From: a virus
Taxonomy: Duplodnaviria; Heunggongvirae; Uroviricota; Caudoviricetes
Length of the DNA stretch: 42,021 nucleotides
IMG/VR virus record: IMGVR_UViG_2939147180_000007
Direction: 5' to 3' (one strand)
Below the pieces are notes generated by a model. The model saw only the letters and a list, made by a program, of their open reading frames with translations, was not told the origin of the DNA and ran no database searches. How positions within the stretch are numbered: the stretch's first letter is position 1; every line of letters begins with the position of its first letter. The translations under genes were made by a program, and so were the position numbers. Shown piece after piece: positions 1-42,021 of the stretch.

Positions 1-3000
1 TTAATGTTCGCTTCCTGTTAACTGCCGGACAAGTGCAACCAGTTCGCTTACCTGATTTTCCAGAGTGCTGATCCGGGTGCCTGCTGTTGCCAGATTTTGA
101 CGTAGCGTTGTGTTTTCCTCTTCCAGCGCGGTAACGCGATCATCTGTTTCACGGGCGACCTGAACAAGTAAACCCGTCACGGCGGCGTAGTCAACATTAA
201 GATAGCGCGTTTCTTCGCGTAGCTCGTTGCCGTCAACGGTCGGGCCTTGCAACTCTTCACCGTAATGGATGAATGAACCAACGGCCTCCGGGATGGCCTC
301 TTCAACTTCCTGGGCTATAACCCCGGCGCAATGTGCCCCATTCTCCTTGAGCGTGTACGTGTATCCATTAATTTTGCGGATTGCGTCAGTCGCGTTATCG
401 ATAATCTCGATATTTTCTTTCAGTCTGCGGTCTGATGACTGATTCAGTGTGGTGCAGTTAACACTTCCGTTTACAGTAAGGTTTTGCCCGTCTGTTGTTT
501 TTTGCGCATAAAACAGATACGCAGCAGACGTTCCAACCTCAAAAACGTTTTGTCGAGTACTGGAACCCCACACCCTGACAGAAAACGGTAGTTCTGCATT
601 ACCTGAGTTCTGTAAAACAAAACGATTGCCAGTCCCTGATTGTTTTGTAAGGGTTAAATCAACAGTTGAGTTAACCTCATTCCTGTTGATAGTGAGCGCC
701 TGCGCTGTAGCCCCGTTAACAGCACCTGTTTTGAGTTGAACCGTGCCGTCATTACCATTTAACAGTATCTCAGCTCCGCTAAAGAAATTTTTTAGCGACA
801 GCATCTTACTTACGCCGGCTGATGAACCCAACGCCCACGCGAGAGAATTACCGGTGCTATCAAACCCACGTACAAAGCAATCCATTTTGCTATAGTCTGA
901 CGTGCTTCCAAGGACATCAATCCGCCCTCCGCCAGATTTTACCGGACTAGATGTGGTTAACGACCTGACAGTTATATCCTGATTCCATCCGGAAACAACA
1001 ACCTGACTCCACGCTGTCCAGTTTCCATTAACAACAAAGCGAACGTATATACGTTTTGTGTCGTTGCTGATCAGCGTTTGCATGTTCGCATAATCCGAAG
1101 CAGAAACTTTGCGAGTCGACTCTACACGGAGCAAAAAGTTACCGGTTACACCGTCAGGCTTGTTGGTGATATTTGCACCACCTCCAGAGGATGGACAACT
1201 ATAGTATTTAACCGCCCCGGCATCTGACCTGATGGTCAGGTTGTTAAGATCAACCTTCTGGCCGCCAATGTTTTCCGGTTCGATAGCTCCTGCTATCCCG
1301 GCACTGAACGTAGCAGCGGCTGAAAACGCTGTCGTACCTTTGAAAGCCAGTTGACCACCAATCGTTAATCCCTTGTCGAGTTTCGCTTGCGTGATCAATT
1401 TGCTGTTTTGTTTCTGATCAGGACTCTCACCAAAAGCCAGATCCCCATTAGTATCAATTCCAAGATACTTTGGGTTCACGTTGTCTAACTTAAACCCAAT
1501 GGACACATTTTCAGAAGAACCAGAACGCGTTAAAACCAACGGCGTGTGCTGTACTCCATAGATGCTTAGCGTAGTTGCCGATGAGTCAGTGTCGGTATTT
1601 GCAATCTCAATCGTTCTGCTTTTAATTTTATACGCTACTGTGAGATCACGGACTTCAACCCTCCCGTCGTGACGAACAACAAGATCCCCTCCTGATGTCC
1701 CCCCTGCTGTCTTTGCCCTGATGCGAACTTCGCCAAGCGAATCAGTGTTAGGACCAGCATAGATTATGCCGCGCTCTGTGTTATCGCCAGTATAAAACCG
1801 CAAAGCGGTGACTCCACTGTCTGCCCGCAGGAAGACTGACGGCGTGTCTTTTTTGATTGTCAAGTCACCGGTCATTGTATCGCCGGTTTTTTTTACCTGC
1901 GCATCGTTCGTTACGTTGCCAAGTCCAACATCCGATTTCGACGGCTTGTTTGCCGAGCCGTATAGCTCATTGACGCTAAAAGTCCCGTTGTTAAGCCGGG
2001 CATCGTTGCCGGCATAGATCTTAATCTTCGCGGTTGAGTAGTCGATATTGATCGCTGACCACGTATCGCCGCACCGCGAGAATATACCAGAACCGTGGCT
2101 ATAAATGGTCGCCGTGCTTCCGGTCGGCTTATCACCGCGCCAGAAATGACCACCTTTGTCACGCAGAGCTTTTAAGATCTCTACATCGCTCATCTTGCCG
2201 TTTGTTGCTATCCCGCTACCGCCAAGACCGAAAGCGCCTGTAAGCATAGCATTAGAAAGACCCAAATCTGCTTTAGTCGGCTTGTTTACCTGGTCGTAAA
2301 TCCTTACAACGTTGCCTTCAATATATCCAGAAGGCGCGGCGGTTTGCTTAACAAATCCGTCTGGGATGTATAATTCTGTGCTTAGTGTTGTCTGCGCCAG
2401 CACCGCAACCTTTGCGTCGTTAATAAACGCACCCTGGAATGCCCAAACCTCAATAAAGCCGTCACCTTTAACCAGGCCGTAACGCATCTGGTTGTTATCG
2501 GTCAGCCCGGTTGACCCTAAGCGGCGTATACTCAGATGACGAGAAACATTATCCGCAGTAAGCGAAGAAGGCAGACCGCGCGCCGAGATCTCGATAAAGT
2601 CAATGTTTCCGTAAGGGGAGCCGTAGTTACCAGCGTTAGTAACCATTAGCGTTACATGACTTCTGCTGGTTCCAGGATCGGAAAGTTTCGCGATCTTGAT
2701 GTAAAGAGACTCACTAGCAGTAACAACAGGCCAATCGTATTGCGTCATCGGGCTGACGAGTCTCCCGACCTTGTCGAGATATTCTTTCGCCTTGTTCTCT
2801 GACGCTTTAGCGTTGGTTTCGCTGACCTTTGCTGCTGACTCACTATTTTTCGCGTTGGTTTCTGATTTTTTGGCTGCTGTCGCGGAATTTGCCGATGCAG
2901 TTTGTGAGTCTGCTGCCGCCTGTGCGCTGTTATCCGCATTCGTCTCAGACGTTTTTGCGGCCTTCGCGGAATTTCCTGCCGCCGTTGCCGAGGAAGCTGC

Positions 3001-3777
3001 ACTGCCGGCGCTCGAGGCTGCGCTCGTTTCTGATGATTTTGCCGCCACTTTTGAAGCCGACGCATCCCGGGCTGAGGTGGCAGCTTCTGACGCTTTCGTG
3101 GTCGCGGTGGATGCAGAAGTGGCCGCAGATTTTTGTGATGCTGCGGCATTCGTTTCTGACGTTTTCGCTGCACCGGCACTGGTGGCTGCCGCGCTTTTTG
3201 AAGACTCTGCAGCGGCAGCACTTTTTGATGCTTCAGTGGCCTTTGCTGATGCCGTTCCTGCGCTGGAAGACGCTGACTGAGCCGACGAAGCGGCCTGTCC
3301 GGCTGACGTGCTGGCTGCACGTGCTGAGCCTGCAGCATCAGTCGCACGGGTTGCCGCCTCACGGGCTGATGTGCTGGCATCACTGGCTGACTTCTTCGCG
3401 GCTGCTGTGTTCTGCGCCACTGCGGACGCGTTACGCGCCACCTCTTCCACCATCAGTTCAAAGCGGCGCAGTGCCTCCGGACGGACATCATCCTCCGTCA
3501 TGGCACCGAGAAAATCATTCAGCGTACCCGGTTGTGAGTCTTCATACACGGTGATGGTCCCGGCATGCGATGGCGGGAAGCCTTCCACCAACAGAATAAC
3601 GCTGTACTGACCGTACTCAACGTCCATGCTGTAACGCCCGGCTTCATCCGGGTTTTCTGAGGCCACTGTGTTCACCACCACCGTGGTGCTGTTGCGCCTG
3701 GCCTTTAGCTGAATGGTGCAGTTTTGTATCGGCTTACCTGCGCCATCTTTCAGTACACCTGAAATCCGTACTGCCAT
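1..3777 (-). CDS. stf: side tail fiber protein with Ala/Ser-rich repeat region and C-terminal intramolecular-chaperone-like domain
   Basis: 1258-aa ORF; N-terminus MAVRISGVLKDG...GFPPSHAGTITVYEDSQPGTLNDFL matches lambdoid Stf from memory; C-terminus ...SDRRLKENIEIIDNATDAIRKINGYTYTLKENGAHCAGVIAQEVEEAIP resembles self-cleaving endosialidase-type chaperone domains; stop codon at window bases 1-3. Confidence 0.9.
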   Translation of the reverse strand: MAVRISGVLKDGAGKPIQNCTIQLKARRNSTTVVVNTVASENPDEAGRYSMDVEYGQYSVILLVEGFPPSHAGTITVYEDSQPGTLNDFLGAMTEDDVRPEALRRFELMVEEVARNASAVAQNTAAAKKSASDASTSAREAATRATDAAGSARAASTSAGQAASSAQSASSSAGTASAKATEASKSAAAAESSKSAAATSAGAAKTSETNAAASQKSAATSASTATTKASEAATSARDASASKVAAKSSETSAASSAGSAASSATAAGNSAKAAKTSETNADNSAQAAADSQTASANSATAAKKSETNAKNSESAAKVSETNAKASENKAKEYLDKVGRLVSPMTQYDWPVVTASESLYIKIAKLSDPGTSRSHVTLMVTNAGNYGSPYGNIDFIEISARGLPSSLTADNVSRHLSIRRLGSTGLTDNNQMRYGLVKGDGFIEVWAFQGAFINDAKVAVLAQTTLSTELYIPDGFVKQTAAPSGYIEGNVVRIYDQVNKPTKADLGLSNAMLTGAFGLGGSGIATNGKMSDVEILKALRDKGGHFWRGDKPTGSTATIYSHGSGIFSRCGDTWSAINIDYSTAKIKIYAGNDARLNNGTFSVNELYGSANKPSKSDVGLGNVTNDAQVKKTGDTMTGDLTIKKDTPSVFLRADSGVTALRFYTGDNTERGIIYAGPNTDSLGEVRIRAKTAGGTSGGDLVVRHDGRVEVRDLTVAYKIKSRTIEIANTDTDSSATTLSIYGVQHTPLVLTRSGSSENVSIGFKLDNVNPKYLGIDTNGDLAFGESPDQKQNSKLITQAKLDKGLTIGGQLAFKGTTAFSAAATFSAGIAGAIEPENIGGQKVDLNNLTIRSDAGAVKYYSCPSSGGGANITNKPDGVTGNFLLRVESTRKVSASDYANMQTLISNDTKRIYVRFVVNGNWTAWSQVVVSGWNQDITVRSLTTSSPVKSGGGRIDVLGSTSDYSKMDCFVRGFDSTGNSLAWALGSSAGVSKMLSLKNFFSGAEILLNGNDGTVQLKTGAVNGATAQALTINRNEVNSTVDLTLTKQSGTGNRFVLQNSGNAELPFSVRVWGSSTRQNVFEVGTSAAYLFYAQKTTDGQNLTVNGSVNCTTLNQSSDRRLKENIEIIDNATDAIRKINGYTYTLKENGAHCAGVIAQEVEEAIPEAVGSFIHYGEELQGPTVDGNELREETRYLNVDYAAVTGLLVQVARETDDRVTALEEENTTLRQNLATAGTRISTLENQVSELVALVRQLTGSEH

Positions 3778-3788
3778 ATTCCCCCCAC

Positions 3789-3813
3789 AAAAAAACCCGC
3801 CTGAACCGGCGGG
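3789..3813 (-). terminator. intrinsic terminator downstream of lom
   Basis: GC hairpin CCCGCC/GGCGGG followed by a U-run on the minus strand, between lom stop and stf start. Confidence 0.6.
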
Positions 3814-3841
3814 CTGTCATAACACTGTGTTACCTGGCTAA

Positions 3842-4441
3842 TCAGAATTTATAACCGACACCCACGATGAAACCGTCAGTGCGCCAGTCACCACTGCCGG
3901 AACCTTCATAAGCAATATCAATGGCCACGGATTCGGTCGGGTTAAACTGCATGCCAGCCCCCCACGCCAGAGACGTGTTGCTGTGGCGACCGTCATCACT
4001 TCCGGTCAGCACGTCGTGCGTTTTCCCCTTGTTGTCAGTTACGCGGAGATAATCCCCGGAGAAAGTCGACACACGGCTGTAAGCCATACCCGCCATCGCA
4101 TACGCGCTGAACCATTCATTCACGCGCACAGACGGCCCCGCCATCACGCTGAACCAGCGGTTACGAACGGAATCTTCATGCCAGCGGGTATCGCTGTAAC
4201 GGGTCAGCTGGCGATTCTTGTCTCCTGCATAGCTGAATGAGGTCACCATCCCCAGTGTGTCCGTAAACTCATAACGGTATTTCACGTTAATCCCGTTCAG
4301 ATCATCGCTGCCGGGAACGTTCGTCCGGGCATGAAGATACCCCGCGCTCAGCGTGGACTGATGTTCAGACGCCCATGCAGGCGCACCGGATACGGCCAGA
4401 CAGATGGCTGCGGACAAAATTGCTGCACAAACTTTACGCAT
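3842..4441 (-). CDS. lom: Lom outer membrane protein (Ail/Lom family)
   Basis: 199-aa ORF with signal peptide MRKVCAAILSAAICLAVSGAPAWA and beta-barrel-like sequence ending GVGYKF; position between J and stf as in lambda. Confidence 0.93.
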   Translation of the reverse strand: MRKVCAAILSAAICLAVSGAPAWASEHQSTLSAGYLHARTNVPGSDDLNGINVKYRYEFTDTLGMVTSFSYAGDKNRQLTRYSDTRWHEDSVRNRWFSVMAGPSVRVNEWFSAYAMAGMAYSRVSTFSGDYLRVTDNKGKTHDVLTGSDDGRHSNTSLAWGAGMQFNPTESVAIDIAYEGSGSGDWRTDGFIVGVGYKF

Positions 4442-4461
4442 AATTACCTCTCGCTTTTCTG

Positions 4462-4489
4462 CAATAAAAAAGGCGTCATTTCTGACGCC
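4462..4489 (-). terminator. intrinsic terminator downstream of J
   Basis: hairpin GGCGTCA/TGACGCC followed by a U-run on the minus strand, just before the lom RBS. Confidence 0.6.
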
Positions 4490-4507
4490 CGTTCTGGGTT
4501 ATAAAAT

Positions 4508-7500
4508 TCAGCTGATACTGATACCTGCTGTGGATTTTTTCATCACCACAACCAGCAGATCGCTGATACTGGTTGTTGGTGTCCAGTTATTCGCTCCTGA
4601 TGAAGATACGGTGAATGTCAGTGTCAGCGTCCCCTGTCCGGCAGGCATATCTATAACGGAGGAAAATACGCCCTGAGCATCCGTCGTGGACTGATTAAAA
4701 ATCTCCTGACCATTGCGGGTCACTCTTAACCGGCAGGTTGAATACCAGTATGACTGTTGGTTATTACTGTTGAAATTCTCATGCTTACCACCGCGGAATA
4801 ACACTGGCGGTATCATGACCTGCCGGTCAAATTTCTGATCATCACTGATTCTTACCGTGATGGTGCCACTGGCATAACTGTTCGTGCGGGGGAAAGACTT
4901 GCTGACCGTTTTGACAATATCGCCTTCAATCTGATTGGCTGACAGTTTCCCCTTAATCTGACAGTTCTCATTAATCGTGACATTGTTGAGCGTCCCGGCG
5001 TTCGCATTCACACTGCCACTGATATCCGCATTTTTCGCCGTCAGTCGCCCGTCCGGTGTAAGGGAAAATGCAGGAGGATTACCGCCGCTGGTAATGGTGG
5101 GAGCCGTCAGATATTTCAGGAACACGTCGTTCATGAATATCTGATCACCCTGACCAACAAACATCGGCTTTGTGTTGCCATTCGCAGGATTAATCATCGC
5201 AATCCTGTCTGCCGCCAGCAGCACCTGACTCTGCATTCCTGCTGGCGTATTCTCAATACCGGCACCGATACCCGCAATATAAAGGCGTCCGTCCTGCATC
5301 TGCTGCAGCTTCACAGCCCACATGCTGTTCAGGTTATTATTTGTATCAACCTGAACCTTCTGTATCTGCTGAATTGCCGCACTCTGGTCTTCCAGTTTCT
5401 TATTGACGGTCTGTGTGATTTCATTGCTGACATCCGTAATGGATGTCCTGATTTCAGCCAGGTCAGGCGCAAGCTGACCGTTATCAATCTGCGTCCACAG
5501 CTCCTGAGCCAGATGGGTTTTCCCTATCTCGCCTTTGAAAAAATCCAGATAGCCGGATGCGTCATCACTCGGCTGACCAACAGCCTCCACGAATGCCGAT
5601 TTGCCAACGGTGTTCACACTGCGAACGTAAAAATAATAATTATGGCCCGGTTTGATATTGATACTGGCGGCTATCCAGTACAACGCCGTACCAAGATAGC
5701 GTGCTGTGGTTTCAACCTGCCTGATATCCGCAATCCGCTTTTCCGAGAACCAGAACTCAAACTGTACCGTCGGATCATAAACCGCAAGATGCGGCGTGGC
5801 GGTTATCTGAAAATAGCCCGGCGTCAGCTCAATCCGCGACGGCGCTGCCGGTGCGGCAATCCGGAACGATACCGACGCCGGATCGCCCTGCTGCCCCCAC
5901 GCATTTACTGCCCGGACTGTCAGCCTGTAGTTCCCCAGAGCCAGTTGTGTGAAGCGGTAAGTGGTTTCCGTCGTCCGGGCCGTGCTGACCAGCCGCTCAC
6001 TGCCGTCATCCGCTGCCACGGTCAGGCGAAGCAGGAAGCTCACGCCCTTCACCACCTTCGGCGTGTCCCAGCGGGCCAGCACCTGGTATTCCCCGCTGTC
6101 TGCGGTGACTTCTGCGGTCAGATGCTGCACTGCTGGCGGCGTGACACCGTTTACCGTTCCGCTCTGGTCGCCGTCAAAGTGCGCCCCGTTATCCACGATG
6201 GCTTCTTTCTCCGGTACATGCTGCACGGCAGTGATGGCATACGTGCCGTCATCGTTCTCACGGATACTCACACAGCGGAACAGGCGCTGGCGCAACGTCG
6301 GCAGCTTCAGCCCCCATATGCTGTATCCGGCAACGCCGTCAGGAACCCGGTTCACTTTCACCTTAAGTCCGTCGGTGACGGACTGAACCTCCACGCTGGC
6401 CGGATTGCCACTTCCGTCAACCAGGCTTATCAGCGTGGTGCCGGAGGATGGCAGCGTGATTTCACGGTCGAGCGTCAGCGTCCGGGTCCGGCTGTTCACC
6501 GCCAGCACGCGCCCACCGGTGCTGATACCGGCATAGTCATCATCGCAGATTTCAATAACATCACCTGGTACATGGCGAAGCCCTTCTGCGCCCACGCTGA
6601 AGTCCACGGTCTGCGTTTCCAGCAGTTCTGTTTTAATCAGCCACAGCCCGGCGCGGTGCGCCTGCCCCCGGCTGGTACAGCCAAAGGCATCCATTTTCGT
6701 GACGTTACGACCGTAACGGGCAATGGCCTGCGTGTCCTCCACAAGCTCTGTCGCCGTCTCCCAGCCGTTATCCGGGTCAATCCAGTTCACCTCAACGGCA
6801 TTATGGCGGTCCTTCAGGGCGCTGAAGCTGTAGCGGAACGGCGCGCCATCATCCGGCATCACCACATTACTGCGGTTATAGGTCCACACCTTATCTGATG
6901 GTCGGTCCTGCACGAACGTCAGCGTCTGCCCGTTCCATACCGGCATACAGCGCATCGCCGAGCAGAAATCACTGAGCACATCCCAGGCCTTGCGCTGTGT
7001 GGTCAGGTACGCATTACAGGTGATGCGCGGCTCCGTGCCGCCAAAGCCGTCCGGCACCGACTGGTCGCAATTCTGGCCGATGACATACAGCGCCCATTTA
7101 TCCACATCTGCCGCACCAAGACGTTTCCCCATGCCGTAGCGCGGGTGGGTCAGCATATCCCACAGACACCAGGCCATGTTGTTGCTGTATGCCGGTTTAA
7201 ACGTTCCGTCCCAGATACCGCTGTATTGCCGCGTCTGCGGGTTATAATTCGACGGCACCTGCAGAATACGCCCGCGCAGATGATAATTACGGCTCACCTG
7301 CTGGCTGCCGAACTGCTCCGAATCCACCTGTACGCCGACCAGTGCCGTGTTCGGGTAGCACTGTTTCACATCGATGATTTCGGTGTATGACGACCAGAGC
7401 GTTTTGTTCTGCAGCTGGTCTGTGGTGCTGTCCGGTGTCATCCTGCGCATCCGGATATTGAACGGGCGCGGAGGCAGGTTATCCACCACCACCGAGGCCA

Positions 7501-7990
7501 GATACTGCGAGGTGGTTTTGCCCTTAATGGTGATGTCTTTTTCCGTCACCCAGCCACCGTTACGCTGTATCTGAACCAGCAGGCGGACTTCCGACGGATT
7601 CCTGTCTCCCTTTGAGGTGGTTTCCACCAGTGCCTGCACACCGAAGGTAAAGCGCAGACGGTCGATGTTTGCAGACGTAATGGTGCGGGTGATCGGCGTG
7701 TCATATTTCACTTCCGTACCCAGCACCGTCTCGGAGCCGGAGGATTCAAACCCCTCCGGCGGTGTCTGCTCCTGCTCACCGGCACGGAACACCACCGTGA
7801 CACCGGAGATGTTGGTATTCCCCTCAGTGTCCAGCACCGGCGTACTGTTCAGCAGCACGCTTTTTAATCCATCCACCGGACCTTCAACCGGCCCTTCGCT
7901 GATGGCATCGATCACACTCAGCAACTGCGTGGACTTCAGGTTGTCCTTCGCTTCGCGCGGGGTATGCCCCTTACTGCTGCCTTTACCCAT
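4508..7990 (-). CDS. J: tail tip / host specificity protein J
   Basis: 1160-aa ORF; N-terminus [34 protein letters not shown] matches lambda J from memory; C-terminal third appears divergent from lambda. Confidence 0.95.
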
Positions 7991-8050
7991 TCCTCACGCT
8001 CCATAAACGACAAAACCGCCCGGAGGCGGTTTCACATAAAACATTTTGCC

Positions 8051-8698
8051 TCAGCGACCAATCACCACAACCTGACCACCGTCCCCTTCGTCTGCCGTGC
8101 TGATCTCCTGAGAAACCACCCGCGACCCCACGCGCATTTCACCGTACAGAACAGGCAGAACATTGCCCTGGGCAACCATGTTATCCAGTGACGAGAAATA
8201 CGTGTTCTGCTTACCGTTATCCGTGCTGGTCGTTGTTGCGGTACTGGCTTTCGGTGCCAGCATCTGCGCCACACCGCCAAGGATCATACTGGCCCCCGCA
8301 GCATACATGCCCGATAAAGCCGCAGCTCCCAGCCAGCCTGCAGGGTTCCACCACGCCACTGCAATCAGCGCCGCACCCAGCACCGCCTGAAACACACCGC
8401 CACTTTTTGCTCCCGCAAGACGCGGAACGATGTGGATCACGGCACCATTTTTCAGCGGCTCATTAAGACGGGCTGATAATTCGTTTTCGCCTGCATCACG
8501 CCCGGCAATGCGCACCTGATACCAGCCCTCATTCAGTTTCTGACGAAACGCCGGGATCTGCATGGCCAGCGCCCGGATGGCTTCGGCCCCCGTTTTCACA
8601 CGAAGGTCGATGCGGCGGCCAAATCGTTGCAAATCCCCGTAAAGGCAGATACGTGCCATGCCCGGTGACGCCAGAGGGAGTGTGTGCGTCGCTGCCAT
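8051..8698 (-). CDS. I: tail assembly protein I
   Basis: 215-aa ORF MAATHTLPLASPGMARICLYGDLQRF..., lambda I-like; synteny between K and J. Confidence 0.88.
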   Translation of the reverse strand: MAATHTLPLASPGMARICLYGDLQRFGRRIDLRVKTGAEAIRALAMQIPAFRQKLNEGWYQVRIAGRDAGENELSARLNEPLKNGAVIHIVPRLAGAKSGGVFQAVLGAALIAVAWWNPAGWLGAAALSGMYAAGASMILGGVAQMLAPKASTATTTSTDNGKQNTYFSSLDNMVAQGNVLPVLYGEMRVGSRVVSQEISTADEGDGGQVVVIGR

Positions 8699-9339
8699 TT
8701 GTCGGTATACCTCTCTCGTTTGCTCAGCTGTTCAGGAATATGGTGCAGCAGCTCGCCGTCGCCGCAGTAAATAGCGGCATGATTCGGCACCGATGAACCA
8801 AAACAGCACAGCAGCACATCGCCCGGCTGCGCCGCTGACAACGGCACCTGATACAGCCCCGTTGCCTCCATATTATCCAGATAGAGATTCTGACCGTGAC
8901 GCCACCAGTCATCCTCACGATGAAAATCAGGCATCTCAATTCCCGCCAGATGGTAAGCATCCCGGAACAGCGTGTAACAGTCCGTCACCCCGTGCTCAAA
9001 GCGCCGCCCGGTAAGATGTGGCACACAGCGGAACTTGTGAATCGCCCCCCGGCAGACCAGCCACCACGGCAAATCACTCTGCACCTGCAGCCGCCGGTCG
9101 GCCTCACTCAGCCAGGGCAGAGCACCGGGGTGACTGTGGACCAGCGCCACAATCTCACCCTGCATTTCTGCCCGCAGCCAGTCCTCCGGAGCCATCCGGA
9201 AATACGCCTCCGGCTCACCGGAGATATTCACGCAGGGAAAATATCTTTCCCCTTCCGGCGTTCTCACCACGAAGCCGCACGACTCCGCTGGCGCACATCG
9301 CCGGGCGTGCGCCAGAATCGCTGATTCTGTCTCTGTCAT
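8596..9339 (-). CDS. K: tail protein K (NlpC/P60 and MPN-like domains)
   Basis: 247-aa ORF with HSHP motif (ALVHSHPG) and a Cys/His peptidase-like C-terminus; overlaps I start as in lambda. Confidence 0.88.
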   Translation of the reverse strand: MTETESAILAHARRCAPAESCGFVVRTPEGERYFPCVNISGEPEAYFRMAPEDWLRAEMQGEIVALVHSHPGALPWLSEADRRLQVQSDLPWWLVCRGAIHKFRCVPHLTGRRFEHGVTDCYTLFRDAYHLAGIEMPDFHREDDWWRHGQNLYLDNMEATGLYQVPLSAAQPGDVLLCCFGSSVPNHAAIYCGDGELLHHIPEQLSKRERYTDKWQRRTHSLWRHRAWHVSAFTGICNDLAAASTFV

Positions 9340-9344
9340 GGGAT

Positions 9345-10043
9345 TTACTGCGAAAGTTTGTTAATGGAAAGGAAGCCGCCAAAGTTGCCGACGTTATTGC
9401 GAAACTTACAGCCACTCAGGCATTTGCTGCATTTATCCTTCGTGATATCGGACGTCGGCTGATCATATTCATCCGCGACCGCCGGACCGTGATAACCGCA
9501 CTCATCACCGCGATAGGTCCAGGTGCAGGTATTAGCCAGCATGATGCGCCCCGGAAAAACAGCGCCGTCCGTTTCCGTCGGCGTGGACAGTACAAAGGAG
9601 GCACTGACCGCGCTCAGTTCGCTGCACTGCTCAATGCGCCAGCGGCTGATTACCTCCTGCTCCGGATCGGCGTCACTGTTTCCGTTGACGAAGTTCACCG
9701 CATCCAGAAAACGGGCGTAAACCTTACGCCTGACCACCGTTCCGCCGACCAGACTCTGCAGGTCTTCCGCTATGCCGGTGACCATGCCGTGCAGGTTAGA
9801 GACTTTCAGCGTTGGTCTTGCACTGGCTCCTTTGCCGTTCATCTCAAAGCCGCTTCCCTGAATAGGGTACGCCTGATACTGTCGCCCCTGCCAGGTGACC
9901 GACTCACCTTTTTCGTTCTGCTCATTACAGAAAAAATAACGTTCTCCGCCGACCTCTGTCAGATCAATTTCCCAGAGCACGACCAGCGCGGATTGCTCCG
10001 TTTTAGTGCATTCATTGAGTGTTTCCTGCTGTATATCCTGCAT
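9345..10043 (-). CDS. L: minor tail protein L
   Basis: 232-aa ORF, same length and position as lambda L. Confidence 0.85.
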   Translation of the reverse strand: MQDIQQETLNECTKTEQSALVVLWEIDLTEVGGERYFFCNEQNEKGESVTWQGRQYQAYPIQGSGFEMNGKGASARPTLKVSNLHGMVTGIAEDLQSLVGGTVVRRKVYARFLDAVNFVNGNSDADPEQEVISRWRIEQCSELSAVSASFVLSTPTETDGAVFPGRIMLANTCTWTYRGDECGYHGPAVADEYDQPTSDITKDKCSKCLSGCKFRNNVGNFGGFLSINKLSQ

Positions 10044-10399
10044 CAGTGAGTGACCTCTTCAAAGGTACAGTTAAAATCGGTATACATGGCATTATCCGAA
10101 ATGCTCCACTCCCTGCAGACAACCCGGACAGTCCTGTTGTGTTTTGGCGGACGCCACAAAAAAGCACGAATCCCGGCATGACGGGATAAAAAACTGTCCA
10201 GCGCGGCACGGGAATATTCATCTGTGACACGAAATACCGGTTTAAACGTTTTCAGATCCGCATTCAGGCCACCAGCCCGTCGCTGTTCATATCCGTCACC
10301 AAACTTTACCGTAATAACTGATGGCTTTCGTGTCGTCTCCATCCCCTCACGGGGGATCCAGTTAAAAACTTCAGGCTCAGGCACTGTACAATCCTCCAT
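10043..10399 (-). CDS. M: minor tail protein M
   Basis: track ORF 10043..10429; start placed at internal Met (MEDCTVPEPEV...) by alignment to lambda M motif VKFGDGYEQR; overlaps H end. Confidence 0.75.
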   Translation of the reverse strand: MEDCTVPEPEVFNWIPREGMETTRKPSVITVKFGDGYEQRRAGGLNADLKTFKPVFRVTDEYSRAALDSFLSRHAGIRAFLWRPPKHNRTVRVVCREWSISDNAMYTDFNCTFEEVTH

Positions 10400-13300
10400 C
10401 CCGACGCGATGACTGCATAATTGACACAACCCTGCTGTCGATCAGATCCACCAGTCCCCTGGCTGAGCGCGCATCTATCTCGCCATTGCTCCCTTGATTC
10501 TGAATGCTGATGTGATAAACGGGAGAATAAACAAATCCACCGCCACCATTCACATTTCCAATGGCCCTGACCCCAAGAGAGCCGTCCGCTGCCCGTGTCA
10601 GTGGCATGATTGCTTCAGGCCCGGCCTCGCCCATCAACCCGGCACCTTTCGCAAAAGCAAAATACGTCGGTGTATCCACAATAGTGTTACTGTAAGCACT
10701 CAGATTTGCTGATGTGTAAACACCACCTTTTGCGTTTGCCACCGCCCCCGAAATCCATCCGCCGACCGTACCAAGCCACCCTCCGGCACCGGAGAGTGAC
10801 TTCAGTCCGTTAACAATGGCCGCATTCATCAGAATTTTTGAAACTTCCTGGAGAATTGAACTCCCCCAGTTTCTCCAGTCCACAACATTTCCGGCCAGTG
10901 CATCGGAAATATTTGATACCAGTCCGTCCATAGTGGAAACGACAGCATCTGCCGCCTGCGAAGCATAATCGGTGGCACTGTCTGCCCAGTTGGTCAGCCC
11001 CTCCTGGAGTCCTGCATTCCAGTTATTACGTAAAGCATCGGCCTTTGCATAATAATCCTGCTGATCGCTGAGACGCTCTTCCAGATATTTTTTATTCAGT
11101 TCTTTCTCCTGTTTCCACAGGGCTTCTTCAATTTCTCCGGCCTGATACTGTCTCAGCAGCTCGTTATTTTTCTGCTCAAACTCATGCCGGATACTCCACA
11201 TTTCCTGGAGTCGTTCACGCATCCGTGAGCCTTCACCATATCCCAGTAACTGCGCGTCGTTAGACGCCCGGGTACTGGCATTACTGTCCGCCAGGCTGCT
11301 TTCATACGCAGCAAGCTGCTCACGAATCTTTTTCTGGTCGATGAGTGCTGCATTCTGCAAAAGCGTTTTTTTCTGCGCTTCTGACAGGGTTGATAATTCG
11401 CCCTGACTGACCTGATATTTCATCTTAGCCAGTTCAGTATTCTGCCCTGCCAGTGCTATTTGTTCTTTTTGCTGTTTAATCAGCCGTTTATAAATATCTT
11501 CTGTTTTTTCCGCTTCGGTCTTTTTATGCGCTTTGGGTTTATTTGCCTGGTTATTTCGCCAGGCATCCAGTGAGTTATTGATATAATTCTGTCTGGCTGT
11601 CTGATACGCCTCTCCCACAAAGCCGAGATCATCCGCAGCATAACCCAAGCGGGCACGCTCACGGGCTTCCCCCTTCAGGCGGGACAGAGCCAGTTCGCGC
11701 TCGCTGTTATTCAGTGCAGTCTGCTGTTTATCATCCAGGGTTGCCTGTGGTAGCCGTAACGGTACATTCACCAGCCCCTGTCGCTGCTGAAGTAATTCAT
11801 TACCGAGCCCGAGAAGGCGATTAAACTCGGTATGCTGCCCATTCATGATCAACAGGGACTGATACGCTTTGTTTTGTTCCGCGGCCTGTTGACGGATCAA
11901 CGCCACCCGTCGCTCCTCCAGCCCGGCAAGCACATCCTGAATGGATTGCGCTTTGCCCTGCATTTGTGTGAGACGGGACTGTTCAACTGCCAGTTGATTT
12001 GTTGCTTCTGCAAGCCCTTCTGTGACAGTTTTTACCGACGTCATGTGGTTAATCATAAAACCGTTATCGGTTGTCCAGCCCGGGTTTGCCAGCACATACT
12101 GATAGCCAGCAATTTTTTCCTGTAAGGATTTAATCTTACTTTTCTGCTCGTCAATTAACCTGTTTTGCTCATCAAGTGCCTGCCGCGTCTTTTCCTCATT
12201 ATCTGACGCTTCAGGAAGCGACATTGCCGACGTTTTCTGGCGAATTTCGTCGATTGTTGCGGCATACTGGCGTGCAGATTCTCTGGCCTGCTCCTGATTC
12301 TGATACATCGTGTACCAGGCCGTCGCCCCCAGCATGACGAGTCCCGGCACACCACCAACCAACCCCAGCGCACCACTTAACAGACGACTCCCCACTGACG
12401 TGACAGTATTCAGCGTTGTCTGTGCCGCTGTTCTGGCCGCAATATTACGGGTAAGTGACGCCTGAGCAGCTGTCAGCTTCACTTCTGCTGCGGCCTGCCT
12501 TTCGGTACCGCGAGCAGCAACAACCGCCTGTTGCGCACGATAAACCGCCGCACGCGCCCTGGCGGTTGCTATCTGTGTCCCCCGAAGTTGCGCTTCAGCA
12601 AGAGCCACTTCGTTTCTGGCTGCAGTAATTAATCCGGCAGTTGCAGATCCAGCAGAAGACGCCATATTGCCAAAATATCGGGCTACCCCGACGGCAACCA
12701 GAGCACCGGCAGCGGTTGCCACGGTGTCAATATTGCCTGCAAGACCATTCAGCACCCCGGAGAGCGTCTTCGTCACTCCGCTTGCCTCGTTCGCACCACC
12801 AACCCAGGCCATAAAGGCGTTTTCAACTTTGGTTGCAGAGGATGAAACCGTATCAGGCATTGCTGCATATTCATCACGCAACGCCCCAAGCTGACTAATC
12901 AGTGCAGGAACAACCTTATCGGCGGTTAGTTTTCCGTTATCCGCCATGGCCTTCAGATCCTTACGGGCAACGCCCATTCCCGCAGCCAGCGCACGAATAA
13001 CACGATCACCGCTCTCATTCACCGAGTTAAACTCTTCACCGCGCAGCACTCCCTGCGCCAGTGCCTGACTGAACTGCGTGATCACCGAACTGGCTTCTGC
13101 TGTACTGGCACCGGATAATTTCAGGCCCGTGGAGATCGCCTCGGTGACTTTCAGTACCTCCTCAGAACTGTAACCATACTCCCGCATGGAAGCTGCAGAA
13201 CGGGCAAAAAGGCTGGCGTTATCAGAAAACGCCGTCCCCGTTCTCTGGCTGATCGCCATTAATTCACGTTGTGATACCTGAAAATCATCACTGGACTGTG

Positions 13301-13610
13301 AGGCCTGCTTCAGACGGGCATTTACTGAATTCCACTCATCGGCGAGAGAAATAAGATGACCGGTAGCAAAAGCCGCGGCAAATGCCCCCGCCATATTCAG
13401 TGCCGTAGATTTAGCTGTATTTATCTGATCCGTCACTTCTGCCAGTGCACGCCGCATTTCACGGGATGCAGCAGCGGACTGCCGGCCTCCGTTCTGCATG
13501 GTACGGTAGTAATCCTGCCCCATACGCGAAGCCCGGGAGATCTCTGACTGGAATGACCGGGAATTTGCCGAGATTTTAATAATCAGTTCACGTAATGTCG
13601 CCACACTCAT
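10377..13610 (-). CDS. H: tail tape measure protein
   Basis: 1077-aa ORF, Ala/Gln-rich coiled-coil character, between G/T and M. Confidence 0.9.
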   Translation of the reverse strand: MSVATLRELIIKISANSRSFQSEISRASRMGQDYYRTMQNGGRQSAAASREMRRALAEVTDQINTAKSTALNMAGAFAAAFATGHLISLADEWNSVNARLKQASQSSDDFQVSQRELMAISQRTGTAFSDNASLFARSAASMREYGYSSEEVLKVTEAISTGLKLSGASTAEASSVITQFSQALAQGVLRGEEFNSVNESGDRVIRALAAGMGVARKDLKAMADNGKLTADKVVPALISQLGALRDEYAAMPDTVSSSATKVENAFMAWVGGANEASGVTKTLSGVLNGLAGNIDTVATAAGALVAVGVARYFGNMASSAGSATAGLITAARNEVALAEAQLRGTQIATARARAAVYRAQQAVVAARGTERQAAAEVKLTAAQASLTRNIAARTAAQTTLNTVTSVGSRLLSGALGLVGGVPGLVMLGATAWYTMYQNQEQARESARQYAATIDEIRQKTSAMSLPEASDNEEKTRQALDEQNRLIDEQKSKIKSLQEKIAGYQYVLANPGWTTDNGFMINHMTSVKTVTEGLAEATNQLAVEQSRLTQMQGKAQSIQDVLAGLEERRVALIRQQAAEQNKAYQSLLIMNGQHTEFNRLLGLGNELLQQRQGLVNVPLRLPQATLDDKQQTALNNSERELALSRLKGEARERARLGYAADDLGFVGEAYQTARQNYINNSLDAWRNNQANKPKAHKKTEAEKTEDIYKRLIKQQKEQIALAGQNTELAKMKYQVSQGELSTLSEAQKKTLLQNAALIDQKKIREQLAAYESSLADSNASTRASNDAQLLGYGEGSRMRERLQEMWSIRHEFEQKNNELLRQYQAGEIEEALWKQEKELNKKYLEERLSDQQDYYAKADALRNNWNAGLQEGLTNWADSATDYASQAADAVVSTMDGLVSNISDALAGNVVDWRNWGSSILQEVSKILMNAAIVNGLKSLSGAGGWLGTVGGWISGAVANAKGGVYTSANLSAYSNTIVDTPTYFAFAKGAGLMGEAGPEAIMPLTRAADGSLGVRAIGNVNGGGGFVYSPVYHISIQNQGSNGEIDARSARGLVDLIDSRVVSIMQSSRRDGGLYSA

Positions 13611-13619
13611 TCTCCGGAC

Positions 13620-13643
13620 GAAAAAAAACCGCCGAAGCGGTTA
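13620..13643 (-). terminator. terminator-like hairpin between T and H
   Basis: hairpin ACCGCTTCGGCGGT followed by U8 on the minus strand immediately upstream of the H RBS. Confidence 0.4.
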
Positions 13644-13650
13644 TGTTGAC

Positions 13651-13941
13651 TCACTGAGACACTATTAAAAGCGCTTTTTCCAGTCCGGCAAATGGATCTG
13701 ATACGCCTTCTGTCTGCTCCTTCTCCCACTGAAGAAGCGCATCATTCAGTGGCACTTTGACCCCCTGCGCACCGTAAACAGCCGAAACAATCTGGGCAGC
13801 CCGGATATCAGCCCGTTCGTCCCCCAGCGGGCTGAACCTGTCAAATTCTGCCCACATCATGATTTCTGATGCGGACATTTCCCGGCGTAACTCTGACAAT
13901 GTGCGCCCCATCCTGAGCGCCAGCATCATCAGAAAACGCAT
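13651..13941 (-). CDS. T: tail assembly protein T reading frame (expressed as G-T fusion)
   Basis: 96-aa ORF in the -1 frame relative to G, directly downstream of the slippery site; lambda G/GT arrangement. Confidence 0.7.
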   Translation of the reverse strand: MRFLMMLALRMGRTLSELRREMSASEIMMWAEFDRFSPLGDERADIRAAQIVSAVYGAQGVKVPLNDALLQWEKEQTEGVSDPFAGLEKALLIVSQ

Positions 13942-13952
13942 CCCCGGAAGCG

Positions 13953-14324
13953 CTACTTTTTTTTAACCTCGCCGGCATCACTGATCAGTTCCAGAGACTG
14001 CCGAAGAAGCCGCGCATGCACCGGGCCATACACGGCAATCACCTGTTCACGATCATCCTCTGAAAATACAGGTTGCAGTCCGGTATCACACAGAACATCA
14101 ATGAACAGTTCAACATCTGCCTCCAGATTTCGGCGGGCGCGCTCCGCAACGGATAACGGTGTCTCATTATCTTTTGCTTTAACGATCTCCTGCCAGCGCA
14201 ACCAGGCTTCTGCAGAAGGTTCCCGTAATACAACCGTTGCCCCTTCCCATTCAGGCACATCAACAGTTTTATGGCGAAACCCCGACATCGTTGCCAGTGC
14301 CAGATTGCGGATATTTTTAGTCAT
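13953..14324 (-). CDS. G: tail assembly chaperone G
   Basis: track ORF 13953..14339; start at internal Met with SD GAGGA; ends ...EVKKK at the slippery run. Confidence 0.75.
   Translation of the reverse strand: MTKNIRNLALATMSGFRHKTVDVPEWEGATVVLREPSAEAWLRWQEIVKAKDNETPLSVAERARRNLEADVELFIDVLCDTGLQPVFSEDDREQVIAVYGPVHARLLRQSLELISDAGEVKKK
13956..13962 (-). other. -1 programmed ribosomal frameshift slippery heptamer A AAA AAG (G to G-T)
   Basis: minus-strand GTT AAA AAA AAG TAG at the end of G; a -1 shift reads KKVALPGMRF... into the T frame. Confidence 0.6.
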
Positions 14325-14338
14325 CACATCTATCCTCA

Positions 14339-15043
14339 TTAACTGACGGTAACAGTGCAGGAAGTGGAGGTCACCTTGTTAACAGGGCTTGCTGAATCAG
14401 AAATCTCGCAGGTATACGCACCCGCATCACCGGATGATGCTGATGCCTTACTGAACGTTGCCGCCGTCTGTCCGGAAACAGGAGAACCACCTTTCTTCCA
14501 GACATAAGAATAAGGCGGCACACCACCCGCAGCCTCAACCGCCATTTCAAGTTTCGCTCCGGAAGCAACCCGCAGCGTGCTTTTTAAATCAACCTTCACT
14601 TTCAGCGAAGCTGTCGTCAGCACAGGTTTGCCTTTCAGACGCAGGGAAAACGTTGCAGCCACAACACCATTGGTTCCTGCAGACCAGGTATGCTGACGCA
14701 CTTCTGCCATAAAGGTAAATCCGTTGCCTGACGGAAAAATAACTTTAAAGCCATACGTGGTGTCATTGTCATAGGCACTGCGCAACGCGTTCTGGGCAGC
14801 ATTGAGGTAAAAGTTGCCTGACATGGAAATCTCTGACGCGGCACCAAGACCGTTAATATTTTCCTGCTCAACAGAACACAGCGTGGTGACATCAATATCC
14901 TGCTTTTGTCCAGCGGTAAACTGCACTTCTTTGATTGTACAGCTCAGGCCAAGATAGCTGGCAGAATCCAGGGTTTCTGCTGTTACCGGTGCAGACGAAA
15001 TCATAATTTTCGTCAGTTGCGAACGCTCAAAATTAGAGGACAT
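14339..15043 (-). CDS. V: major tail protein with C-terminal Ig-like domain
   Basis: track ORF 14339..15094; start at Met of MSSNFERSQ with SD CAGGAG; position upstream of G/T. Confidence 0.85.
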   Translation of the reverse strand: MSSNFERSQLTKIMISSAPVTAETLDSASYLGLSCTIKEVQFTAGQKQDIDVTTLCSVEQENINGLGAASEISMSGNFYLNAAQNALRSAYDNDTTYGFKVIFPSGNGFTFMAEVRQHTWSAGTNGVVAATFSLRLKGKPVLTTASLKVKVDLKSTLRVASGAKLEMAVEAAGGVPPYSYVWKKGGSPVSGQTAATFSKASASSGDAGAYTCEISDSASPVNKVTSTSCTVTVS

Positions 15044-15055
15044 ACTCGTCTCCTG

Positions 15056-15081
15056 AAAATAAAAAACCCGCCAGCGGCGGG
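15056..15081 (-). terminator. intrinsic terminator upstream of V
   Basis: hairpin CCCGCCGCTGGCGGG followed by a U-run on the minus strand. Confidence 0.55.
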
Positions 15082-15102
15082 TGGGTAAAATCATTAACGA
15101 CC

Positions 15103-15447
15103 TCAGGCTATTACCTGAAATTCAAGCGTGGCTCTGCTCAGACGGGAATCAGGATCATAACCCTGCGTTTTAGAAATAACGGAGGGTGCCAGTTTTCTTA
15201 CCGCATCAAGCGCCTGCTCACGAATATTATCTGCGTCATCAGGTACTGTCGCCCAGACATCGATCTGCACGGTAATTCTGGATTCAGCCTGCCCATCAAG
15301 CACATCAGATACCGTGTCAGACACCACAGAAAACACCAGCCACGGCGGAGATACTGCAGGCTTTCCCTCCGTCAGCGGGACCACATAAGGATAAACCTGT
15401 CCTCCGGCCAGCTGAGACAACAGGGAATACAGTGTGGCCTCCCTCAT
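15103..15447 (-). CDS. tail terminator / tail completion protein (gpU position)
   Basis: 114-aa ORF by synteny immediately upstream of the major tail gene. Confidence 0.6.
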   Translation of the reverse strand: MREATLYSLLSQLAGGQVYPYVVPLTEGKPAVSPPWLVFSVVSDTVSDVLDGQAESRITVQIDVWATVPDDADNIREQALDAVRKLAPSVISKTQGYDPDSRLSRATLEFQVIA

Positions 15448-15893
15448 TTACTTAAGACCTCATCAATAGCCTGATTCATTCGCTGTATGGCAACCTGCGC
15501 CGCCAGCTCCTCTGTCGTATCGAAAGCCGGGCGAATGAATGGATGCGCGGGCATGTTTATCGTTCCCAGCTCCACAAAGCGCCAGTAAAATGCATTTCGG
15601 GGATCGCTGGCTTTCATGCTGTTATCACTGTTTCCGGTTCGCAGGTTCCGTCCGCGAATGTGGACACCCGAGATAATTTCCCCCCGACGCTTTGAACGCT
15701 GAGTGAGAACAACCACATTTTTCTTCAGTTTCCCGGTTCGCTCCGGCGCACGTTCAACAACTGCATCCCGCATAACTTCAGCACCGGCACGGGTGGCATC
15801 GCGCAGAACCTTATTGTTTTCTGCCCTGCTGAGCGTCTCCAAATCCCGTGCAATATCCGCCAGGCCGGAAAAATCAAGACTGAAATCCATCAC
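15444..15893 (-). CDS. tail component (gpZ position, HK97 gp10-like)
   Basis: 149-aa ORF, overlapping stop/start with neighbours; synteny. Confidence 0.6.
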   Translation of the reverse strand: MMDFSLDFSGLADIARDLETLSRAENNKVLRDATRAGAEVMRDAVVERAPERTGKLKKNVVVLTQRSKRRGEIISGVHIRGRNLRTGNSDNSMKASDPRNAFYWRFVELGTINMPAHPFIRPAFDTTEELAAQVAIQRMNQAIDEVLSK

Positions 15894-16228
15894 ACATTCC
15901 CCTTCAGGCTGCAGAGTATTTCAAGCCGGGTAGCGCGTGCATCCGGTATTGGTGGACCTTCTATACCCAGAATGGCCCCTTTAAATGCACCGGTCAGCAC
16001 TTTCAGACGTGAAGTCGCTGTCACATCGCGCCGGAATCTCATCCAGACTCTGACCGTAGACTGAGCGGTTTCTGCTCCGCCTGAGATTATCTCCCTCCCG
16101 CTGATACCCTTAACTTCTGCCCATACGGTAGCTCCCTCCGTCACCGTCTCCACCGGATGCCCTGACGGAGAGCGGGCGGTGGTGACATTCAGAATAATTA
16201 CGCGATCACGTAATCTGCCCGCCTGCAT
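15890..16228 (-). CDS. head-tail adaptor / head closure protein
   Basis: 112-aa ORF between connector and tail completion genes. Confidence 0.6.
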   Translation of the reverse strand: MQAGRLRDRVIILNVTTARSPSGHPVETVTEGATVWAEVKGISGREIISGGAETAQSTVRVWMRFRRDVTATSRLKVLTGAFKGAILGIEGPPIPDARATRLEILCSLKGNV

Positions 16229-16236
16229 GTCTCCTC

Positions 16237-16554
16237 CTACAAAGGAATAAAACGATAAGGCTCCAGCAGAGAAGAAAAACCAAACGGGACTGGTGCCTTG
16301 CTGACATCTGAGGAATTTTCCCGGTTTTCGTACCAGTGCCCGACCAGCAACATGAGCGCCAGCAAAACATCATCAGCTATAAGCACCCCTTCAGGATCAC
16401 CTTCCGGCACCGTCTCCTCATAAAGCTTACGGTTGATAAAATTTTCTGCCTTGCGGCAGGCAGCCCGGAAATACAGCATCAGTAACTCATCATCAGTTGC
16501 ATCATCTGTATCAATACGGCACTGCGCCCTGAGTTTTTCCACTATTGCTGCCAT
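16237..16554 (-). CDS. head-tail connector protein (gp6-like)
   Basis: track ORF 16237..16734; start at internal Met MAAIVEKL with SD AGGAG; the upstream extension overlaps the capsid terminator. Confidence 0.6.
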   Translation of the reverse strand: MAAIVEKLRAQCRIDTDDATDDELLMLYFRAACRKAENFINRKLYEETVPEGDPEGVLIADDVLLALMLLVGHWYENRENSSDVSKAPVPFGFSSLLEPYRFIPL

Positions 16555-16586
16555 CAGAAACTCCTGCCCGCAACACTGTGCGGGCA

Positions 16587-16609
16587 TAAAAAAACCGCGT
16601 CGGCGCGGT
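16587..16609 (-). terminator. intrinsic terminator downstream of major capsid gene
   Basis: hairpin ACCGCGCCGACGCGGT followed by U7 on the minus strand. Confidence 0.6.
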
Positions 16610-16630
16610 CTGTAACTGAACAACGAGTGG

Positions 16631-17848
16631 TTATTTGCCAGTGAGCGCCTTGATGGCTGCCACATCTTCCAGCACACAGTCAAAACGATGGAAAGCCAGA
16701 AATGCCACCTGATCAAACTCAGCATAACGCTCAACCAGACGTTTCAGTTCCATATAAGTAACGCGGCGAATGATAAAGCGGTTGAAATCCCCCAGGAAAA
16801 TGAATTTTTTTCCAGTACCAATCCCGTCAATAGCCTGATCAATAACATAAGGGATCCCCAGCACAGTAGCCGGCGTACCGCCTGCAATATCCGGCAGCCA
16901 TAACGGGCGTTTCTGTCCATCCTCCATCTCTTCAATAGTCTGCAATGTGGCATCATTGAATGCCCAGCGGTATTTCGGCCCACCACGATATGCCGGATCA
17001 ATGGCATGTTTCAGGGCATTCATTTCTTTCCAGGTGAAAGCGGCAGAGGCTGCAGTCTGGATGGTTCCCGTCACCGACGCTGCCAGCCCTTTTGGCTGTA
17101 ACGGTGATCCCGTTCCGGTCCCCTGAACCAGATATTTTGCCTCTCCACGACCAATACGCTGGGCAATACGGTTTGCCAGATAAGATTCAATATCCACCCC
17201 ACTGTCCTGGAGCAGCTCATTGGACACACGAATTATTTTTGATGACAGCTTTTTAGCCCCCAGAATAGCGGTCCCGAACGTCACATCCTGTTCCGTTGCG
17301 GCTGTATTTTCCGCCAGCAGTTCGCCCTCTTCAGTCGTGCCATCAGACGTTGACCAGGTGATATCCTGCCCGGTTGATGTGGTCAGAAGTTGCGCCACAC
17401 TGGCAATCCCGCCATAAGCCTTCATGGTGTCAATGATTTTGTTACGCATCTGCGTGGGCACCGTATATCCGCCCTGAGAATCCGTTGTTACACTCTGAGC
17501 CCGCAGTTCACGCATCAGATTACGCTCTTCAGCATTCAGTTCTGCAAATCCGGCACGCAGAAAACGGTTAAATGCCGCAGCACGCTTCTCTTCCACCGCC
17601 TTTTTCCCGTTCTCCGCCTCATTATTCTGGCGCTCTTCCGGCCCGGACTCATCCACATATGCCTGATCCTGACGGCGCAACTCTTCTTCACGGGCGATTT
17701 GCTCATCCAGCGCATCCAGCTCAGCTTTCGCCCTGTTCCACTCTGCCCGTTGCTCATCAGTCCATGCGTTATCACCAATTTTTTCATGCAGTGCACGCAT
17801 ATCCTTTGCAATGGTGTTTCGTTTTTGCTTCATCTCATGAAGTTTCAT
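16631..17848 (-). CDS. major capsid protein (HK97 family, with N-terminal delta/scaffold-like domain)
   Basis: 405-aa ORF; coiled-coil N-terminal ~120 aa then capsid-fold region; downstream of prohead protease. Confidence 0.88.
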   Translation of the reverse strand: MKLHEMKQKRNTIAKDMRALHEKIGDNAWTDEQRAEWNRAKAELDALDEQIAREEELRRQDQAYVDESGPEERQNNEAENGKKAVEEKRAAAFNRFLRAGFAELNAEERNLMRELRAQSVTTDSQGGYTVPTQMRNKIIDTMKAYGGIASVAQLLTTSTGQDITWSTSDGTTEEGELLAENTAATEQDVTFGTAILGAKKLSSKIIRVSNELLQDSGVDIESYLANRIAQRIGRGEAKYLVQGTGTGSPLQPKGLAASVTGTIQTAASAAFTWKEMNALKHAIDPAYRGGPKYRWAFNDATLQTIEEMEDGQKRPLWLPDIAGGTPATVLGIPYVIDQAIDGIGTGKKFIFLGDFNRFIIRRVTYMELKRLVERYAEFDQVAFLAFHRFDCVLEDVAAIKALTGK

Positions 17849-17862
17849 CGTCAGTAGTATCC

Positions 17863-18462
17863 TTATGCATTAAGAAGGGTCAAAAGGCGCTCACGCGCCA
17901 TTCGTTCATTAACAGCTTTCTTCAGCGCACCACTCGCCCGCGCTTCCTGCCAGGCTTTCATTGAGCGGACACCGGAGTCTGCGTCCTGATAGGCCGGATA
18001 TGTCACCGGGCTGACGTCATACAGACGAGAAATGCGCGTGATTTCCCGGATAACAATCCCCTCGTCGTCTTCATACCAGCTCTCTCCGTCACGGGCGACA
18101 CGAAACGCGAACGAGGACTGGTTAATGTCACCACGCAACATTGGAGACAGCACCAGGTCACAAATAGTCGGAGTATCCGATGCAACAATGTCATAACGTA
18201 AACCGCGTTCATCCACCGACAATGACAATGTGCCGGCAGAACTTCGTCCGAGAATGAAATTAGGATCATGATTAAACAAGCTACGTACATCATCATTCAG
18301 TACATCATCAAAAGCCCCCGGCTTGATGATTTCACGAAATCCCCACAGAGGTTCTGAACGACTGTTAAATACCGAGCCATACCCCAGAATGTGGGTCGGG
18401 GCATTATCATATTGTTCCGCCCGCACCTCCCCGCTGTAACAGCGCGTTTCACGGTCATTCAT
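17863..18462 (-). CDS. prohead protease (HK97 family)
   Basis: 199-aa ORF between portal and capsid genes. Confidence 0.8.
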   Translation of the reverse strand: MNDRETRCYSGEVRAEQYDNAPTHILGYGSVFNSRSEPLWGFREIIKPGAFDDVLNDDVRSLFNHDPNFILGRSSAGTLSLSVDERGLRYDIVASDTPTICDLVLSPMLRGDINQSSFAFRVARDGESWYEDDEGIVIREITRISRLYDVSPVTYPAYQDADSGVRSMKAWQEARASGALKKAVNERMARERLLTLLNA

Positions 18463-19681
18463 CGTTCTTTTCCTCTTTGCCTTTCGTATCTTTAAAGTTA
18501 TTCAACGGATTTGCTGCATTTACGCTGACCAGCATTTCATCCAGACCGTCAACCGGGTTCATATCCTCAAATGCCCTGGCTTCATTCCGACTCATCCAGC
18601 CATCTGTAATGGCAAAGTGATAGAACTGCGCACGCTCCTGTGGGGTCCCACGGAGCAACCCCGTGAGGTTAAAACGAACGTAATACCCGGCAGCCCGTTC
18701 TGTACGGGTAAACAGGCGACGGTTAAGCTCCTGCTCCCAGTTCGCAACCCAGGGCATCATCGTGTAGCGAACAAACTGAATCGCCTGCTGCGTAATATTC
18801 GAAAATGTGGCTTTTTCCAGGTCATTAATCATGTGCGCCGGGACATTAAAAATCCCTGCAATCATCGACCTGTTCAGCTTGGTCATATCAATGATCTGAG
18901 CATCCACCGGAGAAACTGTCAGAGCGCGGTAATCCAGTTGCGCAGGCAACAGCATGGTTTTATTTTCCTGGCTGCGAAGCGCTGTCACCGCCCGCTGCCA
19001 CATATTTTTAAGCCTGCCCCAGCTCTGTTCGTTCAGTTCATTTTTCACAGAAATAATACCGGCAGGACGGGCATTACCGTTAAAAAAGGCGCTGGTATAC
19101 TGCTGGCCACTCATTCCCATACCAATGGTTTCAGCATGCTGCATGATCGGGCTCAGTCCCATTTTCTGATTGTTTCCCAGCGCCCTGATATGGATCATGT
19201 CGTCCGGACTTACCGCAAATGCCCCCTCTTCGTTATACACCCCGTAAGTATGACGCCCACCGGTGTTAAGTAACGTGGTTTCCCATGGCATACAGCATTC
19301 AAGGCTGGTAACCTCTCCACGACGATTACGTTTTACCCACGTATAACCATTGCCCCACCCCAGCACATGACGCTGCTTCAGTTCCCGCCACTTATAGCTG
19401 GTCTGCCAGGCATTAGGTTCATCATGAACGAGCCAGAACAACGGATGATCGCGTGCAGGCTGAACATGCTCATTCGTTTTTCGCATCACATGCAGGGGCA
19501 TCTGAGCCACACTGGATGAAATAACATAAATACAGGCATAGACAGCAGCCAGCTTCATGGATGTTTCCGGACTGACATACACATCCCGGGCAAAAATATT
19601 ATCCGTCTCAGCGGCCTCTCCGGTTACCGGAACCGAGGGATTTTCCAGAGACTCACTGCGAAACAGAGCATCAAGAAGCAT
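18455..19681 (-). CDS. portal protein
   Basis: 408-aa ORF downstream of terminase large subunit. Confidence 0.88.
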   Translation of the reverse strand: MLLDALFRSESLENPSVPVTGEAAETDNIFARDVYVSPETSMKLAAVYACIYVISSSVAQMPLHVMRKTNEHVQPARDHPLFWLVHDEPNAWQTSYKWRELKQRHVLGWGNGYTWVKRNRRGEVTSLECCMPWETTLLNTGGRHTYGVYNEEGAFAVSPDDMIHIRALGNNQKMGLSPIMQHAETIGMGMSGQQYTSAFFNGNARPAGIISVKNELNEQSWGRLKNMWQRAVTALRSQENKTMLLPAQLDYRALTVSPVDAQIIDMTKLNRSMIAGIFNVPAHMINDLEKATFSNITQQAIQFVRYTMMPWVANWEQELNRRLFTRTERAAGYYVRFNLTGLLRGTPQERAQFYHFAITDGWMSRNEARAFEDMNPVDGLDEMLVSVNAANPLNNFKDTKGKEEKNDE

Positions 19682-19828
19682 GTTTTCTCCTCATGGACAC
19701 TACCAGTGCATAAAGCAGCAACAAACAGCCCGACAGCATCAGAGACGCTGGCAGACCTGCATACAGATAAACGCCAGCAGTGAGCAAACCGAAACCGATC
19801 AGCCCGGTCATATCAGTAATAAGCTGTT

Positions 19829-21586
19829 TCACAGAATTAACAGGTCCTCATCAGGATCAAGCGTGGACAGAAAGTCATTCACGCCCCCGCCATTTACCAG
19901 AAAGCGGCTCATGGCCGTAAAAAGCGCAACAGGGCCGTCGATTTTGGCTTCAGGCGTGGATTTATTCGGGAAGATGTTGTCGTTTTTGTCCGGTTTTACC
20001 GTAACGTTAGACATCATCCAGTTCATGACCGGATGATTGCTGTGATGGAAACGCCCGGCATAAACCAGTGATTCCGTTTCCTTCATGGCCTCTGACAGAT
20101 TGCGGACCGTCTGCGGAACCTCCACCAGCGGTATCCCTTCTTCAGCCAGTGCCAGGCTGAACTGCATTGCGCTCCACGGGTCAAATCCCAGTTCCCTGAG
20201 GTTTTCACCGCCAATCCATTCCAGTAAGTCACTTTTTATCTGAGCATGATCGATAACATCACCATCCGTCAGGATGAGCTTATCCATCTCCGCCCACTTC
20301 CGGTAAAGTTCTGCCTGCTGCCGCGAGCATCGCTCCAGCCGTCCTTCCGGAAGCCAGAATTTAAAATCAGCATGAACATGTCCGTTATCGGTTCGCCAGA
20401 GTTTTGCCGCCGCACAGATATCAATCTTATGAGCAAGGTCGACGCCGACCCACATGGGATATGTTTTCAGCTCATGTTGTGGAGCAATGTATTCGCACTT
20501 CTCCCACTTAATCATATCCATCCAGGCAGATTCGGCAGTGACCCACACATTCATGTGTTTGGTAAAAAAATTCACCCGCGCAGAGACCTGCTCCTTCGCT
20601 TTTTTCGCCAGACGACGCAGATCATCCCAGCGTTTACAGATGCCCAGGCCAGGATTCGCTTTCTGCCAGACCGTTTCATCAAACGGATCATCTCCCTCAT
20701 CGAGCGTGTAAATGATCGCAAAGTAGGAGTCGTCTTTTACCGCGCCCTCCACGTCGCTGTTATAGCCTCGCAATACCTTAATGGCGTAATCGCGCTGCTC
20801 GTAGCAAATCCCTTCCTTGTTAAAGCCAGCCGTGGTGATGCCAAATAACAGAGACTGCAGACGGGTACCGGTTGCCGTTTCCAGAACGTCCCACACGTCA
20901 CGGGTTTTATGAGCATGCAGCTCATCAATAATGGCGCAGTGGATGTTCAGACCGTCCAGGTTGTTTGCATCCGAGGAAAGCGGTTCAAATTTTGATGCGC
21001 TCTGCTCCTGGTAAATCGCCAGCTTGTTGAAATCAAACAACCGCCCGAGTGTCGACCGGGCTTTTCTGACCATATTTTTGGCGTCTTCAAACACAATTCT
21101 GGCCTGGTCACGCGTGGTTGCGGCTGAATACACCTCAGCCCCGCCTTCACCATCTGCCCCCGTCATATACAGACCGATACCCGATGACAGGGTTGATTTT
21201 GCGTTTTTACGGGCAACTTCGTTGTATGCTGTCCGGAACCGGCGCACCATCACCGGGCGTCCACTGCCATCGCTGCGCATGACAACTTCCCCGGTTTCTT
21301 CATTCACCAGCGGAATGACAAAACCAAAAATATTAATGAGGATAAACACATGCCAGTCCATCAACTCAATGGGCTGACCTGCCAGCGCCCCTTTCACATG
21401 GGGTACAAATTTGTAGAAATTAAGGATGTGCTGTGCACGGGGTTCACTGAAATAAATCCCCCGCTCTTCGCCGTACTTCAGATCATCAAGAAAACGCTGG
21501 CAGGCCAGACGGACAAATTCGCCAGCAACAATTTCTCCTGCAACAACACGTTCGGCGTAGCGGATCCCGTCAGCCACTTTTGCCAT
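19829..21586 (-). CDS. terminase large subunit
   Basis: 585-aa ORF; ATPase then nuclease arrangement; overlaps terS stop. Confidence 0.9.
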   Translation of the reverse strand: MAKVADGIRYAERVVAGEIVAGEFVRLACQRFLDDLKYGEERGIYFSEPRAQHILNFYKFVPHVKGALAGQPIELMDWHVFILINIFGFVIPLVNEETGEVVMRSDGSGRPVMVRRFRTAYNEVARKNAKSTLSSGIGLYMTGADGEGGAEVYSAATTRDQARIVFEDAKNMVRKARSTLGRLFDFNKLAIYQEQSASKFEPLSSDANNLDGLNIHCAIIDELHAHKTRDVWDVLETATGTRLQSLLFGITTAGFNKEGICYEQRDYAIKVLRGYNSDVEGAVKDDSYFAIIYTLDEGDDPFDETVWQKANPGLGICKRWDDLRRLAKKAKEQVSARVNFFTKHMNVWVTAESAWMDMIKWEKCEYIAPQHELKTYPMWVGVDLAHKIDICAAAKLWRTDNGHVHADFKFWLPEGRLERCSRQQAELYRKWAEMDKLILTDGDVIDHAQIKSDLLEWIGGENLRELGFDPWSAMQFSLALAEEGIPLVEVPQTVRNLSEAMKETESLVYAGRFHHSNHPVMNWMMSNVTVKPDKNDNIFPNKSTPEAKIDGPVALFTAMSRFLVNGGGVNDFLSTLDPDEDLLIL

Positions 21587-22068
21587 CAGTCTCTCGCTTT
21601 TAAAAGCTCTGCCAGCGGATCAACATCATCCGGTCCGGCGGTATTTACTTTCGCCCGGCTTGCCGGTGACATACCAAACTCTGCAAGCATCGCCCGAATC
21701 CGCTTCCAGGCATCAGCCTTCATCGCAGCAGCCGGGTGTGCCTTGATCAGCACATCGCCATTCTGCGTTTCCGTGCGGTAGGTATAACCCTCAACATCGA
21801 GTATTTCGCAGTGATGCCGGTATTCGGTGTAGGCTTCCACCAGTAACTCGAGCGCACGTGCATCGAGCTGAGAAATGATCCCTTCCGCATTCAGCTCTTC
21901 CGCCATTCGCCTGAACCAGTACTTCCCCTGCGCCCCTAAATGTTGCGGAATTTTAGGGAGACCTTTTTCATCCTTTTTAGCGGTTTTTTTGGAGTCTTTA
22001 ACTGGCCGCTTTGAGGGGTTACCTCGTATCAAATGCAGGCGTGGCGGGGTTTTCGGGGGTCCAGACAT
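21586..22068 (-). CDS. terminase small subunit
   Basis: 160-aa ORF with basic N-terminus, directly upstream of terL. Confidence 0.8.
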   Translation of the reverse strand: MSGPPKTPPRLHLIRGNPSKRPVKDSKKTAKKDEKGLPKIPQHLGAQGKYWFRRMAEELNAEGIISQLDARALELLVEAYTEYRHHCEILDVEGYTYRTETQNGDVLIKAHPAAAMKADAWKRIRAMLAEFGMSPASRAKVNTAGPDDVDPLAELLKARD

Positions 22069-22215
22069 AATCGGTTTTACCTATCAATCATTTAATCACA
22101 TTCCAAAAAAAAGTTTTCGAACCTGCGGCGATGCGAGGAAAGGTCAGGCGGCGGTACTGAGCAGCCAGGGTTGCAGAGATTTGACCTGCCCCTCCCCTAC
22201 AGATGGGAACTGTTA

Positions 22216-22566
22216 TCAATTGAGGCGTTCGCGCGCTGTTTTTGCTTTATGACAGGGCCAGCACAGACTCTGCAGGTTACTGTCTGCATCCGTGCCACCA
22301 TGAGCTTTCGGAATGATGTGGTCCACAGTTCTGGCTTCAACGGCTCTCCCATTGCGCAGGCAGTTCTGACACAGATGATTATCACGCTTCAGTATGCGCG
22401 CACGTATGGCATCCCATTTCGAGCCATAGCCACGCTGGTGGCGGCTCAGTCCGCGTTGATGCTGTACCCATCCTTCGCCACGATGTTTATCGCAGTAACC
22501 AGAACTGTCTGTGGTTGTACCTGCACATCCACGCTTACGGCAGGCGCGTGGGATTCGTGGGGGCAT
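22216..22566 (-). CDS. HNH endonuclease
   Basis: track ORF 22216..22665; start at internal Met MPPRIPRACRKRGC with SD GGAG; motif DHIIPKAHGGTDADSNLQSLCWPCH. Confidence 0.8.
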   Translation of the reverse strand: MPPRIPRACRKRGCAGTTTDSSGYCDKHRGEGWVQHQRGLSRHQRGYGSKWDAIRARILKRDNHLCQNCLRNGRAVEARTVDHIIPKAHGGTDADSNLQSLCWPCHKAKTARERLN

Positions 22567-23010
22567 ATGTACTCCAATGAAGAAGCCACCGACATAGCCT
22601 CCTCCATTCATAGTGAAACTATTTTCATCTACCCAGTAATGAATTCTTTGTAGAGTTGTGATCAATACAACTCACTAATGGAGAGGCTTGTCCAACACGT
22701 TGGACAAGTTTCCTGTTTGATTTACTGGACACTATAGAAGGACAGAATGCCTTCATCACTCGAATAACATCAATTAAGGAGGTTCAACATGTTTCATTCC
22801 ACAAATCATCAGGCTGTAATTATGGCTGCATCAGCTTGTGCCACAGACCTTTTCCGCTTCACTTTGAGCCTGATTCATTTCTACCTGACCGGCTCGCCTC
22901 TATCTTTTTAATCCCCGCTTTATCCAAATTGCATTGCCAGAATGCCGACAACAGACTGACATTCAAATCCTGACTACCTCCAATAGGCTGAGCATCCACT
23001 GGATTTGCCC

Positions 23011-23916
23011 CTATATTTCCAGACATCTGTTATCACTTAACCCATTACAAGCCCGCTGCCGCAGATATTCCCGTGGCGAGCGATAACCCAGCGCACTATG
23101 CGGATGCCATTCGTTATAATGCTCGAACGCCTCTGCAAGGTTCTTTGCTGCCGTTAACCCGTCTGGTTTGGGCATGATACTGATGTAGTCACGCTTTATC
23201 GTTTTCACGAAGCTCTCTGCTATTCCGTTACTCTCCGGACTCCGCACCGCCGTGTTCTTCGGTTCAAGTCCCAACATCCGGGCGAACTGGCGTGTTTCAT
23301 TAGCCCGGTAGCATGAACCATTATCCGTCAGCCACTCCACTGGAGACGACGGAAGATCGTTGCCGAAGCGGCGTTCCACCGCTCCCAGCATGACGTCCTG
23401 TACTGTTTCACTGTTGAAGCCGCCGGTAGTGACCGCCCAGTGCAGTGCCTCACGATCACAGCAGTCCAGCGCGAACGTGACACGCAGTCTCTCTCCGTTA
23501 TCACAGCAGAACTCGAACCCGTCAGAGCACCATCGCTGATTGCTTTCTTTCACGGCCACTCTGCCTGTATGTGCCCGTTTCGATGGCGGTACAGCAGGTT
23601 TTCGCTCAAGCAACAGCGCATTCTGGCGCATGATCCGGTAAACACGTTTGGCATTGATCGCAGGCATACCATCAAGTTCTGCCTGTCTGCGAAGCAGCGC
23701 CCATACCCGACGATAACCATACGTGGGCAGCTCTCCGATAACATGGTGTATACGGAGAAGCACATCCGTATCATCAGTGTGACGACTGCGGCGGCCATCC
23801 ATCCAGTCATCGGTTCGTCTGAGAATGACGTGCAACTGCGCACGCGACACCCGGAGACAACGGCTGACTAAGCTTACTCCCCATCCCCGGGCAATAAGGG
23901 CGCGTGCGCTATCCAC
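23011..23916 (-). CDS. insD: IS2 transposase OrfB
   Basis: 301-aa [26 protein letters not shown]...; DDE integrase fold. Confidence 0.93.
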
Positions 23917-24239
23917 TTTTTTGCCCGTCCATATTCAACGGCTTCTTTGAGGAGTTCATTTTCCATCGTTTTCTTGCCGAGCAGGCGCTGGAGTTCTTTA
24001 ATCTGCTTCATGGCGGCAGCAAGTTCAGAGGCAGGAACAACCTGTTCTCCGGCGGCGACAGCAGTAAGACTTCCTTCCTGGTATTGCTTACGCCAGAGAA
24101 ATAACTGGCTGGCTGCTACACCATGTTGCCGGGCAACGAGGGAGACCGTCATCCCCGGTTCAAAGCTCTGCTGAACAATTGCGATCTTTTCCTGTGTGGT
24201 ACGCCGTCTGCGTTTCTCCGGCCCTAAGACATCAATCAT
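23874..24239 (-). CDS. insC: IS2 transposase OrfA
   Basis: track ORF 23874..24284; start at [23 protein letters not shown] (121 aa); overlaps insD as expected for frameshift fusion. Confidence 0.9.
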
Positions 24240-24427
24240 CTGTTCTCCAATGACTAGTCTAAAAACTAGTATTAAGACTATCACTTATTTAAGTGATATT
24301 GGTTGTCTGGAGATTCAGGGGGCCAGTCTATCCACCTATATAGTTTTAATTTTCATCAATCCATTTAACTATCGTTTAATTGTTGTCACATAGGATTCTG
24401 CCGTTTTTAACAATGCAGGATAATAAG

Positions 24428-24721
24428 ATGAAAAAAATGTTGTTTTCTGCCGCTCTGGCAATGCTTATTACAGGATGTGCTCAACAGACGTTTACTGTTG
24501 GAAACAAACCGACAGCAGTAACACCAAAGGAAACCATCACCCATCATTTCTTCGTTTCGGGAATTGGACAGGAGAAAACTGTTGATGCAGCCAAAATTTG
24601 TGGCGGCGCAGAAAATGTTGTTAAAACAGAAACCCAGCAAACATTCGTAAATGGATTTCTCGGTTTTATTACTTTAGGCATTTATACTCCACTGGAAGCG
24701 CGTGTGTATTGCTCACAATAA
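24428..24721 (+). CDS. bor: Bor lipoprotein (serum resistance)
   Basis: track ORF 24380..24721; start at MKKMLFSAALAMLITGCAQQTFTV (lipobox LITGC); matches lambda Bor from memory; opposite strand to Rz as in lambda. Confidence 0.92.
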   Translation: MKKMLFSAALAMLITGCAQQTFTVGNKPTAVTPKETITHHFFVSGIGQEKTVDAAKICGGAENVVKTETQQTFVNGFLGFITLGIYTPLEARVYCSQ

Positions 24722-24752
24722 TTGCATGAGTTGCCCATCGATATGGGCAGCT

Positions 24753-25229
24753 CTATCTGCACTGCTCATTAATATACTTCTGGGTTCCTTCCAGTTGTTT
24801 TTGCATAGTGATCAGCCTCTCTCTGAGGGTGAAATAATCCCGTTCAGCGGTGTCTGCCAGTCGGGGGCTGGTTGCATTATCCACGCCGGAGGCGGTGGTG
24901 GCTTCACGCACTGACTGACAGACTGCTTTGATGTGCAACCGACGACGACCAGCGGCAACATCAGCGCGCAGAGTTTCATTTTCAGCTTTCGCATTGGCTA
25001 ATTCTCTCGAGTACTTTGCATCGAGTGCAGCAACATCACGCTGACGCTGCTGCATGTCAGCGATAGTGGCGATCGCCTGCTTCAGCTCACTGACTTTTTT
25101 ATCACGCTGTTCTTTGTAGGCGATGGCGTTATCACGGTAATGATTGACCGCCCACGACAGGCAGACGATGATGCAGATAACCAAAGCATAAATAATCGCG
25201 GCGACTCTGCTCACTGCTCTATCCCCCAA
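24753..25229 (-). CDS. Rz: spanin inner membrane subunit Rz
   Basis: 158-aa ORF, N-terminal TM then coiled coil; C-terminus ...[18 protein letters not shown] as in lambda Rz. Confidence 0.9.
24812..24994 (-). CDS. Rz1: spanin outer membrane lipoprotein Rz1 (embedded in Rz)
   Basis: 60-aa ORF in the +1 frame inside Rz; lipobox VVGCTS and proline-rich KPPPPPAW. Confidence 0.85.
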
Positions 25230-25744
25230 CAGGCTAATGCGCTTTCCTGGTCACGACGAATAACCTGTCCATAGCAGTTATTTGAACGTATGCGGCAATC
25301 GCGCCCACCATCTTTTATCCACCAGCGAATCGCCTCGCATGCGCCCTTACGATCACCGGCATTCAGCCGCTTATAAAACGTCGACGGGAAACACTTACCG
25401 GGGCCAATGTTATAGGGACAGAATGACGCTATACCCGCTTTTTGTGGTTCGGTCAGTAGTACTTTAATATTGCGCTCCACCCATGCCAGCGCCTTATCAC
25501 GCTCAATGGCGTTGACCTGGTCGCATTTTTCCTTCGACAGTTTCATACCGGGAAAAACGGGTTTTCCATCCACCATCGTGGCACCCCGACAGATGGTCCA
25601 GATGCCGGACCCATCGCGGTATGCCGTTGTGTGGTTACCTTCTTTTTCATCCAGAAACTGGTCGAGAATATCAGGCGCGGGCGCACCGACGGCAATCAGT
25701 GCCAGAACGGCAGCCGACAGGCCGTATCTGATTTTTGCGTTCAT
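25211..25744 (-). CDS. endolysin, SAR-type lysozyme
   Basis: 177-aa ORF with N-terminal signal-anchor ([13 protein letters not shown]) and lysozyme-like body. Confidence 0.8.
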
Positions 25745-25807
25745 GGATATTTATCAGGATTTATCGGTTTCTGCCCACGGACAGGTTTATCTGTTCCGGT
25801 CAGTGAC

Positions 25808-26158
25808 TTAAGGTTGTGATTCCGGAGGAGTCTTCAGAGAACCAGTAATTCTTCCCGGTAGCTTTCCTTTGTAGGTTATCCATACATTCTGCGCCTCTAA
25901 AATTACGGGGCGCTTTTCCGGCGACTGCTCATCCCCTTCACATAACCCGGCAGCAACATCCAGGAAGACCTGTCTGATACTCATTCTGGCTGCTGCCTCA
26001 TAAAACTCCAGCGCGGCACCTTCAACACGGTCCAGCGAGATGTCCAGGTCAAAAATTTCACCGTCAAAGCGTTTTTTGTCCCGTAACGCTAAAGTTACCG
26101 TAACTTTATTCTCAAAATTGCGGATCCCTTTCACAATCAGTTCATAGTTTTGAGTCAT
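25808..26158 (-). CDS. hypothetical protein between holin and endolysin (YdfR-like position)
   Basis: 116-aa ORF; synteny with Qin essQ-ydfR-rrrQ. Confidence 0.55.
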   Translation of the reverse strand: MTQNYELIVKGIRNFENKVTVTLALRDKKRFDGEIFDLDISLDRVEGAALEFYEAAARMSIRQVFLDVAAGLCEGDEQSPEKRPVILEAQNVWITYKGKLPGRITGSLKTPPESQP

Positions 26159-26162
26159 TGAA

Positions 26163-26378
26163 TTACTCTCCCCGTGCCGCCTTACGACGGTCCTCTCTGA
26201 TTTTGAAATACAGGTTAGTCAGATATGTCAGCAGCCCAAACAGCAGACTCCCCAGCACGCCTATTGCCGCCCACTGAGACGGGGAAACCCTGTCCAGCAA
26301 CTGCAGGAACCAGTAGCCCGTTCCCACCGCTGACGTGGTGTATGACACACCTGTTGTGATTTTTTCCATCTGGTCCAT
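26163..26378 (-). CDS. class II holin (phage 21 S-like pinholin), dual-start motif
   Basis: track ORF 26163..26483; start at [10 protein letters not shown] (Met1/Met4 dual start); two TM segments; C-terminus [19 protein letters not shown]. Confidence 0.85.
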
Positions 26379-26685
26379 ACCCCGTCTCCCGTTATCCGGA
26401 AGCTGACAACAATAAAAAAGCCACCAGTTAACTACTGATGGCTCTGATAACTCATGCAAGCGTCTCAGACGATCCACTGACACTACCGGTGAGTTTAACG
26501 ATACCTTCCATTTGACTGGCTCACTTTTTATGATGATGCCGGTGTATTTATCTCCAGCACCAGACTTTCTATCTCAACGCCATACGTTGCATTTTTGGTA
26601 ATATCCGTCAGCGTCAGTGCATTTAGTCCCACTGCCAGACTGTCTTTTATGGCCTGGAATGCCGGGCCAGTACGATGACGTAGTA

Positions 26686-26874
26686 TCACTCCGGCTCAGT
26701 TGCACCACTGACCACCACATCACCTTCTGCTGCAATCGCCTGCATCAGGGTATAAGGGGTTATGGCCACCGGACTACCAAACGGCTGCCAGCCCTCTTTC
26801 AGTTTATGTGTCAGCTTTTCCGCAAGATCTGACGGCGGCGCCGCCCTGACAACATCATAGTGTTTAAATGCCAT
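26686..26874 (-). CDS. hypothetical protein upstream of holin
   Basis: track ORF 26686..26889; likely start MAFKHYDVV...; compact, typical coding composition. Confidence 0.45.
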   Translation of the reverse strand: MAFKHYDVVRAAPPSDLAEKLTHKLKEGWQPFGSPVAITPYTLMQAIAAEGDVVVSGATEPE

Positions 26875-27134
26875 GGTTCTTTCCACCATCTGAAAAATAA
26901 TTCTTTAAAATACCAGACATGTAACACAGAAAAAACACAAAACCATACCTTAAATAGAAACCTGATCATCAAGCAGATATGCATGGATAAACTACAAGAC
27001 GAGATATAAACCACCCTGCATTTAAATAAACAATAAACAACATCAGAAAAATAATTCTGCTCTATGGTTTATATTCAAAAATATCATTTATACTTTTCAG
27101 AACATCACCAGCAAGGCATAAACAAGGAAGCTAA

Positions 27135-27470
27135 ATGAAGTGGATTGTGATTGATACAGTTATCCAGCCATCATGCGGAATATCTTTTTCAGTCATATGG
27201 AGTAAAGTAAAATTAATAATCTGGTATCAATCGGATGCTTTCTTACCTCCTGAAAGTATATTTACACTGACTCACACAGGTATCATGCTCAATAACAAAG
27301 TGCTACCTGTAACCATTTACAACGTAGTACCATTCAATAAAACATTCTGGAATTTAATCAAAAACAGCCAGGAATGCCCTACAAATACAGATAACGTATT
27401 GAATGAATGCTTTAATAACCGTTGCATTCTGCAAATATGTCCTTATGGACTAAAACAACAAAGTCCATAA
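27135..27470 (+). CDS. hypothetical protein in AT-rich moron islet (opposite strand to late operon)
   Basis: 111-aa ORF with SD AAGGAAG upstream; GC content far below flanking phage DNA; no recognisable family. Confidence 0.35.
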
Positions 27471-27494
27471 GGAGTTTACTCACATCTGACAAAA

Positions 27495-27691
27495 TCAATA
27501 TAAACAGCCCCTCCGGAGAGGGGCTGGAGAGTGGCGCTATGTGCCATTGCATGGTGCCGGGTGCCTCCCGGTGAATTCAGTACCAGCACCTGAATCCGCG
27601 ATTATCCCATATACCTACTCGCTGATTACCCCTCCGCACAGGGGGATTCACCATGCGAAATTTTTTAACAAACTTCCCGCCGGCCAGACAA
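27495..27691 (-). ncRNA. candidate structured RNA module, copy 1 (promoter-like element, conserved helices, terminator)
   Basis: minus strand: TTGTCT-N17-TTAAAAAAT, then TCGCATGGTGAATCCCCCT...CTGAATTCACCGGGAGGCACCCGGCACCATGC, then palindromic hairpin AGCCCCTC-CGGA-GAGGGGCT and a U-rich tract. Confidence 0.35.
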
Positions 27692-27960
27692 TAATCGCCA
27701 GCCTGAATTATGAGCAACGTGGCATTTTACGGGAAAACTGTTTTCTGCAGTAAAAAGGCCCGCCGGAGCGAGCCTGGAAGGATAGCGGTCATGTGATGCC
27801 GGTTTCCCGGTAACTCAGCATCGGTATCTGAGTCAACGTTTTCTCTACTGGGTCATTTCCGATACGTTCCGCCTTCCGGCAGACTTTCATCACGTCAGAA
27901 AATATAGCACCCTGAGTAACAGGACAGTACTCAGAATTCAGGAAACTGTGACACATCCTG

Positions 27961-28160
27961 CACAGAAAAGCCCCTCCGGAGAGGGGCTGAAGTATAGCCT
28001 AATTTCTGTCTGTCGCATGGTGCCAGGGGCCTCCCGGTAAATTCAGCCTGTCTACTGAATTTGCATGTTCTCTGGATCATACACTTTGCCAGATGCCCCG
28101 CCGCTGAGGGGGATTCACCATGCGATGTAATTTTTAACAAATTCTCCGGCAGCCAGACAA
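27961..28160 (-). ncRNA. candidate structured RNA module, copy 2 (diverged duplicate of copy 1)
   Basis: same conserved blocks and hairpin-terminator as copy 1, different loop sequences, one G-C to G-U stem change. Confidence 0.35.
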
Positions 28161-28329
28161 TCATCAAGCTGTGGAATTGTGAGGTATTTAAAAATTTCAA
28201 CGGGTAACTGATACCCTGCTAATCGCCTGATGCTTTCTTTTTCAGCAACGGGAAAGCAACAACCACACACCCGCCACCAAAACACCATCAGACAGCACCG
28301 ACATTATCCGGCTGCTGAAGTCCACCATC

Positions 28330-28403
28330 ACCACCAGAAACAACAGGAGTGCAACCACAGCTGCTTAGAAGGCAATTGCTCTGTCCGGCTGAGCTAACAA
28401 CGC
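28330..28403 (-). pseudogene. tRNA-like remnant (Arg UCU-like D arm and anticodon arm, degenerate T arm and acceptor)
   Basis: minus strand TAGCTCAGCCGGACAGAGCAATTGCCTTCTAAGCAGC resembles tRNA-Arg D and anticodon arms; no acceptor pairing or canonical T loop. Confidence 0.3.
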
Positions 28404-28503
28404 TGAATACCGATAATGGACCGCCATCGGGGACCCGCCCCCGCACCAACAACCCTGTTATCGTGTCGTCTGCTCTTCCTGATAAGCTAATGGCGGTTTG
28501 TGA

Positions 28504-28579
28504 TGGTGGCCCTTGCTGGATTTGAACCAGCGACCTGGCGATTATGAGTCGCTCGCTCTCACCACTGAGCTAAAGGGCC
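28504..28579 (-). tRNA. tRNA with anticodon CAU (ileX-like, probably tRNA-Ile2; Met not excluded)
   Basis: 76 nt GGCCCTTTAGCTCAGTGGTGAGAGCGAGCGACTCATAATCGCCAGGTCGCTGGTTCAAATCCAGCAAGGGCCACCA; full cloverleaf; near-identical to E. coli ileX from memory. Confidence 0.85.
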
Positions 28580-28616
28580 GGGAGCAGAATAATAACGGTC
28601 CGTAATTAATTCCGCA

Positions 28617-28640
28617 ATAAAAAACCCGCTCGGCGGCGGG
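28617..28640 (-). terminator. tR'-like intrinsic terminator downstream of late promoter
   Basis: hairpin CCCGCCGCCGAGCGGG followed by U6 on the minus strand, about 50 nt downstream of the putative pR'. Confidence 0.6.
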
Positions 28641-28689
28641 TTGTAGAAACTCTTCTAACGTCAGGCATAAAAAGCCCATTATTATGACG

Positions 28690-28717
28690 AATTTACCACA
28701 GATTCCGGAAAAATCAA
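28690..28717 (-). promoter_or_regulatory. putative late promoter pR' (Q antitermination site region)
   Basis: minus strand TTGATT-N16-TAAATT immediately downstream of Q, followed by terminator; arrangement as in lambdoid pR'/tR'. Confidence 0.4.
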
Positions 28718-28722
28718 CCTTG

Positions 28723-29544
28723 TTACCTAGTTACCTTTTTTAACTGCCGCTCAGCCCATGCTTCTTCAATATCAAACCGGGTCACCAGCGCATCATAGAA
28801 TTTCTTAACTGTTTTTTCCCATGACGCGCGTGTTATCTGGTTTGTCACCTCGCATATAGCATTAAATGTCTCCGTTGATGGTAGTCTTTCATAGCCACGA
28901 CCACCACAACGCTGGCAGTCTCTGATAACAGGCATACCACGTTTTACCGACTCTTCACGATGAATGGCGACACCACGCCCACGGCAATCCTTACAGGCGG
29001 TGGAAACCTCACCCTTTCCGCCACACTCCGGACAGGCAACTTTTACCACCTCCCTGACTTTTTTCCATTCTTCCCAGTAAGACGAATACACACCTTTCGT
29101 ACACTTTGCCCATACCGGCGGCTTACCATCCGGATACTGGACCTTGTTTGTAAAAACTACGCTTTCAATAAATTTTTCCCCATAGCAACAAGGGCACTGC
29201 TTTTTACTCGCTGCGCTGCGGGCATAATCCTCAAAAGCGTACGAAGCCATAATGCGCATCACTAACGGTTTTATTTCTGCCGGAAGTTTTCTCAACGCCG
29301 CAACACGATCGCACCGACTGAGTGCATAATCTGCCAGTAATTCTGTTGCCCGCGCCCTGTCATTCATACTGATGCCCATTTTCCCCAGGAACGCAGAAAA
29401 CCCCATCTCAGCCCGATTCTGTGTCATGCCCTGCGCGGCCATCACATCAGTGATACTCAGCGCATCTTTTGACGTTGAGGCCGATGCATCGGTCAGGCCA
29501 GGGGATTTTGGGGAGTAGTATTTCGGTAAATCTTCCAGTTTCAT
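28723..29544 (-). CDS. Q: late gene antiterminator Q (phage 21/82-type)
   Basis: 273-aa ORF with Cys-rich zinc-binding region (CPCC...CPECGGKGEVSTACKDCRGRG...CQRCGGRG); upstream of pR'/tR' and lysis genes; 4-nt overlap with rusA. Confidence 0.8.
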   Translation of the reverse strand: MKLEDLPKYYSPKSPGLTDASASTSKDALSITDVMAAQGMTQNRAEMGFSAFLGKMGISMNDRARATELLADYALSRCDRVAALRKLPAEIKPLVMRIMASYAFEDYARSAASKKQCPCCYGEKFIESVVFTNKVQYPDGKPPVWAKCTKGVYSSYWEEWKKVREVVKVACPECGGKGEVSTACKDCRGRGVAIHREESVKRGMPVIRDCQRCGGRGYERLPSTETFNAICEVTNQITRASWEKTVKKFYDALVTRFDIEEAWAERQLKKVTR

Positions 29545-29921
29545 TTTTTGACCTGCTCTTCATGCATTATGGGGTAAATTTTCACCCCCAGACGTCCACC
29601 AGATACTGGCTGACCACGAACGATATTGATTTCATCAAACTGCTCATCGTCCATTAACACTCCCGCATGCGTCAGCGCATCCAGCGGTGCTTTCAGGATA
29701 TTGTCCAGGTCGCGACGACGCTTATTCGGTGGCTCTGCAATCACCTTTATCGCCAGCCTTCCGGACAGGTTTAATTTCAGCCGCTGCTGGCGAACAATTA
29801 GCGCCACATCACGGCGATAACGCTTTCCGGCCTCCGAGATGAAATACGTATTGCCATGACGTCGCCAGTAGGTATTCACCGTCGGCGGGTAAGGCAAAAC
29901 AAATTCTATGCGTTCAGTCAT
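29541..29921 (-). CDS. rusA: Holliday junction resolvase RusA
   Basis: 126-aa ORF; motif RRRDLDNILKAPLDALTHAGVLMDDEQ resembles E. coli RusA; lambdoid position upstream of Q. Confidence 0.8.
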   Translation of the reverse strand: MTERIEFVLPYPPTVNTYWRRHGNTYFISEAGKRYRRDVALIVRQQRLKLNLSGRLAIKVIAEPPNKRRRDLDNILKAPLDALTHAGVLMDDEQFDEINIVRGQPVSGGRLGVKIYPIMHEEQVKK

Positions 29922-30980
29922 TCATGCTTTCCACTTCAGGACACCCGAATTTCTCGCGTGCATTAAAAAACGAATCAGCAACAACAGCTGGCTGCCGTGT
30001 TTTTCTTCAAAATCTTTTACCCCGGCGTGCAGTTCGTTATGACATTTACGGCACAGCGGAATAACAAACAAATCATCAGCCTTTGTTCCCATACCTCCCA
30101 GGCCATGACCAATGATGTGATGCGGATCATCTGCCTGATTACCGCACGTCATGCATTTCTGCGTTTTTACCCAGCGCGTGTATACAGGCATCTCTTCCCG
30201 TTGTGGTTTCTGGCGCTGGAGATACTGAACCGGAGACTCCGGATCAACGGCGATGCTTACTAACGTCTTTTCCTGGAGTGGGGGCTGTTGCTGGTGGACG
30301 TGAAGTGGCAGCGCAATATTTTTTGTGCGCTGCTTCAGTATGCTGGTGGCAGTCTGTTCTCCCGGTACGATGTCACTCTCACGGTATACGGAGCGGATTT
30401 TTTCCACCGGTAATCCCAGTGAACGACACAATACAGACTCCGGAAGCGCATCAGCCACCTGATTGCAGACCGCCCACCAGGATAATTCGGCCAGCGATAA
30501 CTCCCTCTCCTGCGTACCGCTGATTGCGTGACGGATGACGTCAATCATCCATGCTGACAAGTTTTGATGAGCAAGTTGCCCGAGTGATTCTGATGTCTGG
30601 TCCCGCAACTGGTTGTCACAGTGCCAGCACAACACCATCGCGCCGGTACCGTAACGGTGAATGACGGTTTCACTGTGATGATAGTCACCATGAGGCCACT
30701 GGCAGGATTTGACATGACGCAACAGCCAGTCAGACAGTGCCCCAGCGCCGCCAGCAGCACGAATCACCCGATCATCGCTGAAAAATGGCAGTAATGATTT
30801 ATCCTCCGCCAGCGGCTGGCGAACGGCAGGGACGACTCCGGACGGCAGACCGCGCATGCTTTTCGGTTCAGGCTCCACCAGCACTCGAGGGTTATGAAAT
30901 ACTTGCATGGATTCACGGCCCGGCCTAAGGACCACCAGCCCGAGTTCCGGTACCAGAACAGGTCGAAGTAATATCCGCAC
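29922..30980 (-). CDS. DUF968 / HNH-like nuclease protein (YdfU-like); N-terminal start uncertain
   Basis: 352-aa track ORF; C-terminal CMTCGNQADDPHHIIGHGLGGMGTKADDLFVIPLCRKCHNELH is HNH-like; Qin synteny quuQ-ydfU. Confidence 0.7.
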   Translation of the reverse strand: MRILLRPVLVPELGLVVLRPGRESMQVFHNPRVLVEPEPKSMRGLPSGVVPAVRQPLAEDKSLLPFFSDDRVIRAAGGAGALSDWLLRHVKSCQWPHGDYHHSETVIHRYGTGAMVLCWHCDNQLRDQTSESLGQLAHQNLSAWMIDVIRHAISGTQERELSLAELSWWAVCNQVADALPESVLCRSLGLPVEKIRSVYRESDIVPGEQTATSILKQRTKNIALPLHVHQQQPPLQEKTLVSIAVDPESPVQYLQRQKPQREEMPVYTRWVKTQKCMTCGNQADDPHHIIGHGLGGMGTKADDLFVIPLCRKCHNELHAGVKDFEEKHGSQLLLLIRFLMHARNSGVLKWKA

Positions 30981-30981
30981 G

Positions 30982-31260
30982 TTACCTCCAGATCCGTTGC
31001 TGGTATGTGCGGGATGAACGCGGTGGGCGTTCGGAGTAAGGGAGTCTGACTGAGATTATCCAGTGACGGTAGTCGAGGCTAAGAGCTTTCTTAACCTCGT
31101 ATCCGCGCCTGCGGTAACACTGAATTATCCATTCCGCCTGCTCTTCAGTGCATGGAGGATGCTGGAACCAGTCTGATTTGAATGCGTGAAAACGCCGTCC
31201 GCACCTACTGGCAAAGACGGCAGAATCATTAGAATTGTGTAATTTGGTATCGTGCGCCAT
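30982..31260 (-). CDS. hypothetical protein (Rem-position ORF)
   Basis: track ORF 30982..31389; start at internal Met MAHDTKLHN because the upstream extension contains the hok terminator. Confidence 0.45.
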   Translation of the reverse strand: MAHDTKLHNSNDSAVFASRCGRRFHAFKSDWFQHPPCTEEQAEWIIQCYRRRGYEVKKALSLDYRHWIISVRLPYSERPPRSSRTYQQRIWR

Positions 31261-31333
31261 CGGTTGTCTCTGCTGGCGCAGCAGGTGCCAGTTGTTCAGG
31301 CTGGCGTGCGAATTGTAAACCAGAATGCCAGGA

Positions 31334-31358
31334 AAAAACAAAACCCGCCGAAGCGGGT
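31334..31358 (-). terminator. intrinsic terminator of hok mRNA
   Basis: hairpin ACCCGCTTCGGCGGGT followed by a U-run on the minus strand downstream of hok stop. Confidence 0.6.
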
Positions 31359-31427
31359 TACGTGCGGGTGCGTTGAGGATGCCTGACACATCAGAGGTGG
31401 CGAGGGATTTCTCCCCCGCCAGGTCTC

Positions 31428-31583
31428 TTACTCCTCAGGTTCGTAAGCTGTGAAGACAGCGACCTCCGTCTGGCCGGTTCGGATTCGTACCTCGCAGAGG
31501 TCTTTCCTCGTTACCAGTGCCGTCACAATGACGGTTAAACAGATGACGATCAGGGCGATTAACATCGCCTTTTGCTGCTTCAT
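31428..31583 (-). CDS. hok: Hok/Gef family type I toxin
   Basis: 51 aa MKQQKAMLIALIVICLTVIVTALVTRKDLCEVRIRTGQTEVAVFTAYEPEE, near-identical to HokD/RelF from memory; in-frame upstream extension to 31640 occupies the mok position. Confidence 0.88.
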   Translation of the reverse strand: MKQQKAMLIALIVICLTVIVTALVTRKDLCEVRIRTGQTEVAVFTAYEPEE

Positions 31584-31842
31584 AGCCTGCTTCTCCTTGC
31601 CTTTCGGCACGTAAGAGGCTAACCTAGATTTGCCGTTCATAGATTGAGCCTCAGATTAATGTTAAGCGTCTTGCAGGACGCGTAATGTTAACTGGGGCTT
31701 TTCTCTATCTGCCTTTTGGTGTTCATGCCTGAGACAGATAGCCTCAAGCACCCGCAGTCATTCTACTTAACTAAGATTTCCCCGCAAACCGTTTTTGTCC
31801 GGCACAGTAAATATCCAACTAAACCAATGGCGTTCGCTGTAT

Positions 31843-32022
31843 TTACCGCCAGTATTCAATGCACATGACCGCCATGAACACCCCTAAAAAAAGGGCATTT
31901 ATATATCCAAATATTAATATCAAAACATCAACTTTTTCCATATACCTTGCTGTGAAGATGATGGGCATACATGATACGAACAACCAGAACGCAACAAACA
32001 AAAACTGCAATGCGTTTTTCAT
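31843..32022 (-). CDS. small hydrophobic two-TM membrane protein in AT-rich islet
   Basis: 59 aa MKNALQFLFVAFWLFVSCMPIIFTARYMEKVDVLILIFGYINALFLGVFMAVMCIEYWR; strong SD AGGAGG 4-5 nt upstream; track ORF 31843..32061. Confidence 0.5.
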   Translation of the reverse strand: MKNALQFLFVAFWLFVSCMPIIFTARYMEKVDVLILIFGYINALFLGVFMAVMCIEYWR

Positions 32023-32193
32023 TATTCCTCCTACAATCAATGTGCAATTACATTTAAACACACCTCAATTTGGCCGAACATATAAATATCTAAACCAGAA
32101 AAAATCACTTACATAGCGTTACAAACTCTTTAGTCTAAATATTCATCGTAAAACATTCCCCATACTTATCAGCCCGTTCTGCGCCAGGTAGCT

Positions 32194-32509
32194 CATTGCC
32201 TTATCTGGGAATCTGTAATCAGGTTTCCGGATGCTGGTGGATTTTCGCGTTTTAGTTGTTCATAAAAGTGCACAGCTTTAACCAGTTCTTCTGATGTAAC
32301 CGGGACTGGCGGGGCAGTGAATAAGGCCTGAATTTCATAGTTCGGCCTGTCGTTACAATCCTCTTTTTTCGGTACATATTTCCAGTCACCAGACCACTAC
32401 TTCTCCTGAAAGTCCGTAACGCCTTTTTTTTCACGTAGCGATATCGCCATGCCACTGTTTTTGCTTGCCCCGCCGTTTCATGCCCTTCCTGATAATTAAC
32501 CTCGCTCAT
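32194..32509 (-). pseudogene. frameshift-interrupted ORF at poly-A runs (possible pseudogene)
   Basis: ATG at 32509 overlaps upstream stop (ATGA); downstream protein-like frame (...PNYEIQALFTAPPVPVTSEELVKAVHFYEQLKRENPP...) is shifted by -1 after an A6 run and has no start codon. Confidence 0.3.
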
Positions 32510-32682
32510 TCATCGCCCCACTCATCACAATATGCTTCGACCGGAGTTTTTCCTGCTTCATAATCATCACGCCATGCTTCAGCATCAGCAGCACTGCCAC
32601 CACGTAACTCTGCATAGTCCATTAACAGTTCATGCCATTCTTCAAAACTGACGTTGTATTTAGTTGAACCAAAATCAGCCAT
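32506..32682 (-). CDS. small highly acidic protein (58 aa)
   Basis: MADFGSTKYNVSFEEWHELLMDYAELRGGSAADAEAWRDDYEAGKTPVEAYCDEWGDE; net charge about -12; below track length cut-off; start overlaps stop of upstream acidic ORF. Confidence 0.45.
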   Translation of the reverse strand: MADFGSTKYNVSFEEWHELLMDYAELRGGSAADAEAWRDDYEAGKTPVEAYCDEWGDE

Positions 32683-32857
32683 TTTGTTCTTCCTCTTCGT
32701 CTTTTATTTCGTGATATGAGTAATTGCAGTAGTTAAAGAAAATATCTTTTGCTTCGTCATGTATTTCATCAGGCGTCGCATCATCATCCACTTCGAATTC
32801 ATCCTCGAAATCTCCACCGGCTATTCCCGTTTCAATAATTATTTTAAACTTTCGCAT
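32675..32857 (-). CDS. small highly acidic protein (60 aa)
   Basis: MRKFKIIIETGIAGGDFEDEFEVDDDATPDEIHDEAKDIFFNYCNYSYHEIKDEEEEQNG; SD AGGAGG upstream separated from the ATG by a hairpin. Confidence 0.5.
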   Translation of the reverse strand: MRKFKIIIETGIAGGDFEDEFEVDDDATPDEIHDEAKDIFFNYCNYSYHEIKDEEEEQNG

Positions 32858-32950
32858 TTAACTACCGCCCTTTCGGGCGGCCTCCTGATGTTCTGAGGGT
32901 GCAGAAATCCCTCCGGTTAAGGATTAAATTTTTAACAGAGCTAAATTTAA

Positions 32951-33307
32951 TTATTCAGTTCTGGATTTTGTCGCCCTGCGTATCCGCGCTTTCGCGTTAC
33001 GCTCAATCTGAATTAGCTTTTCTATATTTTTTCGCCTTTCCCGCTCCTCCTGACGCAAGAGCCTTACATCATCTGCCAGTCTGATTTCTCTTTTCGCCAC
33101 AGAGAGCATCCAGTCAAATGGCTCCACAACTGCACCGCAGATTTTACAGCGGACCTGACGCTCTTTTTCGTCAACCCGGACAGAGGCGTGATGACAATAT
33201 GGTCTTTCCGATGGCTCATAAAGAAAATTAACCTGATTACGAGGGTCATCCTCTTTTACCGGAAATAAAACGATATTGCTTAACTCATCCTCTGGTTTTA
33301 TTTCCAT
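32951..33307 (-). CDS. hypothetical protein with possible zinc-binding motif and C-terminal coiled coil
   Basis: track ORF 32951..33364; preferred start MEIKPEDEL with SD AGGAGAGGAG; alternative GTG start at 33364. Confidence 0.5.
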   Translation of the reverse strand: MEIKPEDELSNIVLFPVKEDDPRNQVNFLYEPSERPYCHHASVRVDEKERQVRCKICGAVVEPFDWMLSVAKREIRLADDVRLLRQEERERRKNIEKLIQIERNAKARIRRATKSRTE

Positions 33308-33364
33308 GCTCCTCTCCTTTGATGCGAATGCCAGCGGTAATTGAAGCCTGATAGCTAATTTCAC

Positions 33365-33787
33365 TTACAGTACCGCCTCCTGAAAATTACCCTGATAGAA
33401 AGCCAGTACACGCTGCATAGCTTCACTCTTCCGGCACTCGCGACAGATTATGTTTAGGCGACTGTCGTAGCGACGTATTTCTCCGTCAGGTAACGACCAG
33501 ATAAGGTCCGGATCAACCACAACCGGTTTCTTCAGCTTTGCCCTCGATAATTTTTTGCGGGCATTTTGCCAGTCTTTACGAGCCTGTTCAGACGGGAATA
33601 ACCCGTAGCCAGAATTGTATACATCGCCACTGGCAACCAGCTCTCTGGCCAGAACGCTCATCAGATATCTTGTTGCCCCAGTTTTAGCTTCCAGTTGTCG
33701 TAACGTCTCGCGCCCACTCTGGCGTACGAGTTCAAGAACCTGTCCTTTAATTTTTTCCCGCTCTTCTTGTGTAAAAACTTTTGCCAC
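33365..33787 (-). CDS. hypothetical protein adjacent to replication initiator
   Basis: 140-aa ORF, GTG start with SD GGAGG; downstream of the O-like gene. Confidence 0.55.
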   Translation of the reverse strand: MAKVFTQEEREKIKGQVLELVRQSGRETLRQLEAKTGATRYLMSVLARELVASGDVYNSGYGLFPSEQARKDWQNARKKLSRAKLKKPVVVDPDLIWSLPDGEIRRYDSRLNIICRECRKSEAMQRVLAFYQGNFQEAVL

Positions 33788-33827
33788 AAGCCCTCCTGAA
33801 AATTACCTCATGACCAGAAATTAACAC

Positions 33828-34904
33828 TTACCCCCTGAAGCCCGGCGGAATTTCGTTATCCGGTTCAGAAATATGATTCACACAACGCTGGTTGTTCGTG
33901 CCGCTTACCGGGAGCAGCCAGGGGTTTTCAAAATTCCGGTCCGGTCCAAAAAACGTCGTCGCTCGCTGAACAAATTCCGTTCCCGTTTTCCCGGTAGCCG
34001 CAAGGTATCTTGCGTAACGCCTCACGCCATCCAGCATGGCCTCTGGTGGCACCCCCTCACGTAATCTGGCTTTCCAGGCACTGAAAGCGGATTTCTTCGG
34101 GTTTGCCCCGGCACGCAACGGGTATTCCCGCCAGACCTGTTCGAACACATCAGGATAATCCACTCGTCCCACAGGCTGCCCGGTGTTTTCCGGGACTACC
34201 CGATCGGCTTCCCGCTGAATGGCGGAATCGGCTTCAGGCTGCTGAAGTTGGTGTGATTGCTCCTGCCTTGCGGTCATCACCTGCTGCACAGCGCCCGAAT
34301 CGGCTTTCAGCGCATACGCTGAATCGGCTTCCGGTGTCGTGCCTGCGGGCTGGCCAGGAGTGACGGTCTGAACATCCCCTGCCTGGTTCGTGGCGTTTTT
34401 TACGCCATGGACCATAGTGTTTTGATCTTCTTGATCTGTATCTTTATCTGTATCTTTATCTGTCGTGACTCGTCGTGACATGTGCGTGACATTTCGTGAC
34501 TCGCCGTGACAATCGCCATTTTGTTCCCGCTTTCTTTCCCTCTCTCGCTGCGCCCTCTTGCGCTCTGCAGGAGATTTTGCGGTTTGCGAAATATTGCCGT
34601 TGTCCTCTTTAAGCACCTGGCGTTTTTCCCATCCAGTGATTAAATCACCATCAAGTACCCGCCCCTGCATCGTCTGCAAAATTGAATCAATCACCTCTTC
34701 TGTCACGTCGAGCGCACTTGCCAAATCTTCTGTCGTGACATCAATGTGACCTCGCGTGACATTTCGTGACGCGCTCACCAAGAGGTGGATATACACTGCC
34801 ATCACTGTTGCAATTGGCTGCCCTGACACCCTGGCAATTGTTCGCCACTTAGGGTCATTTGGCATGTCATGCCATAATCTGAGCCAGGCGTTAGCCATAC
34901 TCAC
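33828..34904 (-). CDS. replication initiation protein (O-like; iterons inside the gene)
   Basis: 358-aa ORF containing two clusters of CGTGAC direct repeats at helical-turn spacing, as for lambda O/ori. Confidence 0.65.
   Translation of the reverse strand: MSMANAWLRLWHDMPNDPKWRTIARVSGQPIATVMAVYIHLLVSASRNVTRGHIDVTTEDLASALDVTEEVIDSILQTMQGRVLDGDLITGWEKRQVLKEDNGNISQTAKSPAERKRAQRERERKREQNGDCHGESRNVTHMSRRVTTDKDTDKDTDQEDQNTMVHGVKNATNQAGDVQTVTPGQPAGTTPEADSAYALKADSGAVQQVMTARQEQSHQLQQPEADSAIQREADRVVPENTGQPVGRVDYPDVFEQVWREYPLRAGANPKKSAFSAWKARLREGVPPEAMLDGVRRYARYLAATGKTGTEFVQRATTFFGPDRNFENPWLLPVSGTNNQRCVNHISEPDNEIPPGFRG
34427..34462. repeat. 12-bp tandem repeat (x3) next to iterons
   Basis: CTTGATCTGTAT / CTTTATCTGTAT / CTTTATCTGTCG; encodes DKDTDKDTD in the replication protein. 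Confidence 0.6.
34464..34510. repeat. iteron cluster A (5 x CGTGAC at 10-11 bp spacing), candidate ori
   Basis: TGTCGTGACTCGTCGTGACATGTGCGTGACATTTCGTGACTCGCCGTGAC. Confidence 0.65.
34754..34790. repeat. iteron cluster B (4 x (C)GTGAC at 10-11 bp spacing)
   Basis: GTCGTGACATCAATGTGACCTCGCGTGACATTTCGTGAC. Confidence 0.55.
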
Positions 34905-34969
34905 CTCTTTTGATACCGAATCTTTTTACTCACAAATTGCCGGAAGTGATCCGGTATGAATATTGCGAG

Positions 34970-35395
34970 TCAATGCACAGCCACAATATTTCCTGCAGGG
35001 CCACCACGATTCATCTGGTTGAAACCAGCGATCGCCACTGCGACAAAATCATCAGCGTCTCTCACCAGTCGTTCCCGCGTCTCCACTAGTTCCCGAAAAT
35101 AGGCTGAGCTATGACTGCGCATTCGGGCCACCAGCAGAGGTGGCATTGCTTTTTCGATAGCTGGTAACAACGCCTGAATTTTTTTAACCGCATCAGGGGT
35201 GTCTTTCTCCACCCAGCGGAAAATTTTCTGAGTATTGCGAGCCAGGGCTTCCGGATGGCTGTCGTCATACAGTTCCGGGAACGTCATTCCCAGCTCGAAA
35301 TACGCTTTGGTAATTTTCGCAGCCGGTACTTTTTCGCCGTCCGGATGCGCCCAGGCATTCATCGCCATGCGGATGTGTTCATGCTTGATTTTCAT
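34970..35395 (-). CDS. YdaT-like protein (cII position)
   Basis: 141-aa ORF directly downstream of the Cro-like gene; length and position as Rac ydaT. Confidence 0.6.
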   Translation of the reverse strand: MKIKHEHIRMAMNAWAHPDGEKVPAAKITKAYFELGMTFPELYDDSHPEALARNTQKIFRWVEKDTPDAVKKIQALLPAIEKAMPPLLVARMRSHSSAYFRELVETRERLVRDADDFVAVAIAGFNQMNRGGPAGNIVAVH

Positions 35396-35646
35396 GAATC
35401 AACTCCCATCAGCTTTTTCGTAGTAGTTTTATTCCTGCCAATAGTTAAAATTGCATCGGCAGAAAATAATCCGTTTGATGCAAGAGCGATTTTTTCAGCG
35501 TAATTTGTTTCGCCGGTATATTCTGTGCGAGGCAATTTTCCGTTATCCATCCATTTATAGATTGCTCTTTGGCTGACACCACAAACGTCGGCCACAACAG
35601 CAACGCGAACAGTTTTGATTACATCTTCAAGTGTTTTCTGGTTCAT
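35392..35646 (-). CDS. Cro-like HTH regulator (YdaS/DicC-like)
   Basis: track ORF 35392..35718; start at MNQKTLEDVIK with SD GAGGG; HTH ADVCGVSQRAIYKWM; divergent from repressor. Confidence 0.7.
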   Translation of the reverse strand: MNQKTLEDVIKTVRVAVVADVCGVSQRAIYKWMDNGKLPRTEYTGETNYAEKIALASNGLFSADAILTIGRNKTTTKKLMGVDS

Positions 35647-35725
35647 ATCACCCTCACAATGTGAACTTTGAGTACATGCTATAACAGAACTGACAGTACA
35701 TTCAAGAGCGAATATCATTGAACTT
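35647..35725. promoter_or_regulatory. divergent promoter/operator region between Cro-like and repressor genes
   Basis: 79-bp gap between divergent starts containing repeated AGTACAT motifs. Confidence 0.5.
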
Positions 35726-36145
35726 ATGGTTCATGAAGATAAAGCGCGTAAAGAGTTCGCCAGTAGGCTTGCGCTAGCCTGTGAAAACGCTGGTTATGAA
35801 CAACATGGAAGGCAGGCAGAAATTGCCCGTCGAATGAAATTAACACCAAAAGCGGTTAGCAAATGGTTTAATGGCGAAACAATTCCTCGCCGGGAGAAAT
35901 TAAGGGAATTAGCAACACTAATAGGAACAACACCAACCTATCTTTTGGGAGAGGATACAGAAGAAAGTGGACAGGTACGTTTCTATCAGGAGTTAAATCC
36001 AAGACAAAAAATCATCATTGACCTTCTGGACGAGCTCCCTGACAGTGAGACAGATGAACTTTTAAAAACTCTTGAAGAGAAAAAACAGAAGTACAATGCA
36101 ATTTACGAAGAGTTAGCACGAAAGAAAAAACAAAAAGCCTCTTAA
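35726..36145 (+). CDS. prophage repressor, DicA/RacR-type HTH-XRE without peptidase domain
   Basis: 139-aa ORF; HTH QAEIARRMKLTPKAVSKWFNGE; no S24-like C-terminal domain. Confidence 0.75.
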   Translation: MVHEDKARKEFASRLALACENAGYEQHGRQAEIARRMKLTPKAVSKWFNGETIPRREKLRELATLIGTTPTYLLGEDTEESGQVRFYQELNPRQKIIIDLLDELPDSETDELLKTLEEKKQKYNAIYEELARKKKQKAS

Positions 36146-36219
36146 ACCAGCATAAATCCGGTAGCGCCTTCCTCCGGGTTTGTGCTTCACTTTATCCCAT
36201 CTCATTTTTTTACACACAA

Positions 36220-36270
36220 AATGTACTAAAAGTACTTTACAACAATGAACGAAAAGTACATTATATGCCT
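36220..36270. promoter_or_regulatory. second operator-like cluster (candidate left operator/promoter of dicB-like operon)
   Basis: AAAATGTACTAAAAGTACTTTACAACAATGAACGAAAAGTACATTAT repeats the AGTACAT/ATGTACT motif seen between Cro-like and repressor genes. Confidence 0.35.
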
Positions 36271-36581
36271 GCCACCCACCCCGCCCCACAGAATGCAGGG
36301 CAATACTTCGAGTTACCAGGCAGTGGTCAGGGGTTAAGTAGCCAGCCCGAGGCGTAAGAACATGACGGCAGGGTTCAACTTTAATAACTATGCAGCAGGT
36401 TTTTGTTCCGCTACCCCGGCGTTAAGGGGAAACAGAGGATTTCTCAGTGGGCGAAGTCAAACATCAGAATGGAAGGCGTCCAGGGATCAGCAAAGAAACA
36501 GCGATGGCGCTTTATATTGATATCAGCGCCATTGCCGGACAGGTAAGAATTATCAGAGCGGTAACTAAGCGGTATGCGCCT

Positions 36582-36782
36582 TTACTTCAGAAAGTCTCTG
36601 GTGAGTGCACCGAAGATATTGTCAACGATTTCGTCATCAAACTGCGAGGACTCATCTTCAGTTACAAGGTGACCACAACTTTTGCAGATGGCTCCCGCGA
36701 AACTGTCAGAGCCCTGCGGTTTAAAGGATGTGTCAAAGACTTCGCCACCACATTCTGGGCAAGAAAACTTGATTGTATTCAT
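36582..36782 (-). CDS. small zinc-ribbon protein
   Basis: 66 aa MNTIKFSCPECGGEVFDTSFKPQGSDSFAGAICKSCGHLV...; CxxC-x17-CxxC; SD GAGG; few rare codons, unlike the overlapping plus-strand ORF. Confidence 0.4.
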   Translation of the reverse strand: MNTIKFSCPECGGEVFDTSFKPQGSDSFAGAICKSCGHLVTEDESSQFDDEIVDNIFGALTRDFLK

Positions 36783-36874
36783 AACCAATTTCCTCTCGAG
36801 TAACAGACCCCTCAGAGGATACCACCTCGCCTGACGTGGTTAAAAGCAGGCAACGCTAACCACAAGGAGCCGAC

Positions 36875-37093
36875 ATGCAGAAACGAGAACCCGTCATCAT
36901 CGCGCCAGACTATACCGATGATGAACTTTATGAGTGGATGCGCCAGAAAATTAATGCAGCGCAGGATTTGAAATGGGCCAATGAAGCCAGGGCTAAGCAG
37001 GCTGAAAATCTGTCCGCTCTGGAGCAGGATATCACCAGGCTGGAAAAAGCAGCGGCATTAAGCATTGCCAGAATGATTACATACCCGCGTTAA
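36875..37093 (+). CDS. YdfC-like protein
   Basis: 72-aa ORF with SD AAGGAG; same length and position (upstream of DicF) as Qin ydfC. Confidence 0.6.
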   Translation: MQKREPVIIAPDYTDDELYEWMRQKINAAQDLKWANEARAKQAENLSALEQDITRLEKAAALSIARMITYPR

Positions 37094-37434
37094 TAGCTAA
37101 CCAACGAAGCTAAGGTTGGTAATTAAGGAGTTCTCCACGGGTGAGGTGGAGTGCGTGCGCCGGACACGGGTGAGCATCCGGCACTGACAGTTTACTGAAA
37201 GGATATTTCCCTGAAAAGTCAGACCATAACGCGAAAGCGCACGGCGAGGTAGCTGGTTCATAGATAGCCTGTCGTTAAATTTTCGTCGACCGTGCGCTTC
37301 CGGTTGTGGCAATCCGCGAAATGGCGCGGCGGTAAGTATGGCGGGGTTATTCCTTCCCCCGTTGAGGACACCGGGTTGTCAGGTTGACCATACGCTTAAG
37401 TGACAACCCCGCTGCAACGCCCTCTGTTATCAAT

Positions 37435-37492
37435 TTTCTGGTGACATTTGGCGGTATCAGTTTTACTCCGTGACTGCTCTGCCGCCCTTTTT
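37435..37492 (+). ncRNA. dicF: DicF small RNA (ftsZ-targeting antisense sRNA)
   Basis: TTTCTGGTGACATTTGGCGGTATCAGTTTTACTCCGTGACTGCTCTGCCGCCCTTTTT matches DicF from memory; about 170 nt upstream of dicB. Confidence 0.7.
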
Positions 37493-37661
37493 AAAGTGAA
37501 TTTTGTGATGCGGTGAATGCGGCTAAGCGCACGCGGAACAGTTAAAACCAAAAACAGTGTTATGGGTGGATTCTCTGTATCCGGCGTTAATTGTTAACTG
37601 GTTAACGTCACCTGGAGGCACCAGGCACCGCATCACAAAACTCATTGTTGAGGGCGCGATA

Positions 37662-37850
37662 ATGAAAACGTTATTACCAAACGTTAATACGTCTGAAGGT
37701 TGTTTTGAAATTGGTGTCACTATCAGTAATCCTGTATTTACTGAAGAGGCCATTAACAAAAGAAAACACGAACGGGAGTTATTAAATAAAGTATGCATTG
37801 TTTCAATGCTGGCCCGTTTACGTCTGATGCCAAAAGGATGTGCACAATGA
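37662..37850 (+). CDS. dicB: cell division inhibitor DicB
   Basis: track ORF 37557..37850; start at MKTLLPNVNTSEGCFEIGVTISNPVFTEEAINKRKHERELLNKVCIVSMLARLRLMPKGCAQ (62 aa), near-identical to K-12 DicB from memory. Confidence 0.8.
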   Translation: MKTLLPNVNTSEGCFEIGVTISNPVFTEEAINKRKHERELLNKVCIVSMLARLRLMPKGCAQ

Positions 37851-38038
37851 ATCCAGTATTTGCACTTATTCTGACGGTTTTTCTTGTTTCCGGAGAGCCA
37901 GTTGATATTGCAGTCAGTGTTCACAGAACAATGCAGGAATGTATGGCAGCAGCAACCGAACAGAAAATTCCCGGTAACTGTTACCTGGTCGATAAAGTTA
38001 TTCACCAGGATAATATCGAAATCCCGGCAGGTCTTTAA
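37847..38038 (+). CDS. ydfD: YdfD-like small membrane protein
   Basis: track ORF 37793..38038; start at MNPVFALILTVFLVSGEPVDIAVSV... (63 aa); ATGA overlap with dicB. Confidence 0.7.
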   Translation: MNPVFALILTVFLVSGEPVDIAVSVHRTMQECMAAATEQKIPGNCYLVDKVIHQDNIEIPAGL

Positions 38039-38131
38039 AACAGTTCCGTAATAAATATCCGGTTTCATTCTTATATGCCAGCAATGGCAGGGATTTGTTC
38101 ATCCTTAAATCTGTCATGAGGTTAAAACAAA

Positions 38132-40603
38132 ATGAGTAAAGTTTTTATTTGCGCCGCCATTCCGGGCGAACAGGCAATAAAGGAAGAAGGTGCCGTCGCT
38201 GTAGCCACTGCCATTGAAGCCGGTGATGAACGTCGCGCCCGCGCAAAATTTCACTGGCAATTCCTGGAACATTATCCGGCTGCTCAGGACTGCGCTTATA
38301 AATTTATTGTCTGCGAGGATAAACCTGGCATACCCCGCCCTGCCCTCGATTCATGGGATGCTGAATATATGCAGGAAAACCGCTGGGATGAGGAGTCTGC
38401 TTCTTTTGTCCCGGTTGAGACTGAATCCGATCCGATGAACGTCACTTTTGACAAGCTGGCCCCTGAAGTACAGAACGCTGTCATGGTTAAGTTCGACACA
38501 TGTGAAAACATCACCGTTGATATGGTTATTAGCGCACAGGAATTGTTGCAGGAAGACATGGCAACATTCGACGGACATATCGTTGAAGCGTTGATGAAAA
38601 TGCCAGAAGTTAACGCCATGTATCCGGAGCTTAAGTTGCACGCCATTGGGTGGGTTAAGCATAAATGTATTCCTGGTGCTAAATGGCCCGAAATTCAGGC
38701 AGAGATGCGCATCTGGAAAAAACGTCGCGAAGGTGAACGCAAGGAAACCGGAAAATACACGTCTGTTGTTGATCTCGCCCGCGCCAGAGCCAATCAACAG
38801 TACACTGAAAATTCAACAGGAAAAATCAGCCCGGTCATTGCTGCCATCCATCGCGAATACAAGCAGACATGGAAAACACTGGATGACGAACTGGCCTACG
38901 CTCTCTGGCCTGGTGATGTGGATGCCGGAAACATTGATGGCAGCATCCATCGCTGGGCAAAAAATGAAGTTATCGACAACGACCGCGAAGACTGGAAGCG
39001 TATCTCGGCATCAATGCGCAAACAGCCTGATGCCCTTCGCTACGACCGCCAGACTATTTTTGGCCTTGTCCGTGAGCGTCCGATCGACATTCACAAAGAT
39101 CCCATAGCACTGAACAAATATATCTGCGAATACCTGACGACAAAGGGCGTGTTTGAGAATGAAGAAACAGACCTGGGCACTGTTGATGTTCTCCAGTCAT
39201 CAGAAACACAAACTGATGCAGTGGAAACTGAGGTATCTGATATCCCAAAAAATGAAACCGCGCCGGAAGCTGAACCATCTGTAGAGCGTGAGGGGCCGTT
39301 CTATTTCCTCTTCGCAGATAAGGACGGAGAAAAATACGGTCGCGCAAACAAACTTTCTGGTCTGGATAAGGCACTGGCTGCTGGCGCCACTGAAATCACA
39401 AAAGAAGAATATTTTGCCCGAAAAAATGGCACATACACGGGCTTACCGCAAAATGTAGATACCGCTGAAGATTCAGAACAACCAGAGCCGGTAAAAGTTA
39501 CCGCTGACGAAGTAAACAAAATTATGCAGGCAGCCAATATCAGCCAGCCTGACGCCGATAAGTTGCTTGCTGCCTCTCGCGGAGAATTTGTTGCAGGGAT
39601 TAGCGACCCGAATGATCCGAAATGGGTTAAGGGGATCCAGACCCGCGATTCTGTAAACCAGAACCAGCATGAATCGGAACGGAACTACCAAAAAGCGGAA
39701 CAAAACAGCCCAAATGCGTTACAAAACGAGCCAGAAACGAAACAGCCTGAACCAGTGGCGCAACAGGAAGTGGAAAAAGTCTGCACCGCCTGCGGTCAGA
39801 CCGGCGGCGGCAACTGCCCTGATTGTGGCGCGGTGATGGGCGACGCAACATACCAGGAAACATTCGATGAAGAGTATCAGGTTGAAGTTCAGGAAGATGA
39901 TCCGGAGGAAATGGAAGGCGCTGAACATCCACACAAGGAGAATACTGGCGGCAATCAGCATCACGATAGCGATAATGAAACTGGCGAGACGGCAGATCAC
40001 TCAATTAAGGTGAACGGTCATCAAGAAATCACATCCACCAGCAGGACGTGTGACCATCTAATGATCGACCTTGAAACCATGGGAAAAAATCCTGATGCCC
40101 CAATCATCTCAATAGGTGCAATATTTTTCGATCCGCAAACCGGAGATATGGGACCGGAATTTAGTAAGACTATCGATCTGGAAACTGCTGGCGGAGTCAT
40201 TGATCGAGACACCATTAAATGGTGGCTTAAGCAATCACGCGAAGCGCAATCTGCCATTATGACCGATGAAATCCCGTTAGATGATGCACTGTTACAATTG
40301 CGGGAATTTATCGACGAAAACTCCGGTGAATTTTTTGTTCAGGTCTGGGGAAATGGAGCCAACTTCGACAACACGATTTTGCGCCGTTCATACGAACGGC
40401 AGGGGATCCCCTGCCCGTGGCGTTACTACAACGATCGCGATGTACGCACAATCGTTGAGCTGGGGAAAGCCATAGACTTCGATGCCAGAACGGCTATTCC
40501 ATTCGAAGGTGAGCGCCATAATGCACTTGATGACGCCCGTTACCAGGCAAAATACGTTTCAGTTATCTGGCAAAAACTGATCCCGAGTCAGGCTGATTTT
40601 TAA
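38132..40603 (+). CDS. YdfE-like protein with Cys4 zinc finger and C-terminal DnaQ-like (DEDDh) 3'-5' exonuclease domain
   Basis: 823-aa ORF; CTACGQTGGGNCPDCG; exonuclease motifs MIDLETMG, WGNGANFDNTIL, HNALDDARYQAKY; position between dicB/ydfD and xis. Confidence 0.8.
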   Translation: MSKVFICAAIPGEQAIKEEGAVAVATAIEAGDERRARAKFHWQFLEHYPAAQDCAYKFIVCEDKPGIPRPALDSWDAEYMQENRWDEESASFVPVETESDPMNVTFDKLAPEVQNAVMVKFDTCENITVDMVISAQELLQEDMATFDGHIVEALMKMPEVNAMYPELKLHAIGWVKHKCIPGAKWPEIQAEMRIWKKRREGERKETGKYTSVVDLARARANQQYTENSTGKISPVIAAIHREYKQTWKTLDDELAYALWPGDVDAGNIDGSIHRWAKNEVIDNDREDWKRISASMRKQPDALRYDRQTIFGLVRERPIDIHKDPIALNKYICEYLTTKGVFENEETDLGTVDVLQSSETQTDAVETEVSDIPKNETAPEAEPSVEREGPFYFLFADKDGEKYGRANKLSGLDKALAAGATEITKEEYFARKNGTYTGLPQNVDTAEDSEQPEPVKVTADEVNKIMQAANISQPDADKLLAASRGEFVAGISDPNDPKWVKGIQTRDSVNQNQHESERNYQKAEQNSPNALQNEPETKQPEPVAQQEVEKVCTACGQTGGGNCPDCGAVMGDATYQETFDEEYQVEVQEDDPEEMEGAEHPHKENTGGNQHHDSDNETGETADHSIKVNGHQEITSTSRTCDHLMIDLETMGKNPDAPIISIGAIFFDPQTGDMGPEFSKTIDLETAGGVIDRDTIKWWLKQSREAQSAIMTDEIPLDDALLQLREFIDENSGEFFVQVWGNGANFDNTILRRSYERQGIPCPWRYYNDRDVRTIVELGKAIDFDARTAIPFEGERHNALDDARYQAKYVSVIWQKLIPSQADF

Positions 40604-40655
40604 TGTTCAACCGTCGCCAGTTGTCGTTGATATTCTGCAACTGGCGCGTTCCGGA

Positions 40656-40934
40656 GTGATAGCCATGAGCGAACAGTACCTGATAACGCTCGACGAGTGG
40701 AAACCAAAACGGTTCAGTCTCCCAATAACAAACACTACCCTGGTGAAATACGGAAAACTAGGATACATCGTTCCAAGGCCACAAAAAATTCGTGGGCGTT
40801 GGCTGATAGATCGCCGAGCAGTATTTGTTGGGCCTGGTGAAACGGGAATTGCGCCGGAAATTCATACTGGCGATGATGATGCACTGAAGGAGATTTTAAC
40901 TCATGTCACCGAGGCCACGAAAAAACAGCACTGA
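40656..40934 (+). CDS. xis: excisionase-like protein
   Basis: 92-aa ORF immediately upstream of and overlapping int; small basic protein. Confidence 0.6.
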   Translation: MIAMSEQYLITLDEWKPKRFSLPITNTTLVKYGKLGYIVPRPQKIRGRWLIDRRAVFVGPGETGIAPEIHTGDDDALKEILTHVTEATKKQH

Positions 40935-42021
40935 CGTAGCCGGTCTTTACGAAAAGTTTGATCGCAGAACTGGCAGAGTTTACTACCAGTATAAAAATCC
41001 TGTGACTGGAAAATTTCACGGACTCGGAACAGACAAAGGTAAGGCAGAAAAAATCGCTTCCACAGCCAATCAGCGAATAGCTGCAGCAGAAGCTGAATAT
41101 TTCATGCGCAAAATTGATGAAAGTCCGTCAGCAACAAAACGTCGGGGTATCAGATTAAAGGCATGGGTTGATCGATATCTGAAAATACAGGACACGCGAC
41201 TGAAAAATGGAGATATTGCAGCTACAACTCACAAAGAAAAAACTCGAATGGCTGCATACCTGGTTTCCCGTCTGGGAAACCACCCATTGAAAGAACTGGA
41301 AGTAAGAGACTTTGCATTAATACTGGATGAGTGGCTGGATAAAGACATGGTCAGCACAGCGAGAGTAAATCGTGGATTATGGGTTGATATTTATAAAGAA
41401 GCACAGCATGCAGGGGAAGTTCCTCCTGGATGGAATCCTCCGGAGGCTACCCGTAAACCGATCCCTAAAGTAACCAGAGCCAGGCTCACCATGGAAGACT
41501 GGCAAAAAATTTACAATGCAACGCCTGAAAAACACTTTATCCGTAACGCAATGCTTCTTGCGATTGTTACTGGTCAGCGCCGTGATGACATTTGCCACAT
41601 GCGTTTTTCAGATGTGTGGAACGAACACTTGCATATCACCCAGGGAAAAACCGGAATGCGTCTGGCGTTACCGCTTACACTACGCTGTGATGCCATTGGG
41701 ATAACGTTAAAAGAAGTTATTGATGGGTGCCGAGACAGAATATTAAGTCCATATCTAATCCATAGTCGGCACCAGAAACAACCGAAGCCGATGAGTAAAG
41801 ACAACCTGAGCGACTACTTTGCCAAAGCACGGGATCTGGCTGGGATAATTCCACCAGCAGGAAAAACTCCGCCAACATTTCATGAACAACGCTCTCTATC
41901 AGAACGGCTGTACCGTGCACAGGGTATCGATACAAAAACATTACTAGGACATAAAGTCCAGGCAACCACCGATCGCTATAACGATACTCGAGGTCAGGAA
42001 TGGGTTAAGTTGGTTATTTGA
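40903..42021 (+). CDS. int: tyrosine integrase (lambda Int family)
   Basis: 372-aa ORF; catalytic-region motifs GQRRDDI, HEQRSLSERLY, LLGHKVQATTDRY; C-terminus resembles lambda Int; stop at window end. Confidence 0.9.
   Translation: MSPRPRKNSTDVAGLYEKFDRRTGRVYYQYKNPVTGKFHGLGTDKGKAEKIASTANQRIAAAEAEYFMRKIDESPSATKRRGIRLKAWVDRYLKIQDTRLKNGDIAATTHKEKTRMAAYLVSRLGNHPLKELEVRDFALILDEWLDKDMVSTARVNRGLWVDIYKEAQHAGEVPPGWNPPEATRKPIPKVTRARLTMEDWQKIYNATPEKHFIRNAMLLAIVTGQRRDDICHMRFSDVWNEHLHITQGKTGMRLALPLTLRCDAIGITLKEVIDGCRDRILSPYLIHSRHQKQPKPMSKDNLSDYFAKARDLAGIIPPAGKTPPTFHEQRSLSERLYRAQGIDTKTLLGHKVQATTDRYNDTRGQEWVKLVI

Follow-up and report, generated by a model that had tools for sequence, protein, structure and literature searches.

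An AT-rich islet between the Q antiterminator gene and the lysis genes of a lambdoid prophage of the Qin/potB type carries iraL, the CFT073-type paralogue of the gene encoding the RssB anti-adaptor IraM. The islet was analysed as part of a stretch of viral DNA of 42,021 nucleotides (IMGVR_UViG_2939147180_000007), which is called the window throughout. The iraL coding sequence extends on the plus strand from 27135 to 27470, i.e. from an ATG start over 111 codons to the stop, exactly as it had been proposed in the initial annotation of this DNA. With a probability of roughly 0.93, the islet is an iraL moron whose product acts as an anti-adaptor, binding RssB and stabilising RpoS in the growing lysogen. 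The gene has been known by this name since its characterisation in 2014 and is part of routine annotation; the assignment represents a useful annotation and has little weight as a discovery.

Composition, limits and neighbourhood of the islet

The sharp drop in base composition that had been described for this moron islet could be verified. The G+C content, computed directly, is 0.325 for positions 26890-27480 compared to 0.505 for the whole window. It falls from approximately 0.50 on either side (0.504 towards the lysis genes, 0.497 from STnc100 to Q) to 0.28-0.36 over 26900-27499, with values of 0.298 in the 245-nt spacer upstream of the reading frame and 0.342 in the frame itself. The ends of the islet were set by the loss of homology to related phages without it, which places the islet at 26868-27539 (G+C 0.347). 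In blastn comparisons, phage JLK-2012 is homologous to the window up to 26867, where its yjhS/nanS-p gene starts, and again from 27540, which corresponds to the body of an STnc100-type sRNA; approximately 170 bp are found there in place of window positions 26868-27539. In phage PhiR49_2, which has neither the islet nor the esterase gene, the homology restarts at 27548. Both phages keep the two flanks. Hence, these breakpoints define an insertion at approximately 26868-27539, which separates sequences that lie side by side in related phages. Moreover, the region 26100-28750 was matched at 99.8% in the deposited phage genomes vB_EcoS-733R4, -640R1, -716R1 and -813R8, i.e. the islet is present on phage genomes besides chromosomes. 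Its composition deviates clearly (0.325-0.347 versus 0.50), and homology to CFT073 indicates an own promoter active in the lysogen, since there a start was mapped by 5'-RACE in log phase and a -100 fragment suffices in K-12. The islet is therefore a genuine moron, an AT-rich and independently transcribed insertion in the Q-to-holin cargo slot, which is directed against late transcription.

The orientation of the gene was also given correctly in the initial annotation, because the genes of the Q antiterminator with its DnaJ-type zinc finger (28723-29544), the P21-type holin (within 26163-26483) and the lysozyme (25211-25744), all assigned by reading frames and Pfam, are located on the minus strand, as are those for RusA, DUF1327/YdfR and Rz. 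The gene iraL is wedged between an array of STnc100 sRNA genes and the remnant of an esterase gene. To the right, STnc100 copy 1 occupies 27496-27684 on the minus strand (Rfam RF02076, 132.5 bits versus a gathering score of 47, full-length match to the model). Altogether, minus-strand matches to STnc100 were found at 27496-27684, 27749-27924 and 27960-28153; two of them are full-length (132.5 and 138 bits), and the weak match between these two reaches 30 bits, which is below the gathering score. A 2026 preprint relates STnc100 to prophage PasD sRNAs upstream of the esterase-holin-lysozyme block.

The left neighbour is a remnant of a nanS-p/yjhS sialate esterase gene at 26528-26889 on the minus strand (DUF1737 with a Pfam E value of 4e-17; yjhS of JLK-2012). 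It is composed of a DUF1737-containing N-terminal fragment of 67 aa (26686-26889) and a C-terminal fragment of 53 aa (26528-26689). The 5' end of the JLK-2012 yjhS gene corresponds to window positions 26655-26867 and its 3' end to 26162-26670, while approximately 1.5 kb between them are missing from the window; the two homology blocks overlap by 16 bp at 26655-26670. The equivalent esterase coding sequence is marked as incomplete by RefSeq in strain DA33137 as well as in CFT073. Between 28362 and 28621, after Q, only one tRNA gene was detected, a tRNA-Met with CAT anticodon at 28504-28579, whose RefSeq equivalent is labelled tRNA-Ile. CFT073 and several phages have three tRNAs there (Ile/Met, Arg, Arg), and the window has diverged from the tRNA-Arg sequences. 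Furthermore, the same prophage harbours a sok antitoxin RNA beside a hokD-type toxin gene (31578-31753) and the sRNA DicF (37436-37487).

Family assignment of the protein and its contacts with RssB

The 111-aa product had been regarded as belonging to no recognised family, which has to be corrected. It matches the NCBIfam model NF007393 ('anti-adapter protein IraM') with 162 bits at a cut-off of 121 over residues 1-110 of 111, and a phmmer search against the PDB aligned its residues 1-78 without gaps to 8TWD_A, which comprises IraM residues 1-78, with an E value of 9e-32. With IraL from CFT073 (C_RS06710, 111 aa), the protein shares 109 of 111 residues (98%), the two differences being V25I and I98T. 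On the DNA level, 13 nucleotide differences from CFT073 were counted in the 681 bp of 26860-27540. Hryckowian et al. (2014) define iraL-type genes by at least 95% identity to CFT073 iraL across the coding region, and the window gene falls into this group with three differences in 336 bp. The same applies to the promoter, for which at least 96% identity to CFT073 including the mapped start can be taken as the measure: two differences (27072 and 27101) occur in the 100 bp upstream of 27102.

A local Pfam-A scan of the reading frame and of K-12 IraM returned no match even at E 10, although PF11183 (PmrD) is assigned to nearly the whole family in precomputed Pfam tables. Because NCBIfam, the PDB and these precomputed tables place the family, the empty scan points to the local Pfam copy and not to the protein, i.e. 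to a version or threshold difference between Pfam resources. By its sequence, the protein is a predicted member of the IraM fold consisting of a beta-barrel, a beta-hairpin and a helix. An AlphaFold2 model, which was calculated from a shallow alignment of 16 sequences, gave a mean pLDDT of 36 and a pTM of 0.20, values too low to be informative on the fold.

In the crystal structure of IraM with RssB (8TWD), three clusters of contacts were described (PMC10844676). Cluster I contacts the alpha4-beta5-alpha5 face of the RssB receiver domain, which is also the site for sigma-S, cluster II contacts the C-terminal domain, and cluster III the linker and helix alpha8 (PMC10844676). All five residues of cluster I (I4, I6, W22, K26, I42) are identical in the window protein. 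Three out of five are identical in cluster II (T13, C14, F18, W30, L75), where S13 and I75 are found in the window protein, and two out of four in cluster III (I61, Y62, H63, I64), where N63 and V64 are present and P66 is kept. Thus, the receiver-domain contacts are fully conserved and those to the C-terminal domain and the linker partly. [quoted passage not shown] In our view, the contact pattern of the window protein would fit an IraL that retains the contact to the N-terminal domain only.

The C-terminal part of the protein, residues 79-111 (27369-27467 on the plus strand), forms a cysteine tail in the family alignment. Four cysteines in the spacing C-x10-C-x4-C-x4-C (C81, C92, C97, C102) together with P82, P103 and G105 are invariant in the 16 aligned family clusters as well as in two homologues with 32% identity, and the same applies to the CPYG motif. 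In contrast, C14, which is part of the crystallised core, varies across the family. Full-length IraM was reported to be unstable and insoluble, and residues 79-107 were removed for structure determination, where the tail was called less conserved and flexible (PMC10844676). The words 'zinc' and 'cysteine' are absent from the searched structural and biochemical literature on IraM, and in the searched IraM/IraL literature neither the cysteine tail nor the PhoP-box-like repeat discussed below is mentioned as a functional feature. The tail may represent a metal-binding or redox(-sensing) module.

The family assignment raises the question of whether the gene is a functional equivalent of K-12 iraM, i.e. 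silent in rich medium, induced via PhoP/PhoQ on magnesium starvation, and encoding a protein that clamps both RssB domains. The product name 'IraM' in RefSeq, the common family NF007393 and the 66 out of 107 residues that are invariant across IraL and K-12 IraM would suit such an equivalence. The same holds true for a PhoP-box-like direct repeat, TGTTTATTGTTTATTTA, which is located on the minus strand at 27023-27039, 96-112 nt upstream of the ATG. Among all sites of the 42-kb window, it alone matches KGTTTA-N5-KGTTTA with one mismatch, and it recurs, again with one mismatch, at the same position and in the same orientation in front of the copy of phage Stx2_EH1910 (L004 3359-3375); the E. albertii copy has a weaker version with two mismatches (L018 4892-4908). 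However, when up to two mismatches are allowed, the 12 matches found in the window compare to 9 expected, which corresponds to chance frequency. Since the DNA is AT-rich and the overall number of matches is at chance level, the repeat is kept as a lead only and may well be a chance match.

Moreover, K-12 IraM (b1160) and the window gene are only 63% identical on the protein and 71% on the DNA level, which is far from the at least 95% identity to K-12 iraM that would mark a K-12-type gene. Hryckowian et al. (2014) reported values of the same order for iraL versus iraM, 67% for nucleotides and 58.9% for the proteins (PMC4045071). The blastn homology to the K-12 iraM locus is confined to the coding sequence (27133-27454) and does not continue beyond it on either side; the promoters of the two genes are therefore unrelated, and no promoter or regulatory region is shared. 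[quoted passage not shown] Hence, an equivalence to K-12 IraM in regulation and binding mode appears improbable, and the gene is better read as iraL of the CFT073 type.

Transcription signals, proposed action and conservation

The transcription start of iraL at 27102 on the plus strand was transferred by homology from CFT073, where the 5'-RACE sequence ACATCACCAGCAAGGCATAAACAAGGAAACCA (PMC4045071) can be aligned to window positions 27102-27133 with 30 matches out of 32. Consequently, a transcript signal exists for the gene in the form of a start mapped in a 98% identical locus. The sequence TATACT at 27089-27094, seven bases 5' of the mapped start, is by our own assignment the probable -10 hexamer. 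A scan for the sigma-70 consensus did not pick up the RACE-mapped promoter and listed three matches, which is chance frequency. In the same scan a near-consensus -35 hexamer was absent upstream of iraL, and TATACT was not listed because a good -35 hexamer is lacking. The Shine-Dalgarno sequence that had been noticed upstream of the frame is AGGA at 27125-27128, six bases 5' of the ATG, and is kept in the copies of CFT073 and Stx2_EH1910. One study found higher IraL levels in a fur mutant of CFT073 (PMC7157518).

Downstream of the frame, the initial annotation had placed the hairpin of STnc100 copy 1. A G+C-rich hairpin is indeed present at 27505-27526, 35 nt past the iraL stop, with a stem of 9 bp including seven G-C pairs, and it is common to the convergent iraL and STnc100 genes. 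Stretches containing it fold with -25.6 kcal/mol (75 nt, plus strand) and -24.2 kcal/mol (56 nt, minus strand). However, a T-run exists on the minus strand only, and the iraL strand forms a stable stem that lacks a U-tract. The structure is thus the 3' end or terminator of the convergent STnc100 copy and not a dedicated terminator of iraL; its presence after the frame was correctly stated, its ownership has to be assigned to the STnc100 gene.

Experimental data on the action of the gene come from the closely related locus of CFT073. [quoted passage not shown] Furthermore, iraL together with 100 bp of its native promoter raised sigma-S in K-12, and this fragment was active in CFT073 as well (PMC4045071). 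For the window allele, which differs by the two exchanges V25I and I98T, we infer that it would behave like CFT073 IraL. In the lysogen, a sigma-70-type promoter would then start a short monocistronic iraL mRNA at approximately 27102 against the direction of late transcription, with a leader of 33 nt and AGGA as ribosome-binding site. The prophage would constitutively make the 111-aa anti-adaptor, which is expected to occupy the sigma-S-binding face of the response-regulator-like adaptor RssB and, when bound, to block the delivery of sigma-S (RpoS) to the ClpXP protease. Sigma-S would become more stable in exponential growth, and the general stress regulon would be partly pre-armed. In this way the prophage would change the general stress response of its host by higher RpoS levels in growing cells, and higher RpoS via IraL has been linked to how uropathogenic E. 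coli and Shigella adapt to their niches. It is also conceivable that convergent late transcription could shut iraL off on induction. If this is true, the shut-off would couple the RpoS stability of the host to the state of lysogeny or lysis.

The reading frame at 27135-27470 is the only sizeable one of the segment, and among 1000 dinucleotide-preserving shuffles an ATG-started frame of 111 codons was reached three times (mean 50, sd 16). Ratios of dN/dS were calculated according to Nei-Gojobori for three genes, namely those of the window and of K-12 and a further variant carried by a Stx2a phage. They amount to 0.09-0.16 in the frame of iraL and to 0.23-3.1 in the five other frames; the second-lowest value was obtained, as expected, for the antisense frame which shares the wobble positions. 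The substitutions between family members are mostly located at synonymous sites of the plus-strand frame. The iraL frame is thus conserved under purifying selection, and the conservation on which the proposed gene depended was found. In the set of complete E. coli genomes, the frame is intact and of full length in 1427 genomes.

These data also bear on the idea that the gene could be no more than a decaying remnant, silent within a defective prophage, i.e. an AT-rich, H-NS-silenced and unexpressed frame without effect on the host. Signs of decay exist in the surroundings, such as the deletion of approximately 1.5 kb in the neighbouring esterase gene, the detection of just one of the three tRNA genes of CFT073, and frameshifted genes in the matching prophage of strain DA33137. 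A G+C content of 0.30-0.34 is, moreover, typical of targets of xenogeneic silencing, and K-12 iraM is reportedly repressed by H-NS. Nevertheless, a decaying gene is hardly compatible with a frame intact in 1427 genomes, with dN/dS well below 1, and with a promoter that differs at two positions in 100 bp from the CFT073 fragment active in CFT073 and K-12; we consider this explanation very improbable. The least credible alternative, to which we attach next to no probability, is that a minus-strand feature, such as a segment of the leader of the late transcript or an antisense RNA missing from the annotation, explains the conservation, with the plus-strand frame being incidental. In its favour, late transcription antiterminated by Q has to cross this DNA on the minus strand before the holin gene is reached, and the STnc100 sRNA genes directly to the right are minus-strand genes. 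However, the minus-strand frames of the segment have at most 67 aa and cross the limits of the islet, an Rfam search of 26600-28400 at E 1 gave no family inside 26868-27495 and only the STnc100 copies to the right, most substitutions are synonymous in the plus-strand frame, and Q and the holin remain connected in the phages that lack the islet. Minus-strand coding was therefore rejected by frame lengths and frame-wise dN/dS, an RNA explanation of the islet by the lack of an Rfam match inside it, and neither accounts for the conservation, which leaves the iraL moron as the preferred reading.

Distribution of the family and comparison with known systems

The 591-bp segment was found by megablast at 90% identity or more in 1445 of 5426 complete E. 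coli genomes, and among the matches listed RefSeq labels its gene in every case as 'anti-adapter protein IraM'. K-12-type iraM is the commoner paralogue (3936 of the 5426 genomes). Among GTDB species representatives, a search with narrow patterns retrieved 8 loci from Escherichia, Shigella and a few Enterobacteriaceae MAGs, which is a lower bound; Salmonella RssC was not retrieved in this search with its narrow patterns. The two 32% identical homologues (L012 and L013) come from one Enterobacteriaceae MAG and one Pseudescherichia MAG.

The initial annotation had pointed out that lambdoid phages carry stx at the position of the islet, and this is supported by homologues between stx2B and nanS-p/yjhS in Stx2a phages. 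One variant with 76% identity and 111 aa (P0004), which a single genome carries in two prophages, is flanked by stx2B on one side and by an intact nanS-p esterase gene on the other, and the 73% identical copy of Stx2_EH1910 has the same position. The IraM-family genes beside stx2B (L004 3471-3794, L015 3206-3541, L016 3173-3508; 73-76% identity) are all oriented opposite to stx. A 66% identical member from E. albertii (P0008) has Q (PF06530) and an ORF6N gene on one side and DUF3927 and the esterase gene on the other. A 59% identical member (P0016) is found between a methylase gene after Q (PF06323) and a DUF1737 gene. Hence, this slot is filled by family members of 76, 66 and 59% identity, always directed against the late genes, and the Q genes next to them belong to three different families. 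Every member examined, L012 and L013 not being included, lies between Q and the holin opposite to the late strand, except for K-12 iraM.

The IraM/IraL family travels in the cargo slot of stx, so that genes which stabilise RpoS may reach the host by phage together with toxins and sRNAs. In a limited literature search, we found no experimental study of the stx2-adjacent IraM-family genes. A more far-reaching view would be that the whole IraM/IraL family is dedicated cargo of lambdoid phages, as opposed to a host gene with a single unusual phage copy, and that the cysteine tail, the PhoP-box-like repeat and the antisense position have a regulatory meaning; we regard this as speculative and rather unlikely. 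A reading of the K-12 iraM locus as a remnant of the same prophage slot was considered and set aside, because its homology is restricted to the coding sequence. K-12 iraM (1211680-1212003) is located just outside the annotated right end of e14 (1211412). The order in the K-12 locus is icdC-iraM-ymgK-ymgL-ycgX (L002 7414-9108), and ycgX, a DUF1398 gene, is of a kind that lambdoid prophages often carry.

Generally, lambda bor and other lambdoid morons are small late-region genes with an own promoter, which are expressed from the prophage, lie on the opposite strand and deviate in composition. The islet described here resembles them in this respect, whereas their products are unrelated to IraL, which targets a host protease adaptor and not the cell surface. 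On the protein level, the structure of IraM was reported to have a single neighbour, PmrD (PDB 4HN7), with an r.m.s.d. of about 1 A (PMC10844676). PmrD is the connector between PhoP and PmrA and binds, like IraM, the receiver domain of a response regulator; it differs in its partner, which is PmrA and not RssB, and in its effect, i.e. protection from dephosphorylation compared to blocked substrate delivery. A sequence match of the window protein to PmrD was not found in the Pfam-A scan and in the phmmer search of the PDB.

K-12 IraM (YcgW/ElbA), the anti-adaptor of Mg2+ starvation, belongs to the same family and would by sequence adopt the same fold of a beta-barrel plus helix. It has the receiver-domain contact residues, the four C-terminal cysteines and the CPYG motif in common with the window protein, which carries four additional C-terminal residues (QQSP). 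Its gene has an unrelated promoter and unrelated flanks next to icdC and ycgX, and both the binding mode and the inducing condition reported for K-12 IraM are other than those of IraL (PMC4045071). The copy of Stx2_EH1910 (LC567834, annotated as iraM) is closer in its arrangement, since it shares the slot, the orientation on the opposite strand, a homologous promoter region and the same downstream hairpin. The stx2-phage copies differ from the window in that they adjoin stx2B and an intact nanS-p gene and encode 107 aa (Stx2_EH1910) or 111 aa (P0004).

The counterpart of the window gene is iraL of CFT073, formerly ycgW (Hryckowian et al., mBio 2014, PMC4045071), with the same promoter, mapped start and orientation. 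It is located in the potB prophage in the gene order of the window, i.e. DUF968, RusA, Q, tRNAs, DUF3927, iraL on the opposite strand, a truncated DUF1737 gene, holin, YdfR and lysozyme, and an STnc100-type element belongs to its neighbours, too. The two loci differ in the region after Q, where an IS200 and three tRNA genes are present in CFT073, and one detectable tRNA gene plus a second full STnc100 copy in the window.

What the first reader, a model, noticed from the sequence alone, without database searches (positions are those of the whole stretch)
27495..28170. Two tandem, diverged copies of a promoter / structured-RNA / terminator module on the late strand
Two ~200-bp units (about 27495-27691 and 27961-28160, minus strand) share a -35-like TTGTCT, 17-bp spacer and -10-like TTAAAA(A)T, then conserved blocks TCGCATGGTGAATCCCCCT ... 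CTGAATT.ACCGGGAGGC.CC.GGCACCATGC, ending in a perfect palindromic hairpin AGCCCCTC-CGGA-GAGGGGCT that is followed by a U-tract only on the minus strand. Predicted helices are conserved while their loops differ: the AATTCAG/CTGAATT stem carries unrelated loops, the CCCC/GGGG stem carries different loops, and a long-range GCATGGTG/CACCATGC helix closes both. One stem difference is a G-C to G-U change, tolerated only in minus-strand RNA. This looks like a duplicated structured RNA gene with its own promoter and terminator, sitting in the Q-to-S moron hotspot. I cannot assign it to a known RNA family from memory.
Basis: seen in the sequence. Interest (0 to 1): 0.7.

Follow-up and report, generated by a model that had tools for sequence, protein, structure and literature searches.

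The report
Three tandem STnc100-family prophage sRNA genes
The two repeated units are real, but they belong to a known family of prophage small-RNA genes (Rfam STnc100; EcOnc05/06/27 in EHEC; related to PasD). A third, diverged copy sits between them, so the finding is mostly ordinary, apart from a conserved pseudoknotted 5' fold that I did not find described.

Summary
Both units are full-length matches to Rfam RF02076 (STnc100) on the minus strand: 28153-27960 at 138 bits and 27684-27496 at 132.5 bits, against a gathering score of 47. Unit C is 150/152 identical to the EHEC Sakai Sp4 locus detected as EcOnc05 by Hfq crosslinking and Northern blot. The Stx2-phage copy is EcOnc27/sRNA103, and PasD1/PasD2 of EPEC are diverged relatives whose mapped 5' end is the same G of GCAUGGUG.

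Three things go beyond the finding.
1. A third, diverged unit (27893-27752, 30 bits) lies between the two. The three-unit cassette recurs in at least 96 viral contigs and about 400 E. coli genomes.
2. The 5' domain contains a covarying pseudoknot (the segment after hairpin P2 pairs with the P4 loop). It is not in the Rfam consensus I saw, and the one recent paper I searched does not use the word.
3. The conserved 5' domain is combined with interchangeable 3' linker/terminator tails.

The most likely function is an Hfq-associated trans-acting sRNA with its seed in the linker. The role of the 5' domain is unknown. Novelty: already known. Interest is low to moderate.

The parts
28124..28160 (-). 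Unit A promoter region: -35-like TTGTCT (28160-28155), 17-nt spacer, TTAAAA (28137-28132). It can also be read as TG (28139-28138) plus TAAAAA (28136-28131).
   Evidence: Sequence. 8/12 consensus matches at a fixed distance from the RNA start, as in 84% of family members.
28015..28123 (-). Unit A 5' structured domain (P1 closing helix, P2, P4, P5). P2 has lost its U-A pair, P5 carries a G-U, and the pseudoknot is almost gone.
   Evidence: Rfam STnc100 at 138 bits. Fold. Pseudoknot dG -1.8 kcal/mol, worse than 25 non-cognate combinations.
27964..28014 (-). Unit A linker (28014-27989) and terminator hairpin (27988-27969) with a UUUU tail. The tail is homologous to that of EcOnc27 from the Stx2 phage.
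   Evidence: Terminator scan. 43/50 aligned bases identical to the Sp5 EcOnc27 tail.
27894..27909 (-). Unit B extended -10 promoter element: TG-c-TATATT (TG 27909-27908, TATATT 27906-27901), 7 nt before the RNA start.
   Evidence: Sequence. Conserved in both B-type alleles.
27793..27893 (-). Unit B 5' domain, a diverged family member: P1 GUGAUG/CAUCAC, P2 CUGCC/GGCGG, P4 ACUCAG/CUGAGU, P5 CCGG/CCGG, pseudoknot (G)UAUCGG/CCGAU(G).
   Evidence: Rfam STnc100 at 30 bits, E 2.8e-4, below gathering. Fold z -2.67. Pseudoknot -6.9 kcal/mol with no better non-cognate partner. The allele differences I located in P2 and the pseudoknot keep pairing through wobble.
27752..27792 (-). Unit B linker (CU-rich: UAUCCUUCC) and terminator AGGCUCGC-UCCG-GCGGGCCU (27775-27756) with a U5 tail.
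   Evidence: Terminator scan.
27657..27691 (-). Unit C promoter region: TTGTCT (27691-27686), 17-nt spacer, TTAAAA (27668-27663). It can also be read as TG (27670-27669) plus TAAAAA (27667-27662).
   Evidence: Sequence. Promoter comparison.
27549..27656 (-). Unit C 5' domain, the canonical form with all helices and a 7-bp pseudoknot (AUCAGCG / UGCUGGU).
   Evidence: Rfam at 132.5 bits. Fold z -3.16. Pseudoknot -8.6 kcal/mol. The EcOnc05 Northern probe matches 27593-27627 exactly.
27496..27548 (-). Unit C linker (27548-27527) and terminator (27526-27505) with a weak, interrupted U-tract. This is the commonest tail class in the viral set.
   Evidence: 43 of 128 instances. 150/152 identical to the Sakai Sp4 EcOnc05 locus from the RNA start to the end of the terminator stem.
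28616..28717 (-). Context, not part of the units: candidate late promoter PR' (TTGATT 28717-28712, 16-nt spacer, TAAATT 28695-28690) and a short leader ending in a tR'-like terminator (28642-28623 plus U6).
   Evidence: Sequence. Terminator scan. Q stop codon at 28725-28723.
28504..28579 (-). Context: tRNA-Ile (anticodon CAU) upstream of the array, as in Stx phages and EHEC prophages.
   Evidence: ARAGORN. Rfam tRNA at 72.5 bits. PGAP annotation.

Best explanation
The region holds three tandem, independently transcribed small-RNA genes of the STnc100 / EcOnc05-06-27 / PasD family. They are carried as a 'moron' cassette between the Q antiterminator and the lysis genes of a Qin-like lambdoid prophage.

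Each gene has four parts:
1. A weak-consensus or extended -10 sigma-70 promoter.
2. A 100-110-nt 5' domain. It is closed by helix P1 and contains an invariant hairpin P2, a variable arm, hairpin P4 whose loop forms a pseudoknot with the segment after P2, and an invariant hairpin P5.
3. A 17-26-nt single-stranded, partly CU-rich linker.
4. A Rho-independent terminator.

Shown here: family identity, architecture, covariation of P1, P4 and the pseudoknot, and recurrence of the cassette.

Taken from the literature on near-identical or related copies: expression in lysogens, Hfq crosslinking, and reduced abundance or stability without Hfq for EcOnc27/sRNA103. For the PasD sRNAs: Northern sizes that match the predictions, Hfq dependence reported for the group, and RIL-seq target contacts in the 3' ~50 nt.

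Inferred: the three RNAs act in trans as Hfq-associated base-pairing regulators, and their different linkers serve as seeds, so the cassette delivers three specificities. The conserved 5' domain has a further, unknown role (stability, or binding of a protein or ligand). During lytic growth, Q-modified polymerase reads through the three terminators.
For: - Rfam RF02076 full-length matches at 138 and 132.5 bits, plus a third at 30 bits.
- Unit C is 150/152 identical to the Sakai Sp4 EcOnc05 locus. The EcOnc05 Northern probe matches the window exactly.
- Tree et al. 2014 (PMC4104026) report Hfq-CRAC sRNAs at the moron site of at least 8 Sakai prophages. EcOnc27 = sRNA103 was probed by Northern and its 247-nt form is destabilised without Hfq.
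- In EDL933, 11 STnc100 copies are transcribed and one is Northern-confirmed (PMC5331693).
- PasD1/2: the 5' end maps to the G of GCAUGGUG, the length is 172-173 nt, and RIL-seq chimeras and the seed UGUGAG map to the linker next to the terminator. Hfq-dependent stability is reported for the Pas sRNAs as a group (PMC8550237).
- Promoter-like hexamers at fixed distance in 84% of family members against 4.4% at random positions.
- Pair counts: 95.8% of cells paired against about 48% when slid, with double-sided changes in P1 and P4.
- Pseudoknot: cognate -8.56 against non-cognate -3.77 kcal/mol, p 1.6e-12.
- Tail modularity: 24 domain clusters and 19 tail classes, freely combined.
- Cassette recurrence.
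Against: - No expression data exist for this particular prophage, or for unit A or unit B types.
- Unit A has lost the pseudoknot and one P2 pair and may be decaying.
- The U-tails of units A and C are short or interrupted, which is poor for both termination and Hfq binding.
- Northern sizes reported for EcOnc05 (~222 nt) and EcOnc27 (~235/247 nt) exceed the 155-171 nt predicted from the proposed start to the terminator. Some transcripts may therefore start upstream or read through.
- In the papers I read, no direct target of any STnc100-type RNA has been validated. The effects of sRNA103 on espA are described as indirect, and the mechanism of its effect on fimZ is described as unclear.
- PasD abundance did not drop significantly in the hfq mutant in the DESeq2 table.
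- An invariant, pseudoknotted 100-nt domain is not something base-pairing sRNAs normally need. The seed model therefore leaves most of the molecule unexplained.
Confidence: 0.7

Rival explanations
1. The functional core is the conserved pseudoknotted 5' domain. It would act as a protein-binding scaffold or decoy (like 6S RNA, CsrB or Y-RNA-type RNAs) for a host or phage factor, and the 3' tail would serve mainly as terminator and stabiliser.
For: P2 (CCCCU-RNGCGG-AGGGG) and P5 (CCGGG-AGGCA-CCCGG) are essentially invariant in sequence across about 40 variants, while the other arms have diverged freely and compensate. That pattern suggests sequence-specific recognition rather than bare structure. 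The pseudoknot is maintained through more than 10 different sequence pairs. Both invariant hairpins carry GGAGG/GGA motifs. Some EDL933 copies give sizeable ribosome-footprint signals.
Against: No partner is known. Hfq-CRAC and RIL-seq signals on relatives point to classic sRNA behaviour, with contacts in the 3' part. PasD lacks P5 yet is abundant and interacts with many targets. This reading can also coexist with the main explanation rather than replace it.
Confidence: 0.13
2. Each unit is a cis-acting riboswitch-like attenuator. The 5' domain would be an aptamer, and its folding would decide whether the downstream terminator forms, gating transcription from the unit's own promoter into downstream genes. 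The tandem copies would sharpen the response.
For: The layout resembles a transcriptional riboswitch: promoter, then a P1-closed multi-helix pseudoknotted domain with invariant nucleotides, then a variable 'expression platform' ending in a terminator. In the common tail, the terminator arms (GCCCCUC/GAGGGGC) can pair with the arms of P2. In PasD1, the 3' strand of P1 (GCGCCAUGC) is complementary to GCAUGGCGC inside the terminator. Both are by-eye observations.
Against: The alternative pairings are not general, because many unrelated terminators are attached to the same domain. There is no consistent downstream gene: another unit, a convergent AsxR, a convergent iraM, or esterase or lysis genes. 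Read-through into holin in a lysogen would be harmful. The terminated RNAs accumulate and bind Hfq. No Rfam riboswitch family matches.
Confidence: 0.07
3. The units are non-functional remnants: duplicated debris and recombination scars of the moron region. Their similarity would reflect recent duplication, not selection.
For: Unit A departs from family invariants (P2 mismatch, P5 loop change, pseudoknot lost). The neighbouring tRNA-Arg genes have decayed in this prophage. The region is mosaic.
Against: Units C and B keep every helix. Differences between variants compensate each other or preserve pairing through wobble. The cassette is conserved in at least 96 viral contigs and hundreds of genomes. 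A copy virtually identical to unit C is expressed in EHEC.
Confidence: 0.05
4. The units are the Q-dependent late leader (PR'-qut-tR', like lambda 6S RNA or StxS), or decayed tRNA genes.
For: They sit downstream of Q, are about 160 nt long from promoter to terminator like lambda 6S RNA, and lie next to a tRNA cluster.
Against: A separate PR'-like promoter and a tR'-like terminator lie directly after the Q stop codon (28717-28616), upstream of the tRNA. The units occur in 1 to 4 copies and also downstream of stx2B. ARAGORN and the Rfam tRNA model do not match them even at E up to 5.
Confidence: 0.02

Closest known systems
Rfam RF02076 STnc100 (Gammaproteobacterial sRNA, first listed in Salmonella)
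   Same: Units A and C match the whole 206-position model far above the gathering score, with the same helices, promoter-proximal A-rich block and terminator.
   Different: The Rfam model begins about 28 nt upstream of the likely RNA start, so it includes promoter DNA. Its consensus line shows no pseudoknot. Unit B falls below the gathering score.
EcOnc05 / EcOnc06 (EHEC Sakai prophages Sp4 / Sp17; Tree et al. 2014)
   Same: Unit C is 150/152 identical to the Sp4 locus from the RNA start to the terminator. The Northern probes match with 0 and 1 mismatches. Both follow the phage tRNA cluster.
   Different: In Sp4 the gene is single and, per Tree et al.'s coordinates, followed by a convergent sRNA on the other strand. 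Here it is the last of three sense units and faces iraM. The reported Northern size (~222 nt) is larger than predicted.
EcOnc27 = sRNA103 (Stx2 phage Sp5/933W, 75 nt downstream of stx2B)
   Same: Same family (207.7 bits). Its linker/terminator tail is homologous to that of unit A. It is Hfq-bound and its 247-nt form is destabilised without Hfq.
   Different: Different central arm and pseudoknot sequence. It is paired with the convergent anti-sRNA AsxR, which is absent from this window.
PasD1 / PasD2 (EPEC E2348/69; EcOnc13 homologue)
   Same: Same promoter layout, same first nucleotide, and the same P1, P2, P4 and pseudoknot. Seed in the linker before the terminator.
   Different: PasD lacks hairpin P5, has a longer U-rich linker and a different terminator, and reaches only 38-41 bits on the Rfam model. 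Zhu et al. 2026 report PasD copies as distal, not tandem.
Tandem duplicated sRNAs such as OmrA/OmrB, PrrF1/PrrF2 and Qrr1-5 (my own knowledge; the first two are also cited in Zhu et al. 2026)
   Same: Adjacent paralogous sRNA genes, each with its own promoter and terminator, sharing one part and differing in another.
   Different: In those, the conserved part is the seed or the Hfq module. Here the conserved part is a large 5' structured domain, and the putative seed is the variable part.

Membership tests
Rfam RF02076 STnc100 | Score at or above the curated gathering threshold (47 bits) over the full model | tested here: met
   Unit A 138 bits and unit C 132.5 bits, model positions 1-206. Unit B reaches only 30 bits, so it is a diverged relative and not a formal member.
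Rfam RF02076 STnc100 | P1-closed multi-hairpin 5' domain followed by a Rho-independent terminator | tested here: met
   Folds. Pair counts: 95.8% paired, with covariation in P1 and P4. Terminators.
Prophage moron-site Hfq sRNAs (EcOnc05/06/27, Tree et al. 2014) | Located 3' of the Q gene and PR', and 5' of the lysis genes, in a lambdoid prophage, on the late strand | tested here: met
   Q at 29544-28723, holin at 26483-26163, lysozyme at 25744-25211, all on the minus strand.
Prophage moron-site Hfq sRNAs (EcOnc05/06/27, Tree et al. 2014) | Convergent partner sRNA of the AsxR/AgvB type on the opposite strand ('dyad') | tested here: not met
   No AsxR or AgvB match in the window at gathering score, or at E up to 5 in 27200-28750. 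The same scan finds AsxR in Sp5.
Prophage moron-site Hfq sRNAs (EcOnc05/06/27, Tree et al. 2014) | Expressed as a discrete RNA and bound or stabilised by Hfq | not testable with these tools
   Known only for near-identical or related copies in other strains.
PasD sRNAs (Pearl Mizrahi et al. 2021) | Sequence identity to PasD1/2, including the seed UGUGAG and the GGCUGCGC terminator | tested here: not met
   The alignment shows shared 5' domain elements only. The tails are unrelated and P5 is present here but absent in PasD.
Lambdoid late leader (PR'-qut-tR'; lambda 6S RNA, StxS) | Begins at the promoter immediately downstream of the Q gene, single copy | tested here: not met
   A separate candidate PR' and tR' lie at 28717-28616. 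The units begin 590 nt or more downstream of Q, beyond a tRNA and a DUF3927 ORF.
tRNA / tRNA remnant | Match to tRNA covariance model or ARAGORN cloverleaf | tested here: not met
   Only 28504-28579 is called. No tRNA hit on the units at E up to 5.
Riboswitch (any Rfam class) | Match to a known aptamer model, and a consistent regulated downstream gene | tested here: not met
   No riboswitch family at E up to 5. The downstream neighbours are heterogeneous.

The most novel reading that the evidence does not exclude
The STnc100/PasD 5' domain is a distinct class of compact pseudoknotted RNA fold (P1-P2-PK-P4-P5 with invariant P2 and P5) that specifically binds a ligand or a protein. The family would then be a modular 'sensor or scaffold plus exchangeable seed/terminator' system spread by temperate phages, and tandem arrays such as this one would put several seeds under one shared input. 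That would make these RNAs more than ordinary Hfq sRNAs.
Probability: 0.15. Interest if true: 0.75.

Novelty: already known. Interest (0 to 1): 0.3.

Why it matters
As found, this is a correct from-sequence rediscovery of a known prophage sRNA family, so it adds little on its own.

It matters modestly for three reasons.
1. The family is among the most abundant annotated sRNA families, sits next to stx2 and the lysis genes, and is linked in the literature to EHEC/EPEC virulence regulation and clinical outcome. Its function is still unknown.
2. The covarying pseudoknot and the invariant hairpins show that most of the molecule is a complex fold. Current seed-centred descriptions do not explain it.
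3. Three-unit and four-unit tandem cassettes, including a diverged B-type that Rfam's threshold misses, mean that copy numbers and repertoires of this family are under-counted in genome annotation.

Tried and rejected
1. The genome-contig scan with the 14-mer GCATGGTGAATCCC returned only chance matches in unrelated taxa, because a 14-mer is too short for 596 Gb.
2. MAFFT alignments (A1-A3) cannot keep the variable arm, the bulged P4 and the pseudoknot in register. The pair-count tool was therefore applied only to P1, P2, outer P4 and P5. P4 and the pseudoknot were tested per sequence, with a cognate versus non-cognate control.
3. The simple promoter scan does not call the unit promoters. I replaced it with a fixed-distance comparison across family members.
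4. Late leader/qut and decayed tRNA were considered and rejected.
5. Protein coding was considered and rejected. Domain lengths vary from 107 to 138 nt in steps that are not multiples of three. The ORFs across the units differ between units. Most EDL933 copies show low ribosome occupancy.
6. I looked for a convergent AsxR/AgvB partner and found none.
7. Mapping the Hfq-CRAC peaks of EcOnc05/EcOnc27 onto the RNAs is only tentative. The 2014 coordinates refer to an older Sakai record. The probe positions suggest offsets of 0 (Sp4) and about 142 nt (Sp5), which would place the peaks over the 3' half including the linker.
8. The August 2026 CsrA-guide preprint that mentions PasD could not be opened.
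9. I built no covariance model of my own, since Rfam's model plus pattern scans were sufficient.
Full report
**1. What is in the sequence**

- TTGTCT, a 17-nt spacer and TTAAAA. Both copies also read as TG-n-TAAAAA, an extended -10.
- GCAUGGUG, which begins 5-8 nt further on.
- A set of hairpins, then CACCAUGC closing the domain.
- A short linker.
- The hairpin AGCCCCUC-UCCG-GAGGGGCU.

The two units are 84% identical over aligned columns: promoter 84%, domain 78%, linker 58%, terminator 81%. The terminator scan finds 11 terminator-like sites in 27100-28800 against 1.9 expected. Three of them end the units described here, and one lies just after Q. The U-tracts are short (unit A: UUUU) or interrupted (unit C: UGUUUAUAUU). 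The simple promoter scan does not reach its threshold, since the hexamers score 8/12.

**2. Identity**

A scan of the whole window against Rfam gives two full-length matches to RF02076, STnc100.
- 28153-27960 (minus strand): 138 bits, E 1.7e-30.
- 27684-27496 (minus strand): 132.5 bits, E 4.5e-29.
- The gathering score is 47.

At a permissive threshold a third match appears between them, 27924-27749 at 30 bits, E 2.8e-4. This 'unit B' has:
- its own TG-c-TATATT element 7 nt before the RNA start;
- its own closing helix (GUGAUG/CAUCAC);
- counterparts of every hairpin, with different sequences;
- its own terminator (27775-27756) with a U5 tail.

The locus is therefore a three-gene array.

**3. 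Context**

The order on the minus strand is:
- hokD/sok, a DUF968 gene and RusA;
- antiterminator Q (29544-28723);
- a candidate PR' promoter and a short leader ending in a tR'-like terminator (28717-28616);
- tRNA-Ile(CAU) and remnants of tRNA-Arg;
- a small DUF3927 ORF;
- units A, B and C;
- a convergent iraM-like gene on the plus strand;
- DUF1737, a P21-type holin, DUF1327, lysozyme and Rz;
- bor/iss.

DicF lies further on. This is a Qin-like lambdoid prophage, and the array sits at the classical moron site. The late leader is a separate element, and no tRNA model matches the units.

**4. What is already known about the family**

- Tree et al. 2014 (PMC4104026) crosslinked Hfq to RNAs in EHEC Sakai. 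They described sRNA genes at conserved positions 3' of PR' in at least eight lambdoid prophages, typically as convergent pairs.
- Their supplementary Northern probe for EcOnc05 is the exact reverse complement of window 27593-27627. The EcOnc06 probe matches 27580-27614 with one mismatch.
- From the RNA start to the end of the terminator stem, unit C is 150/152 identical to the Sp4 locus of Sakai.
- In the Stx2 phage Sp5, the STnc100 match (207.7 bits) starts 75 nt after stx2B and is followed by the convergent anti-sRNA AsxR. This RNA is EcOnc27 = sRNA103. It was probed by Northern, its 247-nt form is destabilised without Hfq, and its overexpression raises fimZ and espA transcripts. The espA effect is described as indirect and the fimZ mechanism as unclear.
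- EDL933 has 11 STnc100 copies, all transcribed. One was confirmed by Northern, and most have low ribosome occupancy.
- PasD1 and PasD2 of EPEC are abundant 172-173-nt RNAs found by RIL-seq. The authors report Hfq-dependent stability for the Pas sRNAs. In their DESeq2 table, however, PasD abundance did not change significantly in the hfq comparison.
- The estimated PasD 5' end is the G of GCAUGGUG, downstream of TTGACT-17-TTAAAA. The RIL-seq contacts and proposed seed lie in the linker next to the terminator.
- Zhu, Shabalina and Storz (bioRxiv 2026) concluded that PasD and STnc100 share an ancestor.
- At least one public phage record already annotates the element as STnc100. PGAP does not annotate it in the genomes identical to the window.

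**5. Comparative tests done here**

A pattern scan of IMG/VR gave 131 instances in 120 contigs, with 90 distinct core sequences. I reduced them to 42 representatives below 93% identity.

(a) *Promoter.* In 84% of 43 distinct upstream sequences, a -35/-10 pair with at least 8/12 matches lies at the fixed distance from the first G. At random positions of the same contigs the figure is 4.4%. The upstream sequences fall into several unrelated classes: TTGTCT/TAAAAA, TTGACA/TAAATT, TTGAAA/TG-n-TAAATT and TTGATT/TAAAAA. This is good comparative evidence for an own promoter and for the RNA start.

(b) *Nested helices.* On alignment A3, 95.8% of cells pair, against 43-52% when the partner is slid.
- Three pairs of P1 and three of the four outer pairs of P4 show double-sided changes. 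For example, A-U changes to G-C in 14 sequences.
- P2 and P5 almost never vary. Covariation is therefore silent on them, but their sequence invariance amid otherwise free divergence is itself notable.
- P4 occurs in more than 20 different stem versions.

(c) *Pseudoknot.* The segment 2-4 nt after P2 is complementary to the loop of P4 in almost every variant, with many different sequences:
- AUCAGC/GCUGAU
- CCAGUC/GACUGG
- AAUGAC/GUCAUU
- CUGGUG/CACCGG
- GCCAGUC/GACUGGC
- ACUGGAUA/UAUCCAGU
- ACUGGCU/AGCCAG

Over 31 distinct combinations:
- cognate duplex energy averages -8.56 kcal/mol;
- non-cognate pairs average -3.77;
- shuffled loops average -3.42;
- Mann-Whitney p = 1.6e-12.

The sequences are related, so this p-value overstates independence. 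The number of distinct compensated versions is the real argument.

The pseudoknot is present in unit C (-8.6), unit B (-6.9) and PasD1 (-8.7). It is nearly lost in unit A (-1.8). It does not appear in the Rfam consensus line, and the word does not occur in Zhu et al..

(d) *Modularity.* The 24 domain clusters and 19 tail classes are combined freely. Eight domain clusters carry more than one tail class (up to 5), and eight tail classes occur on more than one domain cluster.

(e) *Arrays.*
- Eleven of the first 120 contigs have two canonical cores 267-663 nt apart, and one has them 2108 nt apart.
- One contig has four consecutive Rfam hits (L128).
- Four contigs repeat the window's layout after three intact tRNAs.
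- The B-type was found 117 times, as two main alleles. The differences I located in P2 and the pseudoknot (U.G to U-A, C-G to U.G, U-A to U.G) all keep pairing on this strand.
- 96 of the 117 are flanked on both sides by canonical cores.
- In complete E. coli genomes the B-type occurs in 673 of 5426. The tRNA-to-unit-C stretch is at least 80% covered in 403 genomes.

**6. How it most likely works**

*Shown here:* three adjacent genes of a known sRNA family, each with a promoter-like element, a folded 5' domain, a free linker and a terminator.

*Taken from relatives:* expression in lysogens, Hfq association, and target contacts in the 3' part.

*Inferred:* units A, B and C give three RNAs of about 160, 142 and 159 nt. 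Their differing linkers are:
- A: ...ACAGAAAUUAGGCUAUACUUC
- B: ...AUGACCGCUAUCCUUCC
- C: ...AAUGGCACAUAGCGCCACUCUCC

These linkers would act as seeds with Hfq. In lytic growth, Q-modified polymerase would read through the array.

*Unexplained:* the invariant, pseudoknotted 5' domain, which makes up two thirds of each RNA. A role as a protein or ligand binding module, or as a riboswitch-like attenuator, cannot be excluded. I give these readings 0.13 and 0.07. The attenuator idea is weakened by the heterogeneous terminators and downstream genes.

*Caveats:*
- Northern sizes for EcOnc05 (~222 nt) and EcOnc27 (~235/247 nt) are larger than predicted. EcOnc06 (~177 nt) and PasD (172-173 nt) fit.
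- Unit A shows signs of decay.
- The U-tails of A and C are weak.

**7. Verdict**

The element is an already known family, so novelty is 'already known'. The residual interest lies in the third, sub-threshold unit, the conserved three-unit cassette, and the pseudoknotted invariant 5' fold of unknown function. Interest 0.3.

Noticed in passing
window 28616-28717 (minus strand): Directly after the Q stop codon (28725-28723) there is a PR'-like promoter (TTGATT, 16-nt spacer, TAAATT) and a ~65-nt leader ending in a strong terminator (AACCCGCCGCCGAGCGGGUUUUUU). It looks like a short late-leader RNA of the StxS type, which could itself be an sRNA. It gives only insignificant Rfam hits (Trp_leader 25.7 bits, isrK 14 bits).
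   Followed up: partly
window 28340-28470 (minus strand): Downstream of the intact tRNA-Ile(CAU) there are remnants of the phage tRNA-Arg genes (for example GUUAGCUCAGCCGGACAGAGCAAUUGCCUUCUAAGCAG). ARAGORN does not call them. They run into the start of the annotated 38-aa DUF3927 ORF (28358-28242). Related viral contigs and Sakai Sp4 keep all three tRNAs.
   Followed up: partly
window 27135-27470 (plus strand): A 111-aa ORF convergent with unit C is annotated by PGAP in identical genomes as the anti-adapter protein IraM, which stabilises RpoS. It has no Pfam hit. It is a possible lysogenic-conversion gene sitting where other prophages carry the convergent anti-sRNA.
   Followed up: no
window 27437-27477: A long, near-perfect inverted repeat (CUCCUUAUGGACU...AGUCCAUAAGGAC) overlaps the 3' end of the iraM-like ORF, just downstream of unit C. 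It may be a bidirectional terminator or a processing site.
   Followed up: no
window 31578-31753 (minus strand) and 37436-37487 (plus strand): Full-length Rfam matches to sok (112 bits, next to a hokD ORF) and DicF (77 bits). These mark the prophage as Qin-like.
   Followed up: no
L124, L137, L153, L158 and others, 25-40 nt upstream of the RNA start; weaker in window 28170-28155 and 27700-27686: Many family members have a direct repeat, GTTGACAGTTGTCTG, overlapping the -35. It contains a perfect TTGACA placed too far from the -10 to serve as the -35. It may be a regulator binding site or a second promoter.
   Followed up: no
L128:2265-3380 (minus strand): A viral contig carries four consecutive STnc100-family units downstream of its tRNAs. 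Each unit has a different central arm and tail.
   Followed up: partly
B-type copies in viral contigs: Five of the 117 B-type copies have a completely different sequence after GCUAUCCU. This is a tail swap inside the linker, the same kind of modular exchange seen for canonical units.
   Followed up: no
window 24380-24721 (plus strand): A Bor/Iss-type lipoprotein gene (increased serum survival) lies just beyond Rz on the opposite strand. It is another moron of this prophage.
   Followed up: no
window 28723-29544 (minus strand): The Q antiterminator (273 aa) combines the Pfam Antiterm domain with a sub-threshold DnaJ-type CXXCXGXG zinc-finger match (29.3 bits against a cut-off of 32.7).
   Followed up: no

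What the first reader, a model, noticed from the sequence alone, without database searches (positions are those of the whole stretch)
31330..31700. hok/mok-type type I toxin locus inside the prophage, without adjacent relBE
A 51-aa Hok/Gef toxin, near-identical to HokD/RelF by recall, has an in-frame upstream extension to 31640 in the mok position and an intrinsic terminator. An antisense Sok-like RNA would be expected on the plus strand across the mok start; a candidate promoter (TTGCCT-N17-TAACCT near 31596-31630) and hairpin GCGTCTTGCAGGACGC are present but weak. Unlike K-12 Qin, no relBE follows; an AT-rich islet with a different small membrane protein lies there instead.
Basis: partly seen in the sequence, partly recalled or inferred. 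Interest (0 to 1): 0.45.

Follow-up and report, generated by a model that had tools for sequence, protein, structure and literature searches.

The report
Intact prophage hok/mok/sok toxin-antitoxin module
This is a complete copy of a well-known small "host-killing" toxin gene with its antisense-RNA antidote, of the kind already annotated and tested in Shiga-toxin phages, so it is real but ordinary.

Summary
It is not new.

**What is there.** The minus strand 31788..31332 holds a complete hok/mok/sok type I toxin-antitoxin module:
- its own promoter;
- a 421-nt hok mRNA (31753..31333) with all four fold-back elements (tac, ucb, dcb, fbi);
- a 70-codon mok frame, in frame with hok;
- a 51-aa Hok identical to K-12 HokD;
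- an intrinsic terminator.

**The antitoxin.** The plus strand carries the sok gene. Its promoter is TTGCCT-N17-TAACCT (31597-31625). The predicted RNA is 71 nt (31632-31702), with a 14-nt free 5' tail, a long hairpin and UUUU.

**Closest relatives.**
- The locus is 91% identical to hokW/mokW/sokW of phage 933W/Sp5, which was annotated in the 933W GenBank record and tested experimentally in 2021. The sok promoter stretch is identical.
- Most of the locus is found in 3825 of 5426 complete E. coli genomes.
- K-12's relBE-hokD is the truncated, minority form, found in 1173 genomes. No relBE exists anywhere in this window.

- The "hairpin" is the tip of Sok's long stem, a 16-nt insert specific to this clade.

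**The only possibly new point.** A 21-nt block (31627-31647), which is Sok's recognition tail and target, is far more variable than its flanks across otherwise conserved copies.

The parts
31760..31788 (-). hok promoter. The -35 is TTGCGG (31787-31782), the spacer is 16 nt, and the -10 is TAGAAT (31765-31760). Transcription start is 7 nt downstream at 31753.
   Evidence: Read. It aligns with the -10 regions of R1 hok, hokC and hokB. TAGAAT and the preceding AGTTAAG are conserved in 64 unique upstream segments, while the -35 is only about 50-80% conserved. The promoter is inferred, not mapped.
31333..31753 (-). Full-length hok mRNA, 421 nt.
   Evidence: The 5' end is set by Rfam RF01794 model position 1; the same model starts within 1 nt of the published +1 of the R1-type locus. 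The 3' end is set by the terminator. The minimum-energy fold is -173.3 kcal/mol, z=-7.4 against shuffles.
31742..31753 (-). tac (translational activator) element, GGGUGCUUGAGG, at the mRNA 5' end.
   Evidence: It pairs with fbi in the full-length fold and with ucb in the 3'-truncated fold. The pairs are kept in at least 95 of 97 unique loci.
31694..31700 (-). ucb (upstream complementary box, the anti-SD of mok), AAGCCCC.
   Evidence: It pairs with the mok SD in the full-length fold and with tac in the truncated fold. It is homologous to A70-C72 of R1.
31666..31681 (.). 16-nt hairpin tip, the core of a gap of about 18 nt in the alignment with R1, hokC and hokB. It extends both the hok-leader stem-loop and the Sok hairpin.
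   Evidence: It appears as an insertion against the Rfam model and against the three other loci. 83 of 97 unique loci match the insert pattern. In 4 of them the loop is flipped.
31649..31652 (-). mok Shine-Dalgarno sequence, GAGG.
   Evidence: It is homologous to GAGG 104-107 of R1. It is sequestered by ucb in the full-length fold and paired with dcb in the truncated fold.
31428..31640 (-). mok reading frame, 70 codons, in frame with hok and sharing its stop codon.
   Evidence: ORF. It is 89% identical to MokW of 933W and matches PHROG 251 'MokW-like host killing' at 7.7e-33.
31627..31647 (.). Hypervariable block. It covers the spacer after the mok SD plus mok codons 1-5, and so the target of Sok's free 5' tail.
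   Evidence: Pairwise diversity is 0.32 here, against 0.04 at hok third codon positions. Distance between alleles is 0.36 in the block and 0.06 in the flanks, with 20 distinct block sequences.
31615..31620 (-). dcb (downstream complementary box), AGCCUC. It overlaps the sok -10 on the other strand.
   Evidence: It pairs with the mok SD in the truncated fold. It is invariant in 96-97 of 97 loci, though it partly lies inside the search pattern. PMC9841398 notes the same overlap in R1.
31428..31583 (-). hok toxin gene, 51 aa plus stop. Its SD, AGGAG, is at 31597-31593.
   Evidence: Pfam HOK_GEF at 3e-23. PGAP names identical DNA hokD. The protein is identical to K-12 HokD and 42% identical to R1 Hok.
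31366..31378 (-). fbi (fold-back inhibition) element, CCUCAACGCACCC.
   Evidence: It pairs with nt 1-12 of the mRNA in the unconstrained fold. The pairs are kept in at least 95 of 97 loci.
31332..31359 (-). Intrinsic terminator of the hok mRNA.
   Evidence: A 7-bp GC-rich stem followed by a T run. Conservation of the module ends here.
31597..31625 (+). sok promoter. The -35 is TTGCCT, the spacer is 17 nt, and the -10 is TAACCT.
   Evidence: It occupies the same position as R1's TTGCGC-N17-TATCCT. The stretch is identical to sokW. The sokW -10 was mutated with primer YO-421, with loss of antitoxin function.
31632..31702 (+). Predicted Sok antisense RNA, 71 nt. It has a 14-nt single-stranded 5' tail, a long hairpin and UUUU.
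   Evidence: The ends are transferred from the annotated sokW of 933W, which starts 9 nt inside mokW and is 71 nt long, and from sokC of K-12. The fold is -30 kcal/mol, z=-5.6. No transcript evidence is available here.

Best explanation
**What it is.** This is an intact hok/mok/sok type I toxin-antitoxin module of the hokD/hokW clade. It is carried as a self-contained cassette in the nin region of a lambdoid prophage.

**Mechanism.** The steps are inferred from the R1 paradigm and from hokW-sokW. The in-silico steps were shown here.
1. A modest constitutive promoter makes a stable 421-nt hok mRNA.
2. The 5' tac pairs with the 3' fbi, and ucb masks the mok ribosome-binding site. The mRNA is then neither translated nor bound by Sok.
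3. Slow 3' trimming removes fbi. The RNA refolds so that tac pairs with ucb, and the mok SD pairs with dcb. This presents the mok start region in a hairpin.
4. The short-lived 71-nt Sok RNA is made from the opposite strand. It binds that hairpin through its 14-nt free 5' tail. This blocks mok translation, and hok translation coupled to it, and the duplex is degraded.
5. When sok transcription stops, Sok decays and the stored truncated mRNA is translated. Hok then inserts into the inner membrane and depolarises the cell. Sok transcription could stop on prophage induction, prophage loss, or host shut-off by another phage.

**Most likely role here.** As for hokW in Sp5, the toxin is probably released on induction and assists lysis and phage release. 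Prophage stabilisation and abortive infection are alternative or additional roles.
For: **Identity.**
- Pfam HOK_GEF matches at 3e-23.
- Rfam RF01794 matches the full-length model at 112 bits.
- PHROG 251 'MokW-like' matches.
- PGAP names identical DNA hokD.

**Completeness.**
- The leader aligns element by element with R1, hokC and hokB.
- The unconstrained fold of the full-length mRNA pairs nt 1-12 with nt 376-388, z=-7.4.
- The truncated RNA (nt 1-372) switches to tac-ucb and mok SD-dcb pairing.
- These pairs are kept in at least 95 of 97 unique loci. Compensatory changes occur in the 5' hairpin, for example pair 15-47 with A-U in 75 loci and G-C in 14.
- None of the positions where the window carries a rare base falls in an element listed under parts.

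**Sok.**
- The predicted RNA folds as tail plus hairpin plus UUUU, z=-5.6.
- The promoter stretch is identical to that of sokW.

**Experiments on the 91%-identical hokW-sokW (PMC8621323).**
- HokW is toxic.
- SokW expressed from its own promoter neutralises it, and -10 mutations abolish this.
- SokW disappears and HokW appears after mitomycin C, in a RecA-dependent way.
- Deleting the locus halves phage release.

**Other support.**
- The HokD coding sequence was toxic in a published assay.
- A 100% identical locus occurs in the phage record vB_EcoS-640R1.
Against: - No transcript, processing or toxicity data exist for this exact locus. The Sok ends and the hok +1 are transferred by homology.
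- Both promoters miss the consensus scan: neither was reported, and by hand sok matches 4 of 6 and 3 of 6, and the hok -35 matches 3 of 6.
- Intact chromosomal hokA, hokB and hokC loci reportedly failed to mediate post-segregational killing or rifampicin activation (Pedersen and Gerdes 1999, as cited).
- The nearly identical ECO11 prophage carries frameshifted genes, such as the prohead protease. The lysis-helper role may therefore be moot if this prophage is defective.
- The effect of hokW on phage release was only about two-fold.
Confidence: 0.88

Rival explanations
1. The locus is a silent or decayed remnant. It looks complete but is not expressed or cannot kill, as is said of the K-12 chromosomal hok loci.
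For: - K-12 hokD is a truncated remnant.
- Intact chromosomal hokA, hokB and hokC loci were reported unable to mediate post-segregational killing.
- Both promoters deviate from consensus.
- Tyr47 must be edited to Cys for the second conserved cysteine, and editing of hokD mRNA is only about 6%.
Against: - Every regulatory element is present, and the alternative pairings form in unconstrained folds.
- The whole 420-nt unit is more than 90% conserved across 94 unique prophage copies, and conservation stops sharply at its edges. This argues for purifying selection.
- The closest relative, hokW-sokW, is functional.
- The HokD peptide is toxic when expressed.
Confidence: 0.08
2. The mechanism is the same, but the role is addiction or defence. 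The module would stabilise the prophage by killing cells that lose it, or abort infection by other phages that shut off host transcription. It would not help the prophage's own lysis.
For: - R1 hok/sok mediates post-segregational killing and excludes T4.
- The 933W GenBank record annotates the module as 'prophage maintenance'.
- PHROGs files it as a moron.
- The same cassette occurs at different places in different phages, in a P1-like phage and on plasmids. This fits a selfish or defence cargo gene.
Against: - No PADLOC defence model matches.
- A published survey found no enrichment of hok near defence systems.
- The only direct test in a prophage showed help with phage release.
- The roles are not mutually exclusive.
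Confidence: 0.3
3. hok is expressed mainly by read-through from the phage early-right operon, as K-12 hokD is read from the relBE promoter. On this view the antisense RNA would be irrelevant.
For: - hok has the same orientation as the upstream replication and nin genes and the downstream DUF968, rusA and Q genes.
- No terminator was found between the upstream ORFs and hok.
Against: - The cassette keeps its own conserved -10 and exact 5' end.
- The tac element would be expected to need a position at or near the 5' end for the refolding switch.
- The sok promoter is intact and identical to a functional one.
- Read-through could instead add to the canonical mechanism, by interfering with convergent sok transcription on induction.
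Confidence: 0.05

Closest known systems
hokW / mokW / sokW of Stx2 phage 933W (Sakai prophage Sp5)
   Same: - 91.4% nucleotide identity over 444 nt.
- The same elements are present, including the 16-nt hairpin insert.
- The sequence is identical from the sok -10 through the -35 to the hok start.
- Mok is 89% identical.
- A 71-nt sokW that starts 9 nt inside mokW is annotated.
[quoted passage not shown]
   Different: - 4 of the last 7 Hok residues differ (TAYEPEE against VDYESEK).
- The recognition block differs at 8 of 21 nt.
- The sequence after fbi, including the terminator, is unrelated.
- The position in the phage genome differs. It lies near the right end in 933W, and between the replication genes and the DUF968/rusA/Q genes here.
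hokD (relF) of the E. coli K-12 Qin prophage, last gene of relBEF
   Same: - The 51-aa toxin is identical.
- Nucleotide identity is 98% from the hok SD to the terminator, including fbi.
- The downstream DUF968 (ydfU) gene is shared.
   Different: - K-12 homology stops at window position 31597, 14 nt upstream of the hok ATG.
- The hok promoter, tac, ucb, mok and sok are all missing, and relE abuts instead.
- The K-12 junction occurs in 1173 of 5426 genomes. Most of the full locus occurs in 3825.
- No relB, relE, rem, ydfV or flxA is present in the window.
hok/mok/sok (parB) of plasmid R1
   Same: - The architecture and order of elements are the same: tac, ucb, mok SD, a 19-codon in-frame mok leader, dcb, hok SD and fbi.
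- The sok promoter is at the same position.
- The same Rfam family matches both.
   Different: - About 49% nucleotide identity and 42% Hok identity.
- R1 lacks the 16-nt hairpin insert.
- R1 is plasmid-borne, with proven post-segregational killing.
hokC (gef) / mokC / sokC of the E. coli chromosome
   Same: - Of the four loci aligned, its leader looks the most similar to the window's by eye.
- mok is in frame.
- The annotated SokC starts 9 nt inside mokC.
   Different: - About 81% identity over the coding part only.
- It has no 16-nt insert.
- In K-12 its 3' end is cut by IS186.
- It is not prophage-borne.

Membership tests
[quoted passage not shown] | A small Hok/Gef membrane toxin ORF of about 50 aa. 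| tested here: met
   Pfam PF01848 matches at 3e-23 and 81.6 bits, against a cut-off of 22. The NCBIfam Hok subfamily match falls below its cut-off.
[quoted passage not shown] | An overlapping mok reading frame with its own SD, starting upstream of hok. | tested here: met
   The 70-codon ORF at 31640..31428 is in frame with hok. GAGG lies 8 nt upstream of its ATG. It aligns with mok of R1, hokC and 933W.
[quoted passage not shown] | A conserved, structured hok mRNA leader (Rfam RF01794). | tested here: met
   112.4 bits against a gathering score of 59, with model positions 1-157 all matched. The model hits the hok-sense strand here and in the four reference loci searched.
[quoted passage not shown] | Long-range tac-fbi pairing that closes the full-length mRNA. 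| tested here: met
   The unconstrained fold pairs nt 1-12 with nt 376-388, z=-7.4. The pairs are kept in 95-97 of 97 loci. This is in silico only.
[quoted passage not shown] | Alternative tac-ucb and mok SD-dcb pairings after 3' truncation. | tested here: met
   The fold of nt 1-372 gives tac paired with nt 54-60 and the mok SD paired with nt 135-139. The pairs are conserved. The truncation point is assumed from R1.
[quoted passage not shown] | A cis-encoded antisense Sok RNA gene, with promoter and terminator, overlapping the mok start. | tested here: met
   The promoter is at the R1-homologous position and is identical to the validated sokW promoter. The predicted RNA has a tail, a hairpin and UUUU, z=-5.6.
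[quoted passage not shown] | Sok is actually transcribed and neutralises Hok, and Hok is toxic. | not testable with these tools
   This is known only for relatives. hokW-sokW was tested in PMC8621323, and the HokD peptide was toxic in the assay of the bioRxiv survey.
K-12-type relBEF operon (hokD = relF) | hokD lies directly downstream of relB-relE and lacks its own leader. | tested here: not met
   No RelB or RelE homologue is present in the window. A full leader is present where K-12 has relE.

The most novel reading that the evidence does not exclude
**The observation.** The 21-nt block at 31627-31647 is the only fast-evolving part of an otherwise strongly conserved module. It covers Sok's free 5' tail and the hairpin of the hok mRNA that the tail recognises.

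**The reading.** The discrete alleles would be orthogonal specificity classes. Each Sok would protect only against its own hok, so several hokD-type cassettes in different prophages of one cell could not cover for one another. The divergence would be driven by selection, not drift.

**Evidence.**
- The block shows 0.36 between-allele distance against 0.06 in the flanks, and 0.04 diversity at hok third codon positions.
- Each of the nine prophage alleles folded, like R1 and hokC, keeps a target hairpin of -13 to -17 kcal/mol with a different upper stem and loop.
- Predicted tail-target duplexes are -21.5 to -23.5 kcal/mol for cognate pairs and -4 to -13.5 for non-cognate pairs.

**Limits.**
- Co-residence data cannot test the idea. 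7 of 8 co-resident pairs differ, but about 90% would differ by chance.
- Relaxed constraint on this stretch is not excluded.
- I found no description of this in the papers searched.
Probability: 0.35. Interest if true: 0.45.

Novelty: already known. Interest (0 to 1): 0.15.

Why it matters
**For annotation.** Current PGAP records mark only the 51-aa hokD CDS at identical loci. They omit mok, sok and the mRNA elements. A reader who compares with K-12 could therefore wrongly take this as an orphan or inactive hokD. It is in fact the intact, ancestral form of a module whose close relative is known to act during prophage induction.

**For biology.** It adds nothing new to how hok/sok works. The one lead worth a small experiment is whether the hypervariable Sok recognition block defines non-cross-reacting classes among the several prophage copies found per E. 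coli genome. The broad search for the locus found a median of 2 and up to 10 matching places per genome, though that count includes partial and hokC matches.

Tried and rejected
- **Consensus promoter scan.** It found neither the hok nor the sok promoter, because both fall below its threshold of 4 matches out of 6. The promoters were placed by homology instead.
- **The Rfam 'sok' hit.** I first read it as the antisense RNA. It lies on the hok strand and ends at the hok AUG. A check on K-12 hokC and hokB, 933W and R1 showed that the model always matches the hok-sense leader. It therefore marks the mRNA leader and not Sok itself.
- **relBE.** I searched for RelB, RelE, Rem, YdfV and FlxA anywhere in the window and found no credible match.
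- **The AT-rich islet ORF (59 aa).** It gave no match in Pfam, PHROGs, PADLOC or NCBIfam. Its only homologues are at least 71% identical proteins from E. coli and Shigella. Its function remains unknown, and I did not pursue structure prediction.
- **Co-residence test of the specificity idea.**
  - Four informative same-genome pairs came from IMG/VR. Two multi-copy genomes from the GTDB scan added four more pairs.
  - 7 of these 8 pairs carry different alleles.
  - Allele frequencies predict about 90% different by chance, so the test is uninformative.
  - Allele-specific counts in E. coli genomes give 1.05-1.08 places per genome. Prophage immunity and attachment-site exclusivity confound these counts.
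- **Upstream context in IMG/VR loci.** The search pattern requires an intact leader, so it cannot find K-12-type copies. The K-12 junction was counted separately.
- **An open-access statement of Pedersen and Gerdes 1999 on hokD.** I found only secondary citations.

Full report
**1. The observation**

- A 51-aa ORF lies at 31583..31428. An in-frame extension reaches an ATG at 31640, giving 70 aa.
- The ORF matches Pfam HOK_GEF at E=3e-23. Its protein is identical to K-12 HokD.
- An intrinsic terminator follows, with its stem at 31359-31342 and a T run after it.
- On the plus strand, TTGCCT (31597-31602), a 17-nt spacer and TAACCT (31620-31625) are present. So is GCGTCTTGCAGGACGC at 31666-31681.
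- Rfam's 'sok' family RF01794 matches 31753..31578 over the full length of the model, at 112 bits and E=6e-25. This is far beyond chance.

**2. Extent of the locus and the Rfam strand**

The Rfam hit is on the hok strand and ends at the hok AUG. The same model hits the hok-sense strand in K-12 hokC and hokB, where sokC and sokB are annotated on the opposite strand. It also hits the hok-sense strand in 933W and in an R1-type plasmid locus, where it begins within 1 nt of the published hok mRNA +1.

The model therefore describes the hok mRNA leader, which contains the complement of Sok. A -10 TAGAAT (31765-31760) and a -35 TTGCGG (31787-31782) lie upstream. The -10 aligns with those of R1, hokC and hokB and is conserved in 64 unique upstream segments.

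**3.

Alignment with R1, hokC and hokB shows tac, ucb, the mok SD, the mok ATG, dcb and the hok SD in register.
- An unconstrained minimum-energy fold of the 421-nt RNA (31753..31333) pairs nt 1-12 (tac) with nt 376-388 (fbi). It also pairs ucb with the mok SD. The energy is -173.3 kcal/mol, z=-7.4.
- Removing the 3' end (nt 1-372) switches the fold. tac then pairs with ucb, and the mok SD pairs with dcb. This is the switch described for R1 (PMC9841398).
- Across 97 unique loci these pairs are standard in at least 95. Compensatory changes occur in the 5' hairpin.

The locus is therefore not a remnant that lacks these elements.

**4. Sok**
- The window is identical to phage 933W from the -10 through the -35 to the hok start.
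- In hokW-sokW, primer YO-421 replaces TAGGTTA with CCGGCTC. That changes TAACCT on the sok strand. The 'pro-less' construct loses antitoxin activity, and sokW supplied in trans partly restores it (PMC8621323).
- The 933W GenBank record annotates sokW as 71 nt, starting 9 nt inside mokW. K-12 sokC also starts 9 nt inside mokC.
- Transferred to the window, this gives Sok at 31632-31702. It folds as a 14-nt free tail, a long hairpin and UUUU, at -30 kcal/mol and z=-5.6.
Its 16 nt are the core of a gap of about 18 nt in the alignment with R1, hokC and hokB. 83 of 97 unique loci match the insert pattern.

**5. Context and distribution**
- The window is about 99% identical to a lambdoid prophage of E. 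coli ECO11 that lies next to potC. That prophage carries int, xis, exo, dicB, a repressor and cro, replication genes, hokD, DUF968, rusA, Q, lysis genes and head and tail genes.
- At least 80% of the 501-nt locus is found in 3825 of 5426 complete E. coli genomes. It is also found in 110 phage records. These include a 100% match in vB_EcoS-640R1, Stx phages and a P1-like phage.
- A pattern scan of IMG/VR gave 94 unique hokD/hokW-type loci. They are more than 90% conserved from about 31769 to about 31340, and conservation collapses beyond the terminator.
- K-12 hokD keeps only the part from window position 31597 downstream, with relE abutting. That junction occurs in 1173 genomes. The literature treats K-12 hokD as inactivated by rearrangement.
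- No RelB, RelE, Rem, YdfV or FlxA is encoded in the window.
- Upstream is an AT-rich islet with GC of 0.33-0.39. It holds a 59-aa ORF with two hydrophobic segments and no family assignment. The same islet precedes hok in about 16-18 of 104 IMG/VR loci.

**6. Mechanism and role**

The best-supported model is the canonical hok/sok cycle.
1. The full-length mRNA is inert.
2. The 3' end is trimmed and the RNA refolds.
3. Sok binds the mok initiation hairpin, and the duplex is degraded.
4. Hok is translated once Sok decays.

Shown here: all sequence elements, their conservation and their predicted alternative pairings. Inferred: the transcript ends, the processing, the coupling of hok to mok, and toxicity in this strain.

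For the role, the only direct data in a prophage are those for hokW-sokW. SokW vanishes and HokW accumulates after mitomycin C in a RecA-dependent way, and deleting the locus halves phage release. Prophage addiction and abortive infection remain possible. hok here is co-oriented with the early-right operon. Read-through on induction could therefore interfere with convergent sok transcription, but this is speculation.

**7. Beyond the finding**

Within the conserved module, one block (31627-31647) is hypervariable.
- It has 20 distinct sequences among 94 unique loci. The common alleles differ from one another at 6-11 of 21 positions.
- Between-allele distance is 0.36 in the block and 0.06 in the flanks. 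Diversity at hok third codon positions is 0.04.
- The block is the target of Sok's free tail.
- Each of the nine prophage alleles folded, like R1 and hokC, keeps a target hairpin of similar stability (-13 to -17 kcal/mol).
- Predicted tail-target duplexes are strong only for cognate pairs.
- The window's allele is in 1625 genomes at 1708 places.
- Co-resident copies differ in 7 of 8 pairs, but that is what chance predicts.

This fits diversification of antisense specificity, but it does not prove it.

**8. Verdict**

The locus is a member of a family that is already annotated and experimentally characterised (hokW/mokW/sokW and hokD). Novelty: already known. Interest is low, at 0.15. One modest follow-up lead remains.

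Noticed in passing
window 31627-31647: This block is hypervariable inside an otherwise more than 90% conserved hok/sok module. It has discrete alleles that keep the target hairpin but change Sok's recognition tail. The window's allele occurs in 1625 of 5426 E. coli genomes.
   Followed up: partly
window 31666-31681; loci L017 and L070: The 16-nt hairpin tip is specific to the hokD/hokW clade. In 4 of 97 unique loci its loop is the reverse complement on the same strand (GCGTCCTGCAAGACGC against GCGTCTTGCAGGACGC). This suggests inversion or template switching within the quasi-palindrome. The insert lengthens Sok's stem to about 26 bp.
   Followed up: partly
window 31578-31753; L003, L004, L005, L006: Rfam RF01794, named 'sok antitoxin', matches the hok-sense strand from the mRNA +1 to the hok AUG in every reference locus. 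It does not match the strand on which sokC, sokB and sokW are annotated. A hit therefore marks the hok leader, not the Sok gene.
   Followed up: yes
window 31843-32022 (minus strand): A 59-aa ORF with an AGGAGG ribosome-binding site and two hydrophobic segments sits in an AT-rich islet. PGAP does not annotate it in identical DNA. Its only homologues are from E. coli and Shigella, and it matches no Pfam, PHROG, PADLOC or NCBIfam family.
   Followed up: partly
window 32193-32509 (minus strand): The 85-aa ORF plus the following short ORF correspond to a gene that PGAP marks as frameshifted with an internal stop in the identical ECO11 sequence.
   Followed up: no
window 31442-31445 (minus strand): Hok codon 47 is TAC followed by G. 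This is the Tyr codon reported to be recoded to Cys by A-to-I mRNA editing in hokC, hokD and hokE (about 6% for hokD in K-12). It could add a further layer of control over toxicity.
   Followed up: no
loci L061, L023, L068, L118 against window 31332-31365: In several otherwise near-identical loci the sequence diverges completely right after fbi, so the terminator is replaced. 933W does the same. The 3' recombination boundary of the cassette therefore lies between fbi and the terminator in some lineages.
   Followed up: partly
window 27496-27684, 27960-28153, 28507-28579, 37436-37487: Rfam finds two tandem STnc100 sRNA copies and a tRNA downstream of the Q antiterminator gene. It also finds DicF in the immunity-side region.
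   Followed up: no
window 23000-24330, 35400-36277, 38136-39491: These three stretches have no counterpart in the otherwise 99% identical ECO11 prophage. The second lies in the repressor/cro region, so the two prophages may have different immunity.
   Followed up: no
L132 (Xanthomonas pisi, 431-nt contig); L135 and L136 (MAGs labelled Scatousia and Haemophilus): Exact hokD-type loci occur on very short contigs assigned to unrelated taxa. Contamination or mis-binning with E. coli prophage DNA is the likely cause.
   Followed up: no

Follow-up and report, generated by a model that had tools for sequence, protein, structure and literature searches.

We asked whether a short AT-rich stretch of DNA beside a hok/sok locus in a lambdoid prophage encodes a protein and, if it does, what that protein might do. 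The window, by which we mean the whole stretch of DNA that was analysed, comprises 42,021 nucleotides of a Caudoviricetes virus record (IMG/VR IMGVR_UViG_2939147180_000007). Around the locus it matches, at 100% identity, a lambdoid prophage of the Qin type that is found in clinical E. coli (for example, strain M217). The initial annotation had described an AT-rich islet at 31640-32250 carrying a small minus-strand ORF preceded by an AGGAGG Shine-Dalgarno (SD) sequence. Both the coordinates of this ORF (31843..32022) and its SD are recovered from the sequence (Table 1), and the predicted product is the 59-aa protein MKNALQFLFVAFWLFVSCMPIIFTARYMEKVDVLILIFGYINALFLGVFMAVMCIEYWR; some alleles carry AGGGGG as the SD, the variable site being 32029. 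The low-GC core of the islet is equally real, but its limits are not those first drawn. The islet proper, at ~31800..32143, has a GC content of 35.2% compared with 50.5% for the whole window. On one side, 31640..31753 is actually the hok mRNA leader and sok region and ~31760..31790 the hok promoter; on the other, 32143..32250 belongs to an upstream pseudogene, of which it forms the 3' end. The ORF lies in AT-rich accessory DNA, and that hok adjoins it is confirmed by the Hok/Gef match at 31428..31640.

Table 1. Features of the islet and its neighbourhood, in coordinates of the window.
Feature	Position	Strand	Basis or remark
Intrinsic terminator 3' of hok	31342..31359	-	First terminator downstream of the 59-aa ORF
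mok frame (from 31640) enclosing the hokD CDS (31428..31583)	31428..31640	-	Hok/Gef Pfam match, 81.6 bits
hok mRNA leader / sok region	31578..31753	-	Rfam RF01794, 112 bits, E = 2.9e-26
Putative hok promoter, TTTGCG/TTGCGG ... TAGAAT	31760..31788	-	Read by eye
AT-rich islet	31800..32143	.	35% GC; from the stop of the upstream gene to the hok promoter region
59-aa ORF (clade A)	31843..32022	-	ATG start; predicted two-helix inner-membrane hairpin
Present/absent cassette (approximate, ~270 bp)	31847..32116	-	The ORF and the 94 nt 5' of it
Shine-Dalgarno AGGAGG	32027..32032	-	4 nt 5' of the ATG
phrog_660-family gene, a frameshifted pseudogene here	32143..32509	-	TGA at 32143..32145 is the left edge of the islet

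The gene order is that of an early-right region. Reading towards the ORF we find cro, ydaT, a replication gene, a DUF977 gene, a hypothetical gene, a DUF7167 gene, a second hypothetical gene and the phrog_660-family pseudogene; beyond the ORF follow hok/sok, a hypothetical gene, a DUF968 gene, rusA, the Q antiterminator and the lysis cassette. The ORF and its 5' region form a cassette that occupies the spacer between the last nin-region gene and hok/sok, on the strand of the early-right operon. In the corresponding prophage of strain 455 the upstream gene and the hok module are as in the window, and ~73 nt stand in place of the ~343 nt found here; O157:H7 TR01 likewise lacks ~31847..32116 and has ~73 nt instead. 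We considered whether this ~73-nt spacer of "empty" prophages is a deletion remnant of the 3' end of the ORF and rejected the idea, as alignment scores are no better than those of shuffles. The initial annotation had held that absence of the ORF from otherwise identical prophages would count against it. Strain 455 is such a case, with matching flanks and the cassette missing, yet optional cargo is bound to be missing from some prophages, so that this absence is no refutation of the gene.

We then looked for relatives of the protein. Searches of Pfam, NCBIfam, PHROG and PADLOC with the protein of the window, which we call clade A, matched no family, in keeping with the initial impression that it belongs to none that is recognised, and word-based searches return near-identical copies and broken versions and nothing else. 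An exhaustive HMMER search of 1.84 billion representatives uncovered exactly one diverged relative (P0037/P0043), here called clade B. This protein also has 59 aa and is 41% identical to clade A, with residues 1-59 aligned to residues 1-59 (E = 3.7e-9). No third clade was found in a profile search with both clades or in a scan of one genome per species. Extra matches of the profile search were set aside; they are frameshifted or truncated copies, and an Asticcacaulis match that spans 27 residues is probably spurious. By these searches, the two clades and no others make up an undescribed small family that is restricted to one genus (Escherichia/Shigella).

The two clades differ in their genomic setting. 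Clade A resides in Qin-type lambdoid prophages, including that of the window. The clade A islet occurs in 1569 of 5426 complete E. coli genomes (~29%), with identities of 96.6 to 100% and rarely in more than one copy per genome, and in three deposited phage genome records. Clade B lies between ttcA and uspF, the interval that houses the Rac prophage in K-12, within what remains of a decayed prophage at that attachment site. Besides the ORF, this 2.3-kb remnant retains pieces of an integrase gene and of a DUF1627 gene as well as a metal-transporter permease gene with a frameshift; these are pseudogenes, and the ORF is the sole intact reading frame. Clade B is present in 1045 of the 5426 genomes (~19%), among them CFT073 (NC_004431.1 1,651,669..1,651,848, plus strand), SE15, ST131 and the type strain ATCC 11775. 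K-12 carries neither clade.

A comparison of the two clades bears on whether the ORF is a gene at all. It could instead have arisen by chance in T-rich DNA, or be a newborn or decaying ORF that is conserved by shared DNA ancestry only. For instance, T-rich strands yield hydrophobic ORFs (codon position 2 is T in 54% of the codons here), NCBI PGAP leaves the ORF uncalled, and its length alone is frequent by chance, since 37.5% of dinucleotide shuffles of 31640..32250 yield an ATG ORF of at least 59 codons. An ATG ORF of at least 59 codons that is also preceded by AGGAGG arises in 0.12% of the shuffles. Against a non-gene stands the history of the frame itself. Across 180 nt, clades A and B are 60% identical without a single indel, while the flanks, at 55-60% identity, require 16 gap openings over 197 alignment columns on one side and 7 over 77 on the other. 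Differences between the clades fall 25/16/31 on the three codon positions, peaking at position 3, and pN is 0.33 with a pS of 0.72, compared with pN/pS ratios of 0.64 and 1.28 in the two shifted control frames. Only the 59-aa frame, out of six, is open in both clades, and when 72 random substitutions are introduced, frame, start and stop survive together in 0.24% of derivatives.

The same comparison eliminates two competing annotations. An antisense ORF of 85 aa (31859..32116, plus strand), annotated in phage PhiR42_1, is ruled out because its frame carries stops in clade B. A 72-aa version with a GTG start, found in some GenBank records, was likewise rejected: clade B shares the ATG position and has equal length, and it is the ATG that has an SD.

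Polymorphism within the clades gives a more mixed picture. Among the 10 haplotypes of clade A, the 180 nt of the ORF contain 4 variable sites, whereas the neighbouring 209 nt of intergenic DNA contain 16 (Fisher P = 0.02), and this lower polymorphism in the ORF than in its flanks again argues against a non-gene. The corresponding result for clade B is marginal (1 variable site versus 4.7 expected; P = 0.045 binomial, 0.085 Fisher), and a pseudogene stretch in the same remnant has an invariant run as long as the ORF. In favor of a non-gene, all 5 within-clade changes are nonsynonymous and none is synonymous. Each of them is conservative (V16A, V31I, I37M and Y40H, and M6V in clade B). This pattern fits weak recent constraint, although the numbers are too small to decide, and inflation of dN/dS over short timescales is a known effect.

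Both the hydropathy profile and a structural model point to a helical hairpin. The Kyte-Doolittle maxima of the 59-aa protein lie at residues ~5-25 and ~33-55 (GRAVY 1.31), its only charged residues are K2, R26/E29/K30/D32 and E56/R59, and the stretch R26-Y-M-E-K-V-D32 parts the two hydrophobic segments. AlphaFold2, working from a shallow 8-sequence alignment, places helices at residues 2-24 and 31-58 with a mean pLDDT of 71. The two hydrophobic helices that had been predicted at the outset are therefore supported by both methods. A Foldseek comparison of the model with viral structures returned generic hairpins only, every one with E > 0.5. Invariant between the clades are W13, S17, C18, P20, I21, I22, T24, L36 and F38 and, in the C-terminal half, G39, N42, A43, L44, E56, W58 and R59. 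Judged from this alignment, the conservation is specific and goes beyond mere hydrophobicity, and W13, S17, C18, P20, T24, G39, N42, E56, W58 and R59 in particular speak against a non-gene. On the strength of sequence comparisons, we conclude that the ORF is very probably a real gene that has been under selection at least recently, and we regard a chance or decaying ORF as improbable.

The conserved residues also suggest how the protein might sit in the membrane. Given that positive charges near the N-terminus (K2, or R2-K3) and R59 are conserved and that the loop of clade B is purely acidic, both termini are probably cytoplasmic and the short loop periplasmic. Polar or small positions within the helices (S17-C18-x-P20, T24, G39, N42 and G47) are conserved together with a C-terminal E-x-W-R, and for this reason they may make specific helix-helix contacts. 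This suggests self-association, or binding of another membrane protein, over unspecific membrane damage.

We also scanned for signals of expression. A sigma-70 consensus scan upstream of the ORF found no promoter, and the best site of a position-weight-matrix scan in clade A reaches only ~6 bits. Upstream of the clade B ORF there is a perfect TTGACA 84 nt away, but the -10 is poor. Both strands were scanned for terminators, with none detected past the ORF until the hok terminator at 31342..31359. Because no promoter or terminator of its own is recognisable, the ORF is probably transcribed by read-through of the early-right operon from upstream, with a transcript that would run on into the hok locus. 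It may also have a weak promoter of its own in the AT-rich DNA; clade B would need one.

These signals matter for the possibility that the ORF encodes a membrane-damaging toxin, be it a second type I-like system beside hok or a GhoT-like two-helix lytic peptide. A very hydrophobic small protein with two predicted helices, located in both clades in AT-rich accessory DNA beside another membrane toxin, would be a natural candidate, and GhoT and OrtT are two-helix toxins of ~57 aa. The initial annotation had accordingly called for a search for an antisense RNA. We find none: Rfam has no match across 31843..32143, no terminator was detected, and the best antisense promoter-like sites lie at non-homologous positions in the two clades, so that no antisense promoter is common to them. 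Such consensus scans are weak tests, and this result is absence of evidence. The SD is strong, which does not favor a toxin, and folding of the 5' region does not exceed that of shuffles (z -1.5 and -0.5); sequestration of the SD by RNA structure was rejected as not significant by this comparison. In addition, Pfam gives no match to GhoT/OrtT or Hok, no antitoxin-like gene adjoins, and in more than 1000 complete genomes the ORF has stayed intact by itself among neighbours that are all pseudogenes. A membrane-damaging toxin is thus unlikely.

We next considered the relation of the ORF to hok/sok. In both clades the ORF lies directly upstream of hok, which is intact with its sok in the window and a truncated pseudogene in the clade B remnant. 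The clade B hok fragment lies 55 nt past the stop of the ORF (E = 6.5e-12, 66 nt at 80% identity). Its translation, VTKKDLHQVRI*GGQMEVDIYT, has an internal stop; promoter, leader and the first 23 codons (the N-terminal half) are gone. As hok follows the ORF in both clades, the order of ORF then hok predates the clade split, and by this reasoning the neighbourhood is ancestral. One explanation is that the protein is a partner of Hok that gates, enhances or neutralises it, or that read-through into hok tunes hok/sok. In favor of such a role, the ORF is immediately upstream of hok in clades that are only 41% identical, and there is no terminator from the ORF stop to the hok promoter 55 to 85 nt downstream. 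However, many hok/sok modules have the same promoter and lack the ORF, in prophages of O157:H7, APEC and strain 455, among others, and on plasmids. Homology of these modules to the window begins at 31800 or 31772 in the prophages and near the mRNA start in the plasmids. Conversely, the ORF persists without a working hok, which is truncated in the ttcA-uspF remnant and split from its leader in ATCC 8739. Because each occurs where the other is missing or broken, we view the ORF as a separate cassette of ~270 bp and consider a partnership with Hok very doubtful.

A more far-reaching proposal is an ancestral two-gene module, in which the hairpin protein gates or counteracts Hok or is a new two-helix effector, and in which clade B was domesticated by a CFT073/ST131-type lineage after prophage and hok decayed. 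We rate this as quite improbable. If true, the gene would encode a widespread, unannotated and host-retained small membrane protein in phage defence or membrane stress.

The ORF had also been placed where the Qin prophage has relBE, and this holds in part. In K-12, homology of Qin to the window is confined to 31334..31597 (the hokD CDS, its SD and the terminator), and relBE lies directly upstream of the hokD CDS, with relE adjoining. ATCC 8739 and phage PhiR42_1, however, have both, in the order ORF, hok leader, IS, flxA, ydfV, relBE, hokD. In these genomes the ORF and hok leader are retained up to 31582, after which the IS begins. Since the two coexist, simple allelic replacement of relBE by the ORF does not account for the arrangement; rather, the relBE block looks to have entered the hok locus between its leader and its coding sequence.

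Based on these data, the reading to which we lean, without great assurance, is that the ORF is a gene for a 59-residue hairpin membrane protein, carried in two clades as optional cargo on the side of hok and acting as a stand-alone accessory factor. The host would tolerate or benefit from such a factor, which might act, for example, in phage exclusion or in the modulation of a membrane protein. We favor a stand-alone role because no other frame has stayed intact in the clade B remnant, which more than 1000 complete genomes carry. Such a factor appears most likely when set against a function confined to the lytic cycle or an unguarded toxin.

The gene has largely escaped annotation. NCBI PGAP leaves it unannotated in every RefSeq record that we inspected, for clade A and clade B alike. 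Some GenBank records list a 59-aa or 72-aa "hypothetical protein", two phage records name it "hornerin", and one annotates the antisense strand. No paper turned up in a literature search for peptide strings of the 59-aa protein. A preprint surveying Hok reports that hok is enriched in prophages, and its passages on upstream, neighbour, synteny and hokD do not mention an adjoining ORF (10.1101/2025.08.07.668861). A Ribo-seq preprint on CFT073 describes 15 intergenic small membrane ORFs (10.64898/2026.09.28.754932). None of those with coordinates in its main text (SMP3, SMP7 and YohO) is the clade B locus, which may be among SMP10, SMP11, SMP12 and SMP14, whose coordinates the main text does not give (10.64898/2026.09.28.754932).

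The RefSeq pipeline therefore misses a conserved small membrane-protein gene that ~29% of complete E. coli genomes carry as clade A and ~19% as clade B. As no family model includes it, the gene goes unseen in most surveys of pangenomes, defence systems and small proteins. Taken by itself this is an ordinary kind of object, an uncharacterised small membrane protein of a prophage, and it opens no long-standing question alone. Beyond the ordinary are its systematic non-annotation, its old association with hok and a sister copy that outlived its prophage: a cargo gene has accompanied hok/sok while its two clades drifted apart to 41% identity, and in one lineage it has survived both the phage and hok. 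The 59-aa gene is thus a cheap and well-defined candidate for work on what small prophage membrane proteins do, whether in exclusion, toxin modulation or regulation of host membranes.

A comparison with known small membrane proteins helps to delimit this proposal. The nearest in location is Hok/Gef (PF01848), which resembles the ORF product in being a small hydrophobic inner-membrane peptide encoded at the same locus and in the same orientation. However, Hok has one helix and a periplasmic tail whereas the ORF product has two predicted helices, and the ORF lacks the mok-like leader ORF, fold-back leader and antisense RNA signal of a hok locus. The protein has no match in Pfam at E <= 10, PF01848 included, which places it outside Hok/Gef. 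For a type I toxin-antitoxin system we would expect an antisense RNA with promoter and terminator, and we find neither signal, with the caveat that consensus scans are weak. GhoT and OrtT are two-helix membrane toxins associated with type V toxin-antitoxin systems, and the ORF product is similar to them in size (57 to 59 aa) and in its predicted two-helix hairpin. Unlike these toxins, it gives no match to their Pfam families at E <= 10 and has no GhoS-like RNase gene adjoining; its neighbours are the phrog_660-family pseudogene and hok, so the locus does not qualify as a GhoT/OrtT system.

Class II holins and pinholins, such as S21, are phage-encoded proteins with two transmembrane helices. 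The initial annotation had entertained a holin-like function, and a holin, pinholin or antiholin-like protein that times lysis would share the small size, phage-borne location and two predicted helices of the ORF product. But the ORF lies in the nin region, outside the lysis cassette, which lies ~5 kb downstream and beyond Q, and which already contains a class II holin, a lysozyme and a YdfR-family protein. Unlike class II holins, the ORF product has no dual start and no charged C-terminal tail, its C-terminus being I-E-Y-W-R with a net charge of ~0. Neither Pfam nor PHROGs gives a match to any holin family, and the ORF is kept in a remnant with no phage left. A role in lysis timing is accordingly most improbable. 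Of the original description of this locus, the two-helix membrane gene with its strong SD survives and the position of relBE holds in part, while a toxin, exclusion or holin role is a guess from the class of protein, a holin being unlikely.

MgrB, AcrZ, MgtS and SafA, which are small regulatory membrane proteins in E. coli, resemble the ORF product in that polar or small residues within the helix are conserved. Clade B also gives a weak but full-length match to TIGR03647/DUF4212, the small subunit of a Na+/substrate symporter (14.5 bits with a cut-off of 26.05, and 13.9 with a cut-off of 30). Clade A has no match to these models, and no transporter gene adjoins in either clade; we rejected this sub-threshold match, seen in clade B only, as compositional.

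Finally, the morons of lambdoid phages include the superinfection-exclusion membrane protein gp15 of HK97 and the lambda genes lom and bor. Among profiles of exclusion and defence systems we find no PADLOC match, and no PHROG match for clade A; clade B matches phrog_6298 alone, at E = 0.12, a family with unknown function. Scans recognised no flanking promoter or terminator of the kind that morons have, the candidate promoter sites being weak. Like morons, it is small, low-GC cargo with a predicted membrane product that is present or absent at one exact intergenic point: syntenic prophages either carry it or, as in strain 455 and TR01, lack it, and its GC content is 35% against 50.5%. By analogy, then, the ORF appears most like the moron-type accessory membrane proteins of lambdoid phages.

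In prophages without the optional cassette that carries the 59-aa ORF, we find that the same slot is occupied by a 27-aa single-helix ORF, MTWPEAFTTVGIAMAVALVVYSICRWG, which is left unannotated by PGAP; its strain 455 version carries a frameshift. The window retains the slot of the 27-aa ORF only as decayed flanks, and the 59-aa cassette is located between them. Two of three phage records (ON470619.1, ON470612.1, PV340562.1) label the 59-aa ORF "hornerin", and the remaining record annotates the antisense strand in its place; both assignments are automatic mis-annotations.

Upstream of the islet, the phrog_660-family gene is intact in other strains, where it encodes 171 to 204 aa. Comparison of alleles indicates that there is a sharp mosaic boundary at ~32145, because the 3' end of this gene is strongly divergent between alleles whereas almost no differences occur across the islet and hok.

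Coordinates of the features discussed (positions in the window unless another locus is named)
Feature	Location	Strand	Remarks
27-aa ORF	L023 (O157:H7 TR01) 1723-1806		AGGAGG SD; ATG overlaps TGA of preceding DUF551 gene (ATGA)
Decayed flanks of 27-aa slot	32134..32145 and 31800..31842		
phrog_660-family gene	32143..32509	-	Upstream of islet; frameshifted, internal stop in window
67-nt element	32863..32929		GC-rich hairpin GCCGCCC-GAAA-GGGCGGT on minus strand
isrK match	31338..31419	-	Rfam
hok locus compared	31582..31597; L022 (phage PhiR42_1) 3794-7978; L006 (K-12 Qin) 4025-4289; L002 (ATCC 8739)		
Remnant at Rac attachment site	L007 3933-6257		2.3-kb; same in CFT073, SE15, ST131

The clade B relative of the 59-aa ORF resides in a prophage remnant between ttcA and uspF that is 98.4 to 100% identical across 1045 complete genomes. 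Here the clade B ORF is intact and is accompanied by pseudogenes of an integrase, DUF1627, hok and a metal-transporter permease. The remnant is absent from K-12, in which just ~180 bp lie from ttcC to uspF.

The window also contains a small intergenic hairpin element just upstream of the DUF7167 gene. An O157:H7 prophage carries this element at 97% identity next to different genes, and no Rfam model matches it. Elsewhere in the window, a weak, sub-threshold match to isrK (27 bits versus a gathering score of 50) covers the 3' end of hok and its terminator hairpin, and is probably just the hok terminator.

Lastly, we compared the hok locus among these prophages. In ATCC 8739 and PhiR42_1, an IS, flxA, and ydfV with relBE separate the hok leader from the hokD coding sequence: the leader is retained as far as the equivalent of window position 31582, and homology to hokD runs from 31597 downward. 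In K-12 Qin, the segment from relBE to hokD is the only part retained. Because of this split in ATCC 8739 and PhiR42_1, and the retention of relBE-hokD only in K-12 Qin, the relBE block looks to have been inserted into a once-intact hok/sok locus of the window type. Such an insertion would account for the K-12 hokD, which lacks a leader, mok and sok.

Follow-up and report, generated by a model that had tools for sequence, protein, structure and literature searches.

The early operon of an Escherichia coli lambdoid prophage carries two short consecutive genes, here called ORF1 and ORF2, which encode strongly acidic proteins of 60 and 58 amino acids belonging to two different phage protein families, DUF7167 and phrog_519. 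Both genes are under purifying selection, and the two families occur apart from each other in all sampled loci of other lineages. It is probable that they represent two independent accessory genes of the early operon, whose products, each a single acidic domain, may act as binders. A third reading frame behind them, ORF3, is a dead copy of a separate gene. The stretch of viral DNA analyzed, 42,021 nucleotides in its full length (IMG/VR record IMGVR_UViG_2939147180_000007), is referred to here as the window, and all positions are those of the window.

On the minus strand, three successive reading frames run from 32857 to 32143 in the order ORF1, ORF2 and ORF3. With the upstream neighbor and the initiation region of ORF1, the features are as follows:

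32951–33307, minus strand: zinc-ribbon and coiled-coil protein (phrog_1621), the upstream neighbor of ORF1 in the same operon, with PGAP, Pfam and PHROG matches
32858–32886, minus strand: translation-initiation block of ORF1, in which the Shine-Dalgarno sequence AGGAGG (32886–32881) abuts a hairpin, followed by AGTTAA and the ATG
32675–32857, minus strand: ORF1, acidic protein of 60 amino acids, DUF7167/phrog_1997, identical to RefSeq WP_001224662.1
32506–32682, minus strand: ORF2, acidic protein of 58 amino acids, phrog_519, without a Pfam family, identical to RefSeq WP_000753060.1
32143–32509, minus strand: ORF3, pseudogene of a 171-amino-acid phrog_660 protein, with phrog_660 homology and four lesions, annotated by PGAP as "frameshifted; internal stop"

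The window derives from a Rac/Qin-like lambdoid prophage of E. coli. Within the rightward early operon of this prophage, ORF1–ORF3 take up a nin-like position, with the replication genes on one side and hokD/Q on the other, in agreement with the early-region location given in a preliminary description of this DNA. In NZ_AP019189, a genome with the identical sequence, PGAP annotates the three frames in turn as a member of the DUF7167 family, as hypothetical and as a pseudogene, and the gene order there is exonuclease, DicB, LexA-family repressor, Cro/CI-type regulator, YdaT, replication protein, DUF977, hypothetical protein, "DUF7167 family protein", hypothetical protein, pseudogene ("frameshifted; internal stop"), hokD, DUF968, RusA, antiterminator, tRNA and lysis genes. 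Elsewhere in the window, large ORFs on the minus strand, listed by size only, lie where lysis, terminase, head and tail genes would be expected and have corresponding sizes, and the gene packing of the locus is standard for lambdoid phages. In related prophages (three loci with the same flanking genes), the slot directly upstream of ORF1 is occupied by a class I SAM-dependent methyltransferase of 118 or 157 amino acids. A search of the minus strand from 31400 to 33900 gave neither a sigma-70-like promoter nor an intrinsic terminator, as would be expected if transcription reads through from the early promoter. The 851-nt stretch including ORF1–ORF3 matches 2657 of the 5426 complete E. coli genomes and is present at 99% identity or more in 627 records; among the matches listed, it is 100% identical in 25 of 25 complete chromosomes.

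Several further elements are found in the vicinity of the three reading frames. Just downstream (31428–31753, minus strand) is a complete hok/sok type I toxin-antitoxin locus, in which the hokD ORF is present and sok RNA reaches 112 bits (gathering score 59); in an Rfam scan of 30500–35500, sok was the only family above its gathering score, and no RNA family was found at the intergenic hairpin region. A weak full-length match to isrK, an Hfq-binding sRNA of Salmonella prophages, is located between hokD and the next ORF (31338–31419, minus strand); at 27 bits (E 0.006), it does not reach the gathering score of 50. An ORF of 59 amino acids at 31843–32022 on the minus strand (MKNALQFLFVAFWLFVSCMPIIF...IEYWR), which has two hydrophobic segments and a strong Shine-Dalgarno sequence (taggaggaataATG), may, as judged from its sequence, encode a small membrane protein; it has neither a PGAP annotation in the identical genome nor a PHROG match.

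ORF1 is a typical member of DUF7167, with no deviation from the family. Residues 2–53 align with profile positions 1–60 of 60 of PF23768 (55.1 bits, cut-off 24.4), and the match to phrog_1997 covers profile positions 1–57 of 57 (E 9e-31). ORF1 agrees with these families in size (about 56–60 amino acids), in acidity and in the conserved positions (R2, I8, E9, T10, F21–V23, D25, A27, T28, I32, A36, F40 and C44). No other Pfam family was matched at E ≤ 1, and a search against PDB sequences gave no match. The AlphaFold2 model, computed from 48 input sequences (mean pLDDT 90.0), predicts a beta-beta-alpha fold consisting of a hairpin of strands 2–8 and 17–23, a helix at 29–43 and a disordered acidic tail, and the fold matches in BFVD are uncharacterized phage proteins only, including those of phAPEC8, Lactococcus phage 949 and a Streptomyces phage. 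Homologues of 52–60 amino acids, found by tblastn in 38 phage records, are distributed among Klebsiella temperate phages, a Klebsiella phage with a T7-like replication module, Enterococcus Herelleviridae, one Pseudomonas phage and phiWec188-type coliphages; P22-like prophages also carry them, and a profile search added members from Citrobacter and Yersinia. ORF1 contains 20 Asp/Glu residues (33%) and five Lys/Arg residues, with a net charge of −15, and the median net charge of its family is −12.

ORF2 has no match in Pfam at E ≤ 1 or among PDB sequences. It aligns over its entire length (residues 1–58) with profile positions 76–137 of 143 of phrog_519 (E 4.5e-23), so that it shares the family motif with members such as CBA120 orf183 and an Enterobacter "prophage protein" but differs from the profile in covering only this part; the longer database entries that were inspected owe their length to gene calls extended upstream. 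When 1.84 billion cluster representatives were searched exhaustively with HMMER, 65 matched at E ≤ 1e-3, nearly all of them stand-alone proteins of 48–99 amino acids, and a Pfam scan of all 33 family members revealed no family in common. Homologues are found in about 200 phage records, mostly Ackermannviridae (for example, CBA120 orf183); the identity is 55–60% to Ackermannviridae proteins and 79% to an Enterobacter prophage protein (P0096). In the family alignment, F13, W16, W37, Y41, G44 and P47 are conserved, W37 being invariant, and the motif reads FEEW...L...A...GGS..D..AWR.DY.AG.TP.eA..DEW. The AlphaFold2 model (mean pLDDT 87.6) is a three-helix bundle with helices at 13–27, 34–42 and 47–55. 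ORF2 contains 16 Asp/Glu residues (28%) and four Lys/Arg residues, with a net charge of −12, and the family median is −10. The preliminary description, which had correctly located both ORFs, had put the share of Asp/Glu at about 35% in each, slightly too high for ORF2, and the net charges at about −16 and −12, of which the second is exact and the first should read −15. In three environmental contigs, distant homologues of ORF2 (38% identity) are encoded directly upstream of one or two proteins with a SocA_Panacea domain, which we take to be a domain known from antitoxins.

Comparison with an intact allele (locus L090, 94% identical) revealed 11 synonymous and two non-synonymous changes in ORF1, and seven synonymous and no non-synonymous changes in ORF2. 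Both are genuine genes under purifying selection. Copies of about 90% identity in IS-ridden, decayed Qin-like prophages have internal stops, an ATG-to-GTG change and a relaxed pN/pS of 0.11–0.22. This decay together with the prophage in some lineages indicates that the two genes are of no strong benefit to the lysogen. Selection therefore acts while the phage is functional rather than for the lysogen.

ORF3 begins at the same ATG as an intact allele of 171 amino acids, against which four lesions were called in a three-way DNA alignment. First, a run of eight A residues (32431–32424) replaces the six of the intact allele, a +2 insertion equivalent to a −1 shift; second, an in-frame TAG is present at 32399–32397; third, 90 nt are deleted in frame at 32244/32243, between AATCC(G/A)CCAG repeats; and fourth, a frameshifting deletion of 61 nt is located at about 32224/32223. 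The original stop codon is the TGA at 32145–32143. The phrog_660 profile is matched by the repaired translation at E 9e-27 and by the intact allele at E 4e-75; homology to this family is retained, and the intact frame is lost. ORF3 is a dead copy of a separate 171-amino-acid phrog_660 gene. The −1 shift had been noticed before, near A-runs at about 32365–32432, of which only the run at 32431–32424 holds an indel; that at 32369–32364 differs from the intact allele by a substitution. A sequencing error can be rejected as the cause, since the identical DNA is found in many independent complete genomes and is annotated as a pseudogene by PGAP. A programmed frameshift or phase variation was considered and rejected as well, because correction of the A8 run leads straight into the TAG at 32399–32397, with the two deletions downstream. 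Nor do the three ORFs merge into one gene, as is evident from the intact 171-amino-acid allele of ORF3 and the stand-alone homologues of ORF1 and ORF2.

Among the IMG/VR loci, the alleles of ORF3 are of several kinds: intact with 171 amino acids, intermediate with 104 amino acids and the two deletions, and broken with A7 or A8. Across loci L004–L083 and the window, the homopolymer has six A residues in the intact alleles, seven in a class of 40-amino-acid truncations and eight in the window, indicating that the tract has slipped more than once in the population. The slot of ORF3 is occupied in other phages by Ead/Ea22-like genes of 211 or 239 amino acids; the gene in this position in Stx phage ArgO145, of 211 amino acids, matches PF13935 (Ead_Ea22) at E 3.5e-39. 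The intact 171-amino-acid allele has no match to PF13935, and its likeness to lambda Ea22 is limited to the first 23 residues, 10 of which are identical (N-terminus MSEIN.Q...).

The translation-initiation block of ORF1 has an unusual layout. The sole Shine-Dalgarno sequence of ORF1 (AGGAGG, 32886–32881) is 23 nt from the ATG, and a GC-rich hairpin of 7 bp with a GAAA tetraloop, obtained by RNA folding, lies in between (32881–32864, minus strand); a TAA in frame immediately precedes the ATG. If the hairpin forms, the effective spacing between the Shine-Dalgarno sequence and the ATG would be about 6 nt. We infer that the hairpin has a role in the initiation of ORF1. The layout presumably corresponds to that of the "split ribosome-binding site" of T4 genes 38 and 25. 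The block is identical across six diverged copies, so that no covariation is available for testing the hairpin, and in ArgO145 the homology to the window starts exactly at this block. About 40 nt upstream of the hairpin region, the intergenic sequence GCTCTGTTAAAAA (32926–32938, minus strand) resembles what we take to be the boxA consensus, GCTCTTTAACAA; in combination with the GAAA-loop hairpin, it could constitute a candidate nut-like site.

What are the roles of these two proteins in the phage? We propose that ORF1 and ORF2 are accessory genes transcribed within the long rightward early operon (Cro/YdaT, replication initiator, DUF977/Ren-like, zinc-ribbon protein, ORF1, ORF2, the ORF3 pseudogene, hokD, DUF968, RusA and Q), with a timing of expression that would follow from this position. 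The overlap between the stop codon of ORF1 and the start codon of ORF2 may allow reinitiating ribosomes to translate ORF2 after ORF1. Each product would be one compact, strongly acidic domain, too small for an enzyme, and during lytic growth would bind one to one to a basic surface, probably one that contacts nucleic acid, on a protein of the host or the phage. The two genes would thereby serve as dispensable host-modulating or counter-defense factors. The conserved acidity, the position in the early operon, the presence in both virulent and temperate phages and the neighboring genes for recombination, nucleases and DNA methylation are all consistent with such binders. Among the possible modes of action, stoichiometric binding of small proteins to basic DNA-binding surfaces is tentatively favored as the likeliest.

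As to function, ORF1 or ORF2 may be compared best with TifA (Orf65) from Enterococcus phage phi47. This protein, likewise small and acidic and formerly hypothetical, inhibits type IV restriction enzymes by direct binding and is not a mimic of B-DNA (PMC11322646). The predicted folds are different, SH3-like in TifA as against beta-beta-alpha in ORF1 and helical in ORF2. Homology of TifA to the Enterococcus DUF7167 proteins was considered and rejected in view of this difference in fold and of the absence of phi47 from the 38 phage records with ORF1 homologues. Searches of Pfam, PHROGs and NCBIfam assigned ORF1 and ORF2 to families of unknown function or to none, with no link to a known activity, and the NCBIfam profiles matched none of the three ORFs. 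A literature search found no paper that names DUF7167, WP_001224662.1 or WP_000753060.1, and another on lambdoid anti-defense and the nin region returned nothing relevant; neither peptide string is present in the supplements of one accessory-gene screen (PMC12373910). Both families include temperate and virulent phages, and DUF7167 extends to phages of Gram-negative and Gram-positive hosts. A bolder view would take DUF7167 and phrog_519 each as the founder of an unrecognized broad-range family of phage inhibitors (anti-restriction, anti-nuclease or counter-defense), which occlude the DNA-binding surface of a conserved host protein electrostatically; we regard this as unlikely.

The neighborhoods of ORF1 and ORF2 are equally compatible with a function in the DNA metabolism of the phage or in its choice between lysis and lysogeny, like that of the genes between exo and xis in lambda. 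The exo-xis genes are reported to be small, early and dispensable and to have an effect on lysogenization (PMC3824215, PMC7093339). ORF1 and ORF2 are similar to orf60a (DUF1317), orf63 (DUF1382), orf61, ea8.5 and ea22 of lambda in size, in their presumed early expression and in their niche in Stx and Enterobacter prophages: ArgO145 and Enterobacter prophages carry them among Ead/Ea22-like genes upstream of xis/int. As developmental modulators like these proteins of lambda and Stx phages, they would adjust the physiology of the host or the balance between lysis and lysogeny rather than counteract defense. However, BLASTP against these lambda proteins detected no significant similarity, the best E value being 0.049 for a 9-residue match between ORF2 and ea22 and all others being 0.28 or higher, and homologues are present in the strictly virulent Ackermannviridae and Herelleviridae, which take no lysogeny decision. 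A developmental role of this kind is unlikely.

Another explanation is that one or both of the proteins are DNA mimics of the type of T7 Ocr, ArdA, lambda Gam and T7 gp5.9, filling the DNA-binding groove of a host nuclease such as type I restriction enzymes, BREX or RecBCD and thereby shielding the phage DNA. These proteins are likewise small, very acidic and encoded in early regions, and some of them adjoin nuclease or recombination genes: lambda gam adjoins exo and bet, and T7 gene 5.9 is located just before the gene 6 exonuclease. The strong acidity conserved in both families and the location in the early operon accord with this, as does the fact that DUF7167 often has genes for recombination, an exonuclease or a DNA methyltransferase as its neighbors. 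In P22-like prophages, DUF7167 lies between Dam and a homologue of DNA polymerase III theta (HOT), in the order Arf-ERF-SSB-Dam-DUF7167-theta-Xis-Int, and elsewhere it lies directly upstream of a PD-(D/E)XK exonuclease. The carboxylate density of ORF1 and ORF2, with the Asp/Glu contents and net charges given above, is high, a property that is necessary for a mimic of the Ocr/ArdA type but not specific to it. On the other hand, ORF1 and ORF2 have no sequence or fold similarity to Ocr, ArdA, Gam or gp5.9, and the comparison of folds that the preliminary description had suggested yielded no counterpart among the solved DNA mimics and anti-CRISPRs. Moreover, DNA mimics are elongated, DNA-like dimers, whereas ORF1 and ORF2 are predicted, in models of the monomers, to be compact single domains. 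Because of the compact domains and the missing fold match, true mimicry of the Ocr/ArdA type is less likely than the binding of basic surfaces proposed above, and we consider it decidedly unlikely. The preliminary description was largely right in its structural part, and its interpretation overall is partly supported.

ORF1 and ORF2 might also be thought to form a cognate two-component module, resembling a toxin and antitoxin or an inhibitor and its chaperone, in which the overlap of the two genes enforces a fixed ratio of expression. The overlap of the ORF1 stop and the ORF2 start, as described before, is real (8 nt, ATGGCTGA), as is that of ORF2 with the third frame (ATGA); overlapping stop and start codons are a common form of packing in nin- and ea-type regions. 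Among the IMG/VR loci with ORF1 in the E. coli lineage, ORF2 comes next in 77 of 78, essentially in full length (56–58 amino acids) and with the same overlap, and the pair is found at a coverage of at least 80% in 1749 of the 5426 complete E. coli genomes. It also moves jointly: in ArgO145 the module, initiation block included, corresponds to gp15 and gp14 of the leftward ea-type region, with Ea22-like genes on the flanks, and its presence in both nin-type and ea-type regions points to a cassette-like mobility.

Nevertheless, co-occurrence of DUF7167 and phrog_519 was found only in lambdoid prophages and phages of E. coli, and the loci concerned are closely related, so that linkage by descent explains it. 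At each of the 19 loci sampled from other lineages, about 3–4 kb being covered on each side of the gene, one family only is present. DUF7167 occurs alone in Klebsiella, Enterococcus (Herelleviridae), Pseudomonas and P22-like prophage contexts, and ORF2 homologues occur alone in Ackermannviridae (CBA120 orf183), in Enterobacter prophages, where they follow an Ead_Ea22 gene, and in environmental contigs. Even within E. coli, some variants of ORF2 (P0146 and P0084) have a different upstream gene. Furthermore, both proteins are acidic, unlike typical interacting pairs. A cognate module is therefore highly improbable, and ORF1 and ORF2, compared across these loci, look like unrelated and independently mobile accessory genes rather than an obligate pair.

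Finally, the idea that ORF1 and ORF2 are chance non-coding frames or pieces of one larger gene split by errors, to which their very short length, the different starts chosen by gene callers and the existence of N-terminally extended database entries might lend some color, has already been refuted by the strong excess of synonymous changes, the significant HMM family matches, the confidently predicted folds, the stand-alone homologues of equal length in distant phages and the in-frame TAA directly before the ATG of ORF1.

ORF1 and ORF2 are already annotated as hypothetical proteins and are identical to RefSeq entries that about one in three complete E. coli genomes carries, and in this sense they are routine prophage content. 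What emerges from the analysis is a view of two independent, well-folded and conserved acidic mini-proteins, with confident structural models and, for both families, a wide range of phage hosts, which makes them reasonable and cheap candidates for screens of anti-defense and host-takeover functions. If either of them inhibits a defense system, it would represent a new family of small-protein inhibitors that is present in very common E. coli prophages, in some Stx phages and in virulent phages of the type used in therapy (Ackermannviridae and Herelleviridae).

Follow-up and report, generated by a model that had tools for sequence, protein, structure and literature searches.

A predicted pseudoknotted RNA domain related to STnc100 between dicF and dicB, and its likely role as an RNase III-cleavable module

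The dicBF locus is among the oldest studied small RNA (sRNA) loci, and the prophage proteins DicB and KilR are textbook cases of FtsZ inhibition. The early mRNA sites of T7 and the N-leader, cIII and sib sites of lambda are RNase III intercistronic processing sites of phage operons. In K-12, the 53-nt form of DicF receives its 5' end from RNase E and its 3' end from the terminator, and RNase III makes both the 5' end of a 190-nt species, which depends on this enzyme (Ragunathan 2023), and an alternative 3' end that gives a 72-nt form (Faubladier 1990, as told in reviews). The published accounts of DicF biogenesis (Faubladier 1990; Balasubramanian 2016; Ragunathan 2023) concern the same locus as the one studied here and describe a processing site and no conserved structured RNA between dicF and dicB; the primary papers of 1990 and 1994 may draw the stem. 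RNase III processing 3' of DicF is already published for K-12, and what is added here is a conserved pseudoknotted domain. The relatives of this domain, STnc100 and PasD, have been described as abundant, Hfq-binding trans-acting sRNAs of unknown function.

The dicF-dicB spacer and its basal helix

The window, that is, the whole stretch of 42,021 nt that we analysed, contains a ydfC-dicF-dicB locus 97.5% identical to that of K-12 Qin, and alignment with K-12 thus bears out the Qin-type spacer recognised in the initial annotation. The features to which we refer are the following, P1 denoting a helix unless the phage is named.

36875-37093, + strand: ydfC-like CDS, 72 aa, from the list of open reading frames; same position as ydfC in the K-12 annotation
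37224-37309, + strand: long interrupted hairpin upstream of DicF, from folding, with the inverted repeat 37232-37244 / 37290-37302 (I2)
37435-37487, + strand: DicF sRNA, 53 nt, counterpart of the annotated K-12 ncRNA dicF
37495-37515, + strand: 5' strand of helix P1, perfect part 37501-37515; GGUG at 37512-37515 is family-invariant
37516-37518, + strand: junction AAU
37519-37534, + strand: hairpin P2, GCGGC-UAAGC-GC-A-CGC, bulged, with a conserved UNNGC loop
37539-37545, + strand: S1, CAGUUAA, 5' strand of the pseudoknot, complementary to 37594-37600
37546-37582, + strand: variable region, poorly conserved both in sequence and in length, with one hairpin or more particular to the lineage
37583-37609, + strand: hairpin P4, GGCGUUAAU / GUUAACGUC, whose loop contains S2
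37594-37600, + strand: S2, UUAACUG, 3' strand of the pseudoknot, in the P4 loop
37611-37625, + strand: hairpin P5, CCUGG-AGGCA-CCAGG, directly adjoining the 3' strand of P1
37626-37646, + strand: 3' strand of helix P1, perfect part 37626-37640; CACC at 37626-37629 is family-invariant
37662-37850, + strand: dicB CDS, 62 aa, from the list of open reading frames and the RefSeq annotation of homologs

The ydfC-like CDS is the final gene ahead of an untranslated spacer of 568 nt, in which neither K-12 nor nearly all of the 3,517 records with a full-length match carry any CDS annotation, as expected from the earlier description of this gap as non-coding. At the far end of the spacer the dicB Shine-Dalgarno sequence (SD) GAGGG lies at 37650-37654 on the + strand and the ATG at 37662-37664; the product matches Pfam DicB (PF05358, E = 5e-40). 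DicF itself, which the same annotation had listed as a DicF-like sRNA with its terminator, was recovered by the Rfam scan (RF00039, 37436-37487, + strand, 77 bits against a gathering score of 48, model positions 1-52 of 52), and the U-tract at 37488-37492 follows it directly, so that hairpin and U-tract make up a Rho-independent terminator. The detection of a processed RNA of about 55 nt, offered there as a test of refutation, bears on DicF alone, whose presence was never in doubt.

Downstream of this terminator the left arm TTTTGTGATGCGGTG (exactly 37501-37515) and the right arm CACCGCATCACAAAA (exactly 37626-37640) are exactly complementary and separated by 110 nt, and the perfect 15-bp inverted repeat that had been noticed there is hence correct in both coordinates and pairing; the distance to the dicB start, estimated at about 20 nt, is 21 nt when counted from the end of the right arm to the ATG. 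In a scan of the whole window for inverted repeats with a 12-nt exact seed and arms at most 300 nt apart, this pair was the sole return, and by a rough estimate about 0.01 perfect 15-bp repeats with arms within 200 nt would be expected by chance in 42 kb. With its flanks (37495-37515 / 37626-37646) the helix pairs at 20 of 21 positions, one G.U included; the single mismatch is A37500/C37641, and position 37641 is T in K-12 and in most Qin-type copies, where the helix is uninterrupted (21/21). Compared with dinucleotide shuffles, the 265-nt RNA from DicF to dicB has a folding z of -4.35, and its minimum-free-energy structure pairs the two arms.

The inverted repeat is the basal, closing helix P1 of a structured RNA domain (37495-37646) that lies between the DicF terminator and the dicB ribosome-binding site and is transcribed within the dicBF operon. 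We found no internal promoter at the domain in the window, in line with the absence of an internal promoter from the dicBF operon (Ragunathan 2023); the distance from the domain to the dicA/dicC immunity region, the site of dicBp in K-12, is about 1.5 kb. What separates the arms, 110 nt taken earlier for a loop, is in fact the best-conserved part of the spacer and forms a covarying, pseudoknotted RNA.

A five-helix fold related to STnc100

The domain, of about 150 nt, adopts a five-helix fold made up of P1, P2, P4, P5 and a pseudoknot in which S1 pairs with S2 in the P4 loop (H-type), and P5 stacks against P1. Judged by sequence comparison, all of these helices covary across more than 260 copies in prophages of Enterobacterales. 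In the 130 distinct copies 82.8% of the cells are paired, against 65.4% after shuffling and 35-48% with slid partners, and double changes occur at 32 of the 34 pairs. P2 is paired in 99.1% of cases (double changes at 4/5 pairs), P4 in 84.1% (9/9 pairs) and P5 in 99.4%, its middle pair being G-C in 113 and U-A in 13 of the 130 copies; an alignment that was not fitted to the structure still gives 98.5% for P2 and 100% for P5. Since loop lengths differ in a column-wise alignment, the pseudoknot was scored per sequence, each S1 being compared with its own and with permuted partners: the mean pairing was 5.18 nt with the own partner and 3.16 +/- 0.09 nt with permuted ones, none of 1000 permutations reached the observed value, and 52 distinct S1 sequences are represented. 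A column-wise count on the MAFFT alignment, in which these loop lengths differ, gave 50-62% pairing, and in the model-fitted alignment the S2 columns are gapped. P1 ends in invariant GGUG/CACC and the P5 loop AGGCA is invariant, but the loci were gathered by a pattern that needs GGTGAAT and GGAGGCACCNGGCACC, which builds part of the invariance of these motifs into the sample; our own covariance model R1 recovered copies with compensated deviations, such as AGUG/CACU in locus L014. The interior blocks are invariant from Qin through Rac to P1-like plasmids, and DicF varies or is absent.

The Rfam family closest to the domain is STnc100 (RF02076), which matches 37499-37639 with 38.8 bits (E = 6.5e-7) over positions 21-154 of a model of 206. 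This score falls short of the gathering score of 47 bits, and the domain is absent from the scan at gathering thresholds. The 3' third of the model is missing: the match ends at position 154, the STnc100 3' domain with its Rho-independent terminator (model positions ~155-206) has no counterpart here, and no + strand terminator follows the element. Under R1 the element scores 98.2 bits, and the window's two canonical STnc100 copies score 90.7 and 75.5 bits. With STnc100, PasD1 and PasD2 the element shares GGUGAAU, the P2 hairpin, P4 and the order CACC-NGG-AGGCA-CCN-GG-CACC, and the multi-helix core, with GGUGAAU and CACCNGGAGGCACCNGGCACC closing on P1, is the STnc100 one; all are prophage-borne and limited to Enterobacterales. 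Unlike STnc100, which is found in the late region downstream of Q and near tRNA or lysis genes (the canonical copies of the window have a Q-like gene with tRNA-Met on one side and the holin on the other), the element sits in the early (PL-type) dicBF operon between an sRNA terminator and an ORF; it has a compensated P2 sequence (GCGGC/GC.CGC) and a P1 lengthened to about 20 bp, and lacks 3' domain and terminator. From these comparisons we assign the domain to the STnc100-class fold, as a putative terminator-less relative of STnc100.

The domain belongs to a leader subtype, in which the element lacks its own terminator and an ORF follows directly. Of the 42 leader-type copies, 1 has a terminator in the 110 nt downstream, whereas 88 of the 165 canonical copies have one; an ORF starts within 80 nt in 25 of the 42, with start codons at 32-41 nt after CACC. 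The ORFs behind it are dicB in Qin, kilR in Rac (after the sRNA KilS) and terB/tciA in phages P1 and P7, Rha/Ash and unknowns among further early genes, and with this diversity we rejected a specificity of the element for division inhibitors. At the Rfam gathering score only 1 of 18 leader-type loci is called as STnc100, and the subfamily defined here is thus missed at the curated thresholds.

The closest parallel is the Rac prophage of K-12, in which KilS is followed, 8 nt beyond its 3' end, by the element (80.8 bits with R1) and, 25 nt on, by kilR. The layout of KilS/kilR (Bar et al. 2021) is that of DicF/dicB, an Hfq-associated sRNA, the domain and the gene of an FtsZ inhibitor, and the KilS terminator is homologous to that of DicF. 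The sequences 5' of the terminators differ, however, the Rac P1 has a bulged A, and KilR is unrelated to DicB. The KilS paper (Bar et al. 2021) mentions neither DicF nor a downstream structure.

P1 is usually 6-10 bp long in the family and reaches about 20 bp in Qin- and Rac-type prophages. A P1 that extends over 17-18 bp is restricted to Qin-type, Lelliottia and Scandinavium copies and shows block-wise compensatory changes; the positions of the seven distinct long-P1 variants comprise in total 104 Watson-Crick pairs, 10 G.U and 3 A.C. A substrate of RNase III spans about two turns of mostly uninterrupted double-stranded RNA, that is, about 20 bp or more, and the P1 of the window has this length.

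Proposed RNase III processing and competing explanations

The proposal in the initial annotation that the long duplex is an RNase III element agrees with the published K-12 data on this enzyme and with the 72-nt DicF, as far as the latter is described in reviews. In secondary descriptions of Faubladier (1990), which fix the cut to within several nucleotides, the 3' end of the 72-nt form projects to about 37506, in the left arm of P1 and at the centre of the 21-bp helix. In addition, site 1649470 in dicF-dicB, from the RNA-seq comparison of delta-rnc with wild type (Gordon 2017, Table S1, PMC5371410; 0/0 wild-type reads, 26 delta-rnc reads, flagged known), maps to 37523, within the element; it is a low-resolution, low-count coverage-ratio peak of 26 reads from a very permissive list, and falls 8 nt inside P1, in hairpin P2 and not in P1 itself. 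On the 5' side, the interrupted hairpin at 37224-37309 is probably, from its modelled fold, the RNase III site that gives the 5' end of the 190-nt precursor, because 190 nt counted back from the DicF 3' end lead to about 37298-37303, within the 3' strand of this hairpin.

We consider it most likely, with moderate confidence, that the domain is an RNase III-cleavable intercistronic module which separates DicF from the dicB mRNA. In the proposed mechanism, transcripts that end at the DicF terminator would give the 53-nt DicF, and read-through transcripts would carry the entire domain. A cut by RNase III near the middle of P1 would generate the 72-nt DicF, detach the compact core and shorten the leader of the dicB mRNA to about 25 nt, so that the sRNA and the toxic message would no longer share one fate. 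Here the fold, its covariation, the family relationship, the distribution and the context are our observations, and the RNase III dependence and the 72-nt species come from literature on the K-12 locus, in part secondary; we infer where exactly the two strands are cut, that the core is released, and any influence on dicB expression, whichever its direction.

If the stem alone were the functional unit and the 110 nt an incidental loop, cleavage or melting of a plain hairpin would determine whether the ribosome can reach its binding site on dicB. A long duplex that ends 21 nt before the ATG would suit this explanation, as would the published processing 3' of DicF, and in the minimum-free-energy fold of the window variant the SD pairs with the terminator tail. 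In the commoner K-12 variant (GAGGA), however, a C.A mismatch weakens this pairing, and the partition-function accessibilities of both the window and the K-12 variants predict a paired SD before as well as after cleavage, only the AUG becoming more accessible; the translational control of dicB that had been suggested for the duplex thus finds no support in the folding. Moreover, the interior is more conserved than the arms, and the covarying pseudoknotted fold recurs in the more than 260 copies, most of them with a P1 of 6-10 bp. We regard the plain hairpin as improbable. A palindrome acting at the DNA level, to bind a protein or as an end used in recombination or transposition, has in its favour a perfect 15-bp inverted repeat in a mobile element, but its probability is practically negligible: pairing on the + strand is kept through G.U (10, against 3 A.C), compensatory double changes occur in P1 and in all the internal helices including the pseudoknot, and the arms are 110 bp apart with no repeats or mobile-element features annotated there.

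Given that P1 is too short for RNase III in most members of the family, cleavage cannot be the general function of the core, and the same shortness in most leader copies speaks for a cis-acting leader. Such a leader would stay on the ORF and stabilise the 5' end, enhance translation or offer a standby site, or sense a ligand or protein, and RNase III cleavage in Qin and Rac would be a secondary off-switch. The leader-type copies have no terminators and stand at the narrow start-codon spacing before diverse early genes, and their intricate conserved fold resembles a riboswitch aptamer. On the other hand, the canonical members with the same fold end in terminators, are not followed by an ORF and build up as Hfq-bound sRNAs; an E-value scan of 37090-37720 against Rfam returned only DicF, STnc100 and one noise match, with no riboswitch or cis-regulatory leader family among them, and no ligand or protein partner is indicated. 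We hold both the leader function and the off-switch as possible, but tentatively. Another candidate is a trans-acting, Hfq-dependent RNA of the STnc100/PasD type, produced by RNase III excision and not from a promoter and terminator of its own. The fold is shared with the abundant, Hfq-bound STnc100 and PasD, the neighbours DicF and KilS are Hfq sRNAs, and cuts on both strands of P1 would free a compact RNA of about 125-130 nt with a stub of about 9 bp. But the STnc100 3' part is absent, including the terminator that Hfq-dependent sRNAs normally need, and K-12 annotates no RNA between dicF and dicB despite extensive sRNA mapping. The zero wild-type reads at 1649470 are also weak evidence that an excised core does not accumulate stably, but the operon is for the most part repressed. 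An sRNA of this kind appears to us unlikely.

A further candidate was a put-like processive antiterminator or anti-Rho element of phages without N protein, whose nascent RNA would modify RNA polymerase or block the loading of Rho. Like the put RNAs of HK022, a lambdoid phage without N, the element is a cis-encoded structured RNA of an early operon; the early (PL-type) operons of Qin- and Rac-type phages have no recognisable N gene, and the complex conserved fold lies in a 568-nt untranslated stretch otherwise open to Rho. However, putL and putR are RNAs of about 70 nt with two adjacent stem-loops and no closing helix, located just downstream of early promoters and upstream of the terminators that they suppress, whereas the element, of about 150 nt with five helices, closing stem and pseudoknot, has no similarity to them in sequence or structure and lies downstream of the DicF terminator. 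In over half of the canonical copies a terminator follows at once, and the RNAs that accumulate from canonical members are terminated sRNAs. A search of the HK022 genome with R1 and filters off gave nothing (best match 7.4 bits, E = 2.1). On architecture and on this search the put-like explanation, to which we give very little probability, was rejected.

Implications for related phage operons

A broader and more speculative proposal is that the STnc100-class pseudoknot could be a functional RNA module in its own right, used by temperate phages of enterobacteria to bind some conserved partner in the host, be it a ribonuclease, Hfq or ProQ, the ribosome, RNA polymerase or a small ligand. Equally speculatively, it might be used in two formats, as a terminated stand-alone RNA of the late region, often in tandem arrays, and as an embedded leader before the host-takeover genes dicB, kilR and terB/tciA. 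No firmer is the suggestion that the RNase III-length stem of Qin and Rac might allow host or phage to release or inactivate the module. If this were true, the classic dicBF and kilR loci would hold a third, unrecognised functional RNA. If both toxin genes follow the same pseudoknotted domain, the 'long untranslated region' of these operons is not a mere spacer; the same domain is common to the ban operon of phages P1 and P7 and to the abundant STnc100/PasD sRNAs. The domain also offers a concrete structural account of the published 72-nt DicF and links DicF and KilS as homologous modules. By itself it reveals no new mechanism.

The element resembles the T7 and lambda sites in that a helix of about 20 bp lies between units of a polycistronic phage transcript and, for P1 by our proposal, is cut by the host RNase III; in T7 and lambda the cuts change how stable the adjacent RNAs are or how they are translated. 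The T7 and lambda sites are simple hairpins, often with internal loops, whereas here the helix closes a conserved five-helix pseudoknotted domain, whose fold is widespread without a stem of RNase III length.

Two candidate connections were discarded. Analogy with the C4 antisense RNA (c4-icd) of phage P1 was rejected, since the copy of phages P1 and P7 is in the ban operon and not in immI, and the E-value scan of the spacer gave no C4 match. Site 1418510 of Gordon (2017) was rejected as a cleavage of the Rac P1, as it lies 8 nt upstream of KilS (kilR starts at 1418229, NC_000913.3). The slot that the element occupies in Rac, just upstream of kil, is the one where lambda has cIII.

The inverted repeat ahead of dicB

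The initial annotation had placed a DicF sRNA and a perfect 15-bp inverted repeat, its arms 110 bp apart, in the spacer ahead of dicB, and both are present as claimed.

Features of the dicF-dicB spacer (window coordinates)
37436-37487, +, DicF (RF00039; Rfam, 77 bits over the full model)
37501-37515, +, left arm of helix P1, TTTTGTGATGCGGTG, exact (sequence, inverted-repeat scan)
37519-37534, +, helix P2 (family architecture)
37539-37545, +, pseudoknot strand S1 (family architecture)
37583-37609, +, helix P4, containing pseudoknot strand S2 at 37594-37600 (family architecture)
37611-37625, +, helix P5 (family architecture)
37626-37640, +, right arm of helix P1, CACCGCATCACAAAA, exact reverse complement of the left arm (sequence, inverted-repeat scan)

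The right arm ends 21 nt before the dicB ATG (37662), with the dicB SD GAGGG at 37650-37654, and in a scan of the whole window (12-nt seed, arms up to 300 nt apart) this arm pair was the sole match. Pairing extends past the lone A37500/C37641 mismatch out to 37495/37646, with 20 of 21 positions paired; position 37641 is T in K-12 and most relatives, where the P1 helix runs without interruption. Folding of the DicF-to-dicB RNA predicts paired arms (z = -4.35). The 566-nt region aligns with MG1655 Qin of K-12 at 97.5% identity and with one E. coli chromosome at 100%, and has full-length matches in 3,515 of 5,426 complete E. coli genomes.

No feature is annotated in the dicF-dicB interval of the K-12 reference, and no promoter-like site was found on the + strand of the spacer, in agreement with Ragunathan 2023. 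The dicB frame stays open 5' to a GTG at 37557, within the RNA domain (37557-37850, +); the stretch of this frame upstream of the ATG, which overlaps P4, P5 and P1, probably goes untranslated. The spacer is also matched in two phages whose hosts are unrelated to E. coli, Aeromonas phage AP1 (MT713136.1, 249971-250131; 98.8% identity) and Actinobacillus phage vB_Apl-pPE4 (86.3%); these matches suggest assembly contamination or chimeric records and not a true distribution.

A conserved pseudoknotted fold

The arms pair as proposed, but the conserved fold lying between them had been overlooked. When divergent Qin-type prophages, Rac and a P1-like plasmid are aligned over the spacer, DicF is variable or absent and the inter-arm blocks GGTGAATGCGGCTAAGCGCACGCGGAACAGTTAAAA and CCGGCGTTAATTGTTAACTGGTTAACGTCACCTGGAGGCACCAGGCACC are essentially invariant. 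A permissive Rfam scan matches 37499-37639 to the STnc100 core (RF02076, model 21-154 of 206) with 38.8 bits and E = 6.5e-7, under the 47-bit gathering threshold. In this STnc100-class fold the two arms of the repeat form the helix that closes the structure.

A degenerate pattern linking two signature motifs collected at least 120 DNA stretches in species-representative genomes and at least 120 in viral contigs, and among the matches listed most belong to Enterobacterales, including Kosakonia, Pantoea, Erwinia, Rahnella, Klebsiella and Citrobacter. In 53 non-redundant copies the order of parts is P1-GGUG, AAU, P2, a short linker, S1, variable hairpin(s), P4, one nucleotide, P5 and CACC-P1, in which P2 comprises 5 bp, a bulge and a UNNGC loop, P5 reads CCNGG-AGGCA-CCNGG, and S2, which lies in the P4 loop, is the reverse complement of S1. 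Invariance of the signature motifs is partly by construction, since the collecting pattern fixes both; nonetheless our covariance model, R1, recovered deviating copies with compensated changes.

R1 detected the fold 138 times across 94 sources and 125 times among 100 viral loci. Over 130 distinct copies the share of paired cells was 82.8%, whereas shuffled controls gave 65.4% and slid partners 35-48%; both sides had changed in 32 of 34 pairs. By helix, pairing reached 99.1% for P2, 84.1% for P4 (with double changes at 9 of 9 pairs) and 99.4% for P5, and an unfitted MAFFT alignment already pairs P2 at 98.5% and P5 at 100%. Because R1 is built on P1, P2, P4 and P5 only and contains no S1:S2, the latter pairing could be tested without model bias. 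The seed copies of R1 had been picked for detectable S1:S2 and P4, but the test covered all hits of the first search. These gave 119 distinct linker and loop combinations, in which the P4 loop matched its own post-P2 strand over a mean of 5.18 nt, compared with 3.16 +/- 0.09 nt for permuted partners (0/1000). S1 takes 52 distinct sequences, and the pseudoknot takes up about 72% of the loop nucleotides; the RF02076 structure line in the cmscan output contains no pairing of the S1:S2 type.

An invariant GC is found in both the P2 loop (UNNGC; window 37524-37528) and the P5 loop (AGGCA), and a short CGC or GC immediately 5' of P4 (window 37581-37585) recurs in alignments family-wide; these elements could make tertiary contacts.

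Leader and canonical copies

Copies of the window's type, with P2 as GCGGC..GC.CGC, usually run into an ORF: a terminator follows within 110 nt in 1 of 42 and an ORF within 80 nt in 25 of 42, the start codon typically 32-41 nt past CACC. The ORFs are diverse (DicB, KilR, TerB/TciA, a Rha/Ash regulator, proteins without Pfam match). Canonical STnc100-type copies have P2 as CCCCC..GG.GGG, and 88 of 165 end in a terminator. The present prophage holds two canonical copies besides the dicF-dicB element, so that the fold occurs in it three times and in both formats; the canonical pair lies in the late region, between the Q-like gene (28723-29544)/tRNA-Met and the holin gene (26163-26483).

Further copies and neighbouring features
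Window 27496-27684 and 27960-28153, -, tandem canonical STnc100 copies (132.5 and 138 bits)
Window 28504-28579, -, tRNA-Met (CAU), following the Q-like antiterminator gene
K-12 Rac, NC_000913.3 1418397-1418255, -, element (R1, 80.8 bits)
K-12 Rac, NC_000913.3 1418502-1418405, -, sRNA KilS (K-12 annotation)
Phage P1, NC_005856.1 2492-2629, element (68.8-90.4 bits across P1, P7 and D6)
P7, 2492-2625, element, full copy
D6, 1492-1630, element, full copy

The Rac element starts 8 nt past the 3' end of KilS, an Hfq-associated, northern-verified sRNA from the kilR 5' UTR (Bar 2021), and stops 25 nt ahead of the kilR start. KilS occupies in Rac the place of DicF in Qin and resembles it in a homologous terminator stem and the P1 strand that follows. 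The two look like homologous modules differing in their 5' (seed) parts, a homology that the KilS paper (Bar 2021) does not mention. Thus, with the position of the Rac element, Qin and Rac share one module: an sRNA with its terminator, the domain, and an FtsZ inhibitor.

The ban operon of P1, P7 and D6, which is under C1 control, carries the element after tRNA genes and immediately 5' of tciA/terB; in phage P1 the element shares its transcription unit with an annotated 'dicF-like region', which precedes it. BLAST saw only a 28-nt remnant in phage P1, where R1 finds a full copy. An STnc100-class domain is common to the dicB, kilR and P1/P7 tciA leaders, and standard annotation misses it: STnc100 is called at the Rfam curated threshold in only 1 of 18 leader-type loci. 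The papers treating STnc100/PasD or dicBF regulation make no mention of the dicF-dicB element. The new point is the identity of the repeat: it is the closing stem of an STnc100-class domain that is conserved and pseudoknotted and lacks a terminator. The 1990/1994 Bouche-lab papers may already show the stem and the homology between Qin and Rac.

STnc100-class tandem arrays of up to seven copies in about 1 kb were also seen, on a Pantoea sp. App145 plasmid (L054, 942-1996) and at loci L041, L050, L075, L084 and L213. In Shigella flexneri CP182556.1 a leader-type copy (3013-3155) is directly followed by isrK (3236-3312, 61.5 bits), C4 antisense RNA (3337-3424, 75.7 bits) and a Rha/Ash-type ORF, three consecutive structured RNAs ahead of an antirepressor-like gene.

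RNase III processing and possible roles of the domain

Neither DicF nor its processing by RNase III is new. The 53-nt DicF has its 5' end made by RNase E and its 3' end by the terminator, the 5' end of a 190-nt precursor is made by RNase III (Ragunathan 2023), and, in the accounts that PMC5069750 and PMC9438474 give of Faubladier 1990, an alternative 72-nt DicF arises by RNase III processing of the full-length transcript. Counted from 37435, 72 nt end at 37506, the centre of the 21-bp P1 helix. A symmetric RNase III dimer is expected to cut a two-turn helix at its centre. A point 190 nt upstream of the DicF 3' end falls at about 37298-37303, within another long hairpin (37224-37309) and on its 3' strand; two RNase III-type helices therefore flank DicF.

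For the dicF-dicB spacer, Gordon 2017 (PMC5371410, Table S1; delta-rnc/WT RNA-seq) lists NC_000913.3 1649470, marked as a site already known, with 0 and 0 reads in wild type and 26 in delta-rnc. By reference comparison this corresponds to position 37523 of the window, within the element, 8 nt past the P1 5' strand. The list is permissive and the coverage-ratio peak has low resolution, so the entry supports RNase III dependence of the stretch but pinpoints no cut. A second site of that study, 1418510, lies 8 nt upstream of KilS, outside the Rac helix. The initial interpretation is partly supported: the 72-nt end and the delta-rnc peak bear out its RNase III part, which in substance was already known.

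AAGCGCACG is present twice, in the upstream hairpin (37235-37244) and in P2 (37525-37534), so CGUGCGCUU (37291-37299) could pair with either copy, including a long-range 9-bp pairing bracketing DicF. Either the hairpin may descend from a P2-like sequence that has since decayed, or the resemblance may be coincidental.

In most copies P1 reaches just 2-6 bp past GGUG/CACC. The extension is 17-18 bp in the dicB leaders of Qin type and in related loci from Lelliottia and Scandinavium; Rac-type kilR leaders have 6 bp, then a bulged A, then some 9 bp more. The long helix is a lineage-specific addition. Its variants differ by block-wise compensatory changes (e.g. GTGAATTTTGTGATGC/GCATCACAAAATTCAT vs GCAGGTTTTAAGGTGT/ACACCTTAAAGCCTGC), and the totals over seven distinct variants, 104 Watson-Crick and 10 G.U against 3 A.C and 2 other, favour selection on the + strand RNA rather than on a DNA palindrome.

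The best supported mechanism is that the domain folds in read-through transcripts and RNase III cuts within the lengthened P1, which would yield the 72-nt DicF, detach the core and leave dicB mRNA with a short leader. Fold, covariation and context were computed here, and RNase III dependence and the DicF species sizes come from the literature; the 3'-strand cut, core release and any effect on dicB are inferred. Modelled cleavage raises the unpaired probability of the AUG from 0.13-0.29 to 0.43-0.98, with the SD predicted as paired before and after. Cleavage could open the dicB start codon; equally, it could remove a 5' structure that gives protection, leaving a monophosphorylated end open to attack by RNase E, and the cleavage model does not predict the direction of the effect.

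RNase III cannot account for conservation of the core, since hundreds of copies have a short P1. The domain might instead be a cis-acting leader, as stabiliser, enhancer or sensor, or an excised trans-acting RNA. A role as antiterminator or anti-Rho element is disfavoured, as the HK022 test and the terminators behind canonical copies both speak against it.

Elsewhere in the prophage, a sok antitoxin RNA (RF01794, 112 bits; 31578-31753, -) implies a hok/sok-type toxin-antitoxin locus. An 823-aa ORF (38132-40603, +) with a C-terminal DEDD-type 3'-5' exonuclease signature, called 'exonuclease' in homologous prophages, is intact in the window and IS2-truncated in K-12 Qin.
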